From positions 2,112,001 to 2,176,000 of the forward strand of contig CAWETU010000001.1 in assembly GCA_963812135.1 (NCBI GenBank): DNA of 64,000 nucleotides, given 5' to 3'. The DNA is from Vulcanimicrobiota bacterium (GTDB lineage: Bacteria > Vulcanimicrobiota > Vulcanimicrobiia > Eremiobacterales > Eremiobacteraceae). Position numbers and translations under genes: made by a program. The notes beneath the pieces are model-generated. The model did not search any database and was not told the DNA's origin. It saw only the letters and a program-made list of their open reading frames with translations. Below are positions 1-64,000 of this stretch, one piece after another. Each line of letters starts with the position of its first letter. Within the stretch, counting starts at the first letter, position 1.

Positions 1-389
1 CATTGCGCGGCGGCATGGTCGCCAACGTCCAGTATTCGCAAGCGCACAAGAACGGCGTGCTGTTGGCGCCGCGCGCGGCCGTCTATCAGACGCCCGCCGG
101 CTACTCGATGTTCATCATCGACGGCGGCAAGGCGATGGAAGTGGCGGTCGAAGCCGGCCTCCAGAACGATCAGCAGGTCGAAGTGACCGGTCCAGGGCTC
201 AAGCCCGGGGTGCAAGCGATTCTGAACCACTCCGCGCTGTTGCAGCCAGGCGCGCCAGTTCAAGTCTTGCCACCGCCTGGGGCAATGCCGCCGGGCGGCG
301 GTGCGCCGCCTCCAGCAGGCGCGAAACCACCGGCCGGCGCGAAACCGCAAGCCGGCGCTAAGTCTCCATCACCCGGCCCGAAACACTGA
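1..389 (+). CDS. RND efflux periplasmic adaptor (membrane fusion protein), C-terminal part, truncated by the window edge
   Basis: Adaptor C-terminal signature (VLLAPRAAV...VEAGLQND..VEVTGPGLKPG) and a Pro/Gly-rich tail. The TGA overlaps the permease ATG (TGATG). Confidence 0.8.
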   Translation, partial: LRGGMVANVQYSQAHKNGVLLAPRAAVYQTPAGYSMFIIDGGKAMEVAVEAGLQNDQQVEVTGPGLKPGVQAILNHSALLQPGAPVQVLPPPGAMPPGGGAPPPAGAKPPAGAKPQAGAKSPSPGPKH

Positions 390-3300
390 TGTCCGGCAAC
401 ATCTTCATCTCGCGGCCGGTCCTGGCCGGGGTCTGTGCCGCCATCATCCTGCTCGCCGGCGCGATCGCCATCCCGACGCTCCCTATCGCCCAGTTCCCGG
501 CGATCGCACCGCCGGCGATCACCGTGCAATCCGTGTATATCGGCGCGAATGCGAATGCGGTGGAACAGTCCGTCACCAATCCGTTGGAAGAACAGATCAA
601 CGGCGCGGAAGGGCTGCGATACATCTCGTCGTCCAGCGCCGACAATGGTACGAGCGCGATCACCGCGACGTTCTTCTTGGGCCGAGACATCGACAAGGCT
701 CTGCAAGACGTGCAGACGCGCGTCAACGTCGCACAAGGCGTATTGCCGGCGCAGGTCAAGCAGACGGGCATCACCGTCACCAAGAACTCTGGATCCTTTG
801 CCATGGCGATCGCGCTGGTGTCGGACAATCCGAAGTATGATACGCTGTTCCTTAGCAACTATGCGGACCGCTTCATCACCCAAGAGCTTCAGCGGGTCAA
901 GGGCGTCGGCCAAGTCCTCATCTTCGGCGAACGCAAGTACGCGATGCGGCTGTGGCTCGATCCTGCAAAATTGCAGGCGTACGGTCTGACGGCCGACGAC
1001 GTCACAAACGCGCTCTCGCAGCAGAACGTCCAAGTCGCTGCGGGTGCGGTCGGCCAGCCGCCCGCTCCGACGGGGCAGGCGTATGAATACAACATACGCG
1101 TAGCGGGTCGTCTGACCTCGCCCGCCGAGTTCGCCAACATCGTGGTCAAGACTGGCCCGAGCTACCTGGTCCGCATCCGCGACATCGGCCGAGTCGACCT
1201 CGGCGCCCAAGACTACTCGACCAACTTGGCGTTCAACGGCAAGACCACAACCGTCGGCATGGGCGTGCTCCAACTCAATGACGCCAACACGCTCAACCTC
1301 TCCAAGGGGGTCCGTGCGGCGCTCGATCAGCTTTCGAAGTCGTTCCCGCCAGGCGTGCACTACGAGATCGCCTTCGACACGTCGGTGTTCGTCCAAGAAT
1401 CTATCAAGGAGGTGCTGACGACGTTGGGCTTGGCGATCTGCCTCGTCGTGCTGGTCATCTTCTTGTTCCTTCAGGATTGGCGGGCGACGCTGATCCCGGC
1501 TATCACCATCCCGGTATCCCTGGTCGGCACATTTGCGTTGCTCAAGGCGTTCGGTTTTTCGATCAACACGCTGACGCTCTTCGGCCTTACGCTGGCGACT
1601 GCGCTCGTGGTCGACGATGCGATCGTGGTCATCGAGAACATCGTGCGTTACATGCACGATCATAAGATGGACGCGAAAACAGCCGCTCCGCTCGCGATGG
1701 CTGAGATCACCAGCGCTGTGATCGCGACCTCTCTCGTCTTGCTCGCGGTGTTCATCCCGGTGGCCTTCTTCCCAGGCGTCACCGGAGAGCTCTACAAACA
1801 GTTCGCGCTAACGATCGCGTCGACGATCAGCATCTCGGCGTTCACCGCGTTGACGCTGGCGCCCGCGCTCGCTTCGATCATGCTCGAAGGTGAAGTAACA
1901 CACCATAACCGATTCATGCAGACCGTCGGCGACTTCATCACCGGCATCCGTGAAGGGTACCGGCGGCTGCTCCCGACCGTGCTCGCTCACCGCACCGCGG
2001 TGCTCGTGACATTCGCCGGCCTGTTGGCCGCGACGGTGCTGATGTTCCAAATCGTGCCGAGCGGTTTCGTGCCCAACGAAGACCAGGGGTTCTTCGTGAT
2101 GATCGCACAAGCGCCGCCGGGTGTGTCGCTGCAGTACATGACCAAGATCATGCAGCAGGTGCAGGGGATCGTAGCCTCAGACAAAGACGTCACCAATATC
2201 TTCAGCGTCGCGGGCCTCGGCTTCACCAGCTCCGGCTTCAATTACGGGTCGAATAACGGCATCGCGTTCGCGCTGCTCAAGCCTTGGTCGGAACGCAAGC
2301 GTTCCGACCAGTCGGCAGAGGCGACGGTCGCCAAAGTCGGCGGCGAGCTCTTCGGCGTAACCGGCGCGTTCGTTGGCGCCTTCCAATTCCCGCCTATCCA
2401 AGGCGCTGGCAACATCGGCGGCTTCGACCTCCAAGTCGAGGACAAGACCGGGTTAGGGATCCCCGCGCTCGCGCAGACCGCGGGTCTGCTCGAATATCAC
2501 GCCAACGTCGACCCGGCGCTGAGCACGGTATTCACGACGTTCCGCGACGATAGTCCGCAAGTACAGGTGAACATCGATCGGAACGCCGTGCAGGCGCTGC
2601 ACGTCAACCTCGGCGACGTCTTCGACACGCTGCAGACCATGTTCGGCTCGGACTACGTCAACGATTTCAACTATCTCAATAAGTCGTATCGCGTGTATGT
2701 GCAAGCCGACGCGCCGTACCGCTCACAGATCGCCGATCTGAGCCGGATGTACGTCCGCAATGCCAACGGGGCGATGATCCCCCTGTCTGCGTTCACGACC
2801 ACCGAGCATACGCTTGGCGCCCCGAACATCACGCACTACAACCTCTATCGCTCGATGGATTTCAACGGCCAGCCCAAGCCGGGCGTGTCCTCGGGCCAGG
2901 CGCTTGCCGAAATGCAAAAGGTCACGGCGGCGACGCTGCCGCCGGGTATGGGCTACGAGTGGACGGGCACGTCCCTCGATCAGGTGGAAGCCGGCAGCAC
3001 CACGCTGATCCTCTTCGGGTTGGCCGTCGTCTTCGTGTTCTTGGTGCTGGCGGCTCAGTACGAAAGCTTGGTCGACCCGCTTATCATCATCTTGGCGGTG
3101 CCGTTGGCGATCCTCGGCGCGCTCGGCGCGGTCTGGGTGCGACACACCCTGGTGCAGTTCCACCTGCTCTCGGCCGGAAATGACGTCCAAAACGATATCT
3201 TCTGCCAGATCGGACTGGTGATGCTGGTGGGGCTTGCGAGCAAGAACGCGATTCTGATCGTCCAGTTCGGCAATTTGCTGCGCAAGCAAGGTATGCCGGT

Positions 3301-3565
3301 CGCACAAGCCGCCGTGCAAGCCGCGATGACGCGGCTGCGCCCGATCCTCATGACGTCGTTCGCGTTCATTTTCGGCATCATGCCGCTCGTGTTCGCAAGC
3401 GGCGCCGGCGCGAACGGCCGGCATTCGATCGGCACCGCGGTGGTCGGCGGCATGTTCGTATCGACGCTGCTGAATCTGCTCGTGATCCCGCTGCTGTACA
3501 TCATCATCGCGGGTGCAGAGGAGCGCTGGCGCGAACGGCGTCGCGCGCCGGCGACGGCCGAATAG
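389..3565 (+). CDS. RND efflux permease, AcrB/HAE1 family
   Basis: 1058 aa. FISRPVLA start and proton-relay motifs VVDDAIVVIEN, LASKNAIL, RLRPILMTS. Confidence 0.95.
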   Translation: MSGNIFISRPVLAGVCAAIILLAGAIAIPTLPIAQFPAIAPPAITVQSVYIGANANAVEQSVTNPLEEQINGAEGLRYISSSSADNGTSAITATFFLGRDIDKALQDVQTRVNVAQGVLPAQVKQTGITVTKNSGSFAMAIALVSDNPKYDTLFLSNYADRFITQELQRVKGVGQVLIFGERKYAMRLWLDPAKLQAYGLTADDVTNALSQQNVQVAAGAVGQPPAPTGQAYEYNIRVAGRLTSPAEFANIVVKTGPSYLVRIRDIGRVDLGAQDYSTNLAFNGKTTTVGMGVLQLNDANTLNLSKGVRAALDQLSKSFPPGVHYEIAFDTSVFVQESIKEVLTTLGLAICLVVLVIFLFLQDWRATLIPAITIPVSLVGTFALLKAFGFSINTLTLFGLTLATALVVDDAIVVIENIVRYMHDHKMDAKTAAPLAMAEITSAVIATSLVLLAVFIPVAFFPGVTGELYKQFALTIASTISISAFTALTLAPALASIMLEGEVTHHNRFMQTVGDFITGIREGYRRLLPTVLAHRTAVLVTFAGLLAATVLMFQIVPSGFVPNEDQGFFVMIAQAPPGVSLQYMTKIMQQVQGIVASDKDVTNIFSVAGLGFTSSGFNYGSNNGIAFALLKPWSERKRSDQSAEATVAKVGGELFGVTGAFVGAFQFPPIQGAGNIGGFDLQVEDKTGLGIPALAQTAGLLEYHANVDPALSTVFTTFRDDSPQVQVNIDRNAVQALHVNLGDVFDTLQTMFGSDYVNDFNYLNKSYRVYVQADAPYRSQIADLSRMYVRNANGAMIPLSAFTTTEHTLGAPNITHYNLYRSMDFNGQPKPGVSSGQALAEMQKVTAATLPPGMGYEWTGTSLDQVEAGSTTLILFGLAVVFVFLVLAAQYESLVDPLIIILAVPLAILGALGAVWVRHTLVQFHLLSAGNDVQNDIFCQIGLVMLVGLASKNAILIVQFGNLLRKQGMPVAQAAVQAAMTRLRPILMTSFAFIFGIMPLVFASGAGANGRHSIGTAVVGGMFVSTLLNLLVIPLLYIIIAGAEERWRERRRAPATAE

Positions 3566-3571
3566 ATTTGA

Positions 3572-3596
3572 CGGTCGAATAAATTCGACCGCTACA
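3572..3596 (-). repeat. GTAG-type REP-like palindrome copy
   Basis: + strand CGGTCGAATAAATTCGACCGCTACA: 8-bp stem, GTAG foot on the minus strand. A degenerate copy at 3555-3574 overlaps the permease stop. Confidence 0.9.
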
Positions 3597-3598
3597 CC

Positions 3599-4051
3599 CT
3601 AGGCGAGCCTCTTCCGGAACTTCACCAATCGGTCGACTTCTTCGAAGCCGCAACGCACGTGCGCACGCTGCGCAGCGTCGTCGTGGAGCTCGCTGTCTGA
3701 TGCAAGCTCGGTGAAACCCCGCGCGCGCGACCACTCTTCAGCCGCGCGCATGAGCGCACGTCCGATCCCCTGACCGCGCACCGCTGGTTCGACATACCAC
3801 CCTTCGACATGGGGCACGGGCATCGAGTCGCAGCCATCCGAGAATGCCCGAACTGCGAGCTCGATAAATCCGACGGGCGTGGCCTCGGCGCCTTCGGCCA
3901 GAAAAACGGCGTCCAACGTCGCTACCTTGGTGCCCGCGGCGAAGGCCAGCGCCTCGCTCGTCATCTCGTGCGCGTCGGCATCGGGCCAAAGGCGGGTGCG
4001 CATCGCCGCCCACGCATCGGTATCGCGCGGCTCAGATGGACGAATCAACAT
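3599..4051 (-). CDS. GNAT acetyltransferase, aminoglycoside 6'-N-acetyltransferase AAC(6')-I-like
   Basis: DGCDSMPVPHVEGWYV, RGQGIG acetyl-CoA motif, ELASD, H..CGFEEVDR..FRKRL. Start trimmed to ATG 4051. Confidence 0.8.
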   Translation of the reverse strand: MLIRPSEPRDTDAWAAMRTRLWPDADAHEMTSEALAFAAGTKVATLDAVFLAEGAEATPVGFIELAVRAFSDGCDSMPVPHVEGWYVEPAVRGQGIGRALMRAAEEWSRARGFTELASDSELHDDAAQRAHVRCGFEEVDRLVKFRKRLA

Positions 4052-4119
4052 GTTCGAAAGGGAAAACACCTCCTCCAAGTAACCGCTTGCGAGCGCTCCC
4101 ATGCGAAAGGAAGTGGATC

Positions 4120-4584
4120 TTGGTACTGCGTCACGTCCGTACCGCCCTGATCGCGGCGTTTGCATTCGCGCTCGGCTTCGCGTTCGCGCATCTGCCGCTC
4201 ACCGCGCGCGCCGCCGCCACGCCGCTTCAACCTGCCGCGATCGATCTCATGGCCATCACGCCGGATAGCATGCCGACACCGACTGCGTTGCTGCCTAACC
4301 TTCGGTCGAAGACGCTCGTCGTCACCGAGGGCATGACGGTCGGAGTGCAGATGGGGACGGCTGCCAAACACTATCATGCCGACGCGAACGAAGTGCAGGT
4401 CATCCTCGTCGGCACCGGCACCGAATGGCTCGGCGATCGCCAGGTGGCGCTTAAACCCGGTATGATGCTGGTCATACCAAAAGGGACAAACCACGCGGGC
4501 ATGACCGTGACCTCCGGCCAGCTGACGTTCCTCGCATTCAAGACGCCGCCGCAGGATCCAACCGACGTCCATTTCGTCCCCTGA
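4120..4584 (+). CDS. exported cupin-domain protein
   Basis: Signal peptide; KHYHADANEVQV and IPKGTNH cupin motifs. Probable TTG start after AAGGAAG. Confidence 0.75.
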   Translation: MVLRHVRTALIAAFAFALGFAFAHLPLTARAAATPLQPAAIDLMAITPDSMPTPTALLPNLRSKTLVVTEGMTVGVQMGTAAKHYHADANEVQVILVGTGTEWLGDRQVALKPGMMLVIPKGTNHAGMTVTSGQLTFLAFKTPPQDPTDVHFVP

Positions 4585-4672
4585 AGGGCCGGGGTGAAAT
4601 AGAACCAGCGTCGGTTGCGTTTACGGTAAAGCGGTAGATTCGTCTTTCTTGAAGCGAAAGGAGCGTTGGCGT

Positions 4673-5887
4673 ATGCACGAACGTCGAATTGGCCTGACGG
4701 GCGTCTCAAGCATGGTTCTCATCGCTGCGATCGGGTTGATCGGCGCGGCGGGCCAGGCCCAACTACCGGCCGTACAGAGCGTGCCGACGGCTGTGTCTGC
4801 GCGACTCCATGCCATCGGGCTCGACGCCAACGATCCGAATCTGGGAGCGAAGTTGAAGGCGCATCTCGCACAGACCGAGGCCGTCTATGTCGCGGCGCAT
4901 CGCATTCGGACGTTTTCCGTGCACCCGCTCGGTTTGAGCGGACCGCTAACCACGCAATCAGCCCACGGGGCGACGGGAGGCCAAGCCGGGCCGATGGCGG
5001 TACCTCATCCGCCGGCCGGGTCGATGGCCAACGCGACCGTCACCCAGACCAAGATAATGATGCCGATGTCCGCAACGATCATGTCGATCTACGACGCCCA
5101 AGGTAAGAACCTCGGATCGCCCGCGGAATTCTCGAGCGCCCAAGCGGGCGTCTACTACTTCCTCGTGCGCACCAATCAGCCGATCACTATTCCGGCGACC
5201 ACGATCGGCGGCCCGAATCTGACGCTGGGCTGCACGGTCGCGTATCACACCAGCATCGGCTACCAGTACGTGTTTCCCGGATCGAATGCGGACACGGGAG
5301 CACTGCCCAAAGTGGCGGATGGCGGCGGTTATTATAATTATTGGGTGAAAGACGCGAGTTATTATGGATTTGGCGTCGGTCGCCAGCGCCCGGCGCAAGT
5401 CTCGGTCTCGTTTGCGGGCGTTACGCCGCCTGCGGTGAGCATCCTCATGGATCCCGATGCCTCGTCGGCGACGATCGACGTGACGATCGACGCCACGCCC
5501 AAGATCGCGTCAAACGTCTACAACATCGGTGCAAGCAACGCGACGCTCGGCAGCGCGAGCACGCAACGCGTTGGCACCGGCAATTGGAACACGCAGACAT
5601 CAGGCGATGATCTCATCGGTTTGGGCATCGCGCTCGAGCCAGGGTGGAAGGCCACCGCCTCCATCCTCAGCGCGAACTCCACGACGACGCCGACCGACAT
5701 GTCTCCGGACAACACTTGGCGCGGCGCGACCCTGACGACGGGACCGGGAAGCGACATGCGCACGGCGGTCCACTGGCACTACAGCGGTATCGACTCGTTG
5801 ACGTACACGCTCGAGTGGAAGCTGACCGGCCCGCTCGGCCAGCGACCGATCTCGACACTGCCGACGTACGGGTCGTGCGATAGCTAG
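4673..5887 (+). CDS. secreted hypothetical protein, Ser/Thr/Gly-rich and probably beta-rich
   Basis: AAGGAG RBS, signal peptide, about 404 aa ORF. Confidence 0.7.
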   Translation: MHERRIGLTGVSSMVLIAAIGLIGAAGQAQLPAVQSVPTAVSARLHAIGLDANDPNLGAKLKAHLAQTEAVYVAAHRIRTFSVHPLGLSGPLTTQSAHGATGGQAGPMAVPHPPAGSMANATVTQTKIMMPMSATIMSIYDAQGKNLGSPAEFSSAQAGVYYFLVRTNQPITIPATTIGGPNLTLGCTVAYHTSIGYQYVFPGSNADTGALPKVADGGGYYNYWVKDASYYGFGVGRQRPAQVSVSFAGVTPPAVSILMDPDASSATIDVTIDATPKIASNVYNIGASNATLGSASTQRVGTGNWNTQTSGDDLIGLGIALEPGWKATASILSANSTTTPTDMSPDNTWRGATLTTGPGSDMRTAVHWHYSGIDSLTYTLEWKLTGPLGQRPISTLPTYGSCDS

Positions 5888-6027
5888 CGCTCAAGCGGGG
5901 TTCGGCACGGCTATTTGGTGCCGCTCTCACGTAAATCTCATGGCCGCTTCAAGCGGGTCTCACGCAGCGCGTCGTATACTTGAGGGCAAGAACCGCTCTT
6001 TTCTCGCGAACAGCGGAGTATGTCCAC

Positions 6028-7554
6028 ATGAGTTCACCTGTCGACCAACTCACGGGCACCGGTGCAGAATTTCGCCCTGCCGGCGCGCTAACCGATGTCA
6101 ACCAAGCGCTGGCCCCGTATAGCGGCCCGTGGAACCTTAAGCTCGCAGCCCATCTGTTGCGCCGCGCAGGCTTCGGCGGTTCGCCTGCCGACATCGGCTC
6201 GGTGGCAGCCGCCGGCATGAGCACGTCAGTCGAGCGGCTGATCCACTTCGGGCCTGATTCGCTCCCAACGCACCCCGACGGCGACATCAGCTACGATTTC
6301 TCACCGACGGCAGACAAGCGCCAGCGCCAGCGCTCGTTCTTGGCGACGCAGATGTGGTTCGCTAACCGCTGCCTGCAAACGCCCGATCCGTTGCGCGAAC
6401 GCATGGTCTACTTCTGGAGCAATCACTTCACATCCGGGCTCGGCCAGGACGGCATCATGCCGCAGCAGACGGTCAATCAATATAATCTTTTCAATCGCTA
6501 CGCGTTGGGCAATTATGCCGAGCTGACGCACGAGATCTCCAAAGACGGCGCTATGCTCCTGTACCTCAACAACGCGCAGAACCGTCGCCAGCACCCAAAT
6601 GAGAACTACGCGCGCGAGTTGATGGAACTGTTCACCATGGGGGTGGGCAACTATTCGGAAGAGGACGTGCGCGAAAGCGCGCGCGCGTTCACAGGTTGGA
6701 CGGTCCTGCGCCGCCAGGGCGACGCCATCATGTTCGTGCCGCAGCTGCATGACGACGGCACCAAGACCTTCCTCGGCCGCAGCGGCAACTTTATGGGCGA
6801 CGACATCGTCGACATCATCATGCAGCAACCTGCCACCGCGCGCTTCATGGCGCACAAGTTCGCGCGCGCCTTCATCTATGACAATCCCGAACCCGCGCTC
6901 GTCGACGCGCTGGCCGATCGCTATCGCGCCAGCAACTACGACACCGCCAAGCTGATGGGCCTCATCCTGCGCTCGAACATCTTCTATTCCGATCGCGCCT
7001 ACCGGGCGCTCATGAAGAGCCCGCTCGAGCTGGTCATCGGCGCGCACAAGATGCTCGGCGCGACCCAAGTCGAGCCCGCCGCGCTTGCGGCCATGGCGCG
7101 CATGGGCCAGATCCCGATGCAGCCGCCGAACGTGGCTGGCTGGCCGGGCGGCGCGTTGTGGCTGAACACCGGCACGCTGTTCGCGCGCGTCAACTATCTC
7201 AACCAACTGGCGCTTTCAAAAGGTAGTCCGGCAGCGGCCGCGCCGGCCGGCGGCGACATGATGATGGCGATGGTCGACAATCCGGCCGCTGCGATGAGGA
7301 TGGGGGCGAACATCGGCGATCCGACCCAGTGGATGGCCGGCGTGAGCGCGACCGACCCGAATGCGGTCGCCGACCGCGTGCTCTGGATGTCCGTGCAAGC
7401 CGACGCCACGCCGCAGCAGCGCCAGACGATCTTGAGCTACTTGTCCACCGATGCGTCCGGTGCCATGGCACCGCTGTCGATGGAGAATCTCGACGAAAAA
7501 GTGCGCGGTGCGATGAGCCTCGCGTTCGCCCTTCCCACCTACCAACTCGCCTGA
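6028..7554 (+). CDS. DUF1800 family protein
   Basis: AAHLLRRAGFG, LRERMVYFWSNHF, PNENYARELMELFTMG, PPNVAGWPGG. Confidence 0.9.
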   Translation: MSSPVDQLTGTGAEFRPAGALTDVNQALAPYSGPWNLKLAAHLLRRAGFGGSPADIGSVAAAGMSTSVERLIHFGPDSLPTHPDGDISYDFSPTADKRQRQRSFLATQMWFANRCLQTPDPLRERMVYFWSNHFTSGLGQDGIMPQQTVNQYNLFNRYALGNYAELTHEISKDGAMLLYLNNAQNRRQHPNENYARELMELFTMGVGNYSEEDVRESARAFTGWTVLRRQGDAIMFVPQLHDDGTKTFLGRSGNFMGDDIVDIIMQQPATARFMAHKFARAFIYDNPEPALVDALADRYRASNYDTAKLMGLILRSNIFYSDRAYRALMKSPLELVIGAHKMLGATQVEPAALAAMARMGQIPMQPPNVAGWPGGALWLNTGTLFARVNYLNQLALSKGSPAAAAPAGGDMMMAMVDNPAAAMRMGANIGDPTQWMAGVSATDPNAVADRVLWMSVQADATPQQRQTILSYLSTDASGAMAPLSMENLDEKVRGAMSLAFALPTYQLA

Positions 7555-7569
7555 GGAGACGATCGAATC

Positions 7570-8796
7570 ATGTCCAATAGACGGCAGTTCTTGGTCCAAG
7601 GCATCGGCGGCTTCGCCGGTTTCCTAGCGATCGATTCGATATTCGCGCGAGCGGCGCGTGCGGCAGTGCAGAGTCCGGCGGGCCCGGCCGGCGCGTCGCG
7701 CACGCTCCTGGTCGTGAACTTCCAAGGCGGCAACGACGGCTTGAACACGCTCGTGCCGTACGGCGACCCGACGTACTACAGCGTGCGCCCGACCATCAAT
7801 ATCCCGCAAGACCAAGTCGTGAAGCTCGACAGCATGCTCGGGTTGCACCCGCAGCTCGCCGCACTCAAACCGCTCTACGACCAACAGCGCATCGCGATTC
7901 TGCAAGGCGTGCACTACCCCAATCCGAACCTGTCGCACTTTCGCTCGACCGAGATCTGGCAGACCGCGGCGCCGGAGAAGTATGTCGACACCGGCTGGGC
8001 CGGGCGGTACTTGGACGCGCAAGGGAAAGGCCAGCAGCCCAATCTATTCGCTGGCGTCGCAGTCGGTCCGGTGCTGCCCAAGGTGATGGTGGCCGAGCGC
8101 ACCGACGTACCGACGATCGCCGACCCGCGCGCGTTCAAGTTCAACGGCACGCGCGGCGAGCAAGCCGCAGCAGACAATATCCTCGGTGGCGATGGATACA
8201 AATATCCGTTCCAGAGCCCGTATCTGCAGCTGGTGCAAGACGTCGAGTCACATGCGCATGCGGCGGCGAACGAGTTGCCGCACTTGGTGTCGGGTTACAA
8301 ATCCGCGGTCGAGTATCCGAAGACGCCGTTCGCGCAAGGCTTGAATCTCATCGCCGGCGTGGTCAACGCGAACGTCGGCACGAAGGTCTTCTACATCAGC
8401 CTGGGCAGCTTCGACACGCACGTCGGGCAGCGCAACCAGCAGGACCGCTTGCTCGACCAGTTCTCCGCCGGCATCGCCGCGTTCTATCAGGACCTGGCTG
8501 CGCATAACGCCGATTCGAACGTGCTCACGATGACGTTCTCCGAGTTCGGCCGGCGCGTGCAAGAAAATGCCAATCGCGGCACGGATCACGGCACAGCAGC
8601 GCCGATGTTCCTCATCGGGGGCAACGCCAAGGGTGGGATCTACGGCGATCACCCCAGCCTGACGGATCTCGATTATGGGAACCTCAAGTGGCATACCGAC
8701 TTCCGTTCGGTGTATGCCACGATCCTCGAGCGTTGGCTAGGCATCGGATCGGTGCCGATCCTCGGTTCGCAATTCGAGACGCTAACGGTAGTCTAG
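7570..8796 (+). CDS. DUF1501 family protein with Tat signal
   Basis: RRQFL; GGNDGLN, SHFRS, FDTH, SEFGRR, GTDHG, DFRSVY. Confidence 0.92.
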   Translation: MSNRRQFLVQGIGGFAGFLAIDSIFARAARAAVQSPAGPAGASRTLLVVNFQGGNDGLNTLVPYGDPTYYSVRPTINIPQDQVVKLDSMLGLHPQLAALKPLYDQQRIAILQGVHYPNPNLSHFRSTEIWQTAAPEKYVDTGWAGRYLDAQGKGQQPNLFAGVAVGPVLPKVMVAERTDVPTIADPRAFKFNGTRGEQAAADNILGGDGYKYPFQSPYLQLVQDVESHAHAAANELPHLVSGYKSAVEYPKTPFAQGLNLIAGVVNANVGTKVFYISLGSFDTHVGQRNQQDRLLDQFSAGIAAFYQDLAAHNADSNVLTMTFSEFGRRVQENANRGTDHGTAAPMFLIGGNAKGGIYGDHPSLTDLDYGNLKWHTDFRSVYATILERWLGIGSVPILGSQFETLTVV

Positions 8797-8846
8797 TTCG
8801 TCCCGGCGTGAGCACACCAAGACACGGCTAAGGAGAATCTAGACCT

Positions 8847-9200
8847 ATGGAACGCAAGCAGTTCTTCGTTTTCGCCGCTTCTGCAGGCGCCGCGCTCGCC
8901 GCCACCGGTATCGCCGCCGGCGCCGCCGATTCGAACAATCCATCGGGTTGCGGTCCGGCGCCGATGCCGCGCCCGTCGGGCGCCACGCCGCATCCGCACG
9001 TGCCTCACCCCAAGGCCAGCGAGATCGACAGCGCGTACCGGCATGTCGCGCGCTTGGTCGAGATGCTCGGCAAAGACCCAAATGACTACGGCGGTCACCG
9101 CGTCACTGCGCTTCAGTATCTCACGCAGGCCGAGTCGGAATTGCAAGCAGCCGTCGCATACGAGCAGGCGCATCCGACCGTCACAAGTTCGCCGCTCTAA
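8847..9200 (+). CDS. small exported helical protein with Tat-like signal and DYGGHR motif
   Basis: AAGGAG RBS, ERKQFF Tat-like N-terminus, Pro/His linker. Confidence 0.7.
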   Translation: MERKQFFVFAASAGAALAATGIAAGAADSNNPSGCGPAPMPRPSGATPHPHVPHPKASEIDSAYRHVARLVEMLGKDPNDYGGHRVTALQYLTQAESELQAAVAYEQAHPTVTSSPL

Positions 9201-9626
9201 CTAACTGATTCGGCCTTCCTGCACGTCGAGCAGGTCCGTCCAACCCTTCACTTTGGGTTGGATCGCAGGCGGCAGTTTTGCGCGGCGCTCCGCGAAACGA
9301 GCGCGGTCCGCATCGTCGTCGCCATCATTGGTGAAGTCGCGTGCGAACGCGTCGACGCGCGCGGGCGACAAGTCCGCCACGCGATTTTGCAGCCAACGCA
9401 CCATTGCGGCATCGTCAGGCGATGAGCGCACGCCCTCGAGGAACTCCTCGGGGGTGAGGCCGAGAAACTCGAGCAACGCCATATCGAAGCTGCTCTTGGG
9501 ACCGTAGATGTATTCGCCCAGTGTCCCGGCGAGCGCGGCGCGTGCTTTGTCGATCGTGCGCGGCAGCATGGGGATGCCGATCAGGCGGTCGTTGGGGCTT
9601 CGCGGTATTTCCCGTGTCAGATCCAC
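9201..9626 (-). CDS. DUF5069 domain protein
   Basis: DLTREIPRSP...LPRTIDKARA.LAGTLGEY and DLLD.EGR C-terminus. Confidence 0.8.
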   Translation of the reverse strand: MDLTREIPRSPNDRLIGIPMLPRTIDKARAALAGTLGEYIYGPKSSFDMALLEFLGLTPEEFLEGVRSSPDDAAMVRWLQNRVADLSPARVDAFARDFTNDGDDDADRARFAERRAKLPPAIQPKVKGWTDLLDVQEGRIS

Positions 9627-9635
9627 AAAATTACC

Positions 9636-10181
9636 CTAGTTCTTCTTCGGGGCCGGCTCTTCGAAGAGCATGCGCGCGGGCATCGCGAATCCTGGCAGGC
9701 TTTCATGCTCGATGACGGAGTCAAAGTCGAAGACTCGTTGTCCGCCGCCGTCATGAACGGTCACGGTCCTCTGGCGAGTGTTTACCTCGAATACCGCTGC
9801 GGTGCCGCAGGTCAGGTAGACGCGGGTTTTCTCTCGCAAGTCCCGTTTGCGATCGCCCGGCGAGAGAACCTCGACGACGACATCCGGTGCGATACGCGGG
9901 ATATCCGCGACATCATCCGCAGCGCCATAGGGTAATCGCTCGTATGAGATGTAGGCGACGTCAGGAACAAGTGGACGGCGGACTTCACCAGGCGGTTGGA
10001 GTCGAAACTCCCACTCTGGACCGACTCTGCCGCGACCTTGCTCGCGCGCCCACCTGAACAGTTCAGATGTGAAAACCCCCTGAGCCAGCGCATGTCTGCG
10101 CTGCGGGCTCATCTTTTTGAGGATCCGCCCGTTGACCCATTCCAACGCCGGTTTTGTCTCAGGCAAGACGATTTCGCGCAT
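9636..10181 (-). CDS. Uma2 family endonuclease
   Basis: EWVNG...MSP..H, PDVAY, PDVVVEVLSPGD, K..Y motifs. Confidence 0.9.
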   Translation of the reverse strand: MREIVLPETKPALEWVNGRILKKMSPQRRHALAQGVFTSELFRWAREQGRGRVGPEWEFRLQPPGEVRRPLVPDVAYISYERLPYGAADDVADIPRIAPDVVVEVLSPGDRKRDLREKTRVYLTCGTAAVFEVNTRQRTVTVHDGGGQRVFDFDSVIEHESLPGFAMPARMLFEEPAPKKN

Positions 10182-10190
10182 TTCACCGAT

Positions 10191-10199
10191 AGTATATCA
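10191..10199 (-). promoter_or_regulatory. putative extended -10 promoter (TGATATACT) for the Uma2 gene
   Basis: TGn-TATACT about 9 nt upstream of ATG 10181 on the minus strand. Confidence 0.45.
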
Positions 10200-10222
10200 C
10201 GCGCGGAGTCGAGACGACTAGC

Positions 10223-10286
10223 CGGTCGAATAAATTCGACCGCTACATTCTTAAGTGCATTCGACCGCTACATTTCGTTCGCTACA
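10223..10286 (-). repeat. REP copy followed by two truncated half-copies
   Basis: Full copy 10223-10247, ATTCGACCGCTACA 10259-10272, TTCGCTACA 10278-10286. Confidence 0.88.
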
Positions 10287-10289
10287 CTC

Positions 10290-11384
10290 TTAGGGTTTGT
10301 AGGTTACGCGGTAGATCGTGCCGTTCGTGTCGCTGCTGATGTAGAGCGAACCGTCGTTGCCGACCACAACACCTACTGGACGGCCGCTCACGCTTTGGTC
10401 GTCGTGCAGCCAGCCGGTGACGAAATCTTCCGCGCGCTGCGGGCGGCCATTTTCGAAGAACACGACGACGACTTTGTAACCGACCTTCGATGAGCGGTTC
10501 CATGAGCCGTGATCGGCGACGAAGAGCGCGCCGCGATAGCGCGCTGGGAATTGCGTGCCATGGTAGAACGCGATCTGCAACGGCGCGTCGTGCGCTTGAA
10601 GGTTCAGCTCCGACGGATGCGTGCCCGCGCACTTCGCCGGGTCCTTGTACTCTGGGTTCGGTACACGATTGCCGTTGCCGGCGTAACAATACGGCCAACC
10701 ATAGTTCGCGCCGGCGACGATCCGATCAACTTCGTCCGGCGGCACATCGTCGCCGATACCGTCGCGGCCATTGATGACCGCCCATAAGCGGCCGGTGTCA
10801 TCGAAGGCGAGACCAGATGCATTGCGCACGCCAGACGCGTAGATGGCGCCTTTGCCGCCGTTCGCATCGTAACGCAGCACAGTCGCGAAGCGTGGATCCG
10901 TTTCGATGCAGACATTGCAATCCGAACCGCTCGAGACGAAAATCGAGCCGTCCGCTGCCAGCGCGATCGCGCGATTGTGGTGGTCGCCGCCTTGGGGCAT
11001 ATCGGTGAACAGCGTCTGGTGCGGGGTGCCGTCCGCGGGGGGATAGTGCAGCTTGGTGACGCCCGACCATGCTGCGACGTAGAGATCGTCGCCACGGAAT
11101 GCGAGGCCGTGCGCGATCGGCAAGCCGGTGATGACGACTTTGGGGTCCGCATCGGGCGGTGCGCCTGGCGTCAGCGCGACAACGCGATCCCTCGATATCT
11201 GCGAGACGAGCACGTCGCCGTTCGGGGCGACGGCCAAGAAGCGCGCACCCGGCACTCGAGTTGAAACGACGGAAATGGCAAAGCCTTGAGGCACGTGGAG
11301 TTGCGTCGTGTCGGCGGCGCGCGCCGAGCAGCCGGTCAGCGCGAGCATCGCAAGGAGGGCTACGAGGCGGTGGTCATGGGCCAT
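10290..11384 (-). CDS. PQQ-dependent sugar/sorbosone dehydrogenase family lipoprotein
   Basis: LTGC lipobox; SGSDCNVC, SGVRNASGL, NYGWPYC, HGSWNRS, GRPVGV..DGSLYISSD. Confidence 0.88.
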   Translation of the reverse strand: MAHDHRLVALLAMLALTGCSARAADTTQLHVPQGFAISVVSTRVPGARFLAVAPNGDVLVSQISRDRVVALTPGAPPDADPKVVITGLPIAHGLAFRGDDLYVAAWSGVTKLHYPPADGTPHQTLFTDMPQGGDHHNRAIALAADGSIFVSSGSDCNVCIETDPRFATVLRYDANGGKGAIYASGVRNASGLAFDDTGRLWAVINGRDGIGDDVPPDEVDRIVAGANYGWPYCYAGNGNRVPNPEYKDPAKCAGTHPSELNLQAHDAPLQIAFYHGTQFPARYRGALFVADHGSWNRSSKVGYKVVVVFFENGRPQRAEDFVTGWLHDDQSVSGRPVGVVVGNDGSLYISSDTNGTIYRVTYKP

Positions 11385-12570
11385 AGCTGACGCGATAGAT
11401 ATACCCGTTCGAATCATCGCTTATGTAGAGCGATCCGTCCGGAGCGACGGCGAGCCCGACCGGCCTGCCCGTCACGCTGTTGCTCGGCGTCAGCCAACCG
11501 GCGACGAAATCAGTGGGCGCGCTCGGCATGCCGGCGGAAAAAGGCACGAACACGACCTTGTAGCCGGTCGGCGGATTGCGATCCCACGAACCATGAAACG
11601 CGACGAATGCGCCGCCTCTATACTGCGCCGGGAACATTGAACCGTTGTAGAACACGATGCCGAGCGGCGCTGAGTGCGCCTGCAGTGGCTGTGTGTTTCG
11701 TATCTGGCCTGCGCAGCTCGGACTAGCCACCGGCGAGTCCGGGTTCGGCTGGCGATTCCCGACCAGATCGGGGTAGCACGTCGGCCACCCGTAGTTCCCG
11801 TTGGCAATGACTTTGTCGAATTCGTCCGTCGGCAGATTGGTGTGGTCGGGGGTCAGATCGTCGCGCTGGTTGACGACCATCCACAGCTGCCCTGACTGAT
11901 CGAACGCGAGCCCGCTGCCGTTGCGCACGCCGGTCGCGTAGATCTGCGCGTTTTGGCCGTTGAGGTCCATCGACATGATCGTCGCGTACTTTGGATCGCT
12001 TTCGCTGCAGATGTTGCAGTCGCTGCCGGACGACAGGTAGACCGTGCCGTTCGACGCGACCGCGAGCGAGCGGTTGTTGTGATCGTTGTTCGGTTGCGGG
12101 AGCCCGCTGTACAGCGTTTGCACCGTTGTATTGGTCGGATAATTGCGGATGACGCTCAGGCCGGTTTGCGTGCCGATGTAGAGGTCGCTGCCGTTGAAGG
12201 CCAGCCCGTGCGGTCGTGTGAGGCCGCTCGCAATGACGTTAGGAGCGGCGTTCACCGCCGAGCCGAGCGGGATCGCGACGATTGCGCCGTTGTTGGGCTC
12301 GGACACGATGAGGTCGCCGTTTGGCGCAAAGGCCATGAATCGCGCATTCGAGACATTGTTCGAAACGAGGGCGATCTTAAAACCGGTCACCAAGCACAGG
12401 TTCATCGAGGGCGTTGGCGTGGCGCTTTGCGAGCAGTTCTGCGGCCGGCTCGTCGGGCCTGGCATCGGATTGGCGCCGGGGTTAGTCGGACCAGGCATCC
12501 CAGATGAGGTGCACGCCGCGATAGATGAAGCGCAGATGAGCGCGACAGCGGATGAGAACCGTTTCATCAT
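11374..12570 (-). CDS. PQQ-dependent sugar/sorbosone dehydrogenase family lipoprotein, paralog
   Basis: IAAC lipobox; SGSDCNIC, GVRNGSGL, NYGWPTC, AHSAPLG, HGSWDR. Confidence 0.88.
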   Translation of the reverse strand: MMKRFSSAVALICASSIAACTSSGMPGPTNPGANPMPGPTSRPQNCSQSATPTPSMNLCLVTGFKIALVSNNVSNARFMAFAPNGDLIVSEPNNGAIVAIPLGSAVNAAPNVIASGLTRPHGLAFNGSDLYIGTQTGLSVIRNYPTNTTVQTLYSGLPQPNNDHNNRSLAVASNGTVYLSSGSDCNICSESDPKYATIMSMDLNGQNAQIYATGVRNGSGLAFDQSGQLWMVVNQRDDLTPDHTNLPTDEFDKVIANGNYGWPTCYPDLVGNRQPNPDSPVASPSCAGQIRNTQPLQAHSAPLGIVFYNGSMFPAQYRGGAFVAFHGSWDRNPPTGYKVVFVPFSAGMPSAPTDFVAGWLTPSNSVTGRPVGLAVAPDGSLYISDDSNGYIYRVSYGP

Positions 12571-12706
12571 CGTCTTACAGCCGTTTCATAGGGGTCTTAG
12601 GCGCGCCTCATGTGCGTGGGAACTCTCGCGGTTATGCTTGCTTGTAGTCGGGGATCGCTCCGACAGCTTCGATCCCGGCATTTCGCCAAGAAAGGGTTTC
12701 TCAACC

Positions 12707-13795
12707 ATGCGAACGCGTATCATTTTCGCAATAGTGGCGGCCATCACCCTTGCCGGTTGCGCCGGCGGCGGTTCGGGCAGCCCGTTCCCCAACCAGCCCG
12801 GCGGCGGCAGCTCCTCTTCGATGACTCCGCAAGAAGCCGCGCAGACGGGCGCCGACACGGCAATGGCCGAGGTCGAGCGCGGCAGTCTCGATAGCACGCT
12901 CTTCTCAGGTTCATCGGGCGTGCTGTTGTCGACAGCCAGAGCTCCGATGCCGCAGACCAGCGGCACGTGCGTCAACGGCGTGATCAAGACCGTGACGATC
13001 ATCAGCCCGACCGAGACGCAATACGACGTGCAGGCCTTCTTCGATCTGGCTTGCACGCAACTGCGTCGCGATTCGTTCGCCGATGTCCAGATCCCGAACC
13101 CCTCGACGGAGAACATCGCGCGCACGATCAAGAACTACAACAACTCCGGCTTGCTGCTCTCGACGCGCAGCGCGAACTACTCGGTCACCGGCAGCCCCGG
13201 CAACTTCTCGGCGGTCGTGACCAGCGCGCTGACGGTCGGCACAGAGACCTCGCCGCAGGAGCAGTCCGGCCATCAGCTGACGGTCGCGCCGCAGAACGCC
13301 AACACGTGGACGATCGCCGGCAACGGCGCACGCATCGAAAACGTCGGCGTGCCGAGCGTCAACGAGTCGTTCGGCGAAGCGGCGTTGCTGTCGAACGTCA
13401 CTGCGACGGTCGACGCGTCGAGCAACGTCACGTTCGCGGGCACGCGCAACAAGACGTTCTACAAAGGCGCGCTCGGCAGCCTGAGCATTCCGTCGAGTCC
13501 GCCGTTCGGCGTCTCGGGGGGCACGCAGACCGGCACGGGTTCGCTCACCGGTTCCGTCGTGTTCGACTCGAACGACCAGCTCGTGAGCGTCGCGCTCAAC
13601 GGCACGCTCGCCAATGGCGACAGCATCGTGGTGACGAGCTCAGGCTCGGGCGCGACGATCTCGATCAACGGCACGATCACCGCTCCGGGCGGCGCGCAGC
13701 TGGCCACCTTCTCGGTCGACCGGTTCGGCGACGGCCTCATCACCTACGCAAACGGCTCGCAAGCCATCATCATGGACTGGCACGTGGTCAAGTAG
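12707..13795 (+). CDS. hypothetical lipoprotein, Ser/Thr/Gly-rich
   Basis: MRTRIIFAIVAAITLAGC lipoprotein signal; start trimmed from a longer ORF. Confidence 0.75.
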   Translation: MRTRIIFAIVAAITLAGCAGGGSGSPFPNQPGGGSSSSMTPQEAAQTGADTAMAEVERGSLDSTLFSGSSGVLLSTARAPMPQTSGTCVNGVIKTVTIISPTETQYDVQAFFDLACTQLRRDSFADVQIPNPSTENIARTIKNYNNSGLLLSTRSANYSVTGSPGNFSAVVTSALTVGTETSPQEQSGHQLTVAPQNANTWTIAGNGARIENVGVPSVNESFGEAALLSNVTATVDASSNVTFAGTRNKTFYKGALGSLSIPSSPPFGVSGGTQTGTGSLTGSVVFDSNDQLVSVALNGTLANGDSIVVTSSGSGATISINGTITAPGGAQLATFSVDRFGDGLITYANGSQAIIMDWHVVK

Positions 13796-13797
13796 AT

Positions 13798-13822
13798 CGG
13801 TCGAATAAATTCGACCGCTACA
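13798..13822 (-). repeat. REP copy
   Basis: Exact consensus, 2 nt after the stop of the upstream gene. Confidence 0.9.
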
Positions 13823-13840
13823 ACACCGAGTACAAAGGAA

Positions 13841-13868
13841 AAGGGACGGGGCCATGTACCCGTCCCTT
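13841..13868. terminator. stem-loop, probable terminator between convergent genes
   Basis: AAGGGACGGG / CCCGTCCCTT 10-bp stem with A-rich 5' flank. Confidence 0.55.
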
Positions 13869-13897
13869 CGCCTTTCCCGGAGGAGGGGGTTGGACGT

Positions 13898-14245
13898 CTA
13901 GTCGATGTTCGAACGGCGCTCGGCCTCGGCCGCGCCGCGCATCGGATTGTTGGGGCAACGCCGGCACGCGTACGTCGCGATCGTGCGGAATGCCGACTTG
14001 GTGATTTCACGGCGCGCCGTCAGACGGAAGCGCGTGTAGGCGTCGTCGAACGCGCTCTCGACGCCGTTGCCGGTGAACAGATCCATCGTGAAATGTTCAC
14101 AGCATGCCGCGCACATCGTATCCGTCTTGAACAGCGGGCAGCGCATGCAGCCATCGCCGTGATCGCCGAATTCGTTCCAGGAAGTGGACTGTGGGCTCAA
14201 CGGCCCTTCGAGCAAGCTATGAAGCAGCTCGTCGACGTTGGTCAT
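13898..14245 (-). CDS. small Cys-rich hypothetical protein
   Basis: CMRC, CAACC and CRRC in 115 aa. Confidence 0.6.
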   Translation of the reverse strand: MTNVDELLHSLLEGPLSPQSTSWNEFGDHGDGCMRCPLFKTDTMCAACCEHFTMDLFTGNGVESAFDDAYTRFRLTARREITKSAFRTIATYACRRCPNNPMRGAAEAERRSNID

Positions 14246-14299
14246 GCCCGTATGACTAGGCCAGCAGTAGATTTGTTTCGCTCCCGGAAGCCCCTAAAT

Positions 14300-14449
14300 A
14301 TGGACGAACACACGTTCACGGTGGGGCAGCTCGCCGGCCCCGGGACCTACCGCTGCTTGGCCTGCGAAGCGGAGTTCACTGAGTACGCCCTCTCCTTTGA
14401 GATCGAGCCCTGCCAGTGCGGCGGGACCACGTTTGCGCGGGTGGACTGA
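14300..14449 (+). CDS. 49-aa zinc-ribbon microprotein
   Basis: GPGTYRCLAC...PCQCGGTTF. The TGA overlaps the next ATG. Confidence 0.7.
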   Translation: MDEHTFTVGQLAGPGTYRCLACEAEFTEYALSFEIEPCQCGGTTFARVD

Positions 14450-15195
14450 TGCCGTTTGCGCTGCCGCTGATCTTGCTCCACGCCTGGCCGCTCGATGCCA
14501 GGATGTGGCGCTCCCAGGTCGCCGCATTGCGGCCCGAAGGTGTGATCCATGCGCTCGATCTTCCAGGATTTGGAAATGAGCTCGATCTCGATGGCCCGGC
14601 TTCGCTCGACTTTTGGGCCGAGCACTTGTCGGAAGAGCTGCGGGGCATGGGCGTGTCGCGCGCCGTATTCGCGGGCTGCTCGATGGGCGGCTACACCGCG
14701 CTCGCGCTTTTGCGCGTCGACCCTTCTTTAGTGGCGGGCCTTGCGCTCGTCAACAGCCGCGCGGCGGCCGACACGCCGGAACAGGCGGCCAATCGCGCGG
14801 CGACGATCGAGCGGATCGGGCGCGAGGGGACGGATTTCGTGGTCGAGAGCAGCGCGCTTGCGTTGAGCCCGCACACGCGCGAGACCAAACCCGATGTGGT
14901 CGCGGCGCTGCGGGTCATGGCGAGCGATGCCTCGCCCGAAGCGCTGATCAATGGATATCGCGCGATCGGCGCGCGGCCGGACATGCGCGACGCATTGGTC
15001 AGCCTTGAGCTGCCGATGGCGGTCATCGCCGGCGAGGACGATCCAGTGATTCCGTTGACAGAGGCGCGCGGACTTGCGGCTTCAATACCGCACGCGACTT
15101 TCACGCAGGTCGCGCAGGCCGGGCACATCGCGGCGATGGAAAACCCCGATGTCGTGACGGCTGCGTTGCGCGAGTTTTGGAAATCGGTCGAATAA
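14449..15195 (+). CDS. alpha/beta fold hydrolase
   Basis: LLHAWP, DLPGFG, GCSMGG nucleophile elbow, GEDD, AGH. Confidence 0.9.
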   Translation: MPFALPLILLHAWPLDARMWRSQVAALRPEGVIHALDLPGFGNELDLDGPASLDFWAEHLSEELRGMGVSRAVFAGCSMGGYTALALLRVDPSLVAGLALVNSRAAADTPEQAANRAATIERIGREGTDFVVESSALALSPHTRETKPDVVAALRVMASDASPEALINGYRAIGARPDMRDALVSLELPMAVIAGEDDPVIPLTEARGLAASIPHATFTQVAQAGHIAAMENPDVVTAALREFWKSVE

Positions 15196-15209
15196 ATTCA
15201 ACCGCTACA
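15185..15209 (-). repeat. REP copy (1 mismatch) supplying the hydrolase stop codon
   Basis: CGGTCGAATAAATTCAACCGCTACA; TAA at 15193-15195. Confidence 0.88.
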
Positions 15210-15219
15210 CACAAACGTT

Positions 15220-15726
15220 TTAGCGGCGTTTGCCGTCTTTGATCACCCAGGGCATGTCGGCCTCGCACGAGTACTTGCGCCAGCCTGGAAGGTCCTTGCC
15301 GCCGAACTTGCCGAGCATCCTGACCGCGCTTGAAGCCTTGTCCTTGCCGAAGCCAGGAAGTGCGAGCAGGCGCTCGTAGACCTCGTCCGCGCTCTTCGCC
15401 TTCTCCCACACCCGGGCGCCTTTGCCGCCATAGTCTGTCGCGATCGTGGCGCACAGCGCTCGTACGCGCTTGGCCATCATGCCGGGGAAGCGATGGAGCG
15501 CCGGGGTCTCGCGGAACACACGATCGAGGCGTGCCGGCGGCGTCGCTGCGATTTTCTTCGCATCCAGTGTGCCCAGCCGGCGGCGCAAATCATACGGACC
15601 CATCATCGCCTTTTCGGTCCTGACCTGTTGCTCAAGGCACAGACCGATGAGCAGCGCGGTGCCGTCCTTGGCGAGCAGCGCATTGGCGGCTTCGTTGAGC
15701 GTAAACGGGTACGAGGATTTTGCCAT
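15220..15726 (-). CDS. HhH-GPD-type base excision repair family protein
   Basis: ANALL.D.ALLIG..LEQQV..EKA..GP, PALHRFPG.MA.RV, HhH motif LLALPGFGKDKA. Confidence 0.8.
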   Translation of the reverse strand: MAKSSYPFTLNEAANALLAKDGTALLIGLCLEQQVRTEKAMMGPYDLRRRLGTLDAKKIAATPPARLDRVFRETPALHRFPGMMAKRVRALCATIATDYGGKGARVWEKAKSADEVYERLLALPGFGKDKASSAVRMLGKFGGKDLPGWRKYSCEADMPWVIKDGKRR

Positions 15727-15748
15727 GGCGCGGCGCACTTTGTCCGCG

Positions 15749-17488
15749 ATGATGCGATTTCCCGTCATGACAATCGTGTTTGTGGCTTGCGCGCTACTCT
15801 TGACTTCTGCAGGGCGGGCGGCGCAAACGGATGAGTTCACCCAGCTCGTCAACCGTTACCTCGCCGAATCGGAAGCGCGCGACCCGCTCTTCTCGGACAG
15901 CATCGGCATCCACACGTACGACGACCAACTACCGGACCTATCGCCCACCGCCCAACAGGCGACGTATCAGTGGGAGACGCAGTGGCGCGTCCGCTTTGCT
16001 GCGCTCTCCGCGCAAAGTCTTTCGCTCGGCGAGCAGGCGGACCAGCGCGCGGTCCTGGACGGCATCGATGCGGATCTGCTCGAGTCTACGACGATCCGCC
16101 CGTATGCCACCGATCCTTCAATATATACAGGGGCGATCGGCGACGCGGTCTACCAGCTGACGAGCCGCAGCTACGCGCCTTTGGACGCGCGGGTCCGCGC
16201 CGTCGCGACGCGCATCAAGTACATCCCCGACATCGTGCGCGCTGCAGAGGCCTCGCTCACCCACCCGCCGCGGGTCGCCGCGGAATTGGCGGTCCAGCAG
16301 AACCAAGGCAACATCGATCTGTACGAGCACGATCTGCCCGCGCTTGCGAAAACGACGTCGAAGGAAACGCAAGCGATCTTAGCGCGCACGCTGCCTGCTG
16401 CGCTTGCGAGCCTCAAAGATCTTCAAGCATTCCTCGCGGGACCGCTGCTCGCGCAGGCAAACGGCAACGCGCGTGTTGGCGCCGCGGTGTTCGACGCAGA
16501 GCTGCGCTTGGTGGACGGAACGGATACGCCGCGAGAAGTGCTCGTTGCACGAGCGCGCGCGAACTTCGAGCGCACGCGCGAAGAGATGCTGCGGCTTGCG
16601 CGCCAGCTGTATCGTCCGCTATTGCACGCGGACGCGCCGGTCGAAGCGCGGACGCAAGACATGCTCATCGACTCCGTCGTCGGCCCAGTCTTGAACGAGC
16701 TGGCGAAGCGCCATCCGGAGCGTGACAAGGTGTTCGTCACAGCGAAGGCCGATGTCGCCGGCCTCGAAGCGTTCCTCACCCGCGATCCTGTCGTGCCGTT
16801 GCCCGTCCCCAGCACGTTGACCGTCGCGCCGACGCCGCAGTTCCTGGCCGGCATCGCCGGCGCTGGCCTGGACTCCCCGGGCCCCTTCACGCCGCTGGCG
16901 GGTTCCTACTATTATATCGATGAGATCCCAGCGTCGTGGAGCGCTGCGCGCGTCGCCTCGTACTTGCGCGAGAACAACAACTATGAGATGCAGATCCTCT
17001 CGCTCCATGAGGCCGTACCTGGGCACTACGTGCAGTACCGATACAACGCGCTCACGCCGTCGCTGGTGCGCCGCGTGTGGCCCAACGGATCGTTCGTCGA
17101 AGGCTGGGCCGTCTACACCGAAGGCATGATGCTCGACGCAGGCTACGGCGGCGGCGACCCGGCACTACGCCTGTTCCAATTGAAGTGGCGCTTGCGCGAA
17201 TACGCCAACGCGATCATCGATGCAGAGTATCACGCCGGCTCGATGACGCAGGCGCAGTGCATGAGCTTGCTTGCCGAGGCTTTTCAGGAACCAAGCGAAG
17301 CGCAGACCAAGTGGCACCGCTTGGAGCTGTCGCACGATCAGCTCTCGAGTTATTTCGTGGGGCTTGACGCGATCGAACAAGCTCGCAACTCCCATCCTGT
17401 GAGCGCAGCCGCCTTCAATAAGAAGCTGCTCGACATGGGGTCTGTCGAACCGCGTTTTATTGGAACCCTAATCGATTCGACGCAATAG
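15749..17488 (+). CDS. DUF885 family exported protein
   Basis: Signal peptide; HEAVPGHYVQ, FVEGWAVYTE, QLSSYFVG. Start uncertain (15749, 15752 or 15767). Confidence 0.88.
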   Translation: MMRFPVMTIVFVACALLLTSAGRAAQTDEFTQLVNRYLAESEARDPLFSDSIGIHTYDDQLPDLSPTAQQATYQWETQWRVRFAALSAQSLSLGEQADQRAVLDGIDADLLESTTIRPYATDPSIYTGAIGDAVYQLTSRSYAPLDARVRAVATRIKYIPDIVRAAEASLTHPPRVAAELAVQQNQGNIDLYEHDLPALAKTTSKETQAILARTLPAALASLKDLQAFLAGPLLAQANGNARVGAAVFDAELRLVDGTDTPREVLVARARANFERTREEMLRLARQLYRPLLHADAPVEARTQDMLIDSVVGPVLNELAKRHPERDKVFVTAKADVAGLEAFLTRDPVVPLPVPSTLTVAPTPQFLAGIAGAGLDSPGPFTPLAGSYYYIDEIPASWSAARVASYLRENNNYEMQILSLHEAVPGHYVQYRYNALTPSLVRRVWPNGSFVEGWAVYTEGMMLDAGYGGGDPALRLFQLKWRLREYANAIIDAEYHAGSMTQAQCMSLLAEAFQEPSEAQTKWHRLELSHDQLSSYFVGLDAIEQARNSHPVSAAAFNKKLLDMGSVEPRFIGTLIDSTQ

Positions 17489-17579
17489 CACTGACCGAGG
17501 GAACAGGTGCGAGCGGACCTAAGTACGTGCCACCGCTTAGGGTGCTTTTGTCGAAGCGGCTACGGAGGCTCTTGGCATC

Positions 17580-18269
17580 ATGCTCTTCCCTTTGCTCATC
17601 AGCGCGCTCTCGTTGACGTCGCTGGACGTCGCGGCGGCACCCAATCCTGGGCCGCTGCGCCAAGTCACGTATAAAGTCTCCGTCGCGAACAAGACGTATA
17701 GCGGCGGCGAACACTACAATGGCTTTAGCTCGGCATCGACCGTGACGAGCGACAACGGCACGGTGACCGTGGCGATCATGGCCGTGCAAGGAGATGCGCT
17801 CGGCATCGACGTGACCGAGCTGATGAACAAGACGGGCCGGCCCGCCACCTACACGGGCTCAGTGTCTCCCAACGGGGTGATCTTTCCGCCTGAGACGATC
17901 CAAGACGTGACACGCGAATTGCTGCAATACTTCGCGCCGGTGATCCCGGCCGACAAGCTCGACGTCGGATCGACCTGGGACGTGAATGAGAATCAGGGCG
18001 GCGTCGATATCCGTACGAACTACAAGGTGACCAAGATCGATGGCGCGCTGCTCACGGTCGCCGAGCATCAAACGGTGAAGATCGCGGCGCAGAACGCGAC
18101 GTTCGTGACGGATGGGACAATCGTGCTCAAGCCTTCGCTGCTCGTGCCAGTCAGCGGCGACATCCACCGAACGATCTCGCGCATGACCGTCTCGGGCGAC
18201 ACGAAAACCGAGGCCTCGCTTCATTTCGAGCGGGTGTCGGACTCGAAGGACGTGCCTACGCCGAACTAG
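17580..18269 (+). CDS. secreted hypothetical protein, paralog 1 of 3
   Basis: Signal peptide; colinear similarity to the next two ORFs. Confidence 0.8.
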   Translation: MLFPLLISALSLTSLDVAAAPNPGPLRQVTYKVSVANKTYSGGEHYNGFSSASTVTSDNGTVTVAIMAVQGDALGIDVTELMNKTGRPATYTGSVSPNGVIFPPETIQDVTRELLQYFAPVIPADKLDVGSTWDVNENQGGVDIRTNYKVTKIDGALLTVAEHQTVKIAAQNATFVTDGTIVLKPSLLVPVSGDIHRTISRMTVSGDTKTEASLHFERVSDSKDVPTPN

Positions 18270-18288
18270 TCAGCCAAAGGAGGTAGTG

Positions 18289-19017
18289 ATGTTCGCGACC
18301 CTCCTGATCGCAGCGACGCTGCTCGCTTCGAGCACGCCGACACCCGCGGCGCCTGCCCCCAGCCCTAGCGCGGTCCAGACGGTTCCCCAAGCCGGGCCTA
18401 TGCGCGTAGTGACCTACAACGTCACGTGGTCCACGAACATCGTGCACGGCGAGATGGGGTACGGCGGGCTCAACCAAGTGCAATCCAACCACGCGGATCG
18501 CGGCACCGTCAGCGTCGCCGTCATGGCGATCCAGGATGAAAACCTCGGCGTTGAGGTGACTGAAACGATGCAACGCGGCGGTGGACCCTTCAAGTTCAAG
18601 GGCGTCATCAGCCCCACCGGCATCGTCACGTTTCCCGCGGAATCGATCTCGGAGGTCTCGCGCGAGCTGTTGCGCTACTTCGCAACCGAGCTCATCCCGC
18701 CCAACGACACCGAAATCGGGTCAACGTGGCAGACCGTATACGACCTCCACGTCGTAAAGGTTCAAAACCAATATAAAGTGATCAAGATCGATGGGGACCT
18801 GCTCACACTTCAGTCGACGCAACAGGCGAAGTTCAACACGTTCAGCGGCACGACGACCAGCGAAGGGACGATCGTGCTCAAACCGTCGATCCTCGCACCG
18901 GTCAGCGGCACGGTCCGCAAGATCATCGATGAGTTCATCTCGGGCGACCAGCAGCGCGAGGAGTACAACCTGCAGTTCGACCGCGTCAGCGATAGCCTTG
19001 ACTCCAAACCGAAGTGA
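18289..19017 (+). CDS. secreted hypothetical protein, paralog 2 of 3
   Basis: AAGGAGG RBS, signal peptide, shared motifs. Confidence 0.8.
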   Translation: MFATLLIAATLLASSTPTPAAPAPSPSAVQTVPQAGPMRVVTYNVTWSTNIVHGEMGYGGLNQVQSNHADRGTVSVAVMAIQDENLGVEVTETMQRGGGPFKFKGVISPTGIVTFPAESISEVSRELLRYFATELIPPNDTEIGSTWQTVYDLHVVKVQNQYKVIKIDGDLLTLQSTQQAKFNTFSGTTTSEGTIVLKPSILAPVSGTVRKIIDEFISGDQQREEYNLQFDRVSDSLDSKPK

Positions 19018-19020
19018 CGC

Positions 19021-19695
19021 GTGATCGCGCTGTTCGTGTCCGCGCTCGCGTGGATCTTCGTCGCTGCATCCCCCGCCGGGGCGCAGAGCGACGCGCCGAT
19101 CCGTTCGGTCGTCTATAAAGTCTCGATCCAGCAGCGCAACGAGGCGCACATCGAGCGCTACAATTCGATCGACCGAGGCATCGCGACGTTCACCGACGAC
19201 GGCACGGTGGACGTCGACATCATGGTCAAGACCGAGACCGTGCTCGGCGTGCGGGTGACCGAAGCGATGCGTTCGCGCGGCTATCCGGCAAGTTTCACCG
19301 GCAACGTCGGACCGGATGACGGCGTGCATTTCCCGGACGGCTCGATCAACGAAGTCTCATACAATCTCTTGCGCTTTTTCGGCGTGCGCTTTGCCGCCGA
19401 TCAGAGCCTCGCCGTCGGGTCGGTGTGGACGACGCCGACCGGCATCCAGTACACGGTGAAATCGTCGGACGGGCGGCGCGTCACGCTGGATGTCGTGCAA
19501 CACGTCAAGGTCGCCAACACGGTTTCGAGCGTCGTCGTCTACGGCATGGTGGTGTACGATCCTGGGCTGCTCGTGCCGATCAGCGGCGACCTGACGCAGC
19601 ACCGCATCGAGCTGCACCCCGAAGGTGCGCTCGAGACGTACCAAGAGATGCAGTTCGTCCTTCAGTCGGACAGCTTCGATGCGCCGAAGCAATAA
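19021..19695 (+). CDS. secreted hypothetical protein, paralog 3 of 3
   Basis: GTG start 3 nt after the previous stop; shared motifs. Confidence 0.78.
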   Translation: MIALFVSALAWIFVAASPAGAQSDAPIRSVVYKVSIQQRNEAHIERYNSIDRGIATFTDDGTVDVDIMVKTETVLGVRVTEAMRSRGYPASFTGNVGPDDGVHFPDGSINEVSYNLLRFFGVRFAADQSLAVGSVWTTPTGIQYTVKSSDGRRVTLDVVQHVKVANTVSSVVVYGMVVYDPGLLVPISGDLTQHRIELHPEGALETYQEMQFVLQSDSFDAPKQ

Positions 19696-19703
19696 GAAAA
19701 AAG

Positions 19704-19728
19704 CGGTCGAATAAATCCGACCGCTACA
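19704..19728 (-). repeat. REP copy (1 mismatch)
   Basis: CGGTCGAATAAATCCGACCGCTACA between convergent genes. Confidence 0.88.
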
Positions 19729-19742
19729 AGCTTCGGTTCGGG

Positions 19743-20057
19743 TTAGACCTTTTGGCGGCGGCCGAAGTGGCGCAGTTGCGGTCTGGGGATCGGCTCTTGG
19801 CCGGTGATCCGGCGCAGCTCGTCCACGAAGTAGTTCGCCGCGCCCTCTGACGAGCGGGCCTTGGTGGGATCGTACTGGCGGCGGATCGGTTCACCCGAGC
19901 CGTTCTTGAGCTGGACTTCCCACAGGTCGTCGGTCCAGGCGGTCGAGATGACCAGGTTCTTATAGGTCGCGCCCTTGCCGTCCGGGCGGACTTTCGTCTG
20001 CGGCAGCTGCTCGTTCACACAGGTAAAAAAGCTCTTGATATACTCGTCGGGTTCCAC
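19743..20057 (-). CDS. hypothetical protein, 104 aa
   Basis: AAAGGA RBS, GTG start, GC3-biased codons. Confidence 0.65.
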   Translation of the reverse strand: MEPDEYIKSFFTCVNEQLPQTKVRPDGKGATYKNLVISTAWTDDLWEVQLKNGSGEPIRRQYDPTKARSSEGAANYFVDELRRITGQEPIPRPQLRHFGRRQKV

Positions 20058-20112
20058 ACATCACGTCCTTTTCGATGGACGGATAGTATTCGACGAGGCC
20101 TCGTCCGACTCC

Positions 20113-21114
20113 TTACGCTAGAACCTTTGAAAGCTCGACCAGGGAACGGTCGTACCGGTACACGATGCCCATGTGGCCGTCGTCAAATTCCTCGTACGTA
20201 TAGGTGACGCCGAGGTCATCAAAGCGCTTGCAGAGGATGCGCGCGCCCAGCTGCAGCTGGAATTCATCGTGCAGGCCCGCGTCGAGGAAGATGCGCTTCA
20301 TCGAAAGCAATGCGGGGGCGCGCTCGGTCGCCATGACCACCGGATCGTTGTCAAGCCAGCGCTGCCAGACGTCCTGACGCAGCTCACCGGTGTGCAGGTC
20401 GACCGGCACGTCGAAGCCGAGCGGCGCGTTCGGGTTGGGCGAATAGCAGGCCGCCATTGCGAGGATGTTCAGGACGTCGAACGCGACGCTCTTCTTGGGC
20501 AGTTTCGTGAACTGCTCGTAGAACGACTCGACCGTGCCGCCATATTTTTGGATGCCGAGCACGAACTTCGGGAAATCGAGGAAATAGCAGTATTGGAAAT
20601 AGGCGTCGCCGGCGTGCGAACCGAGCGCGCCGAAGACGTGGGGATGGCGCATCGCCAAACGCAGCGCGCCATAGCCGCCGCTCGATTTGCCGGTGACGCC
20701 GCGATGTTCGCGCCCCGGTTGCGTGCGCAGCTTTTCGTCGACGAACGGCACGATCTCGTCGATGAGATAATCTTCGTAGCGTCCGGTCGCGGTCGAGTTC
20801 GTGTACTGGCTTCCGCCGAAGCGCGTCATGCAATCGGGCAGCACCAAGATGATCGGCGGCATCGCGCCGCTGCCGATCAGCCGGTCGAGCCGCGTATCGA
20901 TCGCTTCGTCGAACGCACTCGCGTTGAGCATCATGCGGCCCGTGCCGGTGAATCCCGCCAAAAAGTAGATGACCGGATAGCGTGTATCGCCGTCGTCGTA
21001 GCCCGGCGGCAGATAGCAGTACACGTCGCGTTCGTATGGGTCGCCAGACGCGTTGCCCTGGAGGACGCGTGAAACGTGTCTGAGAACGTCGATTCTTCCC
21101 TGTCGCGCCGGCAT
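20113..21114 (-). CDS. putative esterase, enterochelin esterase-like alpha/beta hydrolase
   Basis: YLPPGY..RYPVIY, GKSSGGYGA, DAG..DEF, GH. Confidence 0.88.
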   Translation of the reverse strand: MPARQGRIDVLRHVSRVLQGNASGDPYERDVYCYLPPGYDDGDTRYPVIYFLAGFTGTGRMMLNASAFDEAIDTRLDRLIGSGAMPPIILVLPDCMTRFGGSQYTNSTATGRYEDYLIDEIVPFVDEKLRTQPGREHRGVTGKSSGGYGALRLAMRHPHVFGALGSHAGDAYFQYCYFLDFPKFVLGIQKYGGTVESFYEQFTKLPKKSVAFDVLNILAMAACYSPNPNAPLGFDVPVDLHTGELRQDVWQRWLDNDPVVMATERAPALLSMKRIFLDAGLHDEFQLQLGARILCKRFDDLGVTYTYEEFDDGHMGIVYRYDRSLVELSKVLA

Positions 21115-21166
21115 GCGCGGGCGTCTTGCGCGCCACCGCCGGATTCGCCTGCCAATAAAGGGAGTT

Positions 21167-22309
21167 ATGATCGATCGCGAACGCATGACCGGCTTCGTCA
21201 TGGACTTGATGCGCACCGACAGCCTTTCCAAAGAAGAGGGCGCTGTGGCGCAGATGCTCGTCGCGGCGTTGCGCGATGTGGGTGCCGAGGTGCGGGTCGA
21301 TGACGCAGGCGCTGCGGTGGGCGGCTCGACAGGCAATGTCATCGCGCGCTTGCCGGGCACCGTCCCTTTGGCGCCGCCCCTTCTGTTGAACTCTCACATG
21401 GACACCGTGCCGCCAGGCAGAGGCGTGAAACCCGTGCGCGAGGACGGACGTATCCGCTCCGACGGCACCACGATTCTGGGCGGCGACGACAAGAGCGGCG
21501 TGGCGGTGATCGTCGAGGTGTTGCGCACGCTTGTGGATCGCACCCTCCCACATGGCGACGTCGAAGTCGCGTTCACGATCTGCGAAGAAGTAGGCCTGCT
21601 CGGCGCCAAGCATCTCGATCTTTCTTCTCTGCGCGCGCGCGAAGCGCTGGTGCTGGACGCGTCGTCTCCCGCGGAGCTGGTCACCAAGGCGCCTTCGGCA
21701 GACCGTTTCGAATTTGTCGTCCATGGATTGGCCGCGCACGCGGGGATGGCACCGGAGCTCGGCATCTCCGCGCTGCGCGTGGCCGCCGAAGCGATCGCCG
21801 CGATGCCGCTTGGGCGCATCGATCCGGAGACGACGAGCAACGTCATCATCGGCGAAGGAGGCACGGCGGTCAACGTGGTGCCCGACCGCGTCGTCATCCG
21901 CGGCGAAGTCCGTTCGCACGACGATGCGAAGCTCGATCATGTGACGTCGACCATTCGGCGCGAGTTGCAAGACGCAGCCTCTCGGGCATTCGTCACGACC
22001 AACGGTACGATTTCGCGCGCGTGGATCGAAGAACGCTGCGAGCGCGAATACACGCGCATGGCGGTGACCGATGACGCCGCGGTGGTGAGTTTGGTCTTGG
22101 CGGCGGCGAAGGATCTGAACGTTCCGATGCGCACGGTGACCATTGGCGGCGGATCGGATGCGAACGTCTTCAATGCGAAAGGCATGCCTGCAGCGATCCT
22201 CGGGACCGGCATGCGCGAGATCCACACCGTGCACGAATGGCTCGACCTCGGCGACTTCTACACGTGCGCCGATCTCGTCTTGCGCGCGCTGACGCTGCGC
22301 GCGGCGTAG
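21167..22309 (+). CDS. M20 family peptidase T-like metallohydrolase
   Basis: SHMDTV, GGDDKSG, CEEVGL, AHAG, GGGSDAN, IHT..E. Confidence 0.9.
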   Translation: MIDRERMTGFVMDLMRTDSLSKEEGAVAQMLVAALRDVGAEVRVDDAGAAVGGSTGNVIARLPGTVPLAPPLLLNSHMDTVPPGRGVKPVREDGRIRSDGTTILGGDDKSGVAVIVEVLRTLVDRTLPHGDVEVAFTICEEVGLLGAKHLDLSSLRAREALVLDASSPAELVTKAPSADRFEFVVHGLAAHAGMAPELGISALRVAAEAIAAMPLGRIDPETTSNVIIGEGGTAVNVVPDRVVIRGEVRSHDDAKLDHVTSTIRRELQDAASRAFVTTNGTISRAWIEERCEREYTRMAVTDDAAVVSLVLAAAKDLNVPMRTVTIGGGSDANVFNAKGMPAAILGTGMREIHTVHEWLDLGDFYTCADLVLRALTLRAA

Positions 22310-22313
22310 GCTC

Positions 22314-23054
22314 ATGGCGGTACGGCGCTACGGCTCGTGGACCGGCTCGGATACACCGGCGGTCTTCGCGCTGCTCGTCATCATGGCGGTCTTCTTCATC
22401 GTCGGGTTCTTCGGCTTAGGCGCCGATCTCGAGTATTGGTTGGCGTGGCCCATCTCGCCGCTGTGGCTCACCACGCTGAAATTCTGGCAGATGGTCACGT
22501 TCCCGTTCGTGCACAACAGCATCTTCTCGTTCATCTTCGATGCGCTCGTCATCTTCTTCTTCGGCGGATCGCTGGAGCGCGCGTGGGGCTCGGCGCGATT
22601 CGTGGCCTTCTTCTTCATGTGCGGCATTGTCGCCGGATTGACGGTGCTGGGCCTGACGTTCCTAGGGATGCCACCCGGCTTTTTCATCGGCATGACGGGG
22701 CACTTCGTGGGCCTCGGTGTGGCGTTCGGCGCGCTCAACCCGTACGCGCGCATCTACATCTACTTCGTATTGCCGGTCGAGGGGCGCTGGCTCGGCGTCA
22801 TCAGCATTTTCCTCGAGCTGTTCGTGAACTACGGTTCGTATGGCTCGCCGATCAATGCGGTGATCGCGATCGGCGTGAGCGCGCTGTTCGCTTGGACGTT
22901 CACACGCGGTTTCTCGTTCGGACCGCGCGGCGGTGGCGGCGGACCCGGTTTCAAGGAACGCTTCGAGCGCTGGCGTCAGCGCCAGCGGATGCGCGCATGG
23001 CAGCGTAAGGTGTCGAAGATCGACAAGCCCGAGGATCTCTTCAAAGACAGGTAG
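22314..23054 (+). CDS. rhomboid-like membrane protein, catalytic dyad apparently absent
   Basis: WQMVTFPFVH, FFGGSLERAWG..RF; IGMTG in place of GxSG. Confidence 0.75.
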   Translation: MAVRRYGSWTGSDTPAVFALLVIMAVFFIVGFFGLGADLEYWLAWPISPLWLTTLKFWQMVTFPFVHNSIFSFIFDALVIFFFGGSLERAWGSARFVAFFFMCGIVAGLTVLGLTFLGMPPGFFIGMTGHFVGLGVAFGALNPYARIYIYFVLPVEGRWLGVISIFLELFVNYGSYGSPINAVIAIGVSALFAWTFTRGFSFGPRGGGGGPGFKERFERWRQRQRMRAWQRKVSKIDKPEDLFKDR

Positions 23055-23075
23055 TCCTCATTGGGTTATAAATGA

Positions 23076-23612
23076 TTAATGTAGGGGGATCAACGCGAAG
23101 GATCGCTGGAATTTGTCGACTCCGGACGGACGGCTTTCGAGCGGATACGTTGTGAATAGCTCGTACACGATATGTTCGGAGTAGAACACGCGCAACGTCT
23201 GAGCCAGAGGATTGCCTTGCGTCCGGTAGACCACATCGCGCCCCGTCAGGCCATTTAGCGTCACGGGTCTGCTCGCGGTGACGACGATACCTGGTTTCTT
23301 TACGATGTGATCGACCCAATCGTCGACGTTGAAACTATCAGAAGTCAGTCGGCGCAGGTCGAGGATCTTCACGAAAAAGCCATACGTTCCGGCGTCCACT
23401 TCGAACGTGATCTCTTGCGCGGGGCCGGCGTCTGTCTGCGACGTGCTTTCGGTCCGGACGGGCGCCTTTGGCGCCTCGAACGAGAACCCGAGGTCGGGAT
23501 AGCGATACACCGACCAATTCGTCTGAGCCGACGCGCCCTGTGCGGCGGAAGCGGGCGCAGGTGCGAGAGCGAGCAAGAGACCGATTAGCGAGGCGGTGGT
23601 GCAAAACGACAT
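23076..23612 (-). CDS. secreted hypothetical protein, possibly PsbP-like fold
   Basis: GAGG RBS, signal peptide, W..Y..DLGFSF.P and F..SF C-terminus. Confidence 0.7.
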   Translation of the reverse strand: MSFCTTASLIGLLLALAPAPASAAQGASAQTNWSVYRYPDLGFSFEAPKAPVRTESTSQTDAGPAQEITFEVDAGTYGFFVKILDLRRLTSDSFNVDDWVDHIVKKPGIVVTASRPVTLNGLTGRDVVYRTQGNPLAQTLRVFYSEHIVYELFTTYPLESRPSGVDKFQRSFALIPLH

Positions 23613-23705
23613 GACTACCTCAAAAACAAAAGCTGCCCAACTTTAAGTACGACAAGCGTACCGGGGCAGCGGTTCAGTCGCTTACGCTCTTCTGCTATTA
23701 TACCA
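23613..23705 (-). promoter_or_regulatory. extended -10 promoter plus structured leader with terminator-like hairpin
   Basis: TGGTATAAT at 23705-23697; GCTGCCC..GGGCAGC stem (23632-23670) followed by TTTTGTTTTT just before the RBS. Confidence 0.5.
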
Positions 23706-23725
23706 TGGCTGATGAGCCGAGCGCG

Positions 23726-24712
23726 TCACTGTTCTGCTGGCGCGGGTTTCTCGTTCGGTGCGGCTTTGCCGGTGCGCACGATCTCTTCGAGCGCCGCTCG
23801 GTTGAGCATCACGACGCGACCGCGGCGCAGCTCGATCGCGCCCATGTCTTCCAAGTGCGACAGCGCGCGGCTCCCCATGTCGCGCACGGTGCCGACGCGG
23901 GCCGCAAGATCGGACTGTGTGATGCGCTCGACGCCGCTAACTCCCGGAGCCATGCCTTCTTGGGGCGAGGCGTAGTCGAGCAAGACGCGCGCGATGCGCG
24001 TCAGCACGCGGCCAAAGGCTAGGTTGCCGGCCGCGCTGGTGAGGCGGCGTTGGCGCTGCGCGAAGAAGCGCGCGACACCGGTCGCCACTTCTGGACTGCG
24101 CGTGATGAGCTGGCGCATGAACTGCGCCGGGATCTCCAACACGTCGACATCGCCGCGCGCGATGACGGTGACTTCGGCCGTGCCTTCGTCGAAGACAGCC
24201 GCTTCGTTGAATCCGCCATAGGATGGCACGTCGTACAGCACGATCTCGCGATCTTCATCGGTCGCGCGGGTCACTTCGACGACGCCGCGGCGCACCAGCC
24301 CGAATTCGGTCCAGGTCGTGCCTTCCGCGACGATGACCATGCGGTCGTGATACGTGCGTTCTTTGGCGACGCGATCGATCTCGCGCAGCGTCTCTTGCGT
24401 CGCGGTCTTGAACATCGTGCAACGCCGCAGGTACGCGATGCGCGGCGCCTCGCCGCCGAGCGCGGGTTCGGGGAGTCGCGTTATGCGGATGACCCAGCGG
24501 CCATCGCCCGCGTTGCGCGAATCCCACAGCAAGACGCCTTCGCGATCGCCTTCGACCGTGGTGCGCAGCGCCTTCGGCTCGTGGTCGTTGATGAATTCGA
24601 CGACTTGATTCGGCGCGAGGCGGTCGAACGCCATGAGCATGCGATCGTGCCGCTCCCATGTGGGAAGCGGCCGTAGATCGATGCGTTCGACTGGCTCAGG
24701 ATGCGTGCTCAT
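23726..24712 (-). CDS. DUF2249 domain fused to a Crp/Fnr family regulator
   Basis: IDLRPLP..RH..F..L...INDHEP (DUF2249), cNMP-binding domain, C-terminal HTH ITQSDLAARVGTVRD..SRAL. Confidence 0.85.
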   Translation of the reverse strand: MSTHPEPVERIDLRPLPTWERHDRMLMAFDRLAPNQVVEFINDHEPKALRTTVEGDREGVLLWDSRNAGDGRWVIRITRLPEPALGGEAPRIAYLRRCTMFKTATQETLREIDRVAKERTYHDRMVIVAEGTTWTEFGLVRRGVVEVTRATDEDREIVLYDVPSYGGFNEAAVFDEGTAEVTVIARGDVDVLEIPAQFMRQLITRSPEVATGVARFFAQRQRRLTSAAGNLAFGRVLTRIARVLLDYASPQEGMAPGVSGVERITQSDLAARVGTVRDMGSRALSHLEDMGAIELRRGRVVMLNRAALEEIVRTGKAAPNEKPAPAEQ

Positions 24713-24763
24713 CTGTTCCGGCGGCTCGGTTCGCGGCTACGTCGGGGGAATCCCGGGGCGGGG

Positions 24764-26674
24764 CTACCAGCGATAGGCCTCGATCGCCGCCCATTGGTCG
24801 GGCGTCGTGCCCTGGTAGTCGAAGAACATCTCGCCGATGGCGCCAGCCGATCTGGCCCCGCCCAAACACCAGTGCAGCTCCGAGGATGAGGGCTTGCCGG
24901 TCCGTCCCAGATCCGTGCTTTGCCCGGCGACATTGACGGGGAGGTTTCGGCCGGCGAGCTGTTTCGTCATCGCGACCGCGTCGGCGCAATTGCCGGCCAC
25001 ATCGGTCTGCGCATAATCATGCGAGCGGCGGAAATGATGCCAGTATTCCATCGGCTGCATGACGCTCGCATATCGCGCGATGCGCGAATACGGATAATCG
25101 TCGTTCGTCCAGTGCGTCATATGCGGCGAAATGACGGTCGCGATCAGCAGGTAGTCAGGGCCGACGGCAGCGCGGGTCATCTGCATGTAATCGGCCATGC
25201 GTTCGCGCGCGATCGCGCCGTAGCCCATGTAGTTGTCCCCGGGCTCGAGGTCGAGCGCCATGCCCGCAAACCCATTGCCTGCAGGCGTCGTGTAACGCGC
25301 CATGGCGACCGACTGCGCGACGTCGTCTGATGAATTGCGCCGCGGCACGGACCACGCGATCACCTTGATGCCCGCCGCCGCCGCGTTGTCGATGATGCGA
25401 TCGAACCACGCGCGCGCCTGCGGACTTGCCGCTTCGGCGAACGTGCCCCGGGAAGTGCGCAGCTCGATCTCGGAGACGCCGGCTTTGGCTGCTTGCGCGA
25501 TCACCGTATCAGGATCGAATTGCGAGTACGAGTTCGGGTCATTCGTGTCGGGCGAAAAGAACAAGAACATGCCTTTGCCGGCGATCGCGTCCAAGCTCGT
25601 GTCCGCCATCGGCGCAGGCGTGTCGACTTCGCCCGTGCTGGCTTTCGCGCTGCCTGACGAGAGATCGGCGACGACCGAATAGTCGTACGCGCTCGCGGGC
25701 TCGACGTGGCTGTCGCGCCACGCGTGGCCGGCGGCTGAAACGACGGCGACCAGCGTGCCGGAGCCGCCGCCGGCTGGGCGGCGATAGACGCGATAGCCTC
25801 GGATCCCCGACAAACCTTGAAGGTGGGTCCAGCCGACCGCGATCAGGTGCGGCCCAATCGCCTGTGCCACGGTTTCGAAGGTCGCGACGTCCGAGGGCGG
25901 TGCCGGCAAGGAAAGCGTCGCGGTCGCTGCGGTCGGGCTGACCGCGACGGCGTTCACGTCGACGGCTTCGGCGCCGTCGGTGGTCACAATGGCGCCGGGC
26001 GTTTGGCGCAGCCATGGATCCAGCGGAACCACTTCGCCGGGCGCGGCGTTGATTTCGACATCCGCGCGCAGGCGCGGCTGCTCTGTCCCTGATTCGTCTG
26101 AGAAAAGCCCGACGACTTCGGTCTGCCACGTGCCGTCGGCGGTGAGCTGCCATGGTTGCGCCTGCAGCGTGAATCCGCCGTTCGTGGCGCGCAATGGTTT
26201 CGTCGCCGCGGGCCGCGGCATGCGCTCGATCGGGGGCGGTGCGGACTGTGGTGATATCGTCGGTGCTTGCGCGATCGTTCTCGGAAGCGCGACAGTCGAC
26301 TCACCGGCGGTTTGCGCGGTGCGATGGGTGCGCTCCGGTCGCGCGCGAACCGCGACGCGATGAGGTTGCGCCGTCCGCGAATGAGCGACGATGCCGCGGG
26401 TAACGGGAGGGGCGCTGATGGCCAGGATGACCGCGAAGCCGATCGCAAGCGCTGTCGACCCGAGAACCGCTGCGGCGCCCGCTCGCGCGAGCAGCCCGGC
26501 GCGCGGGGCCGGACGCGAAGGCGCGGCCGGCGCTTGTGCGACCGCGTCGCCCAAATACTCGCGCCTGCGACGTTCGATCGTCGCGAATTCCGCGCGCCTG
26601 CCGCGTACCAGCGTATACCGCGGCGCATATGGCGATTTCCGCCTGGGATTAGCGCTCACTCGGCTGCCCTTCAA
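24764..26674 (-). CDS. membrane-anchored protein with FnIII-like domain and C-terminal glycoside hydrolase-like barrel
   Basis: TM helix, Pro-rich linker, GYRVYRR..W.D..V....Y.Y.V, GKGMF..GIKVIAW..LDLE..PMEYW. The true start may be ATG 26705 (AAGGAGG RBS) if a +1 error lies between. Confidence 0.7.
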   Translation of the reverse strand: MKGSRVSANPRRKSPYAPRYTLVRGRRAEFATIERRRREYLGDAVAQAPAAPSRPAPRAGLLARAGAAAVLGSTALAIGFAVILAISAPPVTRGIVAHSRTAQPHRVAVRARPERTHRTAQTAGESTVALPRTIAQAPTISPQSAPPPIERMPRPAATKPLRATNGGFTLQAQPWQLTADGTWQTEVVGLFSDESGTEQPRLRADVEINAAPGEVVPLDPWLRQTPGAIVTTDGAEAVDVNAVAVSPTAATATLSLPAPPSDVATFETVAQAIGPHLIAVGWTHLQGLSGIRGYRVYRRPAGGGSGTLVAVVSAAGHAWRDSHVEPASAYDYSVVADLSSGSAKASTGEVDTPAPMADTSLDAIAGKGMFLFFSPDTNDPNSYSQFDPDTVIAQAAKAGVSEIELRTSRGTFAEAASPQARAWFDRIIDNAAAAGIKVIAWSVPRRNSSDDVAQSVAMARYTTPAGNGFAGMALDLEPGDNYMGYGAIARERMADYMQMTRAAVGPDYLLIATVISPHMTHWTNDDYPYSRIARYASVMQPMEYWHHFRRSHDYAQTDVAGNCADAVAMTKQLAGRNLPVNVAGQSTDLGRTGKPSSSELHWCLGGARSAGAIGEMFFDYQGTTPDQWAAIEAYRW

Positions 26675-26834
26675 GCCCGGATGCTCCTCGATTTAGCATC
26701 GTCATGATAGGCCTCCTTGTGGAGGAGTCGAGCGTGAGGTCACACTTGCAAACCTAGAAAACCCTTAAAGAGCGCTGAAAGCAGAACGTTCGCGAAGGGT
26801 ACAAGCGTTGAACGGATGGAAAAGTAATAACCAT

Positions 26835-27545
26835 ATGGCTCAACGTCGCTTCAAGACCCCGTCTCTCATCGCGTTTGCGCTCGCCGCCGCGTCTTTGGTC
26901 GCAGGCTTTGCGCAAGCCGCATCGTCGGCCGTACCGCCGACGCCGCGCCCGACGGCAGCGTCGAGCGCCGAATCCATCGTCGAGCTGATCGTCAACCGCA
27001 ACCCCGGCTTGAAATCATACGTGGCCGCGGCGCATCTCGATCTGCGCCAAGTGAGTTTTCCGTACTTGCACCCGGTGCTTGACGGGCACGCGTACGTCTT
27101 AGCCCCGGGGTATACGACCTTTGACTACCCGCACACGCCGTTCTATCTCAAGGGCCTCACGAAATTCCAGGGCGCGTTCGGCGACGCGACGCGCTGGCCG
27201 CGCTGCTATGACATGACGATCGTGGAGCAGCCGAGTGCTTATTCGTTGCACATGGTGCCCAAGATCCAAGGTGAGATCGCGTTCATCGACGTGCTGCTCG
27301 GGCTCGACGGTGCGATCAATCACGTCGAATGGCACTATCGCGACAACATAAACGATCGTCTCGTGCTGAACCAGCAGTACTCAACCGTTGACGGGCACAA
27401 CGTGGTGACCTCGCAGACGTCCGACGTGACGTTGCATCACATCCGCGCGCGAGGCACGCAGACCTTCAGCAGCTTCGAATTCAACGTGCCGGTGCCGACG
27501 CCGACACCGACGCCGTCAGACCCCGCGCACGCCTGCGATAACTAG
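26835..27545 (+). CDS. secreted hypothetical protein
   Basis: Signal peptide, beta-rich body, PTPTP tail. Confidence 0.72.
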   Translation: MAQRRFKTPSLIAFALAAASLVAGFAQAASSAVPPTPRPTAASSAESIVELIVNRNPGLKSYVAAAHLDLRQVSFPYLHPVLDGHAYVLAPGYTTFDYPHTPFYLKGLTKFQGAFGDATRWPRCYDMTIVEQPSAYSLHMVPKIQGEIAFIDVLLGLDGAINHVEWHYRDNINDRLVLNQQYSTVDGHNVVTSQTSDVTLHHIRARGTQTFSSFEFNVPVPTPTPTPSDPAHACDN

Positions 27546-27560
27546 CCGCTTACCCGGAGA

Positions 27561-27959
27561 TCAATACGCCTTCCACGTTGAGCCGTCGCTCCATTTGACC
27601 GCGACGGCCGAGCAGCTTGACGTCTGCTTCCCGGCGTACGTCACGTCGTTGTAGAGGTCGAAGTGGTGGTCGATCTGCGTGTTCGGCTGAAAACTGCCGA
27701 CGTCGGTCACTCTGCGCAAGAACTTATTCTCGGCGTTGCGGTACCCGACGGCAAACGTGACGCTTTTTGCCGTCTTGGATCCGTTGACGACGTAGACGAT
27801 CTGGGTCCCGCCGGCGAGTTTGCTCAGCGGCTTCGGATTCGTCACAAAACAATGGTCGACGCTGATCGGGTTCGTCGCTGCGCGAACCGAAACGCTCGCC
27901 GCAGGCAGGATGGCCGCGACCGCCGCCAATGAGAGCAGCGCGGTAAGTGGTTTGGTCAT
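27561..27959 (-). CDS. secreted small beta-domain protein, paralog of the 33359-34108 N-domain
   Basis: GGAGG RBS, signal peptide, DVGSF.P...I.H and C..V.W.DGS.W. Confidence 0.75.
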   Translation of the reverse strand: MTKPLTALLSLAAVAAILPAASVSVRAATNPISVDHCFVTNPKPLSKLAGGTQIVYVVNGSKTAKSVTFAVGYRNAENKFLRRVTDVGSFQPNTQIDHHFDLYNDVTYAGKQTSSCSAVAVKWSDGSTWKAY

Positions 27960-28045
27960 GCCGGGTCCTCCTTCAATCGCTCGTCGCGTGACAAGAGACT
28001 GCGACAGAACCCGGCAAATGACCTCGATGAACCGAGCCTGTCCGG

Positions 28046-28690
28046 TTAGCGAACAACCGCGGGTTCTTTTGCGGTGTTCCAATCAGCGGTCACTTGTGCG
28101 ATGGTGCGCAGCTGACGCTCCGGGTCCGTCGCGTACCACGCCTTGAAGTACTCGAGCCCGGCGTCATGCGCCTCTTGCGTAAACGCCGCCAACGCGTCGG
28201 TGACCCACACGAGGTCGTAACCGCGCTGGAAGGCGTCGCCGGACGTGTGGCGCGCGCAACAATCGGTGTGCAGACCGACGATGTACAGCCGCGTGATCCC
28301 GCGTTCGCGCAGCACGTCGTCAATCTCGCTGCTCACGAATGGGCTGTACGTCTGTTTGTCGAGCACGATGTCGCCGGGTTTGGGAGCGAGCTCGGGGACG
28401 ATCTCCGCTTGCTTCGTGCCGGCCATCGAATGCGGCGGCCACTTGCGCAGCTCGCTGTCGTCAGGCGTGTGGGCATCGGTCGCGTAGATGACCGTGACCC
28501 CGGCGTCGCGCGCGGCGTCGAGCAGACGTGCGAGGCCCGGCACTATGGACTGTGCGACCTTTTGATATTCGGGTCCGCCGGCGTCGGCGATCGTGCCGCC
28601 TGGATAGACGAAGTCGTTGGCCAGGTCGATGACGATGACGGCGCTGGTCCGCGGATCGATGGTGGACTGATCGGATGTGTTGTTCGACAT
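28046..28690 (-). CDS. isochorismatase-family cysteine hydrolase
   Basis: VIDLANDF, D.H, K..YSPF, GLHTDCC triad. Confidence 0.9.
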   Translation of the reverse strand: MSNNTSDQSTIDPRTSAVIVIDLANDFVYPGGTIADAGGPEYQKVAQSIVPGLARLLDAARDAGVTVIYATDAHTPDDSELRKWPPHSMAGTKQAEIVPELAPKPGDIVLDKQTYSPFVSSEIDDVLRERGITRLYIVGLHTDCCARHTSGDAFQRGYDLVWVTDALAAFTQEAHDAGLEYFKAWYATDPERQLRTIAQVTADWNTAKEPAVVR

Positions 28691-28855
28691 GTGAGAATCT
28701 CCCATTGTTGAGTGACCACGCGCCGAGGGGCCGTTTGGGCAACGCCTGAGCCGTCGGGGTTGACGGCTGCTCTCAGCGGGGAACGCATTCGCGTCGCTGG
28801 GCTACTCTCGCGGGGCGTGAACGGATTCCTGCGGCGCGTGTGGAAATCCGCAATC

Positions 28856-31632
28856 GTGGATAATACCACGGTCATCTTGCTGTTCACGGATATCCAAGGC
28901 AGCACGACTCGATGGGAGCGCGATCGCAACGCGATGGCTGCGGCGCTGCGCCGTCACGACGTGCTCATGCGCGACGCGATCTCGGGGTCGCGCGGGCGGG
29001 TCTTCAAGACCATGGGCGATCAGTTCTGCGCGGCCTTCTCCACCGTGTCCGATTCGATCGCCGCGGCGGTCCACGCGCAACGCGCGCTGGCCGCCGAAGA
29101 TTGGACCGACGTCGGCGGGCTTGACGTCCGTATGGCGATCCATGCCGGTTCCGTCGAGGAGCGCGACGGCGATTATTTCGGCCGGCCGCTCAACAAAGTG
29201 GCGCGGCTGCTCGGAATCGGCCATGGCGGCCAAGTGCTGCTCTCCGGCGCGGCCGCGGATCTGATCGCCGGCGATCTACCGGATGATACGCAACTCTCCG
29301 ATCTCGGCCAACATCGCCTCAAGGATCTCGAAGGCGTTGAGCGGGTCTTTCAATTGCGTGCGCCCGATCTGCGCGATGAGTTCCCACCGCTGCGTTCGCT
29401 CGAAGAATTCCCCAACAATCTTCCGGCGCAGCTCACGAGCTTCATCGGCCGCGAAGACGACGTCCAACGGCTGCGCAGCCAGCTCGAGACGACGCGGTTA
29501 CTGTCGCTTGTCGGCACCGGCGGCGTCGGTAAGACGCGACTGGCATTGCAGCTCGCGGCCGAATCGCTCAATCGCTTTCCCGAAGGCGTTCGCCTCGTCG
29601 ACTTGTCGCTCGTCTCGAGCGCCGACGCGGTCGCTTCGGAGGTCGCCTCGATCCTGGCGGTGCGTGCGGGCGCGGGTCAGACCGTCACCGAGTCGATCGG
29701 CGCCGCCATCGGCGACAAGCGGGTGCTCTTGCTGCTCGACGGTTGCGAACACGTCGTGCCAGCCACCGCCGCATTCGTCGACGCGATCCTGCGCTCGTGT
29801 CCGAAGGCGAGCATCATCGTCACGTCGCGTCAAGCGCTCGGCGTCGTCGGCGAGAGCGTCCACAACGTGGGTACGCTCAGCCGTTCCGCCCGAGGACACC
29901 ACGCGCGCGACGACGGCTTTGGATTTCAGCGCCGTCAAGCTCTTCGTCGAGCGTTCGATTGCGGCATCGAGCCGCTTCGCGTTGACCGATGCGAACGCGG
30001 CGATCGTCGCGCACATCTGTCGTCGCTTGGACGGAATACCGCTTGCGCTGGAGCTGGCCGCGGCGAAAATCGCGGTGCTCAGCCCGAAACAACTCTCGGA
30101 ACAACTCGACGAGCGTTTCCGGTTGCTGTCGCAGACGGGCGGCAATCGTCTGCCGCGCCAGCAGACGCTGCGCGCGCTGATCGACTGGAGCTTCGATCTT
30201 TTGGACGACCCCGAGCGAGCTGTGTTCCGGCGGTTGTCGGTTTTCGCCGGCGGATGGACGCTCCAAGCCGCGGCCGCCGTGTGCGCGGACGAGGGCATGG
30301 ATGAGTGGCAGGTCCTCGAACTGCTCTCCGCGCTTGTGTCGAAATCACTTGTGGCGGTTGAGCCGCACGACGACGATCAGCGCTATAGCATGCTGAACTC
30401 GATCCGGGAGTACAGCCGGGAACGGCTGGCCGAGGCGAATGAAGCCGGCAACACCGCCGCTCGACATGCGCGCTATTACGCCGGCTTCTTGGGCGATCTC
30501 GCAGCGTTGATCGACGCGCAGGAAGATGAGCAGTGGCAGCACGCGCTTGCGCCCGAGATCGACAACATCAGAGCGACGCTGGACTGGGCGATCGTGCAAG
30601 GCAATGACAGCGCGGCGGGCTTGCGCCTGCTCGCGCGGCTCGAATGGCCGGAACTCGTGACGACGCCACAGGAAGCGATTCGTTGGTTCGATGCGGCGGT
30701 GAAGCTGGTCGACACGACCGACGCGCTCACGAAATCGCGAGTGCTGCGGCACTATTCGCGCTTGGAGTGGCTCGTCGGGCGGCCGATCGCCCAGCGCGAA
30801 GCGACCGCGATCCTTGCGCTTGACGCGGCTGCGGCGACGTCGGACGCTGACGAGATCGCGCGCGCGCACTCAAGTCTTGGCAGCATCTATCGCGACGCCG
30901 GCCGCTTCGACGAAGCAGAGGCGCAATTCGTGGAGGCGTACAAAGCGCCTTCGGCGTTGGGCGCGATCGCTTTGAACCATGTCTTGCGCAATTGGGCAGT
31001 CACCGATCTGCAGCGTGGAGACAACGAAAAGGCGCGCCGGCGTTTCACTGAAGTCGCGAGCCGGGAGCGGCCCGGCAGCGAGGCACACGCGAGCGCGCTG
31101 CTCAATCTCGGTGAGCTCGAGTTCGCCGTCGGCAACGTCGAAGCAGCGCGCGTGGCGGCGCGCAAGGCGCGAGCGACGTTCGAACGCCTCGCCGCCGCAC
31201 CGCTCGGGCTCGTGCTGTGCAATCTCGCGGCGTACGCGATGGCGGCCGACGACTTCGACGAAGCGCGCGAACTCTTGCGCGAAGCACTCGTGCTCTTGCA
31301 GCGATCCGGGGCACGCTGGATGATCGTCGCATTAGAGCATCACGCCGTGCTTGCCGGACATGTCGGGCGATCACGAGCGCGCCGCCGTGCTGATCGGTTT
31401 CGCCGACGCGCACTACGCGAAGGGCGACACGCGCCAGCGCACCGAGCTGCACGGATACGAACGCCTGATGCGGCTTCTCTCGCAGGCTTATGCCAAGGAA
31501 GAGCTTGCAGAACGCCTAAGCGCAGGCGCGCGGCTGCGGGCCGAGCAGGCACTTGAGCACGCCGCGGCAATTAGCAACTATTCCCCACCAACGCTGGCGG
31601 CTGACGCCGCCGTACAGGGAGTGAGATCATAA
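28856..31632 (+). CDS. class III adenylate/guanylate cyclase + STAND ATPase + TPR protein, two +1 frameshifts (~29879, ~31359)
   Basis: LFTDIQGST, GD.F.A.F, DYFG..LN..ARL; SFIGRE, GTGGVGKT, LLLDGCEH, CRRLDGIPLALELAA, RQQTLRALIDWS. The protein continues over three frames. Confidence 0.85.
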
Positions 31633-31817
31633 TGGCCAGTGCCGCTCGGGACCAAGCAGATAGTCACCTTCATGCCTTCGAGCATACGATCGACGAGCTT
31701 CATCAGAAGTTGGCCGCCGCGGCTGGAGTCGACAAGGAGCGCCTGCAAAAAGCGGTCGACAAGTATAAAGCCGCGCACAAGCAGTTCCACGACGACGCGC
31801 TCGCGTGCATGAACTAG
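31632..31817 (+). CDS. 61-aa His-rich helical small protein
   Basis: TAATG coupling to the upstream gene; GC3-biased codons. Confidence 0.6.
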   Translation: MASAARDQADSHLHAFEHTIDELHQKLAAAAGVDKERLQKAVDKYKAAHKQFHDDALACMN

Positions 31818-33343
31818 CGCCTGCCGGTCGACGGCTCCCGTAACGCGCTCTCGATAGCAACGCCGATCGGTACCCCCAGGCCCGTGCACGGATCCCATCC
31901 GGCACCGGCGTGGAATGTGCCGTTGCTTCCGTCAACGACGTCGACGAAAAGCGCCTTGTCCGATTTTCGGTAGAGAATCGGCGCGAAGAAGCCTGCGCGG
32001 GTGCCGAGGCGCTGGTTGATCCGGGCAGTCAACGCCGACCACACCGGCGCGACCGCACTCGTGCCGGCCGCCGCCAGTTCGGTCCCGTCCATGATCACGT
32101 AATAACCGGGGGATTGTTGCGCGGCGACGTCCGGCACGCCTCGGCCTGGGCTCACCTTATGTCGCGCTGCCGCTGATGCCGCCGTGTTTTGCCATTGCGG
32201 CACTTCGAAACGCTCGCTAAAGCCACCGCCGCTCTTCTCCCACGCCTGCTCTTGGGCGCTGCCGGAGGCGATGACCGTCGCTCCGCATGCGATCGCGAAC
32301 GGGCTGGAAGCGGGTGCCAACACGTGCGGCTTGCCGTCGTAATCGAGTTCGGCGCCGTTGTCGCCGGACGAGCAGAACACGCTCATCCCCGCGAGGGCGG
32401 CGGCGGTGAGCAGGTCGTCAAGGATGTTGAGCGCGACCGGCGTCCACAGATGTTCGGGCCAGCCGTAACTCAAGGACAGCACCGACGGGGCATACTCTTC
32501 ATCGAAGATCGCCTCGCGGATAGCGTCGAGAAAACCGCGCTCGTCATCGGGCGCCTCGTACACGACGATGCGTGCGGCCGGTGCGAGCGACGCGATGATC
32601 TGCACGTCGAGCGACGCCTCGAGGTCTTTGGTCGTCGCGATCTCGTGTTCGACAGCCGCGTTGTCTACTCGCTTCACGACCGGATGCGCCGGTGCAAGGC
32701 CTTGCGCGCGCATGCATTGGTCGAAGTCATCCGGTTTGAAGATGCCGCGCAGCTGCACGACGGCGATGGTCTGACCGCTGCCGTCGGCCTCGGGAAACTG
32801 GTAACGCTTTGCGACGTCGCGCGCCATCAACGGCGTCGCGTGGCGTTGCAGCGCCCCGATCTTGCGCGAGCGCGGCCACTGATGCATGCCGAAGATGCCG
32901 TGGACGACGGTCGCGATCTCGCTCGGCACGTGTAACGCTTCCGATCGATGGCGAAACCGGCGCTGGCTGTCGTCTTCGAAGATCGCGACCGTTGCGCCGA
33001 ACGCCTCGATCAGTTTGTCGACCGGCCCGCTGATCGTGACCGATCGCCAGTGCGAGAGGACGATCGAGAGGCCGAAACGCTCGCAGTAGCGCCGGAACAG
33101 CTCGACGTCAGCCGGGTCAGCACCGGTCTGCAGTGCAAGCGGCTTCCGGTCGACATACGTCCGCTCTAGCGGAGGCGTCGCGCCAAGCGTTCGCGCGCGG
33201 TCCCGATCGAGATCGGCGCCTTTGTTCGGACGCAGCCACGCGGTCAGCAGGACGTCGGTGTCTGAGACCAGCGCTTCCGCGTGATGGCTGCCGGGCCATA
33301 CGTTGCGATGCGTTCCCGGAATCGGCACGCGCGTTTCTGCCAT
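31814..33343 (-). CDS. S53 family peptidase, kumamolisin/sedolisin-like
   Basis: Prodomain; EASLD, SSGDNG, GTSAVAP, GWDPCTGLG. Confidence 0.92.
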   Translation of the reverse strand: MAETRVPIPGTHRNVWPGSHHAEALVSDTDVLLTAWLRPNKGADLDRDRARTLGATPPLERTYVDRKPLALQTGADPADVELFRRYCERFGLSIVLSHWRSVTISGPVDKLIEAFGATVAIFEDDSQRRFRHRSEALHVPSEIATVVHGIFGMHQWPRSRKIGALQRHATPLMARDVAKRYQFPEADGSGQTIAVVQLRGIFKPDDFDQCMRAQGLAPAHPVVKRVDNAAVEHEIATTKDLEASLDVQIIASLAPAARIVVYEAPDDERGFLDAIREAIFDEEYAPSVLSLSYGWPEHLWTPVALNILDDLLTAAALAGMSVFCSSGDNGAELDYDGKPHVLAPASSPFAIACGATVIASGSAQEQAWEKSGGGFSERFEVPQWQNTAASAAARHKVSPGRGVPDVAAQQSPGYYVIMDGTELAAAGTSAVAPVWSALTARINQRLGTRAGFFAPILYRKSDKALFVDVVDGSNGTFHAGAGWDPCTGLGVPIGVAIESALREPSTGRR

Positions 33344-33358
33344 TTCGGTGTTCGTTCG

Positions 33359-34108
33359 TCAGCGAATCACGATCGGCACCGACACCGCGTGGCCGTCTTC
33401 GTCCGTGACGGTGGCGGTGCACGTGCCGGCCGCGATCGGCTTGACCGAATAGGTCGCCGACGCATCCGCGGTCGCGGCGACGAAGATGGAGGCGACGCCC
33501 GAGCAGTTGTCGGTCTCCTTGAACGCCGCGACGCGCTCGCCGCTTGAGACCAAGAACAACGCGGCGTTGGAGACGCCGTCGATGCTCAAGCGCGCGGGTT
33601 GCGCGGTCAAACCGGACGATGACGCCGGTGCGGCGACCGGCCCGGTCGACGCCGTCGGCGCTTGACCCTTTCGCCACACGGTGCCGTCGGCGAATTCGAC
33701 CGATGCGACGTGGCATTTGATCTTGGGCGCGATGAACGCGGGCAGGACGAACGATTGGCCCTGGCCGTTGCGATATTGATGTTTGATGGAGACGCCAGGT
33801 GAGAACTTGCCGACGTCGCGGATGACGAACTGGTCGCCGTTCGAATCGACTGCGAAATTCACCAAGGTCGCGGTCTGCTTCGATTCGTTGACGAACTCGA
33901 TGCCGATACCGGCGCTCGTCGAGACAGGCACGTTGACGCCGAAGTAGTTCTGCGTCTGATTCTTGTCGATGATCGGTCCGCAGCTATTGATGGTGACCGG
34001 GGGTGTACTTGACGCCGCGGCCGCAGACGCTGCCGCCGCGAACAGCGCCGCCGCCGCGCTTATCGCGCCGACGCCGAAGAGGCCAACCAGGAAACGTTGT
34101 GCTCGCAT
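33359..34108 (-). CDS. secreted two-domain beta protein
   Basis: GGAGG RBS, signal peptide, DVGKFSPG.SI.H, C.V.SV.F.DG.VW, Ig-like C-terminal domain. Confidence 0.75.
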   Translation of the reverse strand: MRAQRFLVGLFGVGAISAAAALFAAAASAAAASSTPPVTINSCGPIIDKNQTQNYFGVNVPVSTSAGIGIEFVNESKQTATLVNFAVDSNGDQFVIRDVGKFSPGVSIKHQYRNGQGQSFVLPAFIAPKIKCHVASVEFADGTVWRKGQAPTASTGPVAAPASSSGLTAQPARLSIDGVSNAALFLVSSGERVAAFKETDNCSGVASIFVAATADASATYSVKPIAAGTCTATVTDEDGHAVSVPIVIR

Positions 34109-34206
34109 AGACGCGCCTCCGTGTGCGAAGTCGATGGCTCAGGTTCATCGCGGGCCCCCGCATGCCCCTACTGTCGCACATGCATAATCTGTTCTTGAGG
34201 CCCCCG

Positions 34207-34215
34207 TGGTACAAT
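34207..34215 (+). promoter_or_regulatory. extended -10 (TGGTACAAT), probable leaderless promoter of mgsA
   Basis: 7 nt from the -10 to ATG 34223, with no RBS. Confidence 0.55.
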
Positions 34216-34222
34216 CCCGCCT

Positions 34223-34663
34223 ATGGCACTGGCACTTCCCCGATACGAACCCGAGCGGCTCACCGTTGCCCTCATCGCCCACGACGCGCGCAAGGAAGAG
34301 ATGGCGCAGTGGGCGGCGTTCAACCGAGACACGCTCGCCAATTGCGAGATTTATGCGACCGCGACGACCGGCAGCTCGGTCGCCGAAAAGCTCGACCTGC
34401 CCATCACCATGCTTCTGTCCGGCCCGTTCGGCGGCGACGCCCAGGTGGGTGCCCTCATCTCCGAGGGACGGATCCACGTGGTCTTCTTCTTCTGGGATCC
34501 GCTCACGCCGCAGCCGCACGATGTCGACGTCAAGATGCTGCTGCGGCTTGCGGTGCTGCACGACGTCCCGATCGCATGCAACCGCAGCTCGGCCGATCTG
34601 CTGATCTCGTCACCGCTGTTCACGGACATCGGCTACCACTTCCGCACGCCGGCGGTCGAATAG
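34223..34663 (+). CDS. mgsA: methylglyoxal synthase
   Basis: ALIAHD.RK, AT.TTG, SGPFGGDAQ, FFWDPL..PHDVDV..L.RLA..H..P.ACN. Confidence 0.95.
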   Translation: MALALPRYEPERLTVALIAHDARKEEMAQWAAFNRDTLANCEIYATATTGSSVAEKLDLPITMLLSGPFGGDAQVGALISEGRIHVVFFFWDPLTPQPHDVDVKMLLRLAVLHDVPIACNRSSADLLISSPLFTDIGYHFRTPAVE

Positions 34664-34702
34664 ATTCGGCCGCTACAGATTTAGGATAGATTCGAGCGCT
34701 AC
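34653..34702 (-). repeat. REP copy plus partial copy, each supplying a stop codon
   Basis: CGGTCGAATAGATTCGGCCGCTACA (mgsA TAG) and ATAGATTCGAGCGCTAC (TAG of the convergent gene). Confidence 0.82.
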
Positions 34703-35361
34703 GAGAGCGTGGCGATCGCCCGGGACGCGATGAGGAACAACGTCGCCAGCGAGATCGACGCTTGCGTCATCAGCAGCAGCTTCGCGCGCCGGCTCGTGGG
34801 GCGCGCGTGGTCGGGCGGCGTGAACGACGTCGAGGTCGTGAACGCCAGATAGAGGTAGTCTACGAACCACGGCTCCCACGCGCCGGGCTCCTCGGCGTCC
34901 TTCGTTTGCGCGAACGTGAAGTCAGGCGAGCCCGTCACGCCGGCCGCTCGAGCCTCTGCGCCCCCGCGATCGAGCTGCCAGTAGATCAACGCGAAAACGA
35001 TCACGTTGACGGTCCAGATCACGGTCGCCGATTCCAGCAGCGTGATGCTGCTGAAGCCGTGTTTGTGAGTGATCATGTCGCCCACAAGGCGCAGAACCGT
35101 AAGCAGCATCAGAAGACCGGTAATGGTAGCGAACGTCAGCACGACCACGCGCTCGACGCGATGCCACAAAATGCTGGTCGGCATAAACGTGACCGCCAGC
35201 ATCGACGCGACGACGACGCCGAATAGCGTCCAAGGCACCCAGGGTGGACCGAGCGCATACCGGCTCGGCAGCGACATCGTCAGAGCGATGACGACCGCGA
35301 GCGTGAGAATCACTGGCCAGCGCGGTTCGGTGCGCCCAGGGGCAATCGTTCGCTCGGTCAC
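34699..35361 (-). CDS. DUF1345-like membrane protein
   Basis: EPRWP, NV.VF.L.YW.LDRGG, PDF.F, W.P.F.DYLY.AFT.ST.F.P; GTGA overlap with the upstream gene. Confidence 0.78.
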   Translation of the reverse strand: MTERTIAPGRTEPRWPVILTLAVVIALTMSLPSRYALGPPWVPWTLFGVVVASMLAVTFMPTSILWHRVERVVVLTFATITGLLMLLTVLRLVGDMITHKHGFSSITLLESATVIWTVNVIVFALIYWQLDRGGAEARAAGVTGSPDFTFAQTKDAEEPGAWEPWFVDYLYLAFTTSTSFTPPDHARPTSRRAKLLLMTQASISLATLFLIASRAIATLS

Positions 35362-35768
35362 CCAGCGCTCGACCTTCGAACCCGTGAGACAGCGAGCAGA
35401 GACGCGATGCACCACACCGCGAGCAATGCATGCACGATGATCGCGGGCCACATCAGCGTGCCTGTCATCTTCAGACCCATCGCCGCGTGCCACAACACCC
35501 CGGTCGCGATGGTGTTATAGAACACCATGGCGACGACAAGCCCGACCGCGGCGCGAGCGCCCGCATCGCTGGCCGCCAAGAAGCATGCGATGCCGAGCGA
35601 CAGCAACCCCGCGCCGCAGAGATGCGCGATGATCAGCACGACTTCGCCTTCGAGCGGCACGCCGAGGAGTAGGGTAGCGACCCAAGACGGAACCCCGATC
35701 AGTCCCAGACCCGCGCCCACCTCGACGATACCCATCGCGATCAAGAGATATCTCATCGTAGTCGCCAC
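35358..35768 (-). CDS. small integral membrane protein
   Basis: Four hydrophobic helices. Confidence 0.7.
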   Translation of the reverse strand: MATTMRYLLIAMGIVEVGAGLGLIGVPSWVATLLLGVPLEGEVVLIIAHLCGAGLLSLGIACFLAASDAGARAAVGLVVAMVFYNTIATGVLWHAAMGLKMTGTLMWPAIIVHALLAVWCIASLLAVSRVRRSSAG

Positions 35769-35801
35769 CGTTTCTTGAGCGGTACGTGGAATACCGTTAG
35801 G

Positions 35802-35825
35802 CGGTCGAATAAATTCGACCGCTAC
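35802..35825 (-). repeat. REP copy whose GTAG foot is the stop codon of the upstream minus-strand gene
   Basis: CGGTCGAATAAATTCGACCGCTAC; TAG at 35824-35822. Confidence 0.9.
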
Positions 35826-36404
35826 TTGAGGGGCCAGGGATTCTTTAGTGGGATGCGGGGCACGCCTTTCGGATAGGTCGTCGGGTGCGCTTCGAGAAAT
35901 GCACGCGCGCGCACGGTGAGATATTCGAAGTTATCCCACAAGCCCACGTCGCCGCTTCCATCGCGGATCAGCGCGACAAATGATTCAAGCGTGCTCCACG
36001 CTCCGATGACCTGCGTGACGTACTCGTCAAGGAACAACGTCTCGTCGACGATGACGTTCTTGACGAGCACTGCCGACTTCTTCGAATAGGTTGCCGTACA
36101 CATTTGCTGACGTCAGCACGGCCAGCTGGTCGCTGGAGATCTCCGGCAGCGGCTCGCGGAGCGAGCGCGCGATGACGTAGCGTCGAAAGGTCGGGTCCTC
36201 GAGTGTCCTAGCCAAGTCGGCGGTGGCCACGCGGCGTGCATCGACGAATCTAGGCTCCAGGAATTTGTCGCCGATCGTCAGGAGCGCAGTGATCTGGTTG
36301 CCGGCCCGCAGATGACGCAGCTGCGCGAGCGCGGCCAGCGCGGTCGCGCCGACGATCAAGACCGTGAGCAATGAGCTCGCAGCGCTGAGCCATTCAACCG
36401 ACAT
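35822..36404 (-). CDS. membrane-anchored helical protein (DUF4760-like), +1 frameshift at ~36071
   Basis: TM + QLRH.R.GNQ; N.FEE.G(fs)VLVK...D..LF; W.NFEYL. Confidence 0.65.
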
Positions 36405-36455
36405 GCTGGGAGCTTGAATGTAGGCCGACGCGTACCCTCGAACCCTATCGGCCTC

Positions 36456-36665
36456 ATGGAACTCGGCAAGCCGGTACGTGTCCTCAAGGGAATCGACCTC
36501 GGGTCCGACGGCAAGGTGGACAAGGGAGCGATCGGCATCCTCGAGAGCATGAGCAACAGCCCGTATATGCCATTTCTCGTCCGCTTTCCGCAGGGACAGT
36601 TCGCATTCGAAGATGGCGAGATCGAGGACGTCGAGCCGGCCGACGGGCGCGGAGAGCAAGCCTGA
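36456..36665 (+). CDS. small SH3/NifZ-like hypothetical protein
   Basis: G..VRV...I.......G.IG......V.F pattern, 69 aa. Confidence 0.55.
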   Translation: MELGKPVRVLKGIDLGSDGKVDKGAIGILESMSNSPYMPFLVRFPQGQFAFEDGEIEDVEPADGRGEQA

Positions 36666-36735
36666 AAAGCGGCTGAAAGCGGGTCCGCACGGCGCGCAGG
36701 CCCATTTTTTCAGCTTCGGCGAACATACTGACATC

Positions 36736-37410
36736 ATGCGACTTTTGCTGGTGGAAGACGACCCAAGTCTCTCGGATTCGCTGCGCCGCGCGTTGGAGGC
36801 ACAGAAGTTCTCCGTGACCACTGCACTCGATGGCGACGCCGGTTTGCACGAGCTGTGCGGCAATGACTATCAGCTCGCGATCCTCGACGTGCTGCTGCCC
36901 AAACGCGACGGCTTCTCGATCTGCACCGAAGCGCGCAAACAGGGCGTGACCACGCCGATCCTCATGCTCACCGCGCGCAACGCGGTCGGCGATCGCGTCG
37001 CCGGCCTCAATAGCGGCGCCGACGACTATCTACCCAAACCGTTCGCGTTCCCCGAGCTGTTGGCGCGGGTGCATGCGTTGCTGCGCCGGCCCGTGCAAGA
37101 GCTGCGGCCGCGCGTGGTGACGGTGGGCGATCTTTCGATCGACGTGCTGCGCCACCAGGCGACGATGCGCGGCCATGTCATGCAGCTGACGAAGACCGAG
37201 TACCGGCTGCTGCTCTACCTGCTGGAGAACGCGGGCATCGTGCTCGCCAAGGACGCGATCCTCGACCGGCTGTGGGGCGCCGAGCACGAAGGCAACAGCA
37301 ACATCCTCGAAGTGTACGTCAAGATGTTGCGTCGCAAACTGGACACTGCGGGGGGCGGAGTGCAGATCCGCACGGTGCGCGGTGTCGGGTACACGATCGA
37401 CAAGCCGTGA
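36736..37410 (+). CDS. OmpR-family response regulator
   Basis: LLVEDD, ILDVLLP, GADDYLPKPF, IRTVRGVGY. Confidence 0.95.
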   Translation: MRLLLVEDDPSLSDSLRRALEAQKFSVTTALDGDAGLHELCGNDYQLAILDVLLPKRDGFSICTEARKQGVTTPILMLTARNAVGDRVAGLNSGADDYLPKPFAFPELLARVHALLRRPVQELRPRVVTVGDLSIDVLRHQATMRGHVMQLTKTEYRLLLYLLENAGIVLAKDAILDRLWGAEHEGNSNILEVYVKMLRRKLDTAGGGVQIRTVRGVGYTIDKP

Positions 37411-38399
37411 AGGGATGGCGCGGTCTGCGGGCAGGGCTTCGCTCCCCGCGCATGCGCCTCGCGCTGATCATCGCAGGCATCCTGGTGCTGCTGTTCGCGG
37501 CGTTCTCGGTCGTGGTCTACATCTTGGTGAGCCGCGAGGTGCTCTCGGACATCGAGCCATTCCGCGACGATCCGCTGTTCGTCGAAGCGGCCCACCGCCA
37601 GCTGGCCGCGTACGCGCTGCAGCTGCTCTTCGCCAATCTCGGAGGTTTGGTGCTCATCGGCATCGCGTCGTATTTCATCGCCCAAGCCGCAGTGCGCCCG
37701 CTCGAGCAGGCGATCGCGCTGCAACGGCAGTTCACTAACGACGCATCGCACGATCTGCGCACGCCGCTCGCCGTGATCCGCATGGAGACGTCTGCCGCGC
37801 TGCATTCGCGCACGCCGATGCCGCCCGATGTGGCCGAATGCATCCGCATCATCGACGAACAGGCGCAGCGCATGGATCGGCTCATCGAACAGCTGCTCAC
37901 GCTGGCGCACGTCGACTCCGACAGCGCGCTCAACCGCGAGCCGACCGATCTGCGGTACGTCGTCAGCGGCGTCGTCCGCGATCTGCAGCCGCTCGCCGAC
38001 GCCAAGCACATCGCGCTTTCGGTGGAGCGCGTCGAGCCGGCGCTCGTATTGGGGGACGAGCTCAAATTGTCGCAACTCGTCGCCAATCTGGTGGACAACG
38101 CGATCAAGTACAGCCCGAACACGGCGCGCGTCATCGTCTCGGTGTGGCAACAGCGCGACGCGGCGTTCGTGACCGTGTCGGACACGGGGCATGGCATTCC
38201 CGCGCCGGAGATCGATAACGTGTTCCGGCGTTTCCATCGCATTGATTCAGTGCGCAGCACCAATGGGCGCGGCGGCCACGGCCTAGGGTTGCCGTTGTGC
38301 CGCTGGATCGCGCGCGCACACGGCGGCGACGTCGTCGTCGATAGCCGAGAGGGCGAAGGCAGCACGTTCACCGTGCGCCTGCCGGCGCTTACCGCATGA
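37407..38399 (+). CDS. sensor histidine kinase
   Basis: Two TM helices; DASHDLRTPL, NLVDNAIKY, DTGHGI, GHGLGL; GTGA overlap. Confidence 0.93.
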   Translation: MKGWRGLRAGLRSPRMRLALIIAGILVLLFAAFSVVVYILVSREVLSDIEPFRDDPLFVEAAHRQLAAYALQLLFANLGGLVLIGIASYFIAQAAVRPLEQAIALQRQFTNDASHDLRTPLAVIRMETSAALHSRTPMPPDVAECIRIIDEQAQRMDRLIEQLLTLAHVDSDSALNREPTDLRYVVSGVVRDLQPLADAKHIALSVERVEPALVLGDELKLSQLVANLVDNAIKYSPNTARVIVSVWQQRDAAFVTVSDTGHGIPAPEIDNVFRRFHRIDSVRSTNGRGGHGLGLPLCRWIARAHGGDVVVDSREGEGSTFTVRLPALTA

Positions 38400-38767
38400 A
38401 GGTTGATATGAAGAAGCTGGTTTTCGGGGGCGCACTTTTGGTGATCGCGATCGGCCTGTTCGGCCGGTCGTTAGTGGCGACGCACGGCGGTGCGGCACCG
38501 GCCGCAGCTGCGGTTGCGACACCGTCGACGACGAACGCGCAGTCGTTGATCGACCGGGCGTTTGCCGGCCCGGCTGGGCCGGACGATGAGGGTCAATACA
38601 GGCTGATCGATCCTGTCGGTCCGGGCGGCGCCACCGCTGCGACCGCCCAGAGCGAAGTGTTCGCGCCGACGATGATCGGCGGACAGTACAGCAAGTGGCG
38701 CCCGTATCACGATCCGTTCTTCAGTAGCGACTATCCGGGTAATTACACCCCGGGCGGCCTGCCATGA
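38396..38767 (+). CDS. small exported or membrane-anchored hypothetical protein
   Basis: ATGA overlaps at both ends; MKKLVF signal. Confidence 0.7.
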   Translation: MKVDMKKLVFGGALLVIAIGLFGRSLVATHGGAAPAAAAVATPSTTNAQSLIDRAFAGPAGPDDEGQYRLIDPVGPGGATAATAQSEVFAPTMIGGQYSKWRPYHDPFFSSDYPGNYTPGGLP

Positions 38768-39516
38768 AGCGAGTCGCTGCGATTCTCTTCGCCTTGTGTG
38801 CGGTGGGCGCCGCGGCGAGCGCGGCCGTCGGCGCTGACAGCTTCTTCCGCCAATGGCGCGTCGACACGCTCGTCGGCGAGGGTATCGACCTCTATCATCA
38901 CGGCGCGTATTCCGACTCGATCGAGAAATTCAACGCGGCGCTCGACCTGCAGCCGCAGGATGCCATGGCGCGCTACGATCGGGGACTCGCTTTTTACGCG
39001 CTGGGCAATTACAAAGTCGCGTCAGGCGAGTTCCAGCAGTGCCTGCAAGCGCAGCCCGACTTCGTGCCGGCGCTCTTCAATCTTGGCGTCACCGACCTGG
39101 CGCTCGGCGATGTGCCCGCGGCGCGGGCGATCTTCACGAAGATCCTCACTGACCATCCGGATTCGGTGCGCGCGCACTTCGATCTCGGGTTGTTGCACTT
39201 CATCGAAGGCAAGCCCGACGAAGCCGCCAAGGATTTCACGGTCGCGTCATTGCTGCATCCGCAATATACGCAAGCGCACTACAATCTTGCGTTGGCGGAA
39301 TATCGGACCGGCAATCTCGTGGCCGCGCAGAACGAGGCTCTCGCCGCGCTCAAGCTCAACCCGACCTATGCAAAGGCGTATTTCTTGCGCGGCGCGATCC
39401 TCTTGCGGCAAGGCGATCCCGCGACCGCCAAGGGACTGTTCGAGACCGCCGCGCGCTACTCGACCGACCCGGTGCTCACGAACCTCTGCCGCCAGATCAT
39501 CGAGCAGATCGGCTAG
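38764..39516 (+). CDS. exported TPR-repeat protein
   Basis: Signal peptide and about six TPR units (A.Y.RG.A, ALFNLG, AHFDLG, AHYNLA). Confidence 0.9.
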   Translation: MKRVAAILFALCAVGAAASAAVGADSFFRQWRVDTLVGEGIDLYHHGAYSDSIEKFNAALDLQPQDAMARYDRGLAFYALGNYKVASGEFQQCLQAQPDFVPALFNLGVTDLALGDVPAARAIFTKILTDHPDSVRAHFDLGLLHFIEGKPDEAAKDFTVASLLHPQYTQAHYNLALAEYRTGNLVAAQNEALAALKLNPTYAKAYFLRGAILLRQGDPATAKGLFETAARYSTDPVLTNLCRQIIEQIG

Positions 39517-39519
39517 CTT

Positions 39520-39544
39520 CGGTCGAATAAATTCGACCGCTACA
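39520..39544 (-). repeat. REP copy
   Basis: Exact consensus, 3 nt after the TPR stop. Confidence 0.9.
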
Positions 39545-39564
39545 AAAGCGAAAGGGGCGGGCTC

Positions 39565-40023
39565 ATGGATCCGCTTGAGAACTTCAAGTTCCGCGTGATG
39601 TGGGATGGGCGTTATGTGGCCGGCGTGAGCAAGGTGAGCGCGCTGCGGCGCACCACTGAAGTCGTCCAACATCGCGAGGGCGGCGATTTCGGAATCATTC
39701 GAGAGCAGCCTGGCCGCGCCAAGTACGAACCGATCACGTTGGAGCGCGGCATCACGAACGACACCGCATTCGAGCAATGGGCGAACCTCGTGAACAACCC
39801 GACCGGCCCCGGCGCCGCCAACTTCCGAAAGGACATCCTGATCGATCTGTTCGATGAGGCGGGGCGCAAAGTGCTCTCATATAAGGTCTATCGCTGTTGG
39901 GTCTCAGAATATCAGGCCTTGCCCGATCTCGATGCGGACGCGAACGCGGTCGCGATCGAACATATCAAATTGGAGAATGAGGGCTGGGAGCGCGACACAC
40001 AAGTCGTCTGGCCGGTGGAATAA
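39565..40023 (+). CDS. phage/eCIS tail tube protein (T4 gp19-like), orphan
   Basis: DP..NFKFRV.WDG..VAG.SKVS.L.RTTEV..HREGG, PGR.KYEPITLERG, FRKDI.I, CW.SEYQALPDLDA, IE...L..EGWERD. Confidence 0.9.
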   Translation: MDPLENFKFRVMWDGRYVAGVSKVSALRRTTEVVQHREGGDFGIIREQPGRAKYEPITLERGITNDTAFEQWANLVNNPTGPGAANFRKDILIDLFDEAGRKVLSYKVYRCWVSEYQALPDLDADANAVAIEHIKLENEGWERDTQVVWPVE

Positions 40024-40038
40024 GTTCGACACGGAAAG

Positions 40039-40077
40039 TGAAAGGAACCTCGGGCGAGGTGCCCGAGGCTCCTTTCA
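40039..40077. terminator. perfect 17-bp stem-loop, probable bidirectional terminator
   Basis: TGAAAGGAACCTCGGGC-GAGGT-GCCCGAGGTTCCTTTCA between convergent genes. Confidence 0.75.
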
Positions 40078-40103
40078 TGCGCGCATTTTGAACGCGTTCG
40101 CCC

Positions 40104-40811
40104 TTATTGGCGTGCCGGAGGACCCTGGCGCTGTCCGACGACGCGGCCGATAACCGGCGACGACTCCGTCGCGGGCCCGTAACCCCAGATGCCGTTGAAG
40201 CTCTGGCCGTCATCGTTGAACCAGAACGAGAACCAGCCGGTCTGTGTCTTGCTCGTCCAGGTATAGCGCACTTTGTCGGAGGTCCGGAATTTGCCGTTCA
40301 GCGTGAGATTGCTGACTTGGCAAATCGAGGTCGGACCTGACTGAGTGCAGCTCGTCGGACCTTGGAACAGCGTCGGACCGGTTACGACCGTCATATTCCA
40401 CGTGCCGGCCGTGGTGATCTTGACCGGCGGCAGGATCTTATTGCCAACGAACGAGCCATTTTCTTTTTTGCCGTTGTAGCCCCATGACCCATTAAAACTG
40501 TGGCCGTTGGGTGTGACGTAGACAGTGGCCCAGCCCGCGCCCGAATTGGGGCCGGTCGCGATCTTCCATGTGGCGTTGAGCTTCGAATCGCTCACAAACG
40601 TGCCTGTGAACGATCCGCCGTTCGCAGCGTTCGTGCCCACGACCCCATTGCCCGATTGGGTCAGTGTTATTGTGGCCGTTGAGCTGCCGTTCTTACCGGT
40701 TTGCTCGACAGTCCATTTACCGGTGAGGTTCGGCGGAGCCGCGAGAGCCGCGGCGGTCGAGATCGCTGCAATAGCAACGACGAGAACGAGGGATAGTGAA
40801 AAACGTTTCAC
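40104..40811 (-). CDS. secreted protein with two tandem small beta-barrel repeats
   Basis: AAGGAG RBS; LTGKW..GW....NG.SFNGSWGY and TAGTW..GW....DGQSFNGIWGY. Confidence 0.75.
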   Translation of the reverse strand: MKRFSLSLVLVVAIAAISTAAALAAPPNLTGKWTVEQTGKNGSSTATITLTQSGNGVVGTNAANGGSFTGTFVSDSKLNATWKIATGPNSGAGWATVYVTPNGHSFNGSWGYNGKKENGSFVGNKILPPVKITTAGTWNMTVVTGPTLFQGPTSCTQSGPTSICQVSNLTLNGKFRTSDKVRYTWTSKTQTGWFSFWFNDDGQSFNGIWGYGPATESSPVIGRVVGQRQGPPARQ

Positions 40812-41115
40812 TCTTAGTCTCCTTCAAGTTTTAGAGTTAGGATCGGTCTTTCAGGAAAGCGCCGTGATATACCCGCGCCGGGGAGAGCGCGAACGCTGAT
40901 GCTACCAGCGATGTACGCGTAAAGTCGCGCAAACCAACTTGGCTGCTCCTATGTTCTTGCGCAAGGTCCCCAAGCGTACCGATGCAGGGGACGGCCGCAT
41001 GTATTCGACAAGCCCCGACCGAACCGGCGCGACGGTCTTAGGAACGTTCTGATCCTCCGCTTCCGTTTGAATGGGTGGGTGATTGTACCCGTTCTTTTTC
41101 GAGGAGAGTATCGCG

Positions 41116-41622
41116 ATGAAGTCTCTGCCTAGATTGCATTTACTCGTCGCCGCATTGTCCCTTTGCGCGCTTGCGCTGGCTGGTCCGCTTCCCGGAAGCG
41201 CGAGCACGACCACGACTGGAAACGCAGCGGGAAACAACGTGGCGCATCCCCTCGTGGTCCCCCGCCCTTCTAACCTTCGCCAACCGGCCAACAGCGCCGA
41301 CTGCGTCAGCCACGTCTACAACGGCGGCGCAGGGTACTACGAGCACATCGCATATGGCTGCTCGCACCCGACCGCCAATTATATCTACATCGTGTGGGAC
41401 TACTCCGGCCCCCGGCCGCACGACGGCTATCACGTCTATCGCACTGACTCCGGACGGCAAGACTACGGCATTCACAACGACGGCACGGTGGCGCAGATCT
41501 ACTACGCCGGCGGCCGCGCGTGTTTCGTCGTCACTGCCGTCAACGGCACGACCGAGTCGCCGGACAGCAATCAGTTCTGCATCTACCCTGTGGCCGCGCC
41601 GATGCACGTCGTGCCCCACTAG
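41116..41622 (+). CDS. secreted FnIII-like Cys-containing protein
   Basis: GAGGAG RBS; W.Y....DGYHVYR, CF.VTA.NG..ES..SN. Confidence 0.7.
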   Translation: MKSLPRLHLLVAALSLCALALAGPLPGSASTTTTGNAAGNNVAHPLVVPRPSNLRQPANSADCVSHVYNGGAGYYEHIAYGCSHPTANYIYIVWDYSGPRPHDGYHVYRTDSGRQDYGIHNDGTVAQIYYAGGRACFVVTAVNGTTESPDSNQFCIYPVAAPMHVVPH

Positions 41623-42509
41623 CTGTGGTGCTTGAACTCGTTCTTGTCGAAATACCACGGCGGGATGTCCGCCGGAAAACCAAAATCGTGAAAGGTGTAT
41701 TCGTAGTGGCCGCTATCGCCGAACGGGCCGACGTGCACTTCGCCGTCGCCGATCGCGTGCGCGATAAGCCAATACGGCCCGACCTTCTCGAACTCGACGA
41801 GCGCGTCGAGCGTCCCATTGCCGGGACCCTTCGAACCTGACGCGTGCGCGTGCGCGCGCCAGACGTCGAAAGTCGTCGTGTCCACCCACAGGTCTTTGAA
41901 CGGATGCGCGCGCTCGTCGCGCAGCGCGTGCATCGCGAGATGGTAGACGGGCTTGCCGTTGTAATCCTCGATGCCGACCAGCTTGACCGAATAGTAACGG
42001 TCGCCGACCACCGGCTGGACCGTCAGCACGGGCGGCGGCGTTCGGCCTGAGGGCAGCGGTCCGGGCGTGCTCGTCGGCGGCGGGGTCAGCGCTGGATCCG
42101 GCGTCGCATATAAGAGGATGTCGTTGTCGGGAGCCGAGGGGAACGGGTAGCCGAAATACGTCTCGGCGCGCCCGTAGCGGTCCTTGCTGATGTTCTGCAT
42201 GAGGCCTTTGCCGTCGCCGCGATACCAGACCCGGTAGTCGTACTCTTCGCGCTGCCAGTGATGGTCGAAGAGCTCGTGCATCTGGTACGTGATGAAGTAC
42301 GGGTGTTGGTGGGCACGCGTCGCCCTCTCGGCGTTGATCATGATCTGATCGGCGCTGAGCTCCTCGACCTCGACGGGCGTCGGCCGAACGGTCGGAGTGG
42401 GAGTGGGAGTGGGCGTCGGCCTTGGCGTTGGAGTCGGCGCGCCGACCGCGACGGCGGCAGCAGCCAAGGTCAGCGCGGCCAAACCCGCGGCAGCGATGAA
42501 GTTCCTCAC
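41619..42509 (-). CDS. secreted hypothetical protein with Pro/Thr linkers
   Basis: Signal peptide, PTPTP, YHL......LWVD.TF motif. Confidence 0.75.
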   Translation of the reverse strand: MRNFIAAAGLAALTLAAAAVAVGAPTPTPRPTPTPTPTPTVRPTPVEVEELSADQIMINAERATRAHQHPYFITYQMHELFDHHWQREEYDYRVWYRGDGKGLMQNISKDRYGRAETYFGYPFPSAPDNDILLYATPDPALTPPPTSTPGPLPSGRTPPPVLTVQPVVGDRYYSVKLVGIEDYNGKPVYHLAMHALRDERAHPFKDLWVDTTTFDVWRAHAHASGSKGPGNGTLDALVEFEKVGPYWLIAHAIGDGEVHVGPFGDSGHYEYTFHDFGFPADIPPWYFDKNEFKHHS

Positions 42510-42547
42510 GATGATATGACGTCTTTCGACGCAAATGATACGAGCGC

Positions 42548-45500
42548 ATGCAGCGATTCGAACCGACCGAGCAACAACGGGCCGTCATCGACCACCGGGG
42601 CGGCCACGCACTCGTCTTCGCCGGCCCAGGCACCGGCAAGACCGAGACGCTTGCTCGGCGGTTCGCTTCGTTGGTGGTGGACGACGGCGTCGACCCGAGC
42701 GCGATCCTTGTTTTGACCTTTTCTCGGCGCGCCGCGGAGCAGATGCTCGAGCGCGTGGTCCAGCGCTTGCGCGAGCGCACCAGCAAAGAGCTGGCGGTGA
42801 GCGAACTCTTCGTGCGCACCTTTCATAGCTTTTGCGCCCGGCTGCTCGACGGCGACGGTCCGCGCTTTCGCGAGCGCAATCTGCTCAGCCCGATCAAGGA
42901 GCGGCTTCTTTGGAAACGCGTGGCGGCGCGCGTGCCGCTGCGCTCGTTCGATCCCGAGGTTCGTACAAGCCCGGCGTTCGCCGCCGACGCGCTGAACCTG
43001 ATCGCGCAGCTCAAAGGGCAGGGGCTGAGCCCGTCGGACGTCGAGGACGCGGCCAAGCGCGACGGCCGCTTGCACGACATCGCTGCGCTCTACCGCGAGC
43101 TTGACGCCGAGCGCAGGCGATTGCGCTTGTCAGATTTCCGCGATCTCGTCAAGGACGCGCTCGACGCGCTGACGCTGCCCGACAGCCCCGCGTCACGCTG
43201 GCTGCACGCGCGCAGCGGTTTTGCGCACATCCTGGTCGACGAGTTCCAGGATAGCGACGCGCTGCAACTGCGTTTGCTGGAGATCTTGGCCGGACCTCAC
43301 CGCAACGCAGCGCATCCGGTGCCGGAGATCTGTTTCGTCGGTGATTTCAACCAATCGATCTATCGCTTTCGCGGCGCCACGCCGAAGAACATCGAGATCG
43401 TGCGCGAGACCTTCGCCTGCCGCGAGCTCACGCTCGATCTCAACCGGCGTTCGGCGCAAGCGATTTTGGACGTCGCCAATGCGACGCCGCAGCTCAAGCC
43501 CGAATCGCTGACGCAGGCGGAGAATCAGTCATTGGAAGGCAGCGTGCAGCTGCGGCGCGCGACCGATCCCGACAGCGAGATCGCGCTCGTCTGCGACTCG
43601 ATCGCGGCGCGCGTCCGGGCGGGCACGCCGCCCGGAGAGATCGCCGTGCTGCTGCGCGTGAGCGAGCCCTATCAGAGTTTGATCGTCGGCCAGCTCGATG
43701 CGCGCGGTATTCCCGTCGCGGCGCGCCCGTCGGCCGGTTTTCTCGAGGATCCGGTGATCGCCGCAGTGCTCGACACGATCCGGCTCACCGCAGACCTCGA
43801 GGACTTCGACCGCTGGACGCGCGTGCTCACCAATCCGCTGATCGGCTTTGGCCAGCTTTCGGTCAGTCTCGCGTTCGATGCGGCGCGCCGCTTCGGGATG
43901 CGCAACGCGTTTGTCGCGCTACGCGACAATCCGCCGTCCGGGCGGCTTGCATTCGAGGATTTCTTGCGGCACTGGCGCGCGGTCGAGGCAGAAGCGCGTT
44001 CGGAAGAAAGCGACATCGCGTCGCTGATCGCGACGATCGCACGCGAATTCGACCTGTTGCGGCCGGTGCGCTCTGGCGATATCCCGCCCGGCTGGGACCC
44101 GCGCTCTTCACCGGCTCGCCTTGGTTCGCTGGTGGATGCCGCGCGCGACCTGCAGTCGATGGCATACGTGTTGGGCGACGGGCGCATCAGGCCCGCGGAA
44201 TTTGTCGACAGCATTGAGGAGGTCGCAGGGCTGCTTGGGGATCCGACGCAGATCCCGCCACTGGATAGCGGCGGCGTCCGCGTGATGTCGATCCATGCCG
44301 CCAAAGGGCTTGAGTTCGATGAGGTGGTCATCCCGCAGGCGATCGACGGCGTGCTTCCCCAGCGCGAACGCGGCCACGCATTGCTGTCGAACGCCTCGGT
44401 GCGCGCGCTGCACGCCAAGGCGGCGACCTTTGTGGCGACGCCCGAAGAGGCATATCAAGAGGAGTGCTCGCTGTGGTACGTCGCGCTCACTCGCGCGCGC
44501 CGCCACGTGCTGGTCACAGCGGCGGAAGCGGACGCCGACGATATCGAGCTGCCGCTCTCGGTGTTCGCGCATGCGATCAAGGACGCTGCAGCGGCGCCCG
44601 CGCTTCGCTCAGGCGCGGGACTCGAGCTGCGCTCGGGTGCCGGTCGAATCAATTCGACCGCTGCATTTGTGCCCGTGCAGGAGCGACGACCGCTCACCCA
44701 TGTCATCGATCACCTGTCGCCCACCGGCGTGGGAACCTTCCTCGCGTGCCCCCGGCGCTTCTTCTATAAGGAAGTATTGCGCTTGACTCGAAGACCGCGA
44801 TGACGAAGGAACGCTGCTCGGACGATTGTTGCACCGTGCGCTCGCGGCATTCCATACCGAGGAGCGCGTGTTCGGCCCCCGGCCCGATCTGGACGCTTGT
44901 CGCGCGCGTTGGAGCGAGTCGCTCTCCACGTTGGCCGAGGCCGCCGCCGGCACGGTGGCGACCGAAGCGGGTTTCGCGCCGGATTCGAGCTTCATGCGCT
45001 ACCAGCTCGCGCTCGCGCGCCAATATCTGGCGGACTACGCGGCGCACCTCTCACGTGAGTCTATCGCCGCGCCGTTTGAGGTGCTCGCGTGCGAACAGCG
45101 ATTGGAAGCGGAGATCGGCGGCGTGCGCTTCACCGGTCAAGCCGACCGCATCGATCGGCTCGCGGACGGCACGCTGGCGATCCGCGACTACAAGAGCGGC
45201 AGACGCTATGGAAAGCTTGCGGTCGCAGTCCGCAAGGCGTTGGAGCGCATCGACAACGGCGAGCAGCTCGCGGGCGATGCGCCCGAGGGGCTCAACCTTC
45301 AGCTCTTGCTGTATATGCCGGGCGCGCAGGCGCTCTATGGGGCGCCCGTTTCGCGCGTCGAGTTCATCTATTTCCGCGGCGAGGGCGAGGGGGACGGATT
45401 GCTCGCCGATACGGTCCAGATCGTCGCGGATGGTTCGGCGCGCGCGTCGGATAACACGCTCACCGCGGCGGAGGCTCACCGCGCGCAGACCGAGATCGCG

Positions 45501-45626
45501 GCTTCAGTCGCCGCGGCGTGCGCGGACGGCAGCCTGGACGCGTTCGTCACCGCCGTCGACATCAAGACGTGCCGCTTCTGCGGTTTCGTGCGGGCGTGCC
45601 CCGGCCCGTTGGCGGTCGCTCAATGA
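42548..45626 (+). CDS. UvrD/SF1 helicase + PD-(D/E)XK Fe-S nuclease (AdnA/AddAB-like), +1 frameshift at ~44786
   Basis: AGPGTGKT, TFSRRAA, VDEFQD, GDFNQSIYRFRGA, IHAAKGLEF, YVALTRAR; nuclease CPRRF, ADRID, DYKSG, QL..Y, CRFCGFVRAC. Confidence 0.88.
44641..44665 (-). repeat. intragenic in-frame REP copy (2 mismatches)
   Basis: CGGTCGAATCAATTCGACCGCTGCA, encoding GRINSTAA. Confidence 0.85.
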
Positions 45627-48600
45627 ATCCGATGTTCGATTTCTCATCGAATCCGATTTCGACCGAACAGCAGCTCGTGCTCGAGCACCCTATCGACAAG
45701 CCGGCGCTCGTCGACGCAGGTGCGGGCACCGGCAAAACGCACACGATCGTCAATCGCGTGGCGTATCTCCATGAGAGCGGGCTGTGCCGCGCCAAAGACA
45801 TCTTGTTGCTCACGTTCGCGCGCAAGGCCGCCGCCGAATTGCGCAGGCGGACGTTGGCGCGCCTTGGCCCGACGATCGAGCCCCCGCATTGCTCGACCTT
45901 CCACGGCTTCGCGTCAAGCCTGTTGCTGGAGCATGCCTACGATCTCGGCGTGTCGCCGGACAGCACCGTTATCGAAGACGTCGACGCGCGCCTCGAATTC
46001 CGTGCTGCGATGGACGACGTCATCCATAACCCGCACGCGGATGCCCACGCGTTGCCGCTGCGCTCGGCTCGGCGCGACGATCTGCGCGCCGGTCTGTTCG
46101 CGATCGCACAAGAGCTGAAGGAACAGGACATCGAGATCGACGCATTCGAGCGACAAGCGCTCGCGGCCGCCTCGTCGATCGAATCGATACCGTATCGCGA
46201 GATTCACAAGCGCACCGAGGGCGGCAGCGTCTCGTCCGTCACGCAAGCGCACACGACCGACGAGGGGCTGCGCCGGGAAGTAATGGAGGCGCAAGCACGC
46301 GTGCGCGCCGCGGCCGCGATCTTCCGCCGTTATCACGAGCGCTTAGCGCGCCGTTTTGCGCTCACGTACGCAGACCTCTTGCGGCTCGCGCGCCGGGGCA
46401 TCGAAGAGGATCCGAAACTGGCAGCGGAGCTGCGCGGCCGATTCCGGCATTGCATCGTCGATGAGTTCCAGGACACCAACGACGCGCAGTGGCGGTTCTT
46501 GCAGACGCTCTTCGGCGCCGGACTCGAGCGCGTCACGGTGGTCGGCGATCCGCGCCAAAGCATCTTCGGCTTCATCGGCGCGACGCCGGCGAACATCGAG
46601 CGCTTCGGTTCGACCGCCGGCGCCAAGCGATACGCCCTGTCTGAAAACCGGCGCTCGCGCCAAGAGATCCTCGATCTGGCGCACGCGATCATCCGGCAGC
46701 AATCGGACGACGCCAAACCGTTGGCGGCGAGCAGAGGAGCGTCGGGCTCCCCCAACGTCCATGTGTCGAGCAGATGGGCGACCCCGCAGCTGCCCCGTCC
46801 GCGCGCGGAGCAGAATCGCCACGCGCAGGCGCGCGCAGTGGCGGCGCGCATCAAGACGCTGCTGTCCGGCGGGATGCCGCCGCAACATATCGCGATCCTC
46901 ACGCGCAACAAGACGCAGATCCAAGCGTTCACCGCGGCGCTGGTCGCCCACGACATCCCGTTCCGGCTGCTCGGCGGCGCCGGATTCTACGAGACCGCCG
47001 AGGTGGTCGACGCACTGGCGTGGCTGATGCTGCTCTCAAACCCGCTCGACGGCCAGGCCGTGGCGCGCTTGTGCGCATCCCCAGCATGCGGCTTGTCCGA
47101 CGCGGCGATGACGACGCTGGCCGCGGGGCTCGACCGGGATGACTCGGCGTTCGCGCGGCGCGCGCTCGTCGAACCGATACCCGAGACTCTGGATCCCGAC
47201 AGCCGGCGGCGCCTCGAGCGTTTGCGAGCAAATCGTCGATGCGATCGAACCGTACGCCTCGGCGTCGCTGCGCATCGCGTTTCCGGAGATGCTCGCGCGC
47301 ACCGGGCTGTTCGAGACCTACGCGCGCAGCGGCGACACGCAGGCGACGGCGAACCTGCTCAAACTTGGGAAGCTGGCGACGGCCTTCGTGGAGCGCAACC
47401 GGGAAGCGCAAGCCCGCGATTTCGTGCACTATATCGAAGAGCTCAAGCGCATCGACTTCGACGACCGCGAAGCGGATCCGCCGGCGAGCGATGCGGTCAC
47501 CGTCATGACGATCCATGCAGCCAAAGGATTGGAATGGCCGGTCGTCTTCGTCATCGACGTCTGGCCACGCGTCTTCCAGCCGCCGATGATCTGGCGCGAT
47601 CCGCTCACCGGCGCGCTGCTGTGCATGGAAGGCGCGGACGGCAACAAGCCGTTTCATGCCGTGGCGGCCAAACTGCGGCCTGATCACGAAGGCATCGCGC
47701 CGCACGAGACCGAGCTTGAGGAAAGCGAGCGCGACGCGGAAGAGCGCAGGTTGTTCTATGTCGCGTTGACCCGCGCGCGCGACGAGCTCTACATTTTGGG
47801 CGGCAGCCAGTACAGCGCGAAAAATCCCGGCGGCAGGCCGCATGAGTTCATCGCCGAGATCGAGTCATGGATGACTATCCGGGGCTGGCCGATCGACGAG
47901 CCGGTACCGGTCGGTTGAAAAAGTCGGTCGAATAAATTCGACCGCTACAGACAGCGCGGAGGACGGTCGAATAAATTCGACCGCTACAGACGGCGCGGAG
48001 CACGGTCGAATACATTCGACCGCTACATCCAAGCCGGCGTTGCCGCCGCTCTCCTTCTCCACCTTGCGCGCGTTCGAGCGCTGTCCGCGCAGCATGACCT
48101 ACGCCGCGATCCTGCGCCTGCCGGACTTGCGCCGCCGCAAACCGGAAGCATCCGACGACGCGCTCGCCGAGGCGATCTCGGCCGACGGCGAGGACGCCGA
48201 TGCGCTGCTGGCATCCGATCGCGGCCGGCTCGTGCACCGCGCGCTCGAACGTTGGGCGCTGTCACAGATCGACGGCGCGCCGAGCGATTCGGCTGCTGTC
48301 TACATCGCCGCGGCGGCGACCGAGTTCGCATTGCGTCTGAAGGGGAACGAATTGAAGGAATCGATCGAGGACGTGCGCGCCGCGATCGACGGGCTGCGCG
48401 ACTGGCGGGTTGTGCGGGCCGAAGCGCCGTTCGTGATGCAATTTGGCGACGCGGTCGTCACCGGTTTCATCGATCTCATCGCGCTCGATGACGCGGGCCT
48501 TCCCGTGATCCTCGACTACAAGACAGGAACAACACCCGTTTCCGAATACGCCTTGCAGCTGGGAATCTATCGCGAGGCCGCGATGCGCGCTTATGGCGTG

Positions 48601-48807
48601 CGCGATCCTCGCTGTGCGATCGGCAGGTTCGAGGGCGGCCGTTTCACGATCGAGATGATCGATGCGCCGGCCGAGCCAGACGTACGAGCGCGTATCGGCG
48701 CGGTCGCGGCGGGCCTGAGCGCTACCGACATTGAACCGCGGCCCGGACGATGGTGCTACACGTGCACGTATCGAGCGGCACCCTGCGATGCGTACCCGCA
48801 CTCGTGA
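45623..48807 (+). CDS. UvrD/SF1 helicase + PD-(D/E)XK Fe-S nuclease (AdnB/AddAB-like), +1 frameshifts at ~47228 and ~47913
   Basis: ATGA overlap; AGAGTGKT, VDEFQDTN, GDPRQSI, TIHAAKGLEW, EERRLFYVALTRAR; nuclease CPRS, GFIDLI, DYKTG, QLGIY, CYTCTYRAAPC. Confidence 0.88.
47925..48027 (-). repeat. three tandem REP copies, 39-bp period, in frame with the nuclease domain
   Basis: Copies at 47925, 47964 and 48003, encoding GRINSTATDSAED-GRINSTATDGAEH-GRIHSTAT. Confidence 0.92.
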
Positions 48808-48810
48808 TCA

Positions 48811-50256
48811 TCATCGCCGCTTTCGCGAGCTCGATCCGCGCGGTCCCTCGGTCCCTTTAAGCGAGGCGAGCGGCTCGAGTTCGTACTCGATCTCCGCCAG
48901 GCCCGCGTTGACGACGCAATCGACCACCTCGCGCGCCGGCTTATAGCATGGGCCGGATTCGTCGATCGGCACGCGGTTGTCAGCGTTGACCAAGATTCCG
49001 GCCGCGCGATAGCGATCCTCGATCTCGCGACGATCGAGGCATTGTATCGCGCGCGAGCGTGACAGCCGGCGGCCGGCGCCGTGATTGACGGAGAAGCCGC
49101 TGTTCTTGGCTGCCGGCAACGGCCGTAGGATGAAGCTGGAATCGAAATTGCTGCCCGGGATCAGCACGGGGTGGCCGGTCTGCTCCCACATCGTGCCCTT
49201 GAGCGCTGGATGCCCTGCCGGAAACGCGCGTGTCGCGCCTTTGCGATGCACCCATACCTGGCCGAATTCGGGGTGCTCTTCGAGCTGCACGAGATTGTGG
49301 CTGATCTCGTAGATCAACTCGAGCGGCTCGCCGAACGTCTCTTCGAACGCCGCGCTGAGCTGTTCGTAGATGATGAGCCGATTGATGATCGCGAAGTTGC
49401 CGCCCGCTGAGACGGCGTTGAGGTATTGCCCGTGGTGGCGCGAGTCGGGCGTGAAGTGACCGAGGTCGAGCTGTGTGTTGCGGTCCGGCCTTTCGGCCTG
49501 CGCAAGATCGAAGTAGTTCGTCGCGAGACCATGGCCGAAGCCGCGGCTGCCGGTGTGCACCTGGACGAACAGCGTATCTGTCTGGATGCAGCGCTGCAGC
49601 TCGATGAAGTGATTGCCGCCGCCGAGGCTGCCCAGCTGTTTCACGCCGCGCTCGGGCCGTCCGCGACCGCCCCATGGGATCTGCCAATCCTCATCGACCG
49701 GCAAGCGATCGCGCTCGGTGCGGCTGCGGTCGACGTTCGAGCGATGATCCGCCATGTAGCATTCCGCGCCGCCGCGCACTAGGCGTTCGAATTCGTTCTC
49801 GCTCAGGCCGGCCAGCGCGCGGCTCTTGCCGCCAGCGCCCATCTCGATGCGCTCGATCACCGCGCGGTTGAACTGCAGGCGCTTGTCCGGCGTCGCCTCG
49901 CTCACCGGCACGTTCGATCTTGCGGAGATCATGCCGCAGCCGATATCGTAGCCGACCGGACCCATCGCGACGGCGCCGTCTTTGGCATCGGTGAGGATGA
50001 CGCAACCGACCGGCACGCCGTAGCCTGAGTGGACGTCGGGGGTGATGACGACGAGCTTCACGCCCGGGAATGCGGTCGCGTTGAGCACTTGCTGGTAGAC
50101 TGTTTCGTCGATGTCCGCCAGCAGCGCGTCGCTCAGGAAGAAACGCACCTCCGTGCCGCGTGTCGCGTCGGTGCGCAACGAATAGAACCCGCGCTCGTCG
50201 CGGCGCAGGTCGTCCATCCACGCCGGCCGTGCGGCGTTGCTCACTTCTTCGGACAT
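48811..50256 (-). CDS. rtcB: RtcB family RNA ligase
   Basis: PDVH.GYG.PVG, GYDIGCG, GSLGGGNHFIE, HTGSRG, SHN, HRKGATRA, NHGAGR, DE...YK. Confidence 0.92.
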   Translation of the reverse strand: MSEEVSNAARPAWMDDLRRDERGFYSLRTDATRGTEVRFFLSDALLADIDETVYQQVLNATAFPGVKLVVITPDVHSGYGVPVGCVILTDAKDGAVAMGPVGYDIGCGMISARSNVPVSEATPDKRLQFNRAVIERIEMGAGGKSRALAGLSENEFERLVRGGAECYMADHRSNVDRSRTERDRLPVDEDWQIPWGGRGRPERGVKQLGSLGGGNHFIELQRCIQTDTLFVQVHTGSRGFGHGLATNYFDLAQAERPDRNTQLDLGHFTPDSRHHGQYLNAVSAGGNFAIINRLIIYEQLSAAFEETFGEPLELIYEISHNLVQLEEHPEFGQVWVHRKGATRAFPAGHPALKGTMWEQTGHPVLIPGSNFDSSFILRPLPAAKNSGFSVNHGAGRRLSRSRAIQCLDRREIEDRYRAAGILVNADNRVPIDESGPCYKPAREVVDCVVNAGLAEIEYELEPLASLKGTEGPRGSSSRKRR

Positions 50257-50699
50257 AGGCCAGGCGGGATGGTGAGCGTGAGCGTCAGTTTGTTGTTGTC
50301 AAAGGTGTATTCATCGAACCATGGTTTCGCGTTCACGGAGACGAGGAATTCGTGTTTCCCGCTGACGCCGGGCCGGCCGGGCAGATCGATGCGCACGGCT
50401 TGGGTCTGGCCGACGCCGATCGTGCCGAGCGTCGCGCCAGCGGTCCACCAGATGTCGGTGGTATCGGTGACGGTGACTGCTTTGTCCTCGGGGATCGGCT
50501 GGCTGTTGATGCTGCCGATGTTGGTCACCCGCAGCAGAAACGAGATCAGCGGCTCGTCAGGCGTGCAGCGCGAAGCGATGACGTAGCCGGGACCGTCCGG
50601 CGGGTTTGGCCCGACGGTGAGGTCTGGTTGAGCACCAAGCGTCGCGCCCGAAGGGAAGCCGGCGGCGAGCGCGGTCGAGGCGGTTGCGAGGAGAGTCAA
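50241..50699 (-). CDS. exported CARDB/Ig-like protein, start uncertain
   Basis: PDLTV, V.N.G, E...DNN motifs and a hydrophobic signal. No in-frame ATG after the upstream stop; TTG 50699 used. Confidence 0.6.
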   Translation of the reverse strand: MTLLATASTALAAGFPSGATLGAQPDLTVGPNPPDGPGYVIASRCTPDEPLISFLLRVTNIGSINSQPIPEDKAVTVTDTTDIWWTAGATLGTIGVGQTQAVRIDLPGRPGVSGKHEFLVSVNAKPWFDEYTFDNNKLTLTLTIPPGLCPKK

Positions 50700-50713
50700 C
50701 GCCAGCGCGATGA

Positions 50714-50738
50714 CGGTCGAATAAATTCGACCGCTACA
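50714..50738 (-). repeat. REP copy
   Basis: Exact consensus between the methionine synthase stop and the CARDB-like gene. Confidence 0.9.
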
Positions 50739-50742
50739 TTTG

Positions 50743-51756
50743 CTAAGAGTTGGCAAGGGCCACGCCCGCGCCGAGCGCCTGCAGTTTAGCGTACGCGACA
50801 TCGCGGCGCATCGGTGCCATCCCGCAGTTGGTGGACGCGATGATGCGATCGTCCGGCAGATAACCGCGTGCGATGTTGAGCGTGGCAAGGACGTCTTCCG
50901 GCGTCTCGACATAATCCGTCGCGACATCGATGACCCCGACGGCCGCATCCTTACCGACAATAGCGCCGAGGACATGCGGCGGCACGTGCGAACCCGCAAG
51001 CTCGATCGAGATCTCATCGATGCGCGTCCTCGAAAGCAGCGGCAACACCCGTTCGTACTGGTCCCACGTCGCGCCGAGCGACTGTTTCCACTCGATATTG
51101 GCCGCGATACCATAGCCGTAGCAGACGTGGACGGCGGTGCGGCAAGCCGCGTCGCGCACGCAGGCATCGATCGCCTCCATGCCCCATTGCTCGGCTTCGT
51201 CCAGATACGCGTTGAGCGCCGGCTCGTCGAGTTGCACCGTGTACACCCCGACGGCTTCGAGGCTGGCGATCTCCTCGCGGATCAGATCCGCAAATGCGAG
51301 CGCCAGCGAACGCCGGTCGCCGTAGTGCTCGTCGTACACCGTGTCGACGATCGTCATCGGTCCGGGCAGCGTCACTTTGAGCCGCCGCTTGGTGTGGCTG
51401 CGCGCGAACGTCGCTTCGTCCAGGTGCACGGAACCTTTGCGGCGCACCGGCCCGGTGATCGTGGGCACGTCCGCCTTGTAGCGGTCGGCGCGAATGCCGC
51501 GACGCGTCATCTTCGAGAAATCGACCCCATCGATGTGCTCCAAAAAACCATGCACGAAATGCCGGCGCGACTGCTCGCCGTCGGTGACATAGGTGAGGTT
51601 CGCCCGGTCTTGCTCGAAGAGCGCGATGCGCGTGGCGTCGCGCTTTGCGTCGGCCAGTTCCGCGCCGTCGAGTTGCCACTGCGGCCACAGCTTTTCGGGT
51701 TCGGCTAGCCACACCGGCTTGGGCAAGCTGCCGGCGATGGTCGAGCGGATGTCCAC
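50743..51756 (-). CDS. core (folate-independent) methionine synthase, MesD-like
   Basis: 337 aa, MetE C-terminal domain only; AGSLPKP.WLA.PE.LW..W, DGEQ.R.HFV..F, LPGPMT..DT.YD.HY, HVCYGYGI.AN..WK..LG..W.QYE, TNCGMAP. Confidence 0.85.
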   Translation of the reverse strand: MDIRSTIAGSLPKPVWLAEPEKLWPQWQLDGAELADAKRDATRIALFEQDRANLTYVTDGEQSRRHFVHGFLEHIDGVDFSKMTRRGIRADRYKADVPTITGPVRRKGSVHLDEATFARSHTKRRLKVTLPGPMTIVDTVYDEHYGDRRSLALAFADLIREEIASLEAVGVYTVQLDEPALNAYLDEAEQWGMEAIDACVRDAACRTAVHVCYGYGIAANIEWKQSLGATWDQYERVLPLLSRTRIDEISIELAGSHVPPHVLGAIVGKDAAVGVIDVATDYVETPEDVLATLNIARGYLPDDRIIASTNCGMAPMRRDVAYAKLQALGAGVALANS

Positions 51757-51760
51757 GACG

Positions 51761-52216
51761 CTAGACGCGCGTTTTGCCGGCGGTCGCCGCGTTGCGCTCG
51801 AGGCGCGCGACGTCGTCGGGCGTCGCGGGTTGTGCGCGATCGCGCTGCGCGTCGACGATGCAGAGAAAGCCGAACGGCGCGTCGCCGGTGTTGACGAATT
51901 GATGCAACGTCATCGGACCGACGTAGATATGATCGAGATTCTCGATGGGGTGCACGGCGTCGCCGACGATCGCGTAACCTTCGCCGCGGATCACCGTCAC
52001 CGAATGGATGTGTTCGTGGCGTTCCAGGCGGGTGAAGCCGCCGGGCTCCACTTCGAAATAGCGCAGCTGGAACTGGGAGGGCTCGCCGTTCGCGCCCGAG
52101 ATGATGTGGCGCGTGACGCCGCGGAAACCCTCGCCGTCGCTCTCGCCGGTCGCCTTGTAACCCGCGGCCTGGACGCCTTCCCACGAGAATTCACTGGAAT
52201 GGAATTTGTGTTTCAT
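51761..52216 (-). CDS. cupin, similar to MTXu-5P methylsulfurylase of the MTA-isoprenoid shunt
   Basis: W.GV...YK, F..VTR, LRYFEV.PGG...LERH.H.H.V, HQF, GFLC.V.A.RD..Q. Confidence 0.7.
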   Translation of the reverse strand: MKHKFHSSEFSWEGVQAAGYKATGESDGEGFRGVTRHIISGANGEPSQFQLRYFEVEPGGFTRLERHEHIHSVTVIRGEGYAIVGDAVHPIENLDHIYVGPMTLHQFVNTGDAPFGFLCIVDAQRDRAQPATPDDVARLERNAATAGKTRV

Positions 52217-53298
52217 GCGCGCCCCGGATAGACGATGACTTTGAGCGCGTCCGTGCCGGCGGCCACGAGACGATATGCTTGCGCGATATCGGCGAGACCA
52301 AAACGGTGGGTGACCAGCGAGCGCAGCGGCAGACCGTCGGCGAGGAGCTCGAGCGCTTCGCGCGTGTCGTTCGGCCCCGCGGAGTAGCTCGTGATGACGC
52401 TGATGTCTTTGAAATAGAAATCGTGGACGGGCAGCGGCCAGTATTCGGTCGCTTGCGTGGGCGTGAACAGCACGATCTTGCCGCCCGGTGCGACGCACAA
52501 CGCGGCTGCGCGCATGGCTTCGACCGAACCAGGCCCGACGATCACGACGTCTGCGCCCTCGCCGTCGGTGGCCGCCAGCACCTGTTCGTGCAGCGGCGAA
52601 TGCTCGATGTCGAAGGCGTGATGGACGCCGTGCTCTCTGGCCGCGTCGAGGCGCGCGCGAACCCGATCCGCGCCCATGATGAGCTCGGCGCCGCGAAAGC
52701 GGGCGAGCGCGACGTGCAACATACCCATGACGCCAAGACCGATCACCAGCACGCGGTCGCCGGCGCGCAGGCCGCTACGGCGGATCGACTTCACGACGGT
52801 GGCCAGCGGCTCGACCATGGTGGCGAGGTCGTCGTCGAGCGAGTCGGGGATGCGCAAGACATCGGCGCGCACGCTTTCCGCCGGCACGATCGCGTATTGC
52901 GCCATGCCGCCAGGGCGCAGTCTGCTGCTGCGCCAGGTCTCGCATTGGACATAGTCTTTGCGCTTGCAGCGCCGGCAGGTCATGCACGGCGCGTGATGGT
53001 GGACGAAGACGCGCTCGCCCGCGGCAAAGGGGATAACGCCGTTCCCGTGATTGGTCGATCCGTTCGCGGATGGAGCCGCGCCTTCGCCACACGCCTCGAT
53101 GACCGCCACGGGTTCGTGGCCGAGCACGAAGGGGGCCTTACGATCGTTGTACCAGCCCATCACTTCGCCGGGGCAGATGCCGCAGGCGGTGACGCGCACC
53201 AACAGTTCGCCGTGTTCGAGGGGGCTGAGATCGACGTCGCGCACGTCTATGTCGCCGCCCTTTTGATAGACGGCCGCTCGGGTGGTTGTGGGCAACAT
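52213..53298 (-). CDS. Zn-dependent medium-chain dehydrogenase, sorbitol/iditol dehydrogenase-like
   Basis: CGIC, GHE, CMTCRRC..C, GLGVMG; ATGA overlap with the cupin. Confidence 0.9.
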   Translation of the reverse strand: MLPTTTRAAVYQKGGDIDVRDVDLSPLEHGELLVRVTACGICPGEVMGWYNDRKAPFVLGHEPVAVIEACGEGAAPSANGSTNHGNGVIPFAAGERVFVHHHAPCMTCRRCKRKDYVQCETWRSSRLRPGGMAQYAIVPAESVRADVLRIPDSLDDDLATMVEPLATVVKSIRRSGLRAGDRVLVIGLGVMGMLHVALARFRGAELIMGADRVRARLDAAREHGVHHAFDIEHSPLHEQVLAATDGEGADVVIVGPGSVEAMRAAALCVAPGGKIVLFTPTQATEYWPLPVHDFYFKDISVITSYSAGPNDTREALELLADGLPLRSLVTHRFGLADIAQAYRLVAAGTDALKVIVYPGRA

Positions 53299-53370
53299 GG
53301 AAGCTCTTAGGTTCGCGCTCGCGCACGCATCCCCCCGCGCTGCAGCAGCACAGGGGGACACGGTTAAGCC

Positions 53371-54006
53371 TTAAGCGATACCCGACTTGAGCGCGTACAC
53401 CGCGGCCTGCGTCCGCGCGGTGACGTTGATCTTGCTGAAGATCCGGCTGATGTGGTTCTTCACGGTTTTTTCGCTCAGATACAGCTTGCCGGAGATCTGC
53501 CGATTGGACAGGCCCAGCGCGATCAGCCTGATGACTTCCGTTTCTCGCTCGGACAGCTCGGATGGGTCGTTGCGCAGCCGGCGATTGTTAAGCCGCCGCA
53601 ACATGTTGCCCGCAAGACTCGGATCGACGTACACGTTGCCGTCGAAGATCGAAATCAGCGCACGCGCGAGGTCCTCCATCGCGATGTCCTTGACGACGTA
53701 GCCCTCGAGGCCGAACAGAAGGCTGCGCGTGAGCAGGTCTTGCTGGGGCTGCATCGAGAGAATGCAGATCTTGGTGCCCGGACATGCTTCGCGCATGTAC
53801 TTGATGGCCTCGACCGGGTCGCCTTTGTGAAAATCGACGTCGAAAAGTATGACGTCTGGCCGGCTCGCGGCGGCGGTCTCGACATCGCTCATGCCATTGC
53901 ATCCAGCAACCGTCACAAAGCGATCGTCGGCCATCAACAACTGACAAATGGCTTTGCGGAACAACACCTGTGGCTCGATGACCGCTATTCGCACTCGCTC
54001 ACTCAT
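53371..54006 (-). CDS. NarL/LuxR family response regulator
   Basis: Receiver (ILFD, YVVK) + LSERE..V..L...GLSN..I...L.LSEKTVKNH. Confidence 0.92.
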   Translation of the reverse strand: MSERVRIAVIEPQVLFRKAICQLLMADDRFVTVAGCNGMSDVETAAASRPDVILFDVDFHKGDPVEAIKYMREACPGTKICILSMQPQQDLLTRSLLFGLEGYVVKDIAMEDLARALISIFDGNVYVDPSLAGNMLRRLNNRRLRNDPSELSERETEVIRLIALGLSNRQISGKLYLSEKTVKNHISRIFSKINVTARTQAAVYALKSGIA

Positions 54007-54358
54007 GGTAGAAAGCTCCGAGTCTAAAGCTCCAAAAGAGGGCTTGGGCAGGCACCCCGGGGGAAACGAAACTCATCCGAATCCATCCAATCTCGGGATT
54101 CGGGACGCTTGGCCGCACCCAGAACGCGGTTTTTTTCTATTCTACGGCTTTTTTAATGTAGCCGACCCGTGCCGGCGCCCCAACGACGTTGGGATGTCAC
54201 ACTTGTAGAGTAACGTGTATCACATATACAGGTACTCCGAACACCCCGTAAACACGGCATTTGGGTCTGTTTGTCCAGGTTTTCAGTGCGAAGGGTCACG
54301 AAATTGGGACTTTCGGGTCATACCGGGGGGACGGTCATGACGCTAACGGAGCTTCGCT

Positions 54359-54991
54359 TTGGGTACAGGAAAAGAGTCGTTACCCCCAATTCGATCGGAG
54401 TCTAGCGGCCCGGTTGATTTTGACGCGCGCCTGGATTCTGACGGGCGCGTCGACTCGGCGCTCGAGGGAGCGATCCGGCGGCGTGAGATCGCAGCCATCG
54501 TCGTCGATTCGGACAACGGCGTGGCGCTTGCCAACGCTCCAGGGATCGAGCAGCTCAAGCTTTTGGCTCCGCAGGGGATGGTGCGCCAGGGCCTCCCCCT
54601 ACCGGAAGACGTCGCGCGACTCGCCGACGGACTGCGCGACGATCTCAAGCGCACCGGATCGACGGAATCGTCGCAGCTGACGCTTGCGAGCGGCTTTTGT
54701 CTGCGCGCTTCCCTTTTGGGAGGACAGACCAAACCGTATCTGCTCATGCTGTTCGAACCGGCCTCGCGGCTGGACGAGCGCAACCTGTCGCGCAGAGAGC
54801 TTGAAGTCGCGACGCTCATCCTCAACGGGCTGTCGAATCGCGAGATCGCATCGAAACTGTCGCTGGCCCCCAACACCGTCGAGGGACACCTCAAGCGCAT
54901 CTTCACGAAGATGCAGGTGCACACGCGCGCCGGTCTGGTGGCGAAGATGCTGGGATGGCCGTCTGAGGGCAGGCCGGACGCGACCGCTTAG
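54359..54991 (+). CDS. LuxR-type HTH regulator without receiver domain, start uncertain
   Basis: LSRRE.EV..L...GLSNREIA..L.L...TV..H...IF.K. ATG 54337 lies one base out of frame. Confidence 0.8.
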   Translation: MGTGKESLPPIRSESSGPVDFDARLDSDGRVDSALEGAIRRREIAAIVVDSDNGVALANAPGIEQLKLLAPQGMVRQGLPLPEDVARLADGLRDDLKRTGSTESSQLTLASGFCLRASLLGGQTKPYLLMLFEPASRLDERNLSRRELEVATLILNGLSNREIASKLSLAPNTVEGHLKRIFTKMQVHTRAGLVAKMLGWPSEGRPDATA

Positions 54992-54994
54992 CGC

Positions 54995-55435
54995 TTAGCG
55001 CCCGCCCCCACGCCCGACCGCTCGCGCGCCCGCAAGCGCTCCGCCGATCGCGCCTCCGATAAGACCGCAAACCACATCGAATGATTGCTGGGCCAGCGTC
55101 TCGTGCGCGCCCGAATACAGCCATTGGCCGAGTTCGATGAAGGCGCTGTAGAGACCGACGCCAAGCGCGATGCCGAGTACGCTTCGGAGCGAGCGTCGCA
55201 CGTGCAGCGTCCGCGCCAGCACGAACCCGATCAGCGCGAACGCGACGACGCTGTACGCTTTGCGCAGCAGCACATGGAACGTCAACCACGATGGCGAGGT
55301 CGCCTCGTACGCCGCATTGGAGATCGCGACGGCGAAGAGGCCGATCATGAGCGTCGCGCACAACACGGGCCACAACCACGATCGAGAGCGCGACGGCGGG
55401 TTCACTAAGCCGGAATTGACTGCAGCGGGGCGCAC
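54995..55435 (-). CDS. VanZ-like membrane protein
   Basis: LRK.YS..AF..G, S..IE..Q, D...G..GG..G. Confidence 0.7.
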   Translation of the reverse strand: MRPAAVNSGLVNPPSRSRSWLWPVLCATLMIGLFAVAISNAAYEATSPSWLTFHVLLRKAYSVVAFALIGFVLARTLHVRRSLRSVLGIALGVGLYSAFIELGQWLYSGAHETLAQQSFDVVCGLIGGAIGGALAGARAVGRGGGR

Positions 55436-55581
55436 GTCCGCTTTTGCGCGCCGTCAAGCACCATAGGCCCTTCGCATGGGACCTCTGGACCGCCGACCGA
55501 AAGTCAAGCGGGCCGACAGGCCTGCGTCGAGGGGGCGTTACGGTTCTTTGGCGCCGACCAGGCCTGGAGTAAGATGGGCCT

Positions 55582-56514
55582 GTGTTGGGTTTCCTCTTCG
55601 CGCTTGCCGTGCTCGGCACGTCCGCGGCATCGCCGGTTCCGTCCCTTCCGTCGCTTCCATCCACTCCCGGAGTCCAGGCGCCGCAAGATCCCGGACCGAG
55701 CAACGAACCATATCGCATCCATGCGGCCGATCAGCTCGCCGTGGAGGTGTTCGGCGACGCGACGCTCTCGCAGACAGTGACGGTTTTGCCAGGCGGAGAC
55801 ATCTTCTATCCGCTGGTCGGCCGCATCCATCTCGACGGGCTCACCCCGGAGGAAGCGGCCGCGCGGATCGGCGGCGCGCTGCACAAATATGTCCGCCAAC
55901 CGATCGTCACGGTCTCAGTGGTCGCGCAAGGACCGATCGGCGTGCTCGTGCTCGGCGACGTAAAAAATCCCGGCAAGTACCTGCTGCCTGCGACATCGCG
56001 CGTCTCTGACGCGCTGGCGGCTGCGGGCGGACTAGCGCCGATCGACGGCGACTTTCCGATCGCCCGAATCGCCAGCGTTTCCGGCGACATCCATCAGGTC
56101 TCGCTGCAAAAACTCTTCCACGACGGGGATACGTCGGTCGACATGCGTTTGGCGAACGGCGCGACGCTCTACGTGCCCGCACCCGCGCTGTTCAGCGTGG
56201 AAGTGCTGGGCAGCGTCGACCGGCCGGGCGAGATCATGCTGCATGAAGGCGACAAATTGGCGATCGCGATCGCCAAAGCCGGCGCGAGCCCGAACACAAA
56301 CCCCGATCTCAACAACATCCAGGTGAAACGCACCATGGCGGACGGCAGCACGGCAAATTACACGGTCAACCTGTATCAAGCGCTGAGCAGCCAAGACGTC
56401 GCCAAAGACCTGACCATGCAAAAAGGCGACATCGTCTACGTGCCGCAGGCGAAGAAGCCGATGGGCAACGGTTTGTTGGGCATCTTCACGACTTTGCTCT
56501 TGCTCGTCAAGTGA
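55582..56514 (+). CDS. wza: polysaccharide export protein (Wza-like, SLBB domains)
   Basis: YRI...D.L.V.VFG, V.PGG.I.YPLVG, V.V.G.V..PG.Y, GDIVYVP. Confidence 0.85.
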   Translation: MLGFLFALAVLGTSAASPVPSLPSLPSTPGVQAPQDPGPSNEPYRIHAADQLAVEVFGDATLSQTVTVLPGGDIFYPLVGRIHLDGLTPEEAAARIGGALHKYVRQPIVTVSVVAQGPIGVLVLGDVKNPGKYLLPATSRVSDALAAAGGLAPIDGDFPIARIASVSGDIHQVSLQKLFHDGDTSVDMRLANGATLYVPAPALFSVEVLGSVDRPGEIMLHEGDKLAIAIAKAGASPNTNPDLNNIQVKRTMADGSTANYTVNLYQALSSQDVAKDLTMQKGDIVYVPQAKKPMGNGLLGIFTTLLLLVK

Positions 56515-56530
56515 AAGCATTGGGTTTCTA

Positions 56531-58768
56531 GTGCGTAAGCAGCTCCCGCACCCGCCCCAGGACGACGGCGACGACGACGAGATGGCGCTCGCGATCACCG
56601 ACCATCGCCAAAAGGTCGTGCTCGGGCGGACGTATCCTCAGATGATGCAGGACGAACGCCACGCGCCGGACTTCGAATTCTTCCGCAACCTGTTCTATCG
56701 CCGGCGCAACGTCTTTTTCACGATCGCCGGCGGGTTTTTGGCGATCGTCATCGTGCTCACGTTGCTCTCTCCGAAGACCTATACCACTACGACGAAACTC
56801 ATCGTCGGCAATTCCGGCAGCGGCGCAAGCGCGCAGGCCGGCAACGCCGACACGTCGCTGCCCGTCGTCAACGCGCTGGTCGGCGCTGCCGGCGTGCGCA
56901 CGCCCGAGACCTACGTCGAACTCATCCAGGAGATCCCGGTCGCACAGCGCGTCATCGACAATCTCAACCTGCAGACGTCGGCGAAACGGCTGCTTGCAGG
57001 TGTGGTCGCAAAACCCGTGACCGACACGCAGATCATCGAATTGTCGGTCGCCTGGAAGGATCCGCAGACATCCGCGGCTATCGCCAACGAGTTCGGCGCC
57101 GTCTTCGTCGACCGCGAGCGCGAGCTCATCGGCGATCAGGCGACCTCGGCGCTGAAAATGCTGTCCACCAAGATCCCGGATGCGTACGCCGACCTTCAGA
57201 AGCAGGAAGTAGTGCTAGCCGATTACGAGCGCACGCACACCGGCGCGTTCGTCAACGGCCAGACGATGGGCGTGGTCACCAATCTCTCAAGCCTGCAAAC
57301 CCGTCTCGCGGCAGTCCAGGTCGACGAGAGCCAAGCCAAGGCGGCGCTCGCGGACGTGCAAAGCCAGCTCGGCTCGACGTCCTCGACGGAGAACGCCGCG
57401 ACCCAGTCGACCGTGAACCCCGTCGTCGCCGGATTGCAGCAACAGCTCGCTCAGGTGAGCGGCCAGCTCGCCGCCGCGCGCCGGCAGTACACGGACGTGC
57501 ACCCGGTCGTCATCGCGCTGCGCGAGCAAGAGACGCAGTTGAAGAACCAGATCGCCGCATTGCCGCCGGACATCGTGGCGGCGCGAACGGTCGCGATGAG
57601 TCCGACGTTCGAAAAGCTGCGCGAGCAGGGGGCGACGCTCGAGGCGCAGATCGCCGCCGATCAAGCGCAGGAAAAAGAACTCGCGGCGCAAGGCAAGCAG
57701 CTGATGGGCACGGTCAAGAACTTGCCGACCGAGGCCCTAGCGCTGGCGGAGCTGCAACGTAAGGAAAAGCTCTCCGAGGAAGTCTACACGACGCTCGAGC
57801 GGCGCTACAACGAAGCGCTCATCGCCAAGACCGCGTCATTGAGCGATGTGTCGATCACGCAGCCTGCGCTGCCCGAGCTGGCGATCAAGCACCCGAGCCT
57901 GACCACCAACGGATTGATCGGCTTGATCATCGGCCTGGTGCTCGGCATCACGGGTGTCTTCCTCGTGGAGTACTTCGACAACACGATCAAGGACGAGGCC
58001 GACGTCGCGCGGCAGGTGCCGCTGCCCGTGCTCGCGACCGTGCCGCGCGTCACCGAAAAAGGCGTCAAAGAGCTGCCGTGGCTGCGGACGATGACCGCGG
58101 ACGCCTTCTTGCAGCTCATCTCGGCGCTGCGCTACTCCTCCGATGAAGAGATCCGCACGTTGGCGGTGACGAGCCCGCTCGAGGGCGACGGCAAGTCGAC
58201 GATCGCGCTCAACTTCGCCATTGCGCTCGCCGATGTCTCGCCCGGCGGCGCACTCATCATCGACGCCGACCTGCGGCGACCGACCCTGCACCATCGGTTG
58301 ACGGTGGACGATCCATCGCGTGGCCTGTCCGACGTGCTGGTCGGCTCTCTCTCATTCGACGATGCGGTGCAGAAAACCAAATACAAAGGCCTGTCAGCGC
58401 TGGTCGCCGGACCCGCCGTCCCCAACCCGATGCGCCTGTTCCAAACCGACCGCTTCGAGCGACTGTGCGACGAGATGAAGGAGAAATTCCCGATCGTCAT
58501 CATCGACACGCCCGCGCTCATGGCGGTGTTCGACGGCACGCTCATCGCCTCGAAGGCCGACGGAACCGTCGTGGTCATCGCGTCCGGCCACACCGACGTG
58601 CGCTCGACGAATCGCGCCATTGAACGGCTGTCGTCGTTCGGCTCGCCGAACCTGCTCGGCATCATCCTCAACCAGGTCCCACCGCATTCGCATCAGTACG
58701 GCTACTACGCCAAACCGCGCGAACCGCTGCAGCTGCAAGACAGCATCACGCCGGCCCCCGTCGCATGA
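56531..58768 (+). CDS. wzc: polysaccharide co-polymerase / tyrosine autokinase (Wzc-like)
   Basis: Two TM helices flanking a coiled coil; GDGKST, IDADLRRP, IIDTP, C-terminal YGYY. Confidence 0.9.
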   Translation: MRKQLPHPPQDDGDDDEMALAITDHRQKVVLGRTYPQMMQDERHAPDFEFFRNLFYRRRNVFFTIAGGFLAIVIVLTLLSPKTYTTTTKLIVGNSGSGASAQAGNADTSLPVVNALVGAAGVRTPETYVELIQEIPVAQRVIDNLNLQTSAKRLLAGVVAKPVTDTQIIELSVAWKDPQTSAAIANEFGAVFVDRERELIGDQATSALKMLSTKIPDAYADLQKQEVVLADYERTHTGAFVNGQTMGVVTNLSSLQTRLAAVQVDESQAKAALADVQSQLGSTSSTENAATQSTVNPVVAGLQQQLAQVSGQLAAARRQYTDVHPVVIALREQETQLKNQIAALPPDIVAARTVAMSPTFEKLREQGATLEAQIAADQAQEKELAAQGKQLMGTVKNLPTEALALAELQRKEKLSEEVYTTLERRYNEALIAKTASLSDVSITQPALPELAIKHPSLTTNGLIGLIIGLVLGITGVFLVEYFDNTIKDEADVARQVPLPVLATVPRVTEKGVKELPWLRTMTADAFLQLISALRYSSDEEIRTLAVTSPLEGDGKSTIALNFAIALADVSPGGALIIDADLRRPTLHHRLTVDDPSRGLSDVLVGSLSFDDAVQKTKYKGLSALVAGPAVPNPMRLFQTDRFERLCDEMKEKFPIVIIDTPALMAVFDGTLIASKADGTVVVIASGHTDVRSTNRAIERLSSFGSPNLLGIILNQVPPHSHQYGYYAKPREPLQLQDSITPAPVA

Positions 58769-60111
58769 GCGTCCTGCCGGCAGCCGCCCCCGCCCTCGAC
58801 GTCCTCGACGAGTTGCGCCGCAAGATCGCGACGCACAGCGCCCATGTCGGCGTCGTCGGCGTCGGCTACGTGGGGCTGCCGCTCGCCGTCGAAAAGGCGA
58901 AGGTGGGCTTTCCGGTCACCGGTTACGATCGCAATGCTTCTCGCGTCGCCTCGGTCAACGACGGGCGCAATTATATCCGCGACGTCGCCGACGCTGACCT
59001 CGCCGACGTCGTGGCTCGGGGGCGTTTGCACGCGTCGGCGGATTTCGACTCGATCGGCGAGTGCGACGTCGTCGTCATCTGCGTCCCGACGCCGCTGACG
59101 CCGAACCGCGATCCCGACATCTCCTACATCCGCTCGGTCACCGACGCGATCGCACGTCAGCTGCGGCCTGGCCAGCTCATCTGCCTGGAGAGCACGACGT
59201 ATCCTGGGACCACCGAAGAAGTGCTGCTGCCAATCCTCGCCGCGACCGGTCTGGTCGTGGGGCGCGACTTCGCGCTTGCGTTTTCGCCGGAGCGCGTCGA
59301 CCCGGGGAACACCCGGTACTCGACTTGCAACACGAGCAAGATCGTCGGCGGAGTGACGCCCGTCTGCTTGAAGGTCGCGACCGCTTTCTACAGCCAGACG
59401 ATCGGCAGCGTGACCGGCGTGTCGTCGCCGCGCGTCGCCGAGATCACGAAGGTGTTCGAGAACACGTTCCGCGCGGTCAACATCGCCCTCGTCAACGAGT
59501 TGGCGCTGTTGTGCGACCGGATGGGCATCAGCATTTGGGAAGTCGTCGACGCCGCCGCGACCAAACCGTTCGGGATGATGCGCTTCGATCCAGGTCCGGG
59601 CGTCGGCGGCCACTGCATCCCGCTCGACCCGTTCTACCTCGCCTGGAAAGCCAAGCAATACGATTTCCAGACGCGCTTCATCGAGCTCGCCGGCGAGATC
59701 AACATCTCGATGCCGTACTTCGTGCGCGAGAAAGTGCTGCGCGCGCTCAACGACGTGGGCCGCGCGCTGCGCAACGCGCGCATTCTGCTGGTCGGCGTCG
59801 CGTACAAGAAAGACATCGCGGATTGGCGGGAATCGCCATCGCTGAAGATCCTCGAGCTGCTCGAACGCGATGGCGCGTTCGTCGACTACTATGACCCGTA
59901 CGTGCCCGAGATCGTGGACCCGCGCGGCGTCACGCGCCGTTCGATCGCGCCGACGCCGGAGCAGTTCGCGCAAGCCGACTGCGTGCTCATCGCGACCGAC
60001 CACAGCTGCATCGACTGGCACGAGATCGCCCATTGCGCGCGTCTGATCGTCGATACCCGCAACGCGACCCGCGACGTGCCCGAAGCGCGCGGCAAGACGG
60101 TGCTGCTATGA
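58765..60111 (+). CDS. wbpA: UDP-GlcNAc 6-dehydrogenase (WbpA-like)
   Basis: GVGYVGLP, CVPTP, ESTTYPGTT, SPERVDPG, GGHCIP.DP, D.RESP. Confidence 0.85.
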   Translation: MSVLPAAAPALDVLDELRRKIATHSAHVGVVGVGYVGLPLAVEKAKVGFPVTGYDRNASRVASVNDGRNYIRDVADADLADVVARGRLHASADFDSIGECDVVVICVPTPLTPNRDPDISYIRSVTDAIARQLRPGQLICLESTTYPGTTEEVLLPILAATGLVVGRDFALAFSPERVDPGNTRYSTCNTSKIVGGVTPVCLKVATAFYSQTIGSVTGVSSPRVAEITKVFENTFRAVNIALVNELALLCDRMGISIWEVVDAAATKPFGMMRFDPGPGVGGHCIPLDPFYLAWKAKQYDFQTRFIELAGEINISMPYFVREKVLRALNDVGRALRNARILLVGVAYKKDIADWRESPSLKILELLERDGAFVDYYDPYVPEIVDPRGVTRRSIAPTPEQFAQADCVLIATDHSCIDWHEIAHCARLIVDTRNATRDVPEARGKTVLL

Positions 60112-61103
60112 CGCAGGCGGACGTACGCGTCGGCATCATCGGCGCCGGCCATTGGGGCCGGAACCTGATCCGCGTGTGCCACGATCTGGGCGCATTGGCC
60201 GCGGTGTGCGACTCGTCGCCGACGATGCTCGCGCACGTGGCGGAGGCATACCCGTCAACGCTGCGCTTCAGCGAAGTCGACGAATTCCTACTGCAGCAGC
60301 TCGACGCGGTCTTCATCGCGGCACCCGCCCAACTGCACGCCCAGCTGGCGCTCCAGGTGCTTGCCGCGGGCAAACACGTCTTCGTCGAGAAACCGTTCGC
60401 GCTCACGGTGGCGGACGCCGAGGCGATCGCCGGCGCCGCGGCGGCCACCGGCCTCCAGGTCTTCGCCGGACATCTGCTCATCTATCATCCGGCCGTCAGA
60501 AAGCTGCGCAAGATCATCCAAGCGGGCGACATCGGCCGCGTGTGGCATCTGCGGTCGCGACGTCTCAGCCTTGGGAAGCTGCGACACCACGAAAGCGTGT
60601 GGTGGAGCTTCGCGCCGCACGACGTTTCGCTGATGCTCGCGCTCATGAACGAGGAGCCCTCGCATGTGACCGGCGCGCAAGCCGGCTGGCTGACCTCACG
60701 CACGCCCGACGCCGCGTACGCCGATTACCAATTCGCGCACGGCAGGTCGGCGCACATCGAAGTCAGCTGGCTCGATCCCAACAAGATGTGGCAGTTCGAC
60801 GTCTTCGGCACCGACGGCGTCATCACGATCCACGAGACGCCGGGCAAGTCGCGCATGACCCTCGCGAAGTGCGGCGCTCGTTCGGACGAGCACGGACACC
60901 TCTCCACCTGGCGCGGGGCGGAGACGGAAGTGCAGTTCGAACGGGTCGAACCGCTGCGCGAGGAGGTCGTCGCCTTCTTCACCTCGTTGCGCTTCGGCAT
61001 CGCGGCCGAAACCGACGCGACGGAGGGTCTGTCAGTCGTGCGTGCTCTGGCACTGGCGGATCGCGCTTCGCATCACCTCGGCAATAACGAGGCCCGTCTA
61101 TGA
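60108..61103 (+). CDS. Gfo/Idh/MocA oxidoreductase (WbpB/WlbA-like 3-dehydrogenase)
   Basis: GAGHWG, EKP, GH...YHP, APHD; operon context. Confidence 0.8.
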   Translation: MTQADVRVGIIGAGHWGRNLIRVCHDLGALAAVCDSSPTMLAHVAEAYPSTLRFSEVDEFLLQQLDAVFIAAPAQLHAQLALQVLAAGKHVFVEKPFALTVADAEAIAGAAAATGLQVFAGHLLIYHPAVRKLRKIIQAGDIGRVWHLRSRRLSLGKLRHHESVWWSFAPHDVSLMLALMNEEPSHVTGAQAGWLTSRTPDAAYADYQFAHGRSAHIEVSWLDPNKMWQFDVFGTDGVITIHETPGKSRMTLAKCGARSDEHGHLSTWRGAETEVQFERVEPLREEVVAFFTSLRFGIAAETDATEGLSVVRALALADRASHHLGNNEARL

Positions 61104-61693
61104 TACGCGCGACGGCGCTTCCGGCGTTCTTCGCACATCCGACGGCGTGCGTCGACGAGCCGTGCGACATCGGCACGGGGACGAAGATCTGGCATTTCTC
61201 GCACGTGAGCGCGCATGCCGTCATCGGTGAAGGCTGCACGATCGGGCAAAACGTCTTCATCGCATCCCGCGTGCGCATCGGCGACAACGTCAAGATCCAG
61301 AACAACGTGTCGGTCTACGAAGGGGTCGAGCTGGAGGACGACGTCTTCTGCGGTCCCAGCATGGTGTTCACCAACGTCGCGACGCCGCGTTCGCACGTGC
61401 CGCGCAATCGTCCGCAAGACTACGCCCCGACGCTCGTGCAGCGCGGCGCAACCATCGGCGCCAATGCGACGATCGTATGCGGCCACACGATCGGAGCGTA
61501 CGCATTCATCGGCGCGGGCGCGGTGGTCACGGCGGACGTGCCCGCATACGCGCTCGTCTATGGGAACCCCGCTCGCGTTCGCGGCTACGCCTGCCAGTGC
61601 GGCACGACCCTCGCCTTCGCGGACGACGCCGCGACGTGCGCGCAGTGCGCGCGCGAGTTCGTCAGAGCGGCGGGCGTGGTGCGTCCCCGATGA
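61100..61693 (+). CDS. wbpD: hexapeptide N-acetyltransferase (WbpD/WlbB-like)
   Basis: KIWHFSH, KIQNNVSVYEGV, GPSMVFTNV..PRS, GNPAR..G..C.CG. Confidence 0.88.
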   Translation: MIRATALPAFFAHPTACVDEPCDIGTGTKIWHFSHVSAHAVIGEGCTIGQNVFIASRVRIGDNVKIQNNVSVYEGVELEDDVFCGPSMVFTNVATPRSHVPRNRPQDYAPTLVQRGATIGANATIVCGHTIGAYAFIGAGAVVTADVPAYALVYGNPARVRGYACQCGTTLAFADDAATCAQCAREFVRAAGVVRPR

Positions 61694-62813
61694 CGCCGAT
61701 CCCTGTCTTCTCGCCGACCCAACAATACTTATCGCTCAAAACCGAGATCGACGCCGCGATCGCGTCGGTGCTCGCCTCCGGGCAATTCATCTTGGGGCCA
61801 AACGCGCAGGCCTTCGAACGCGAGCTGGCGCTCTGCGTCGGCACGGGCGAGGCGGTCGCGCTCAACTCGGGCACGGACGCGCTCTTCCTCGCGTTGCACG
61901 GCCTTGGCATCGGACCCGGCGACGAAGTCATCACCACGCCGTTCACGTTCTTCGCGACCAGCGAAGCGATACTGCAGACCGGCGCGACTCCCGTGTTCGT
62001 CGACATCGAGCCTGCGACGTTCAACATCGATCCGGACCAGATCGAGGCCGAGATCACCGCGCGCACCAAGGCGATTCTGCCAGTGCACCTCTACGGGTTG
62101 CCGGCGCGCATGCCGGCGATCATGGCGATCGCGCAACGCCATGGACTGCTCGTCGTCGAAGACTGCGCGCAGGCGATCGGCGCTGACATCGCGGGGCGCC
62201 GCGTCGGCACGTTTGGAGACGCCGCCGCGTTCAGCTTCTTCCCGACCAAGAACCTGGGCGCATACGGTGACGCGGGCGCGCTCGTCACGAATTCGGCGGC
62301 GCTCGCGGCGCGCGTGCGCGAGCTGCGCGTGCACGGCAGCCGCACGAAATATCTCCATGACGAACGCGGCATCAACAGCAGGCTCGACGAACTGCAGGCG
62401 GCGATTCTGCGCGTGAAGCTGCCGCACTTGGAACGCTTCAACGCCGCACGGCGCGAACTCGCGCAGCGCTACGACGCCGCGCTCGCCGGCCTCGACGGCG
62501 TGGCGACACCGGCGGTGCCCGACGGCCTGCATCACGTCTATCATCAGTACACGTGCCGCGTCGCGCGGCGCGACGAGGTCCGCGATGAGCTGGCCCGCGC
62601 CGGCGTCCAGACGATGGTCTACTATCCGGTGCCTTTGCATCTGCAAACGAGTCCATGCCGCGCTCGGGCTGCGTGAAGGCGCGTTTCCGCATGCGGAGGC
62701 AGCCGCTGCGCGAGGTGCTTTCGCTGCCGATGTATCCCGAGCTGTCCGCGACCGAGCAAGCCTTGGTGACGAACGCCGTGGTGCGCGCGTGCGCGCGAGA
62801 GGCCCTCGTCTGA
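61690..62813 (+). CDS. DegT family aminotransferase (WbpE/WlbC-like), +1 frameshifts at ~62650 and ~62710
   Basis: NSGTDAL, VHLYG, EDCAQA, SFFPTKNLG..GD. The C-terminus EVLSLPMYPEL is recovered across frames. Confidence 0.85.
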
Positions 62814-63931
62814 AGATCGCGAGCGTCGTCGGCGCGCGACCGCAATTCATCAAGGCCGCGGTCTTGTGCGCGGAGTTGGAGCAGCGCCGCGATTGGGAGC
62901 ACGTGCTCATCAACACCGGCCAGCACTACGACTACGCGATGTCGCAGATCTTCTTCGACGAACTGCACATGCGCGCGGCTGACATCAGCCTCGACGTCGG
63001 CTCGGCTCCGCACGGCGAGCAGACAGGCGAGATGCTGCGCCGCCTCGAGCCGGCGCTGGCCCGCGTGAGGCCGGACTACGTCATCGTGTTCGGCGACACG
63101 AACTCGACTCTCGCCGGCGCGCTCGCGGCCGTGAAGCTGGGGCTGCCGGTCGTGCACGTCGAGGCCGGGCTGCGTTCGTTCGATCGAGCGATGCCCGAAG
63201 AGATCAATCGCATCGTGGTCGATCACATCGCCGCGATCCACTTTGCGCCCAACGAGCGAGCGGTCGCGCAGCTGGCGCGCGAAGATATCCGCGCTTGCGT
63301 GCGCGAGGTCGGCGATCTCATGGTGGACCTGGCGCTGGCCACCGCCGCGAGTCTGCCGCGAACGCCAGCGATCTTGGAGCGACTGCGCGCCGCGCCGGGC
63401 GAATACGCGCTCGTCACCGTTCATCGCGCCGCCAACACCGATGACGCAGGCGCGTTCGCGCGCATCGTCGCCGCGCTGCGGGAGCTCGCGCTGCCGGTGA
63501 TCTTCCCGATCCATCCCCGCTCGCGCGCGCTTGCGAGCGCGCACGGCGTCGGCCGAGCCGGCGATTCGATCGTGGCATGCGATCCCGTATCGTATCGCGA
63601 GATGATCGCGCTCGAGCGCGACGCGCGGGTCATCCTGACCGATTCTGGCGGCGTGCAAAAAGAGGCGTTCGCCCTCGGCGTGCCGTGCGTCACGTTGCGC
63701 CCGGAGACGGAATGGACCGAAACGCTCGTGGGCGGATGGAACGTCTTGGCCGGCGCCGATCGCGATGCGATCGTGCAGGCGGCACATCGTGCGCGCCCGC
63801 TCCCGCCGCACGGCTACGCAGCCGCCGGCCGATGCGCAGCGTCGATCTGCGATGTCTTGTCGGAACTACAAGGCGCTGTGCGCCGCGAGGCGTTCGAGCA
63901 GATCGATGGCGCCGCGTCCTACGCGGTCTGA
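62810..63931 (+). CDS. non-hydrolysing UDP-GlcNAc-type 2-epimerase (WbpI/WecB-like), apparent CTG start
   Basis: (L)KIASVVGARPQFIK, TGQHYD, GDTNSTL, HVEAGLRS, PEEINR, TDSGGVQKEA. Confidence 0.88.
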   Translation: MKIASVVGARPQFIKAAVLCAELEQRRDWEHVLINTGQHYDYAMSQIFFDELHMRAADISLDVGSAPHGEQTGEMLRRLEPALARVRPDYVIVFGDTNSTLAGALAAVKLGLPVVHVEAGLRSFDRAMPEEINRIVVDHIAAIHFAPNERAVAQLAREDIRACVREVGDLMVDLALATAASLPRTPAILERLRAAPGEYALVTVHRAANTDDAGAFARIVAALRELALPVIFPIHPRSRALASAHGVGRAGDSIVACDPVSYREMIALERDARVILTDSGGVQKEAFALGVPCVTLRPETEWTETLVGGWNVLAGADRDAIVQAAHRARPLPPHGYAAAGRCAASICDVLSELQGAVRREAFEQIDGAASYAV

Positions 63932-64000
63932 CTTCGTGACGAAGCGCGGCCCGAGCCCCGCGAGCGTGTTCGTGAGAACGCGCGCTCGACAGGCCGGCGA

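Follow-up and report, generated by a model that had tools for sequence, protein, structure and literature searches.

Three minus-strand open reading frames in the window (the whole stretch of 64,000 nucleotides analysed in this study) encode a Zn-dependent dehydrogenase (ADH), a cupin and a core methionine synthase homologue, in that order, and the locus raises the question of whether the three act together to return the methyl or methylthio group of a methylthio-sugar to methionine. A sequence-only reading had proposed that such a sugar is oxidised or reduced and that its methyl or methylthio group is then passed to the synthase, possibly in place of MesX. The tight coupling on which that proposal drew was borne out by the ORF coordinates (Table 1) and junction sequences: the ADH stop codon and the cupin ATG overlap as ATGA (...GCATGAAACAC...), and 4 nt (cgtc) separate the cupin TAG from the synthase GTG. 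The gene directly upstream, on the same strand and 72 nt from the ADH ATG, encodes a NarL/LuxR-type response regulator that is a possible regulator of the trio and a putative member of the unit; a response regulator at the matching position was not found in the relatives examined. An Rfam scan of positions 48000-56000 gave no match at E up to 1, and a promoter and terminator scan of positions 50000-54600 returned nothing useful. The host of the trio is a soil-type bacterium.

Table 1. Genes of the locus, with positions numbered from the first nucleotide of the window.
Feature	Position	Strand	Description
Zn-dependent medium-chain dehydrogenase (ADH)	52213..53298	-	361 aa, ATG start; ADH_N + ADH_zinc_N (profile search)
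Cupin	51761..52216	-	151 aa; Cupin_2; Rru_A2000 family
Core methionine synthase homologue	50743..51756	-	337 aa, GTG start; Meth_synt_2
NarL/LuxR-type response regulator	53371..54006	-	Response_reg + GerE

By its sequence, the cupin is a member of the Rru_A2000 (1-methylthio-xylulose-5-phosphate methylsulfurylase) family, on an ADH-linked sister branch. The likeness to the Rhodospirillum rubrum cupin put forward in the sequence-only reading was recovered in a PDB search, in which the protein matched 3IBM (1e-33), 3JZV, which is Rru_A2000 (7.1e-29, residues 7-146), and 3KGZ (7.9e-28), the next match after this family scoring just 43 bits. In an alignment, the motifs HEHxH (as LERHEHxH), HQF, GFLC and RDRPQ were common to 39 ADH-linked cupins and 18 cupins linked to a RuBisCO-like protein (RLP), and the two groups differed at some conserved positions (HQFVN versus HQFRA). 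In a quick tree with a midpoint root, a branch 1.3 long (SH-aLRT 99) divided the 18 RLP-linked cupins from the window's cupin. The protein lies outside the RLP-linked clade, an outcome that bears on a refuting condition set by the sequence-only reading, although it keeps the shared motifs. Given the separate branch and these position differences, the substrate of the ADH-linked cupins may differ from that of the RLP-linked ones. Thiol-dependent release of the methylthio group from 1-methylthio-xylulose-5-phosphate is a candidate activity of the window's cupin; for the known reaction, the portions available of two earlier papers give a thiol-S-SCH3 disulfide adduct or methanethiol as product (PMC5893883, PMC4334135).

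All 26 of the longer cupin homologues found were cupin-RLP fusions (41-45% identity), and at other loci of the phylum and of metagenomes an RLP gene directly precedes the cupin gene (locus L131; 6 of 16 neighbours tested; 18 loci). The window's cupin is neither adjacent nor fused to an RLP, and its genome contains no RuBisCO_large match. Because the cupin follows RLP elsewhere and stands with dehydrogenases here, the two contexts look like alternatives. Stand-alone cupins, in genomes without RLP, were also found in four genomes of a sister family, with no adjacent ADH in the three for which loci were fetched, so neither RLP nor ADH is strictly needed near the cupin; the neighbours of these stand-alone genes encode the sulfur/thiol proteins glutaredoxin and rhodanese.

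ADH is, from its sequence relatives, of the polyol/threonine-dehydrogenase type and a conserved partner of the cupin. It scored below every NCBIfam equivalog cut-off, the best models being Tdh (129.7 bits versus 458) and IolM, and its closest solved structures were xylitol dehydrogenase 7Y9P, threonine dehydrogenases and ketose reductase 1E3J. Two further dehydrogenases recur at related loci: a second Zn dehydrogenase (ADH2), which also matches ketose reductase, lies directly upstream of ADH in 10 of the 14 loci with sufficient flank, and a beta-hydroxyacid dehydrogenase-like (HIBADH-like) gene lies within the cluster in 7 of the same 14. The three are of sugar/polyol and hydroxy-acid types, being relatives of xylitol dehydrogenase, ketose reductase and tartronate-semialdehyde reductase. 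In relatives the operon runs HIBADH-like, sometimes a solute-binding protein, ADH2, ADH and cupin, the cupin forming the tail. In the genome of the window, the ADH2 and HIBADH-like genes lie 34 kb away (81-82% identical to those in the operon of genome G227), and in two other genomes (G071, G087) both are missing from the operon neighbourhood.

Adjacency was scored by tblastn, with family counts drawn from related, partly incomplete MAGs that are not independent of one another. ADH adjoins the cupin in 25 of 26 fetched loci of the family (f1), and in the remaining locus (L095) the contig breaks off within the cupin gene. Adjacency of cupin and synthase held in all seven genomes of one genus (7/7) and is confined there; outside that genus, all 19 family loci (among 30 fetched) keep ADH and cupin without the synthase. 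In metagenomes, 7 of 37 cupin loci have the synthase next to the cupin, all with at least 69% cupin identity, and on these seven contigs synthase identity falls to 72%. The unit conserved across one Eremiobacterota family is ADH plus cupin, in many cases with two further dehydrogenases ahead of it, and the synthase joined this unit in one genus only. The trio is a narrow, genus-level arrangement, a lead to coupling rather than proof of it.

The methionine salvage genes of the genome were then considered. Of the genes that the sequence-only reading had named for a genome search, MtnP (303 bits, cut-off 275) and MtnA (425 bits, cut-off 279) were present and RLP was absent, and the same genome encodes MetY (623.6 bits, cut-off 495) and Dxr (385 bits, cut-off 316). 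Searches of this genome for Aldolase_II (MtnB or Ald2) and ARD gave no match. Across 31 family genomes, MtnA was present in 26, RLP-sized matches in none (the only three matches, at 441-451 bits, resemble true RuBisCO), and Aldolase_II in one, with a marginal 23.4 bits. With MtnP and MtnA present, and both RLP and a class II aldolase-family enzyme (MtnB/Ald2) missing, methylthioribulose-1-phosphate is left without a known fate. A gene that overlaps mtnA at its end was considered as a candidate and rejected, as it is holA, the downstream neighbour of mtnA, and no salvage enzyme.

The best explanation, to which a probability of roughly 0.4 is assigned, is that ADH and the cupin form an RLP-independent version of the methanethiol-releasing methylthioadenosine (MTA) shunt, for which we infer the substrates and the order of steps. 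MtnP and MtnA would supply 5-methylthioribulose-1-phosphate, and NAD(P)-dependent dehydrogenases would then shift its carbonyl, C2 being reduced and the carbon beside the CH2-SCH3 end oxidised by way of a putative methylthio-pentitol. Their product would be a 1-methylthio-2-ketose (an alpha-methylthio ketone), with or without phosphate, so that the dehydrogenases would do the work of the RuBisCO-like isomerase in Rhodospirillum. The cupin would move the methylthio group to a thiol, giving a 1-deoxy-ketose (DXP if phosphorylated) and methanethiol, and O-acetylhomoserine sulfhydrylase would convert the methanethiol to methionine. The synthase would most simply be a co-expressed methionine-supply gene that moved beside the cupin in one genus, not an obligatory partner.

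This RLP-independent shunt is supported by the membership of the cupin in the Rru_A2000 family, the motifs it shares with RLP-linked cupins and the fusion of every longer homologue to RLP, together with the conserved ADH-cupin adjacency, the upstream dehydrogenases, the pathway gap and the outlets offered by MetY and Dxr. It is also supported by the polyol-type relatives of ADH (xylitol dehydrogenase, ketose reductase), which oxidise the carbon beside a terminal CH2X of polyols. The known reaction of the cupin family (PMC5893883, PMC4334135), and the position of the cupin behind an RLP gene at other loci, which makes the two contexts look like alternatives, point the same way. Oxidation or reduction of a methylthio-sugar ahead of the cupin step, as the sequence-only reading had it, fits the conserved operon of dehydrogenase and cupin. 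Counting against the shunt, the MtnA and MtnP genes are at least 1 Mb from the operon, with no mtn gene nearby. The solute-binding protein in the operon of some genomes hints at an imported substrate, which also speaks against the shunt. The separate branch of the ADH-linked cupins with its differing positions, the stand-alone cupins of the sister family and the non-independence of the family counts weigh against it as well. The word 'methylthioribitol' did not occur in the literature searched.

The locus could instead be a cluster for the ordinary catabolism of polyols or sugar acids, with the cupin an isomerase or other non-sulfur enzyme and the synthase brought there by a rearrangement of no functional consequence. 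Three dehydrogenases of sugar/polyol and hydroxy-acid types, and a solute-binding protein within the operon of some genomes, are what such a cluster would contain; the cupin branch is apart from the RLP-linked one, the operon is scrambled within the genus (by the displacement and losses of ADH2 and HIBADH described above), and the Rfam scan detected no riboswitch or methionine-related signal upstream. However, the only close relatives of known function for this cupin are methylsulfurylases, every fusion found is to RLP, the Cys-containing GFLC motif and RDRPQ are kept, cupins that stand alone in the sister family have sulfur/thiol proteins as neighbours, and the gap at methylthioribulose-1-phosphate needs filling. 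A catabolic cluster of this kind is regarded as rather unlikely, while deserving to be taken seriously.

Small methylthio-alcohols are less probable substrates. Here ADH would oxidise an imported compound such as 2-(methylthio)ethanol to an alpha-methylthio aldehyde, from which the cupin would free methanethiol; the pair would then serve as a scavenging route or provide the enzyme still missing from an aerobic shunt of the DHAP-methanethiol type. We know of no enzymes assigned to the aerobic conversion of 2-(methylthio)ethanol to methanethiol in R. palustris. An alpha-methylthio aldehyde would carry the reactive unit of the known cupin substrate, the ADH partner and occasional solute-binding protein fit, and MetY is present. 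R. palustris does turn 2-(methylthio)ethanol into methanethiol aerobically, yet its cupin knockout retains this activity, according to the part of that paper available (PMC5893883). Moreover, the genome yielded no class II aldolase to provide methylthioacetaldehyde internally, ADH is more like dehydrogenases of polyols than those of short-chain alcohols, and two further dehydrogenases would be left unexplained.

As for the synthase, it is a genuine MesD-type homologue of a large MesX-less sister clade and is predicted to be a thiol (homocysteine) methyltransferase. As the sequence-only reading had it, the protein consists of the MetE catalytic domain alone: Meth_synt_2 was the single domain found, a weak Meth_synt_1 match (18.4 bits, under the cut-off of 27) was rejected as a folate domain, and NCBIfam NF006589 (PRK09121, 'methionine synthase'), a model that does not separate MesX-linked from MesX-less proteins, was matched at 454.8 bits (cut-off 392). 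The likeness to MesD, likewise put forward in the sequence-only reading, is now documented by a match to the MesD structure 3RPD (2.2e-108, 365.8 bits). The residues that bind Zn (H210 and C212 of the His-x-Cys pair, E252 and C311) and homocysteine (S10, E61 and D177) were invariant in an alignment of 42 relatives and all align with 3RPD, the residue roles being those in section 5 of Price et al. 2021 (PMC7857596, available in part). Sequence identity between the synthase and three MesX-adjacent MesDs was 49-51%. The MesD threshold of those authors is set relative to ACIAD3523 (about 55% and 390 bits by BLASTp, or 560 bits by phmmer; PMC7857596, same part), and these identities and the 3RPD score, obtained against proteins other than ACIAD3523 itself, point below it. 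In a tree with just three MesX-linked rows and a distant outgroup, the three MesX-adjacent MesDs separated from 120 MesX-less proteins (branch 0.63, SH-aLRT 88). The MesX-less clade occurs in 86 of 401 phylum genomes, mostly as stand-alone genes, and the trio synthases nest inside this stand-alone clade, which means that they are no specialised subfamily. The synthase copy of G278 is divergent (59% identity) and contains one TAG; it was considered as a case of decay and set aside as uninterpretable, since that assembly fragments mtnA too.

The earlier observation that the window has no DUF1852 gene was confirmed and extended: MesX (DUF1852, PF08908) gave no match in the window or the whole genome (98.4% complete), in any of the 401 phylum genomes or in five other synthase carriers, while as positive controls the search recovered the family elsewhere, in 2 of 201 genomes and in 1 of 300. 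As the clade belongs to a phylum in which no MesX was found, the published MesD/MesX model cannot explain its members, and the available portions of the literature on MesX and MesD since 2021 held no description of MesX-less MesD relatives. A MetE gene is also present in the genome of the window, so the core synthase need not be the sole route to methionine. At G000:C5, around position 330,050, MetE is split, through either a frameshift or an assembly error. A corrinoid methyl carrier was considered and rejected, as the only small B12-binding protein found was the small subunit of methylmalonyl-CoA mutase.

A direct hand-over, in which the core synthase receives the methyl or methylthio group that ADH and the cupin release, would give a self-contained path from MTA to methionine, with the cupin step replacing MesX as source of the methyl donor; this reading is improbable. 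The tight, operon-like spacing, the retention of every Zn and homocysteine ligand, the lack of MesX matches in the genome and phylum, and the adjacency in the seven genus genomes and seven metagenome contigs, over synthase identities down to 72%, would all be expected of such a hand-over; MesX-less relatives often adjoin oxygenases, cupins being a common oxygenase fold, and the methyl donor of MesD-type enzymes is given as unknown in the part of PMC7857596 available. These points are countered by the restriction of the adjacency to one genus and the 19 of 19 other family loci without the synthase, by a genome of the sister genus (G041) whose synthase lies on a different contig, by the finding of no cupin or ADH within 8 kb at any of 80 loci of synthase relatives (0/80), and by the nesting of the trio synthases in the stand-alone clade. 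No cupin-synthase fusion was present among the 26 longer cupin homologues and 9 longer synthase homologues, none of the latter having a cupin or ADH domain, and the known cupin products enter methionine via MetY, not by methyl transfer (PMC5893883, PMC4334135, in part). A supply of the synthase from the cupin route, or a replacement of MesX by it, is not supported, and the most specific form of that proposal, in which the thiol-S-SCH3 adduct or the alpha-methylthio ketone is the methyl donor and the trio moves the MTA methyl straight onto homocysteine, is highly improbable.

On the gene content found, this Eremiobacterota family makes methylthioribulose-1-phosphate without any of the three known types of consuming enzyme. 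If the RLP-independent shunt is correct, methionine salvage would be closed in a fourth way, by a methylsulfurylase that dehydrogenases supply, and ADH with the cupin would be an RLP-free route to methanethiol, possibly to DXP. The MesX-less synthases matter separately, as in their MesX-free phylum they are often the sole B12-independent candidate beside MetH. If a methyl hand-over did take place, a physiological methyl donor would be known for the first time for a core synthase of the MesD type.

Three known systems can be compared with the locus. The MTA-isoprenoid shunt of Rhodospirillum rubrum and Rhodopseudomonas palustris comprises MtnP, MtnA, a DeepYkr RLP, the cupin methylsulfurylase Rru_A2000/RPA2170 and an O-acetylhomoserine sulfhydrylase; the genome of the window shares MtnP, MtnA, MetY and the MEP enzyme Dxr, along with a cupin that belongs to the family of Rru_A2000 and carries its motifs. 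It differs in that RLP is missing from this genome and the 31 family genomes, the cupin neighbours are Zn and beta-hydroxyacid dehydrogenases, and the cupin is on a sister branch. With the MesD/MesX system (Price, Deutschbauer and Arkin 2021, PMC7857596, available in part; 3RPD) the synthase has in common its single Meth_synt_2 domain and identical ligands, and like MesD it co-occurs with other methionine synthases (MetE here, MetH in genus g31), whereas MesX was not found and the clade is separate from the three MesX-adjacent MesDs. MDR polyol dehydrogenases (xylitol/sorbitol dehydrogenases, galactitol-1-phosphate 5-dehydrogenase and threonine dehydrogenase) share their fold with ADH, which by eye has in its translation their catalytic Zn site (Cys...GHE), four-Cys structural Zn site and GxGxxG motif; unlike them, ADH falls far under the equivalog cut-offs and is linked to a cupin of the methylsulfurylase family.

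The sequence-only reading had joined three genes as one salvage operon. The Zn dehydrogenase (ADH) and the cupin proved to be paired throughout the Eremiobacterota family f1, whereas the synthase was not found beside the cupin outside a single genus, g1. Among the best 30 cupin loci, ADH adjoined the cupin at 25 of the 26 from f1, the 26th (L095) lying on a contig that stops within the cupin, and at none of the 4 from the sister family f2. The cupin itself was present in 253 of the 401 sampled genomes of the phylum. The wider f1 operon runs from a beta-hydroxyacid dehydrogenase-like (HIBADH-like) gene, sometimes through a gene for an SBP_bac_5 protein, to a second Zn dehydrogenase (ADH2), ADH and the cupin, and ends at a convergent AddA-type helicase gene behind the cupin; at the 14 loci with sufficient flank, ADH2 was immediately upstream in 10 and the HIBADH-like gene was present in 7. 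In the source genome (an Eremiobacterota MAG, judged from its nearest named homologues; 2.79 Mb, 6 contigs, 98.4% complete), where the ancestral operon is broken up, orthologues of these two genes share the strand of the trio, 34 kb away from it. Unpublished genomes are included in the phylum counts of cupin and synthase, the MetE count in congeners and the RuBisCO-like protein (RLP) and MtnA counts in f1, and supplied ADH-cupin loci L096, L105 and L109 and synthase row L170, on which no conclusion rests.

Coordinates of the trio and of related features
Feature	Location	Strand	Description
Zn dehydrogenase (ADH), 361 aa	window 52213-53298	minus	ADH_N + ADH_zinc_N (Pfam)
Cupin, 151 aa	window 51761-52216	minus	Cupin_2 (Pfam)
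Core methionine synthase homologue, 337 aa	window 50743-51756	minus	Meth_synt_2 as sole domain (Pfam)
AddA/AddB-type helicase-nuclease genes (several ORFs)	window 42548-48807	plus	UvrD_C 47139-47918; PDDEXK 48040-48807
RtcB RNA ligase gene	window 48811-50256	minus
HIBADH-like and ADH2 orthologues	source genome contig C1, 2199599-2201526	as trio	~24 kb past window end; 81-82% identity to copies in genome G227
Split MetE, two frames	L140:3446-4288 and L140:4041-5765		source genome contig C5, outside window
Stand-alone f2 cupin loci	L128:6214-9158, L129:6500-8865, L130:6561-8336		cupin between glutaredoxin/rhodanese and EVE-domain genes
Class-A flavin monooxygenase, examples	L025:6790-8001, L072:6726-7925		among synthase loci L020-L087

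Within the trio, the cupin ATG overlaps the dehydrogenase stop (ATGA) and the synthase starts with GTG 4 bases past the cupin TAG. A NarL-type response regulator gene ends 72 nt upstream and an RtcB gene lies 486 nt downstream, in a window of 60-69% G+C; this RNA ligase gene separates the AddA/AddB genes from the trio, while in relatives the helicase is directly behind the cupin. Cupin followed by synthase was found in 7/7 g1 genomes and in that genus only, the whole trio lying within one locus in five, of which one (G278) has a divergent synthase copy carrying a TAG, and being cut by contig ends in two. In G041, from the sister genus, the synthase is on a different contig. The adjacency recurred at 7 of 37 metagenome loci of cupin relatives, with a cupin identity of at least 69% in all 7, and was absent from L181, L182, L186 and L187, metagenome loci with sufficient flank.

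The claimed likeness of the cupin to the Rhodospirillum rubrum enzyme held, its top three PDB matches being 3IBM (1e-33), 3JZV, which is Rru_A2000 (7.1e-29), and 3KGZ (7.9e-28), with the next family at 43 bits. Passages of PMC5893883, PMC4334135 and PMC6302742 describe Rru_A2000 and RPA2170 as 1-methylthio-xylulose-5-P methylsulfurylases of the MTA-isoprenoid shunt, yielding DXP and a glutathione-SCH3 adduct. Placement in the clade of RLP-linked methylsulfurylases did not hold: a 67-cupin tree was divided by a long branch (length 1.3, support 99) into the 18 cupins encoded behind RLP genes and a second set, made up of the ADH-linked and trio cupins and a long-branched stand-alone f2 group. LERHEHxH, HQF, GFLC and RDRPQ are kept on both sides, which differ at positions such as HQFVN versus HQFRA. 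All 26 longer cupin homologues were cupin-RLP fusions (P0121-P0146, natural proteins of ~522 aa), and RLP-cupin pairs were seen in the same phylum (L131) as well as in metagenomes, where 6 of the 16 neighbours tested were RLPs. The stand-alone f2 cupins, which have HEHEH and GFYC variants, lie near glutaredoxin and rhodanese genes, in genomes where RLP was found in 0/4 (positive control, genome G011).

MtnP, MtnA, O-acetylhomoserine sulfhydrylase (MetY), Dxr and a fused homocysteine S-methyltransferase/MTHFR protein were present in the source genome, and RuBisCO_large/RLP, Aldolase_II (the MtnB and Ald2 family), ARD and full-length MetH were not found there. MetE is present as two overlapping frames, broken at profile position ~190, and is unbroken in 6/6 congeners; the split probably reflects an indel in the assembly, not a pseudogene. 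A comparable split was seen in G261, another few-contig assembly. Across 31 f1 genomes, MtnA was detected in 26, RLP-sized matches in none (the three matches found score like true RuBisCO) and Aldolase_II once, marginally, from which f1 organisms are predicted to make methylthioribulose-1-P (MTRu-1-P) yet to be without any of the enzymes known to act on it.

In the same organisms a cupin of the methylsulfurylase family is conserved downstream of dehydrogenase genes. Among proteins of solved structure, those closest to ADH and ADH2 are xylitol dehydrogenase and ketose reductase, and those closest to the HIBADH-like protein are tartronate-semialdehyde or sulfolactaldehyde reductases. The RLP reaction formally moves the C2 carbonyl to C4, a shift that a ketose reductase together with a polyol dehydrogenase could equally achieve via a methylthio-pentitol. 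From the MTRu-1-P gap, the dehydrogenase-linked cupin and the relatives of the dehydrogenases we infer, with a probability of roughly 0.4, an RLP-independent shunt in which the dehydrogenases would feed the cupin and methanethiol would be released, with MetY and Dxr as outlets. No mtn gene was found near the trio operon, and, given its separate branch and the solute-binding protein present in some operons, the cupin may act on a different substrate.

The synthase scored 454.8 bits against NCBIfam NF006589 'methionine synthase' (cut-off 392) and matched 3RPD, full length, with an E-value of 2.2e-108. A passage of PMC7857596 (Price et al.) regards 3RPD as a MesD, and the Zn-ligand and homocysteine-binding residues named there align between the two proteins; S10, E61, D177, H210, C212, E252 and C311 are invariant across 42 synthase relatives. 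The proposed MesD-likeness is thus borne out, as is the missing MesX (PF08908), which had no match in the source genome while the same search was positive in 2/201 and 1/300 genomes of two proteobacterial classes. NF006589 proteins were present in 86 of the 401 phylum genomes (77 above cut-off) and MesX in 0/401; MesX was likewise not found genome-wide in five synthase-relative genomes or among 89 flanking proteins tested at synthase-relative loci. Neither cupin nor ADH was found within 8 kb at 80 such loci (53-64% identity, species-representative genomes). A tree of 124 rows, rooted on the MetE C-domain of the source genome, placed a branch of length 0.63 (SH-aLRT 88) between three MesX-adjacent MesDs (49-51% identical to the window's synthase) and 120 MesX-less proteins, a split drawn from a quick search with three MesX-linked rows only and a very distant outgroup. 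All eleven synthases from trios group in a single clade (support 100), nested in an Eremiobacterota clade (support 99) whose other genes stand alone. The MesX-less distribution across the phylum and this nested position mark the synthase, by sequence, as an ordinary representative of an uncharacterised and widespread clade that is sister to MesD and lacks MesX; in one genus the synthase gene was relocated beside the cupin. In g31, another genus of the same class, MetE was found in 0/18 genomes (G201 among them), MetH in 18/18 and a MesD-like gene in most, as would be expected if the MesD-like protein were a B12-independent back-up for methionine synthesis.

A class-A flavin monooxygenase gene (best match 3-hydroxybenzoate 6-monooxygenase, under cut-off) was directly upstream at 32 of the 80 MesX-less synthase loci, nearly all from Alphaproteobacteria. 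Other oxygenase neighbours were TauD (L038), 2OG-Fe_Oxy_2 (L043), P450 (L028), a luciferase-like monooxygenase (L086) and a ring-hydroxylase beta subunit (L033), and protein P0152 is a synthase relative fused with 2OG-Fe_Oxy_2. Various oxygenases may stand in for MesX at such loci.

Nothing was found that ties the synthase to the cupin beyond genus-level adjacency, and cupin-synthase fusions were absent among the longer homologues of either protein. A trio confined to one genus argues weakly for coupling of the two; the role of the synthase is the least certain part, the simplest reading being a co-expressed methionine-supply gene.

Two results merit further work: the dehydrogenase-cupin operon, which extends across a family whose salvage pathway has an open gap, and the clade of MesX-less synthases, which spans the phylum. 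Compared with the MTA-isoprenoid shunt of Rru_A2000 and RPA2170, the cupin here occurs without RLP, and compared with MesD/MesX, the MesD-like synthase occurs without MesX; the parts are of known families, and their arrangement fits neither known system.
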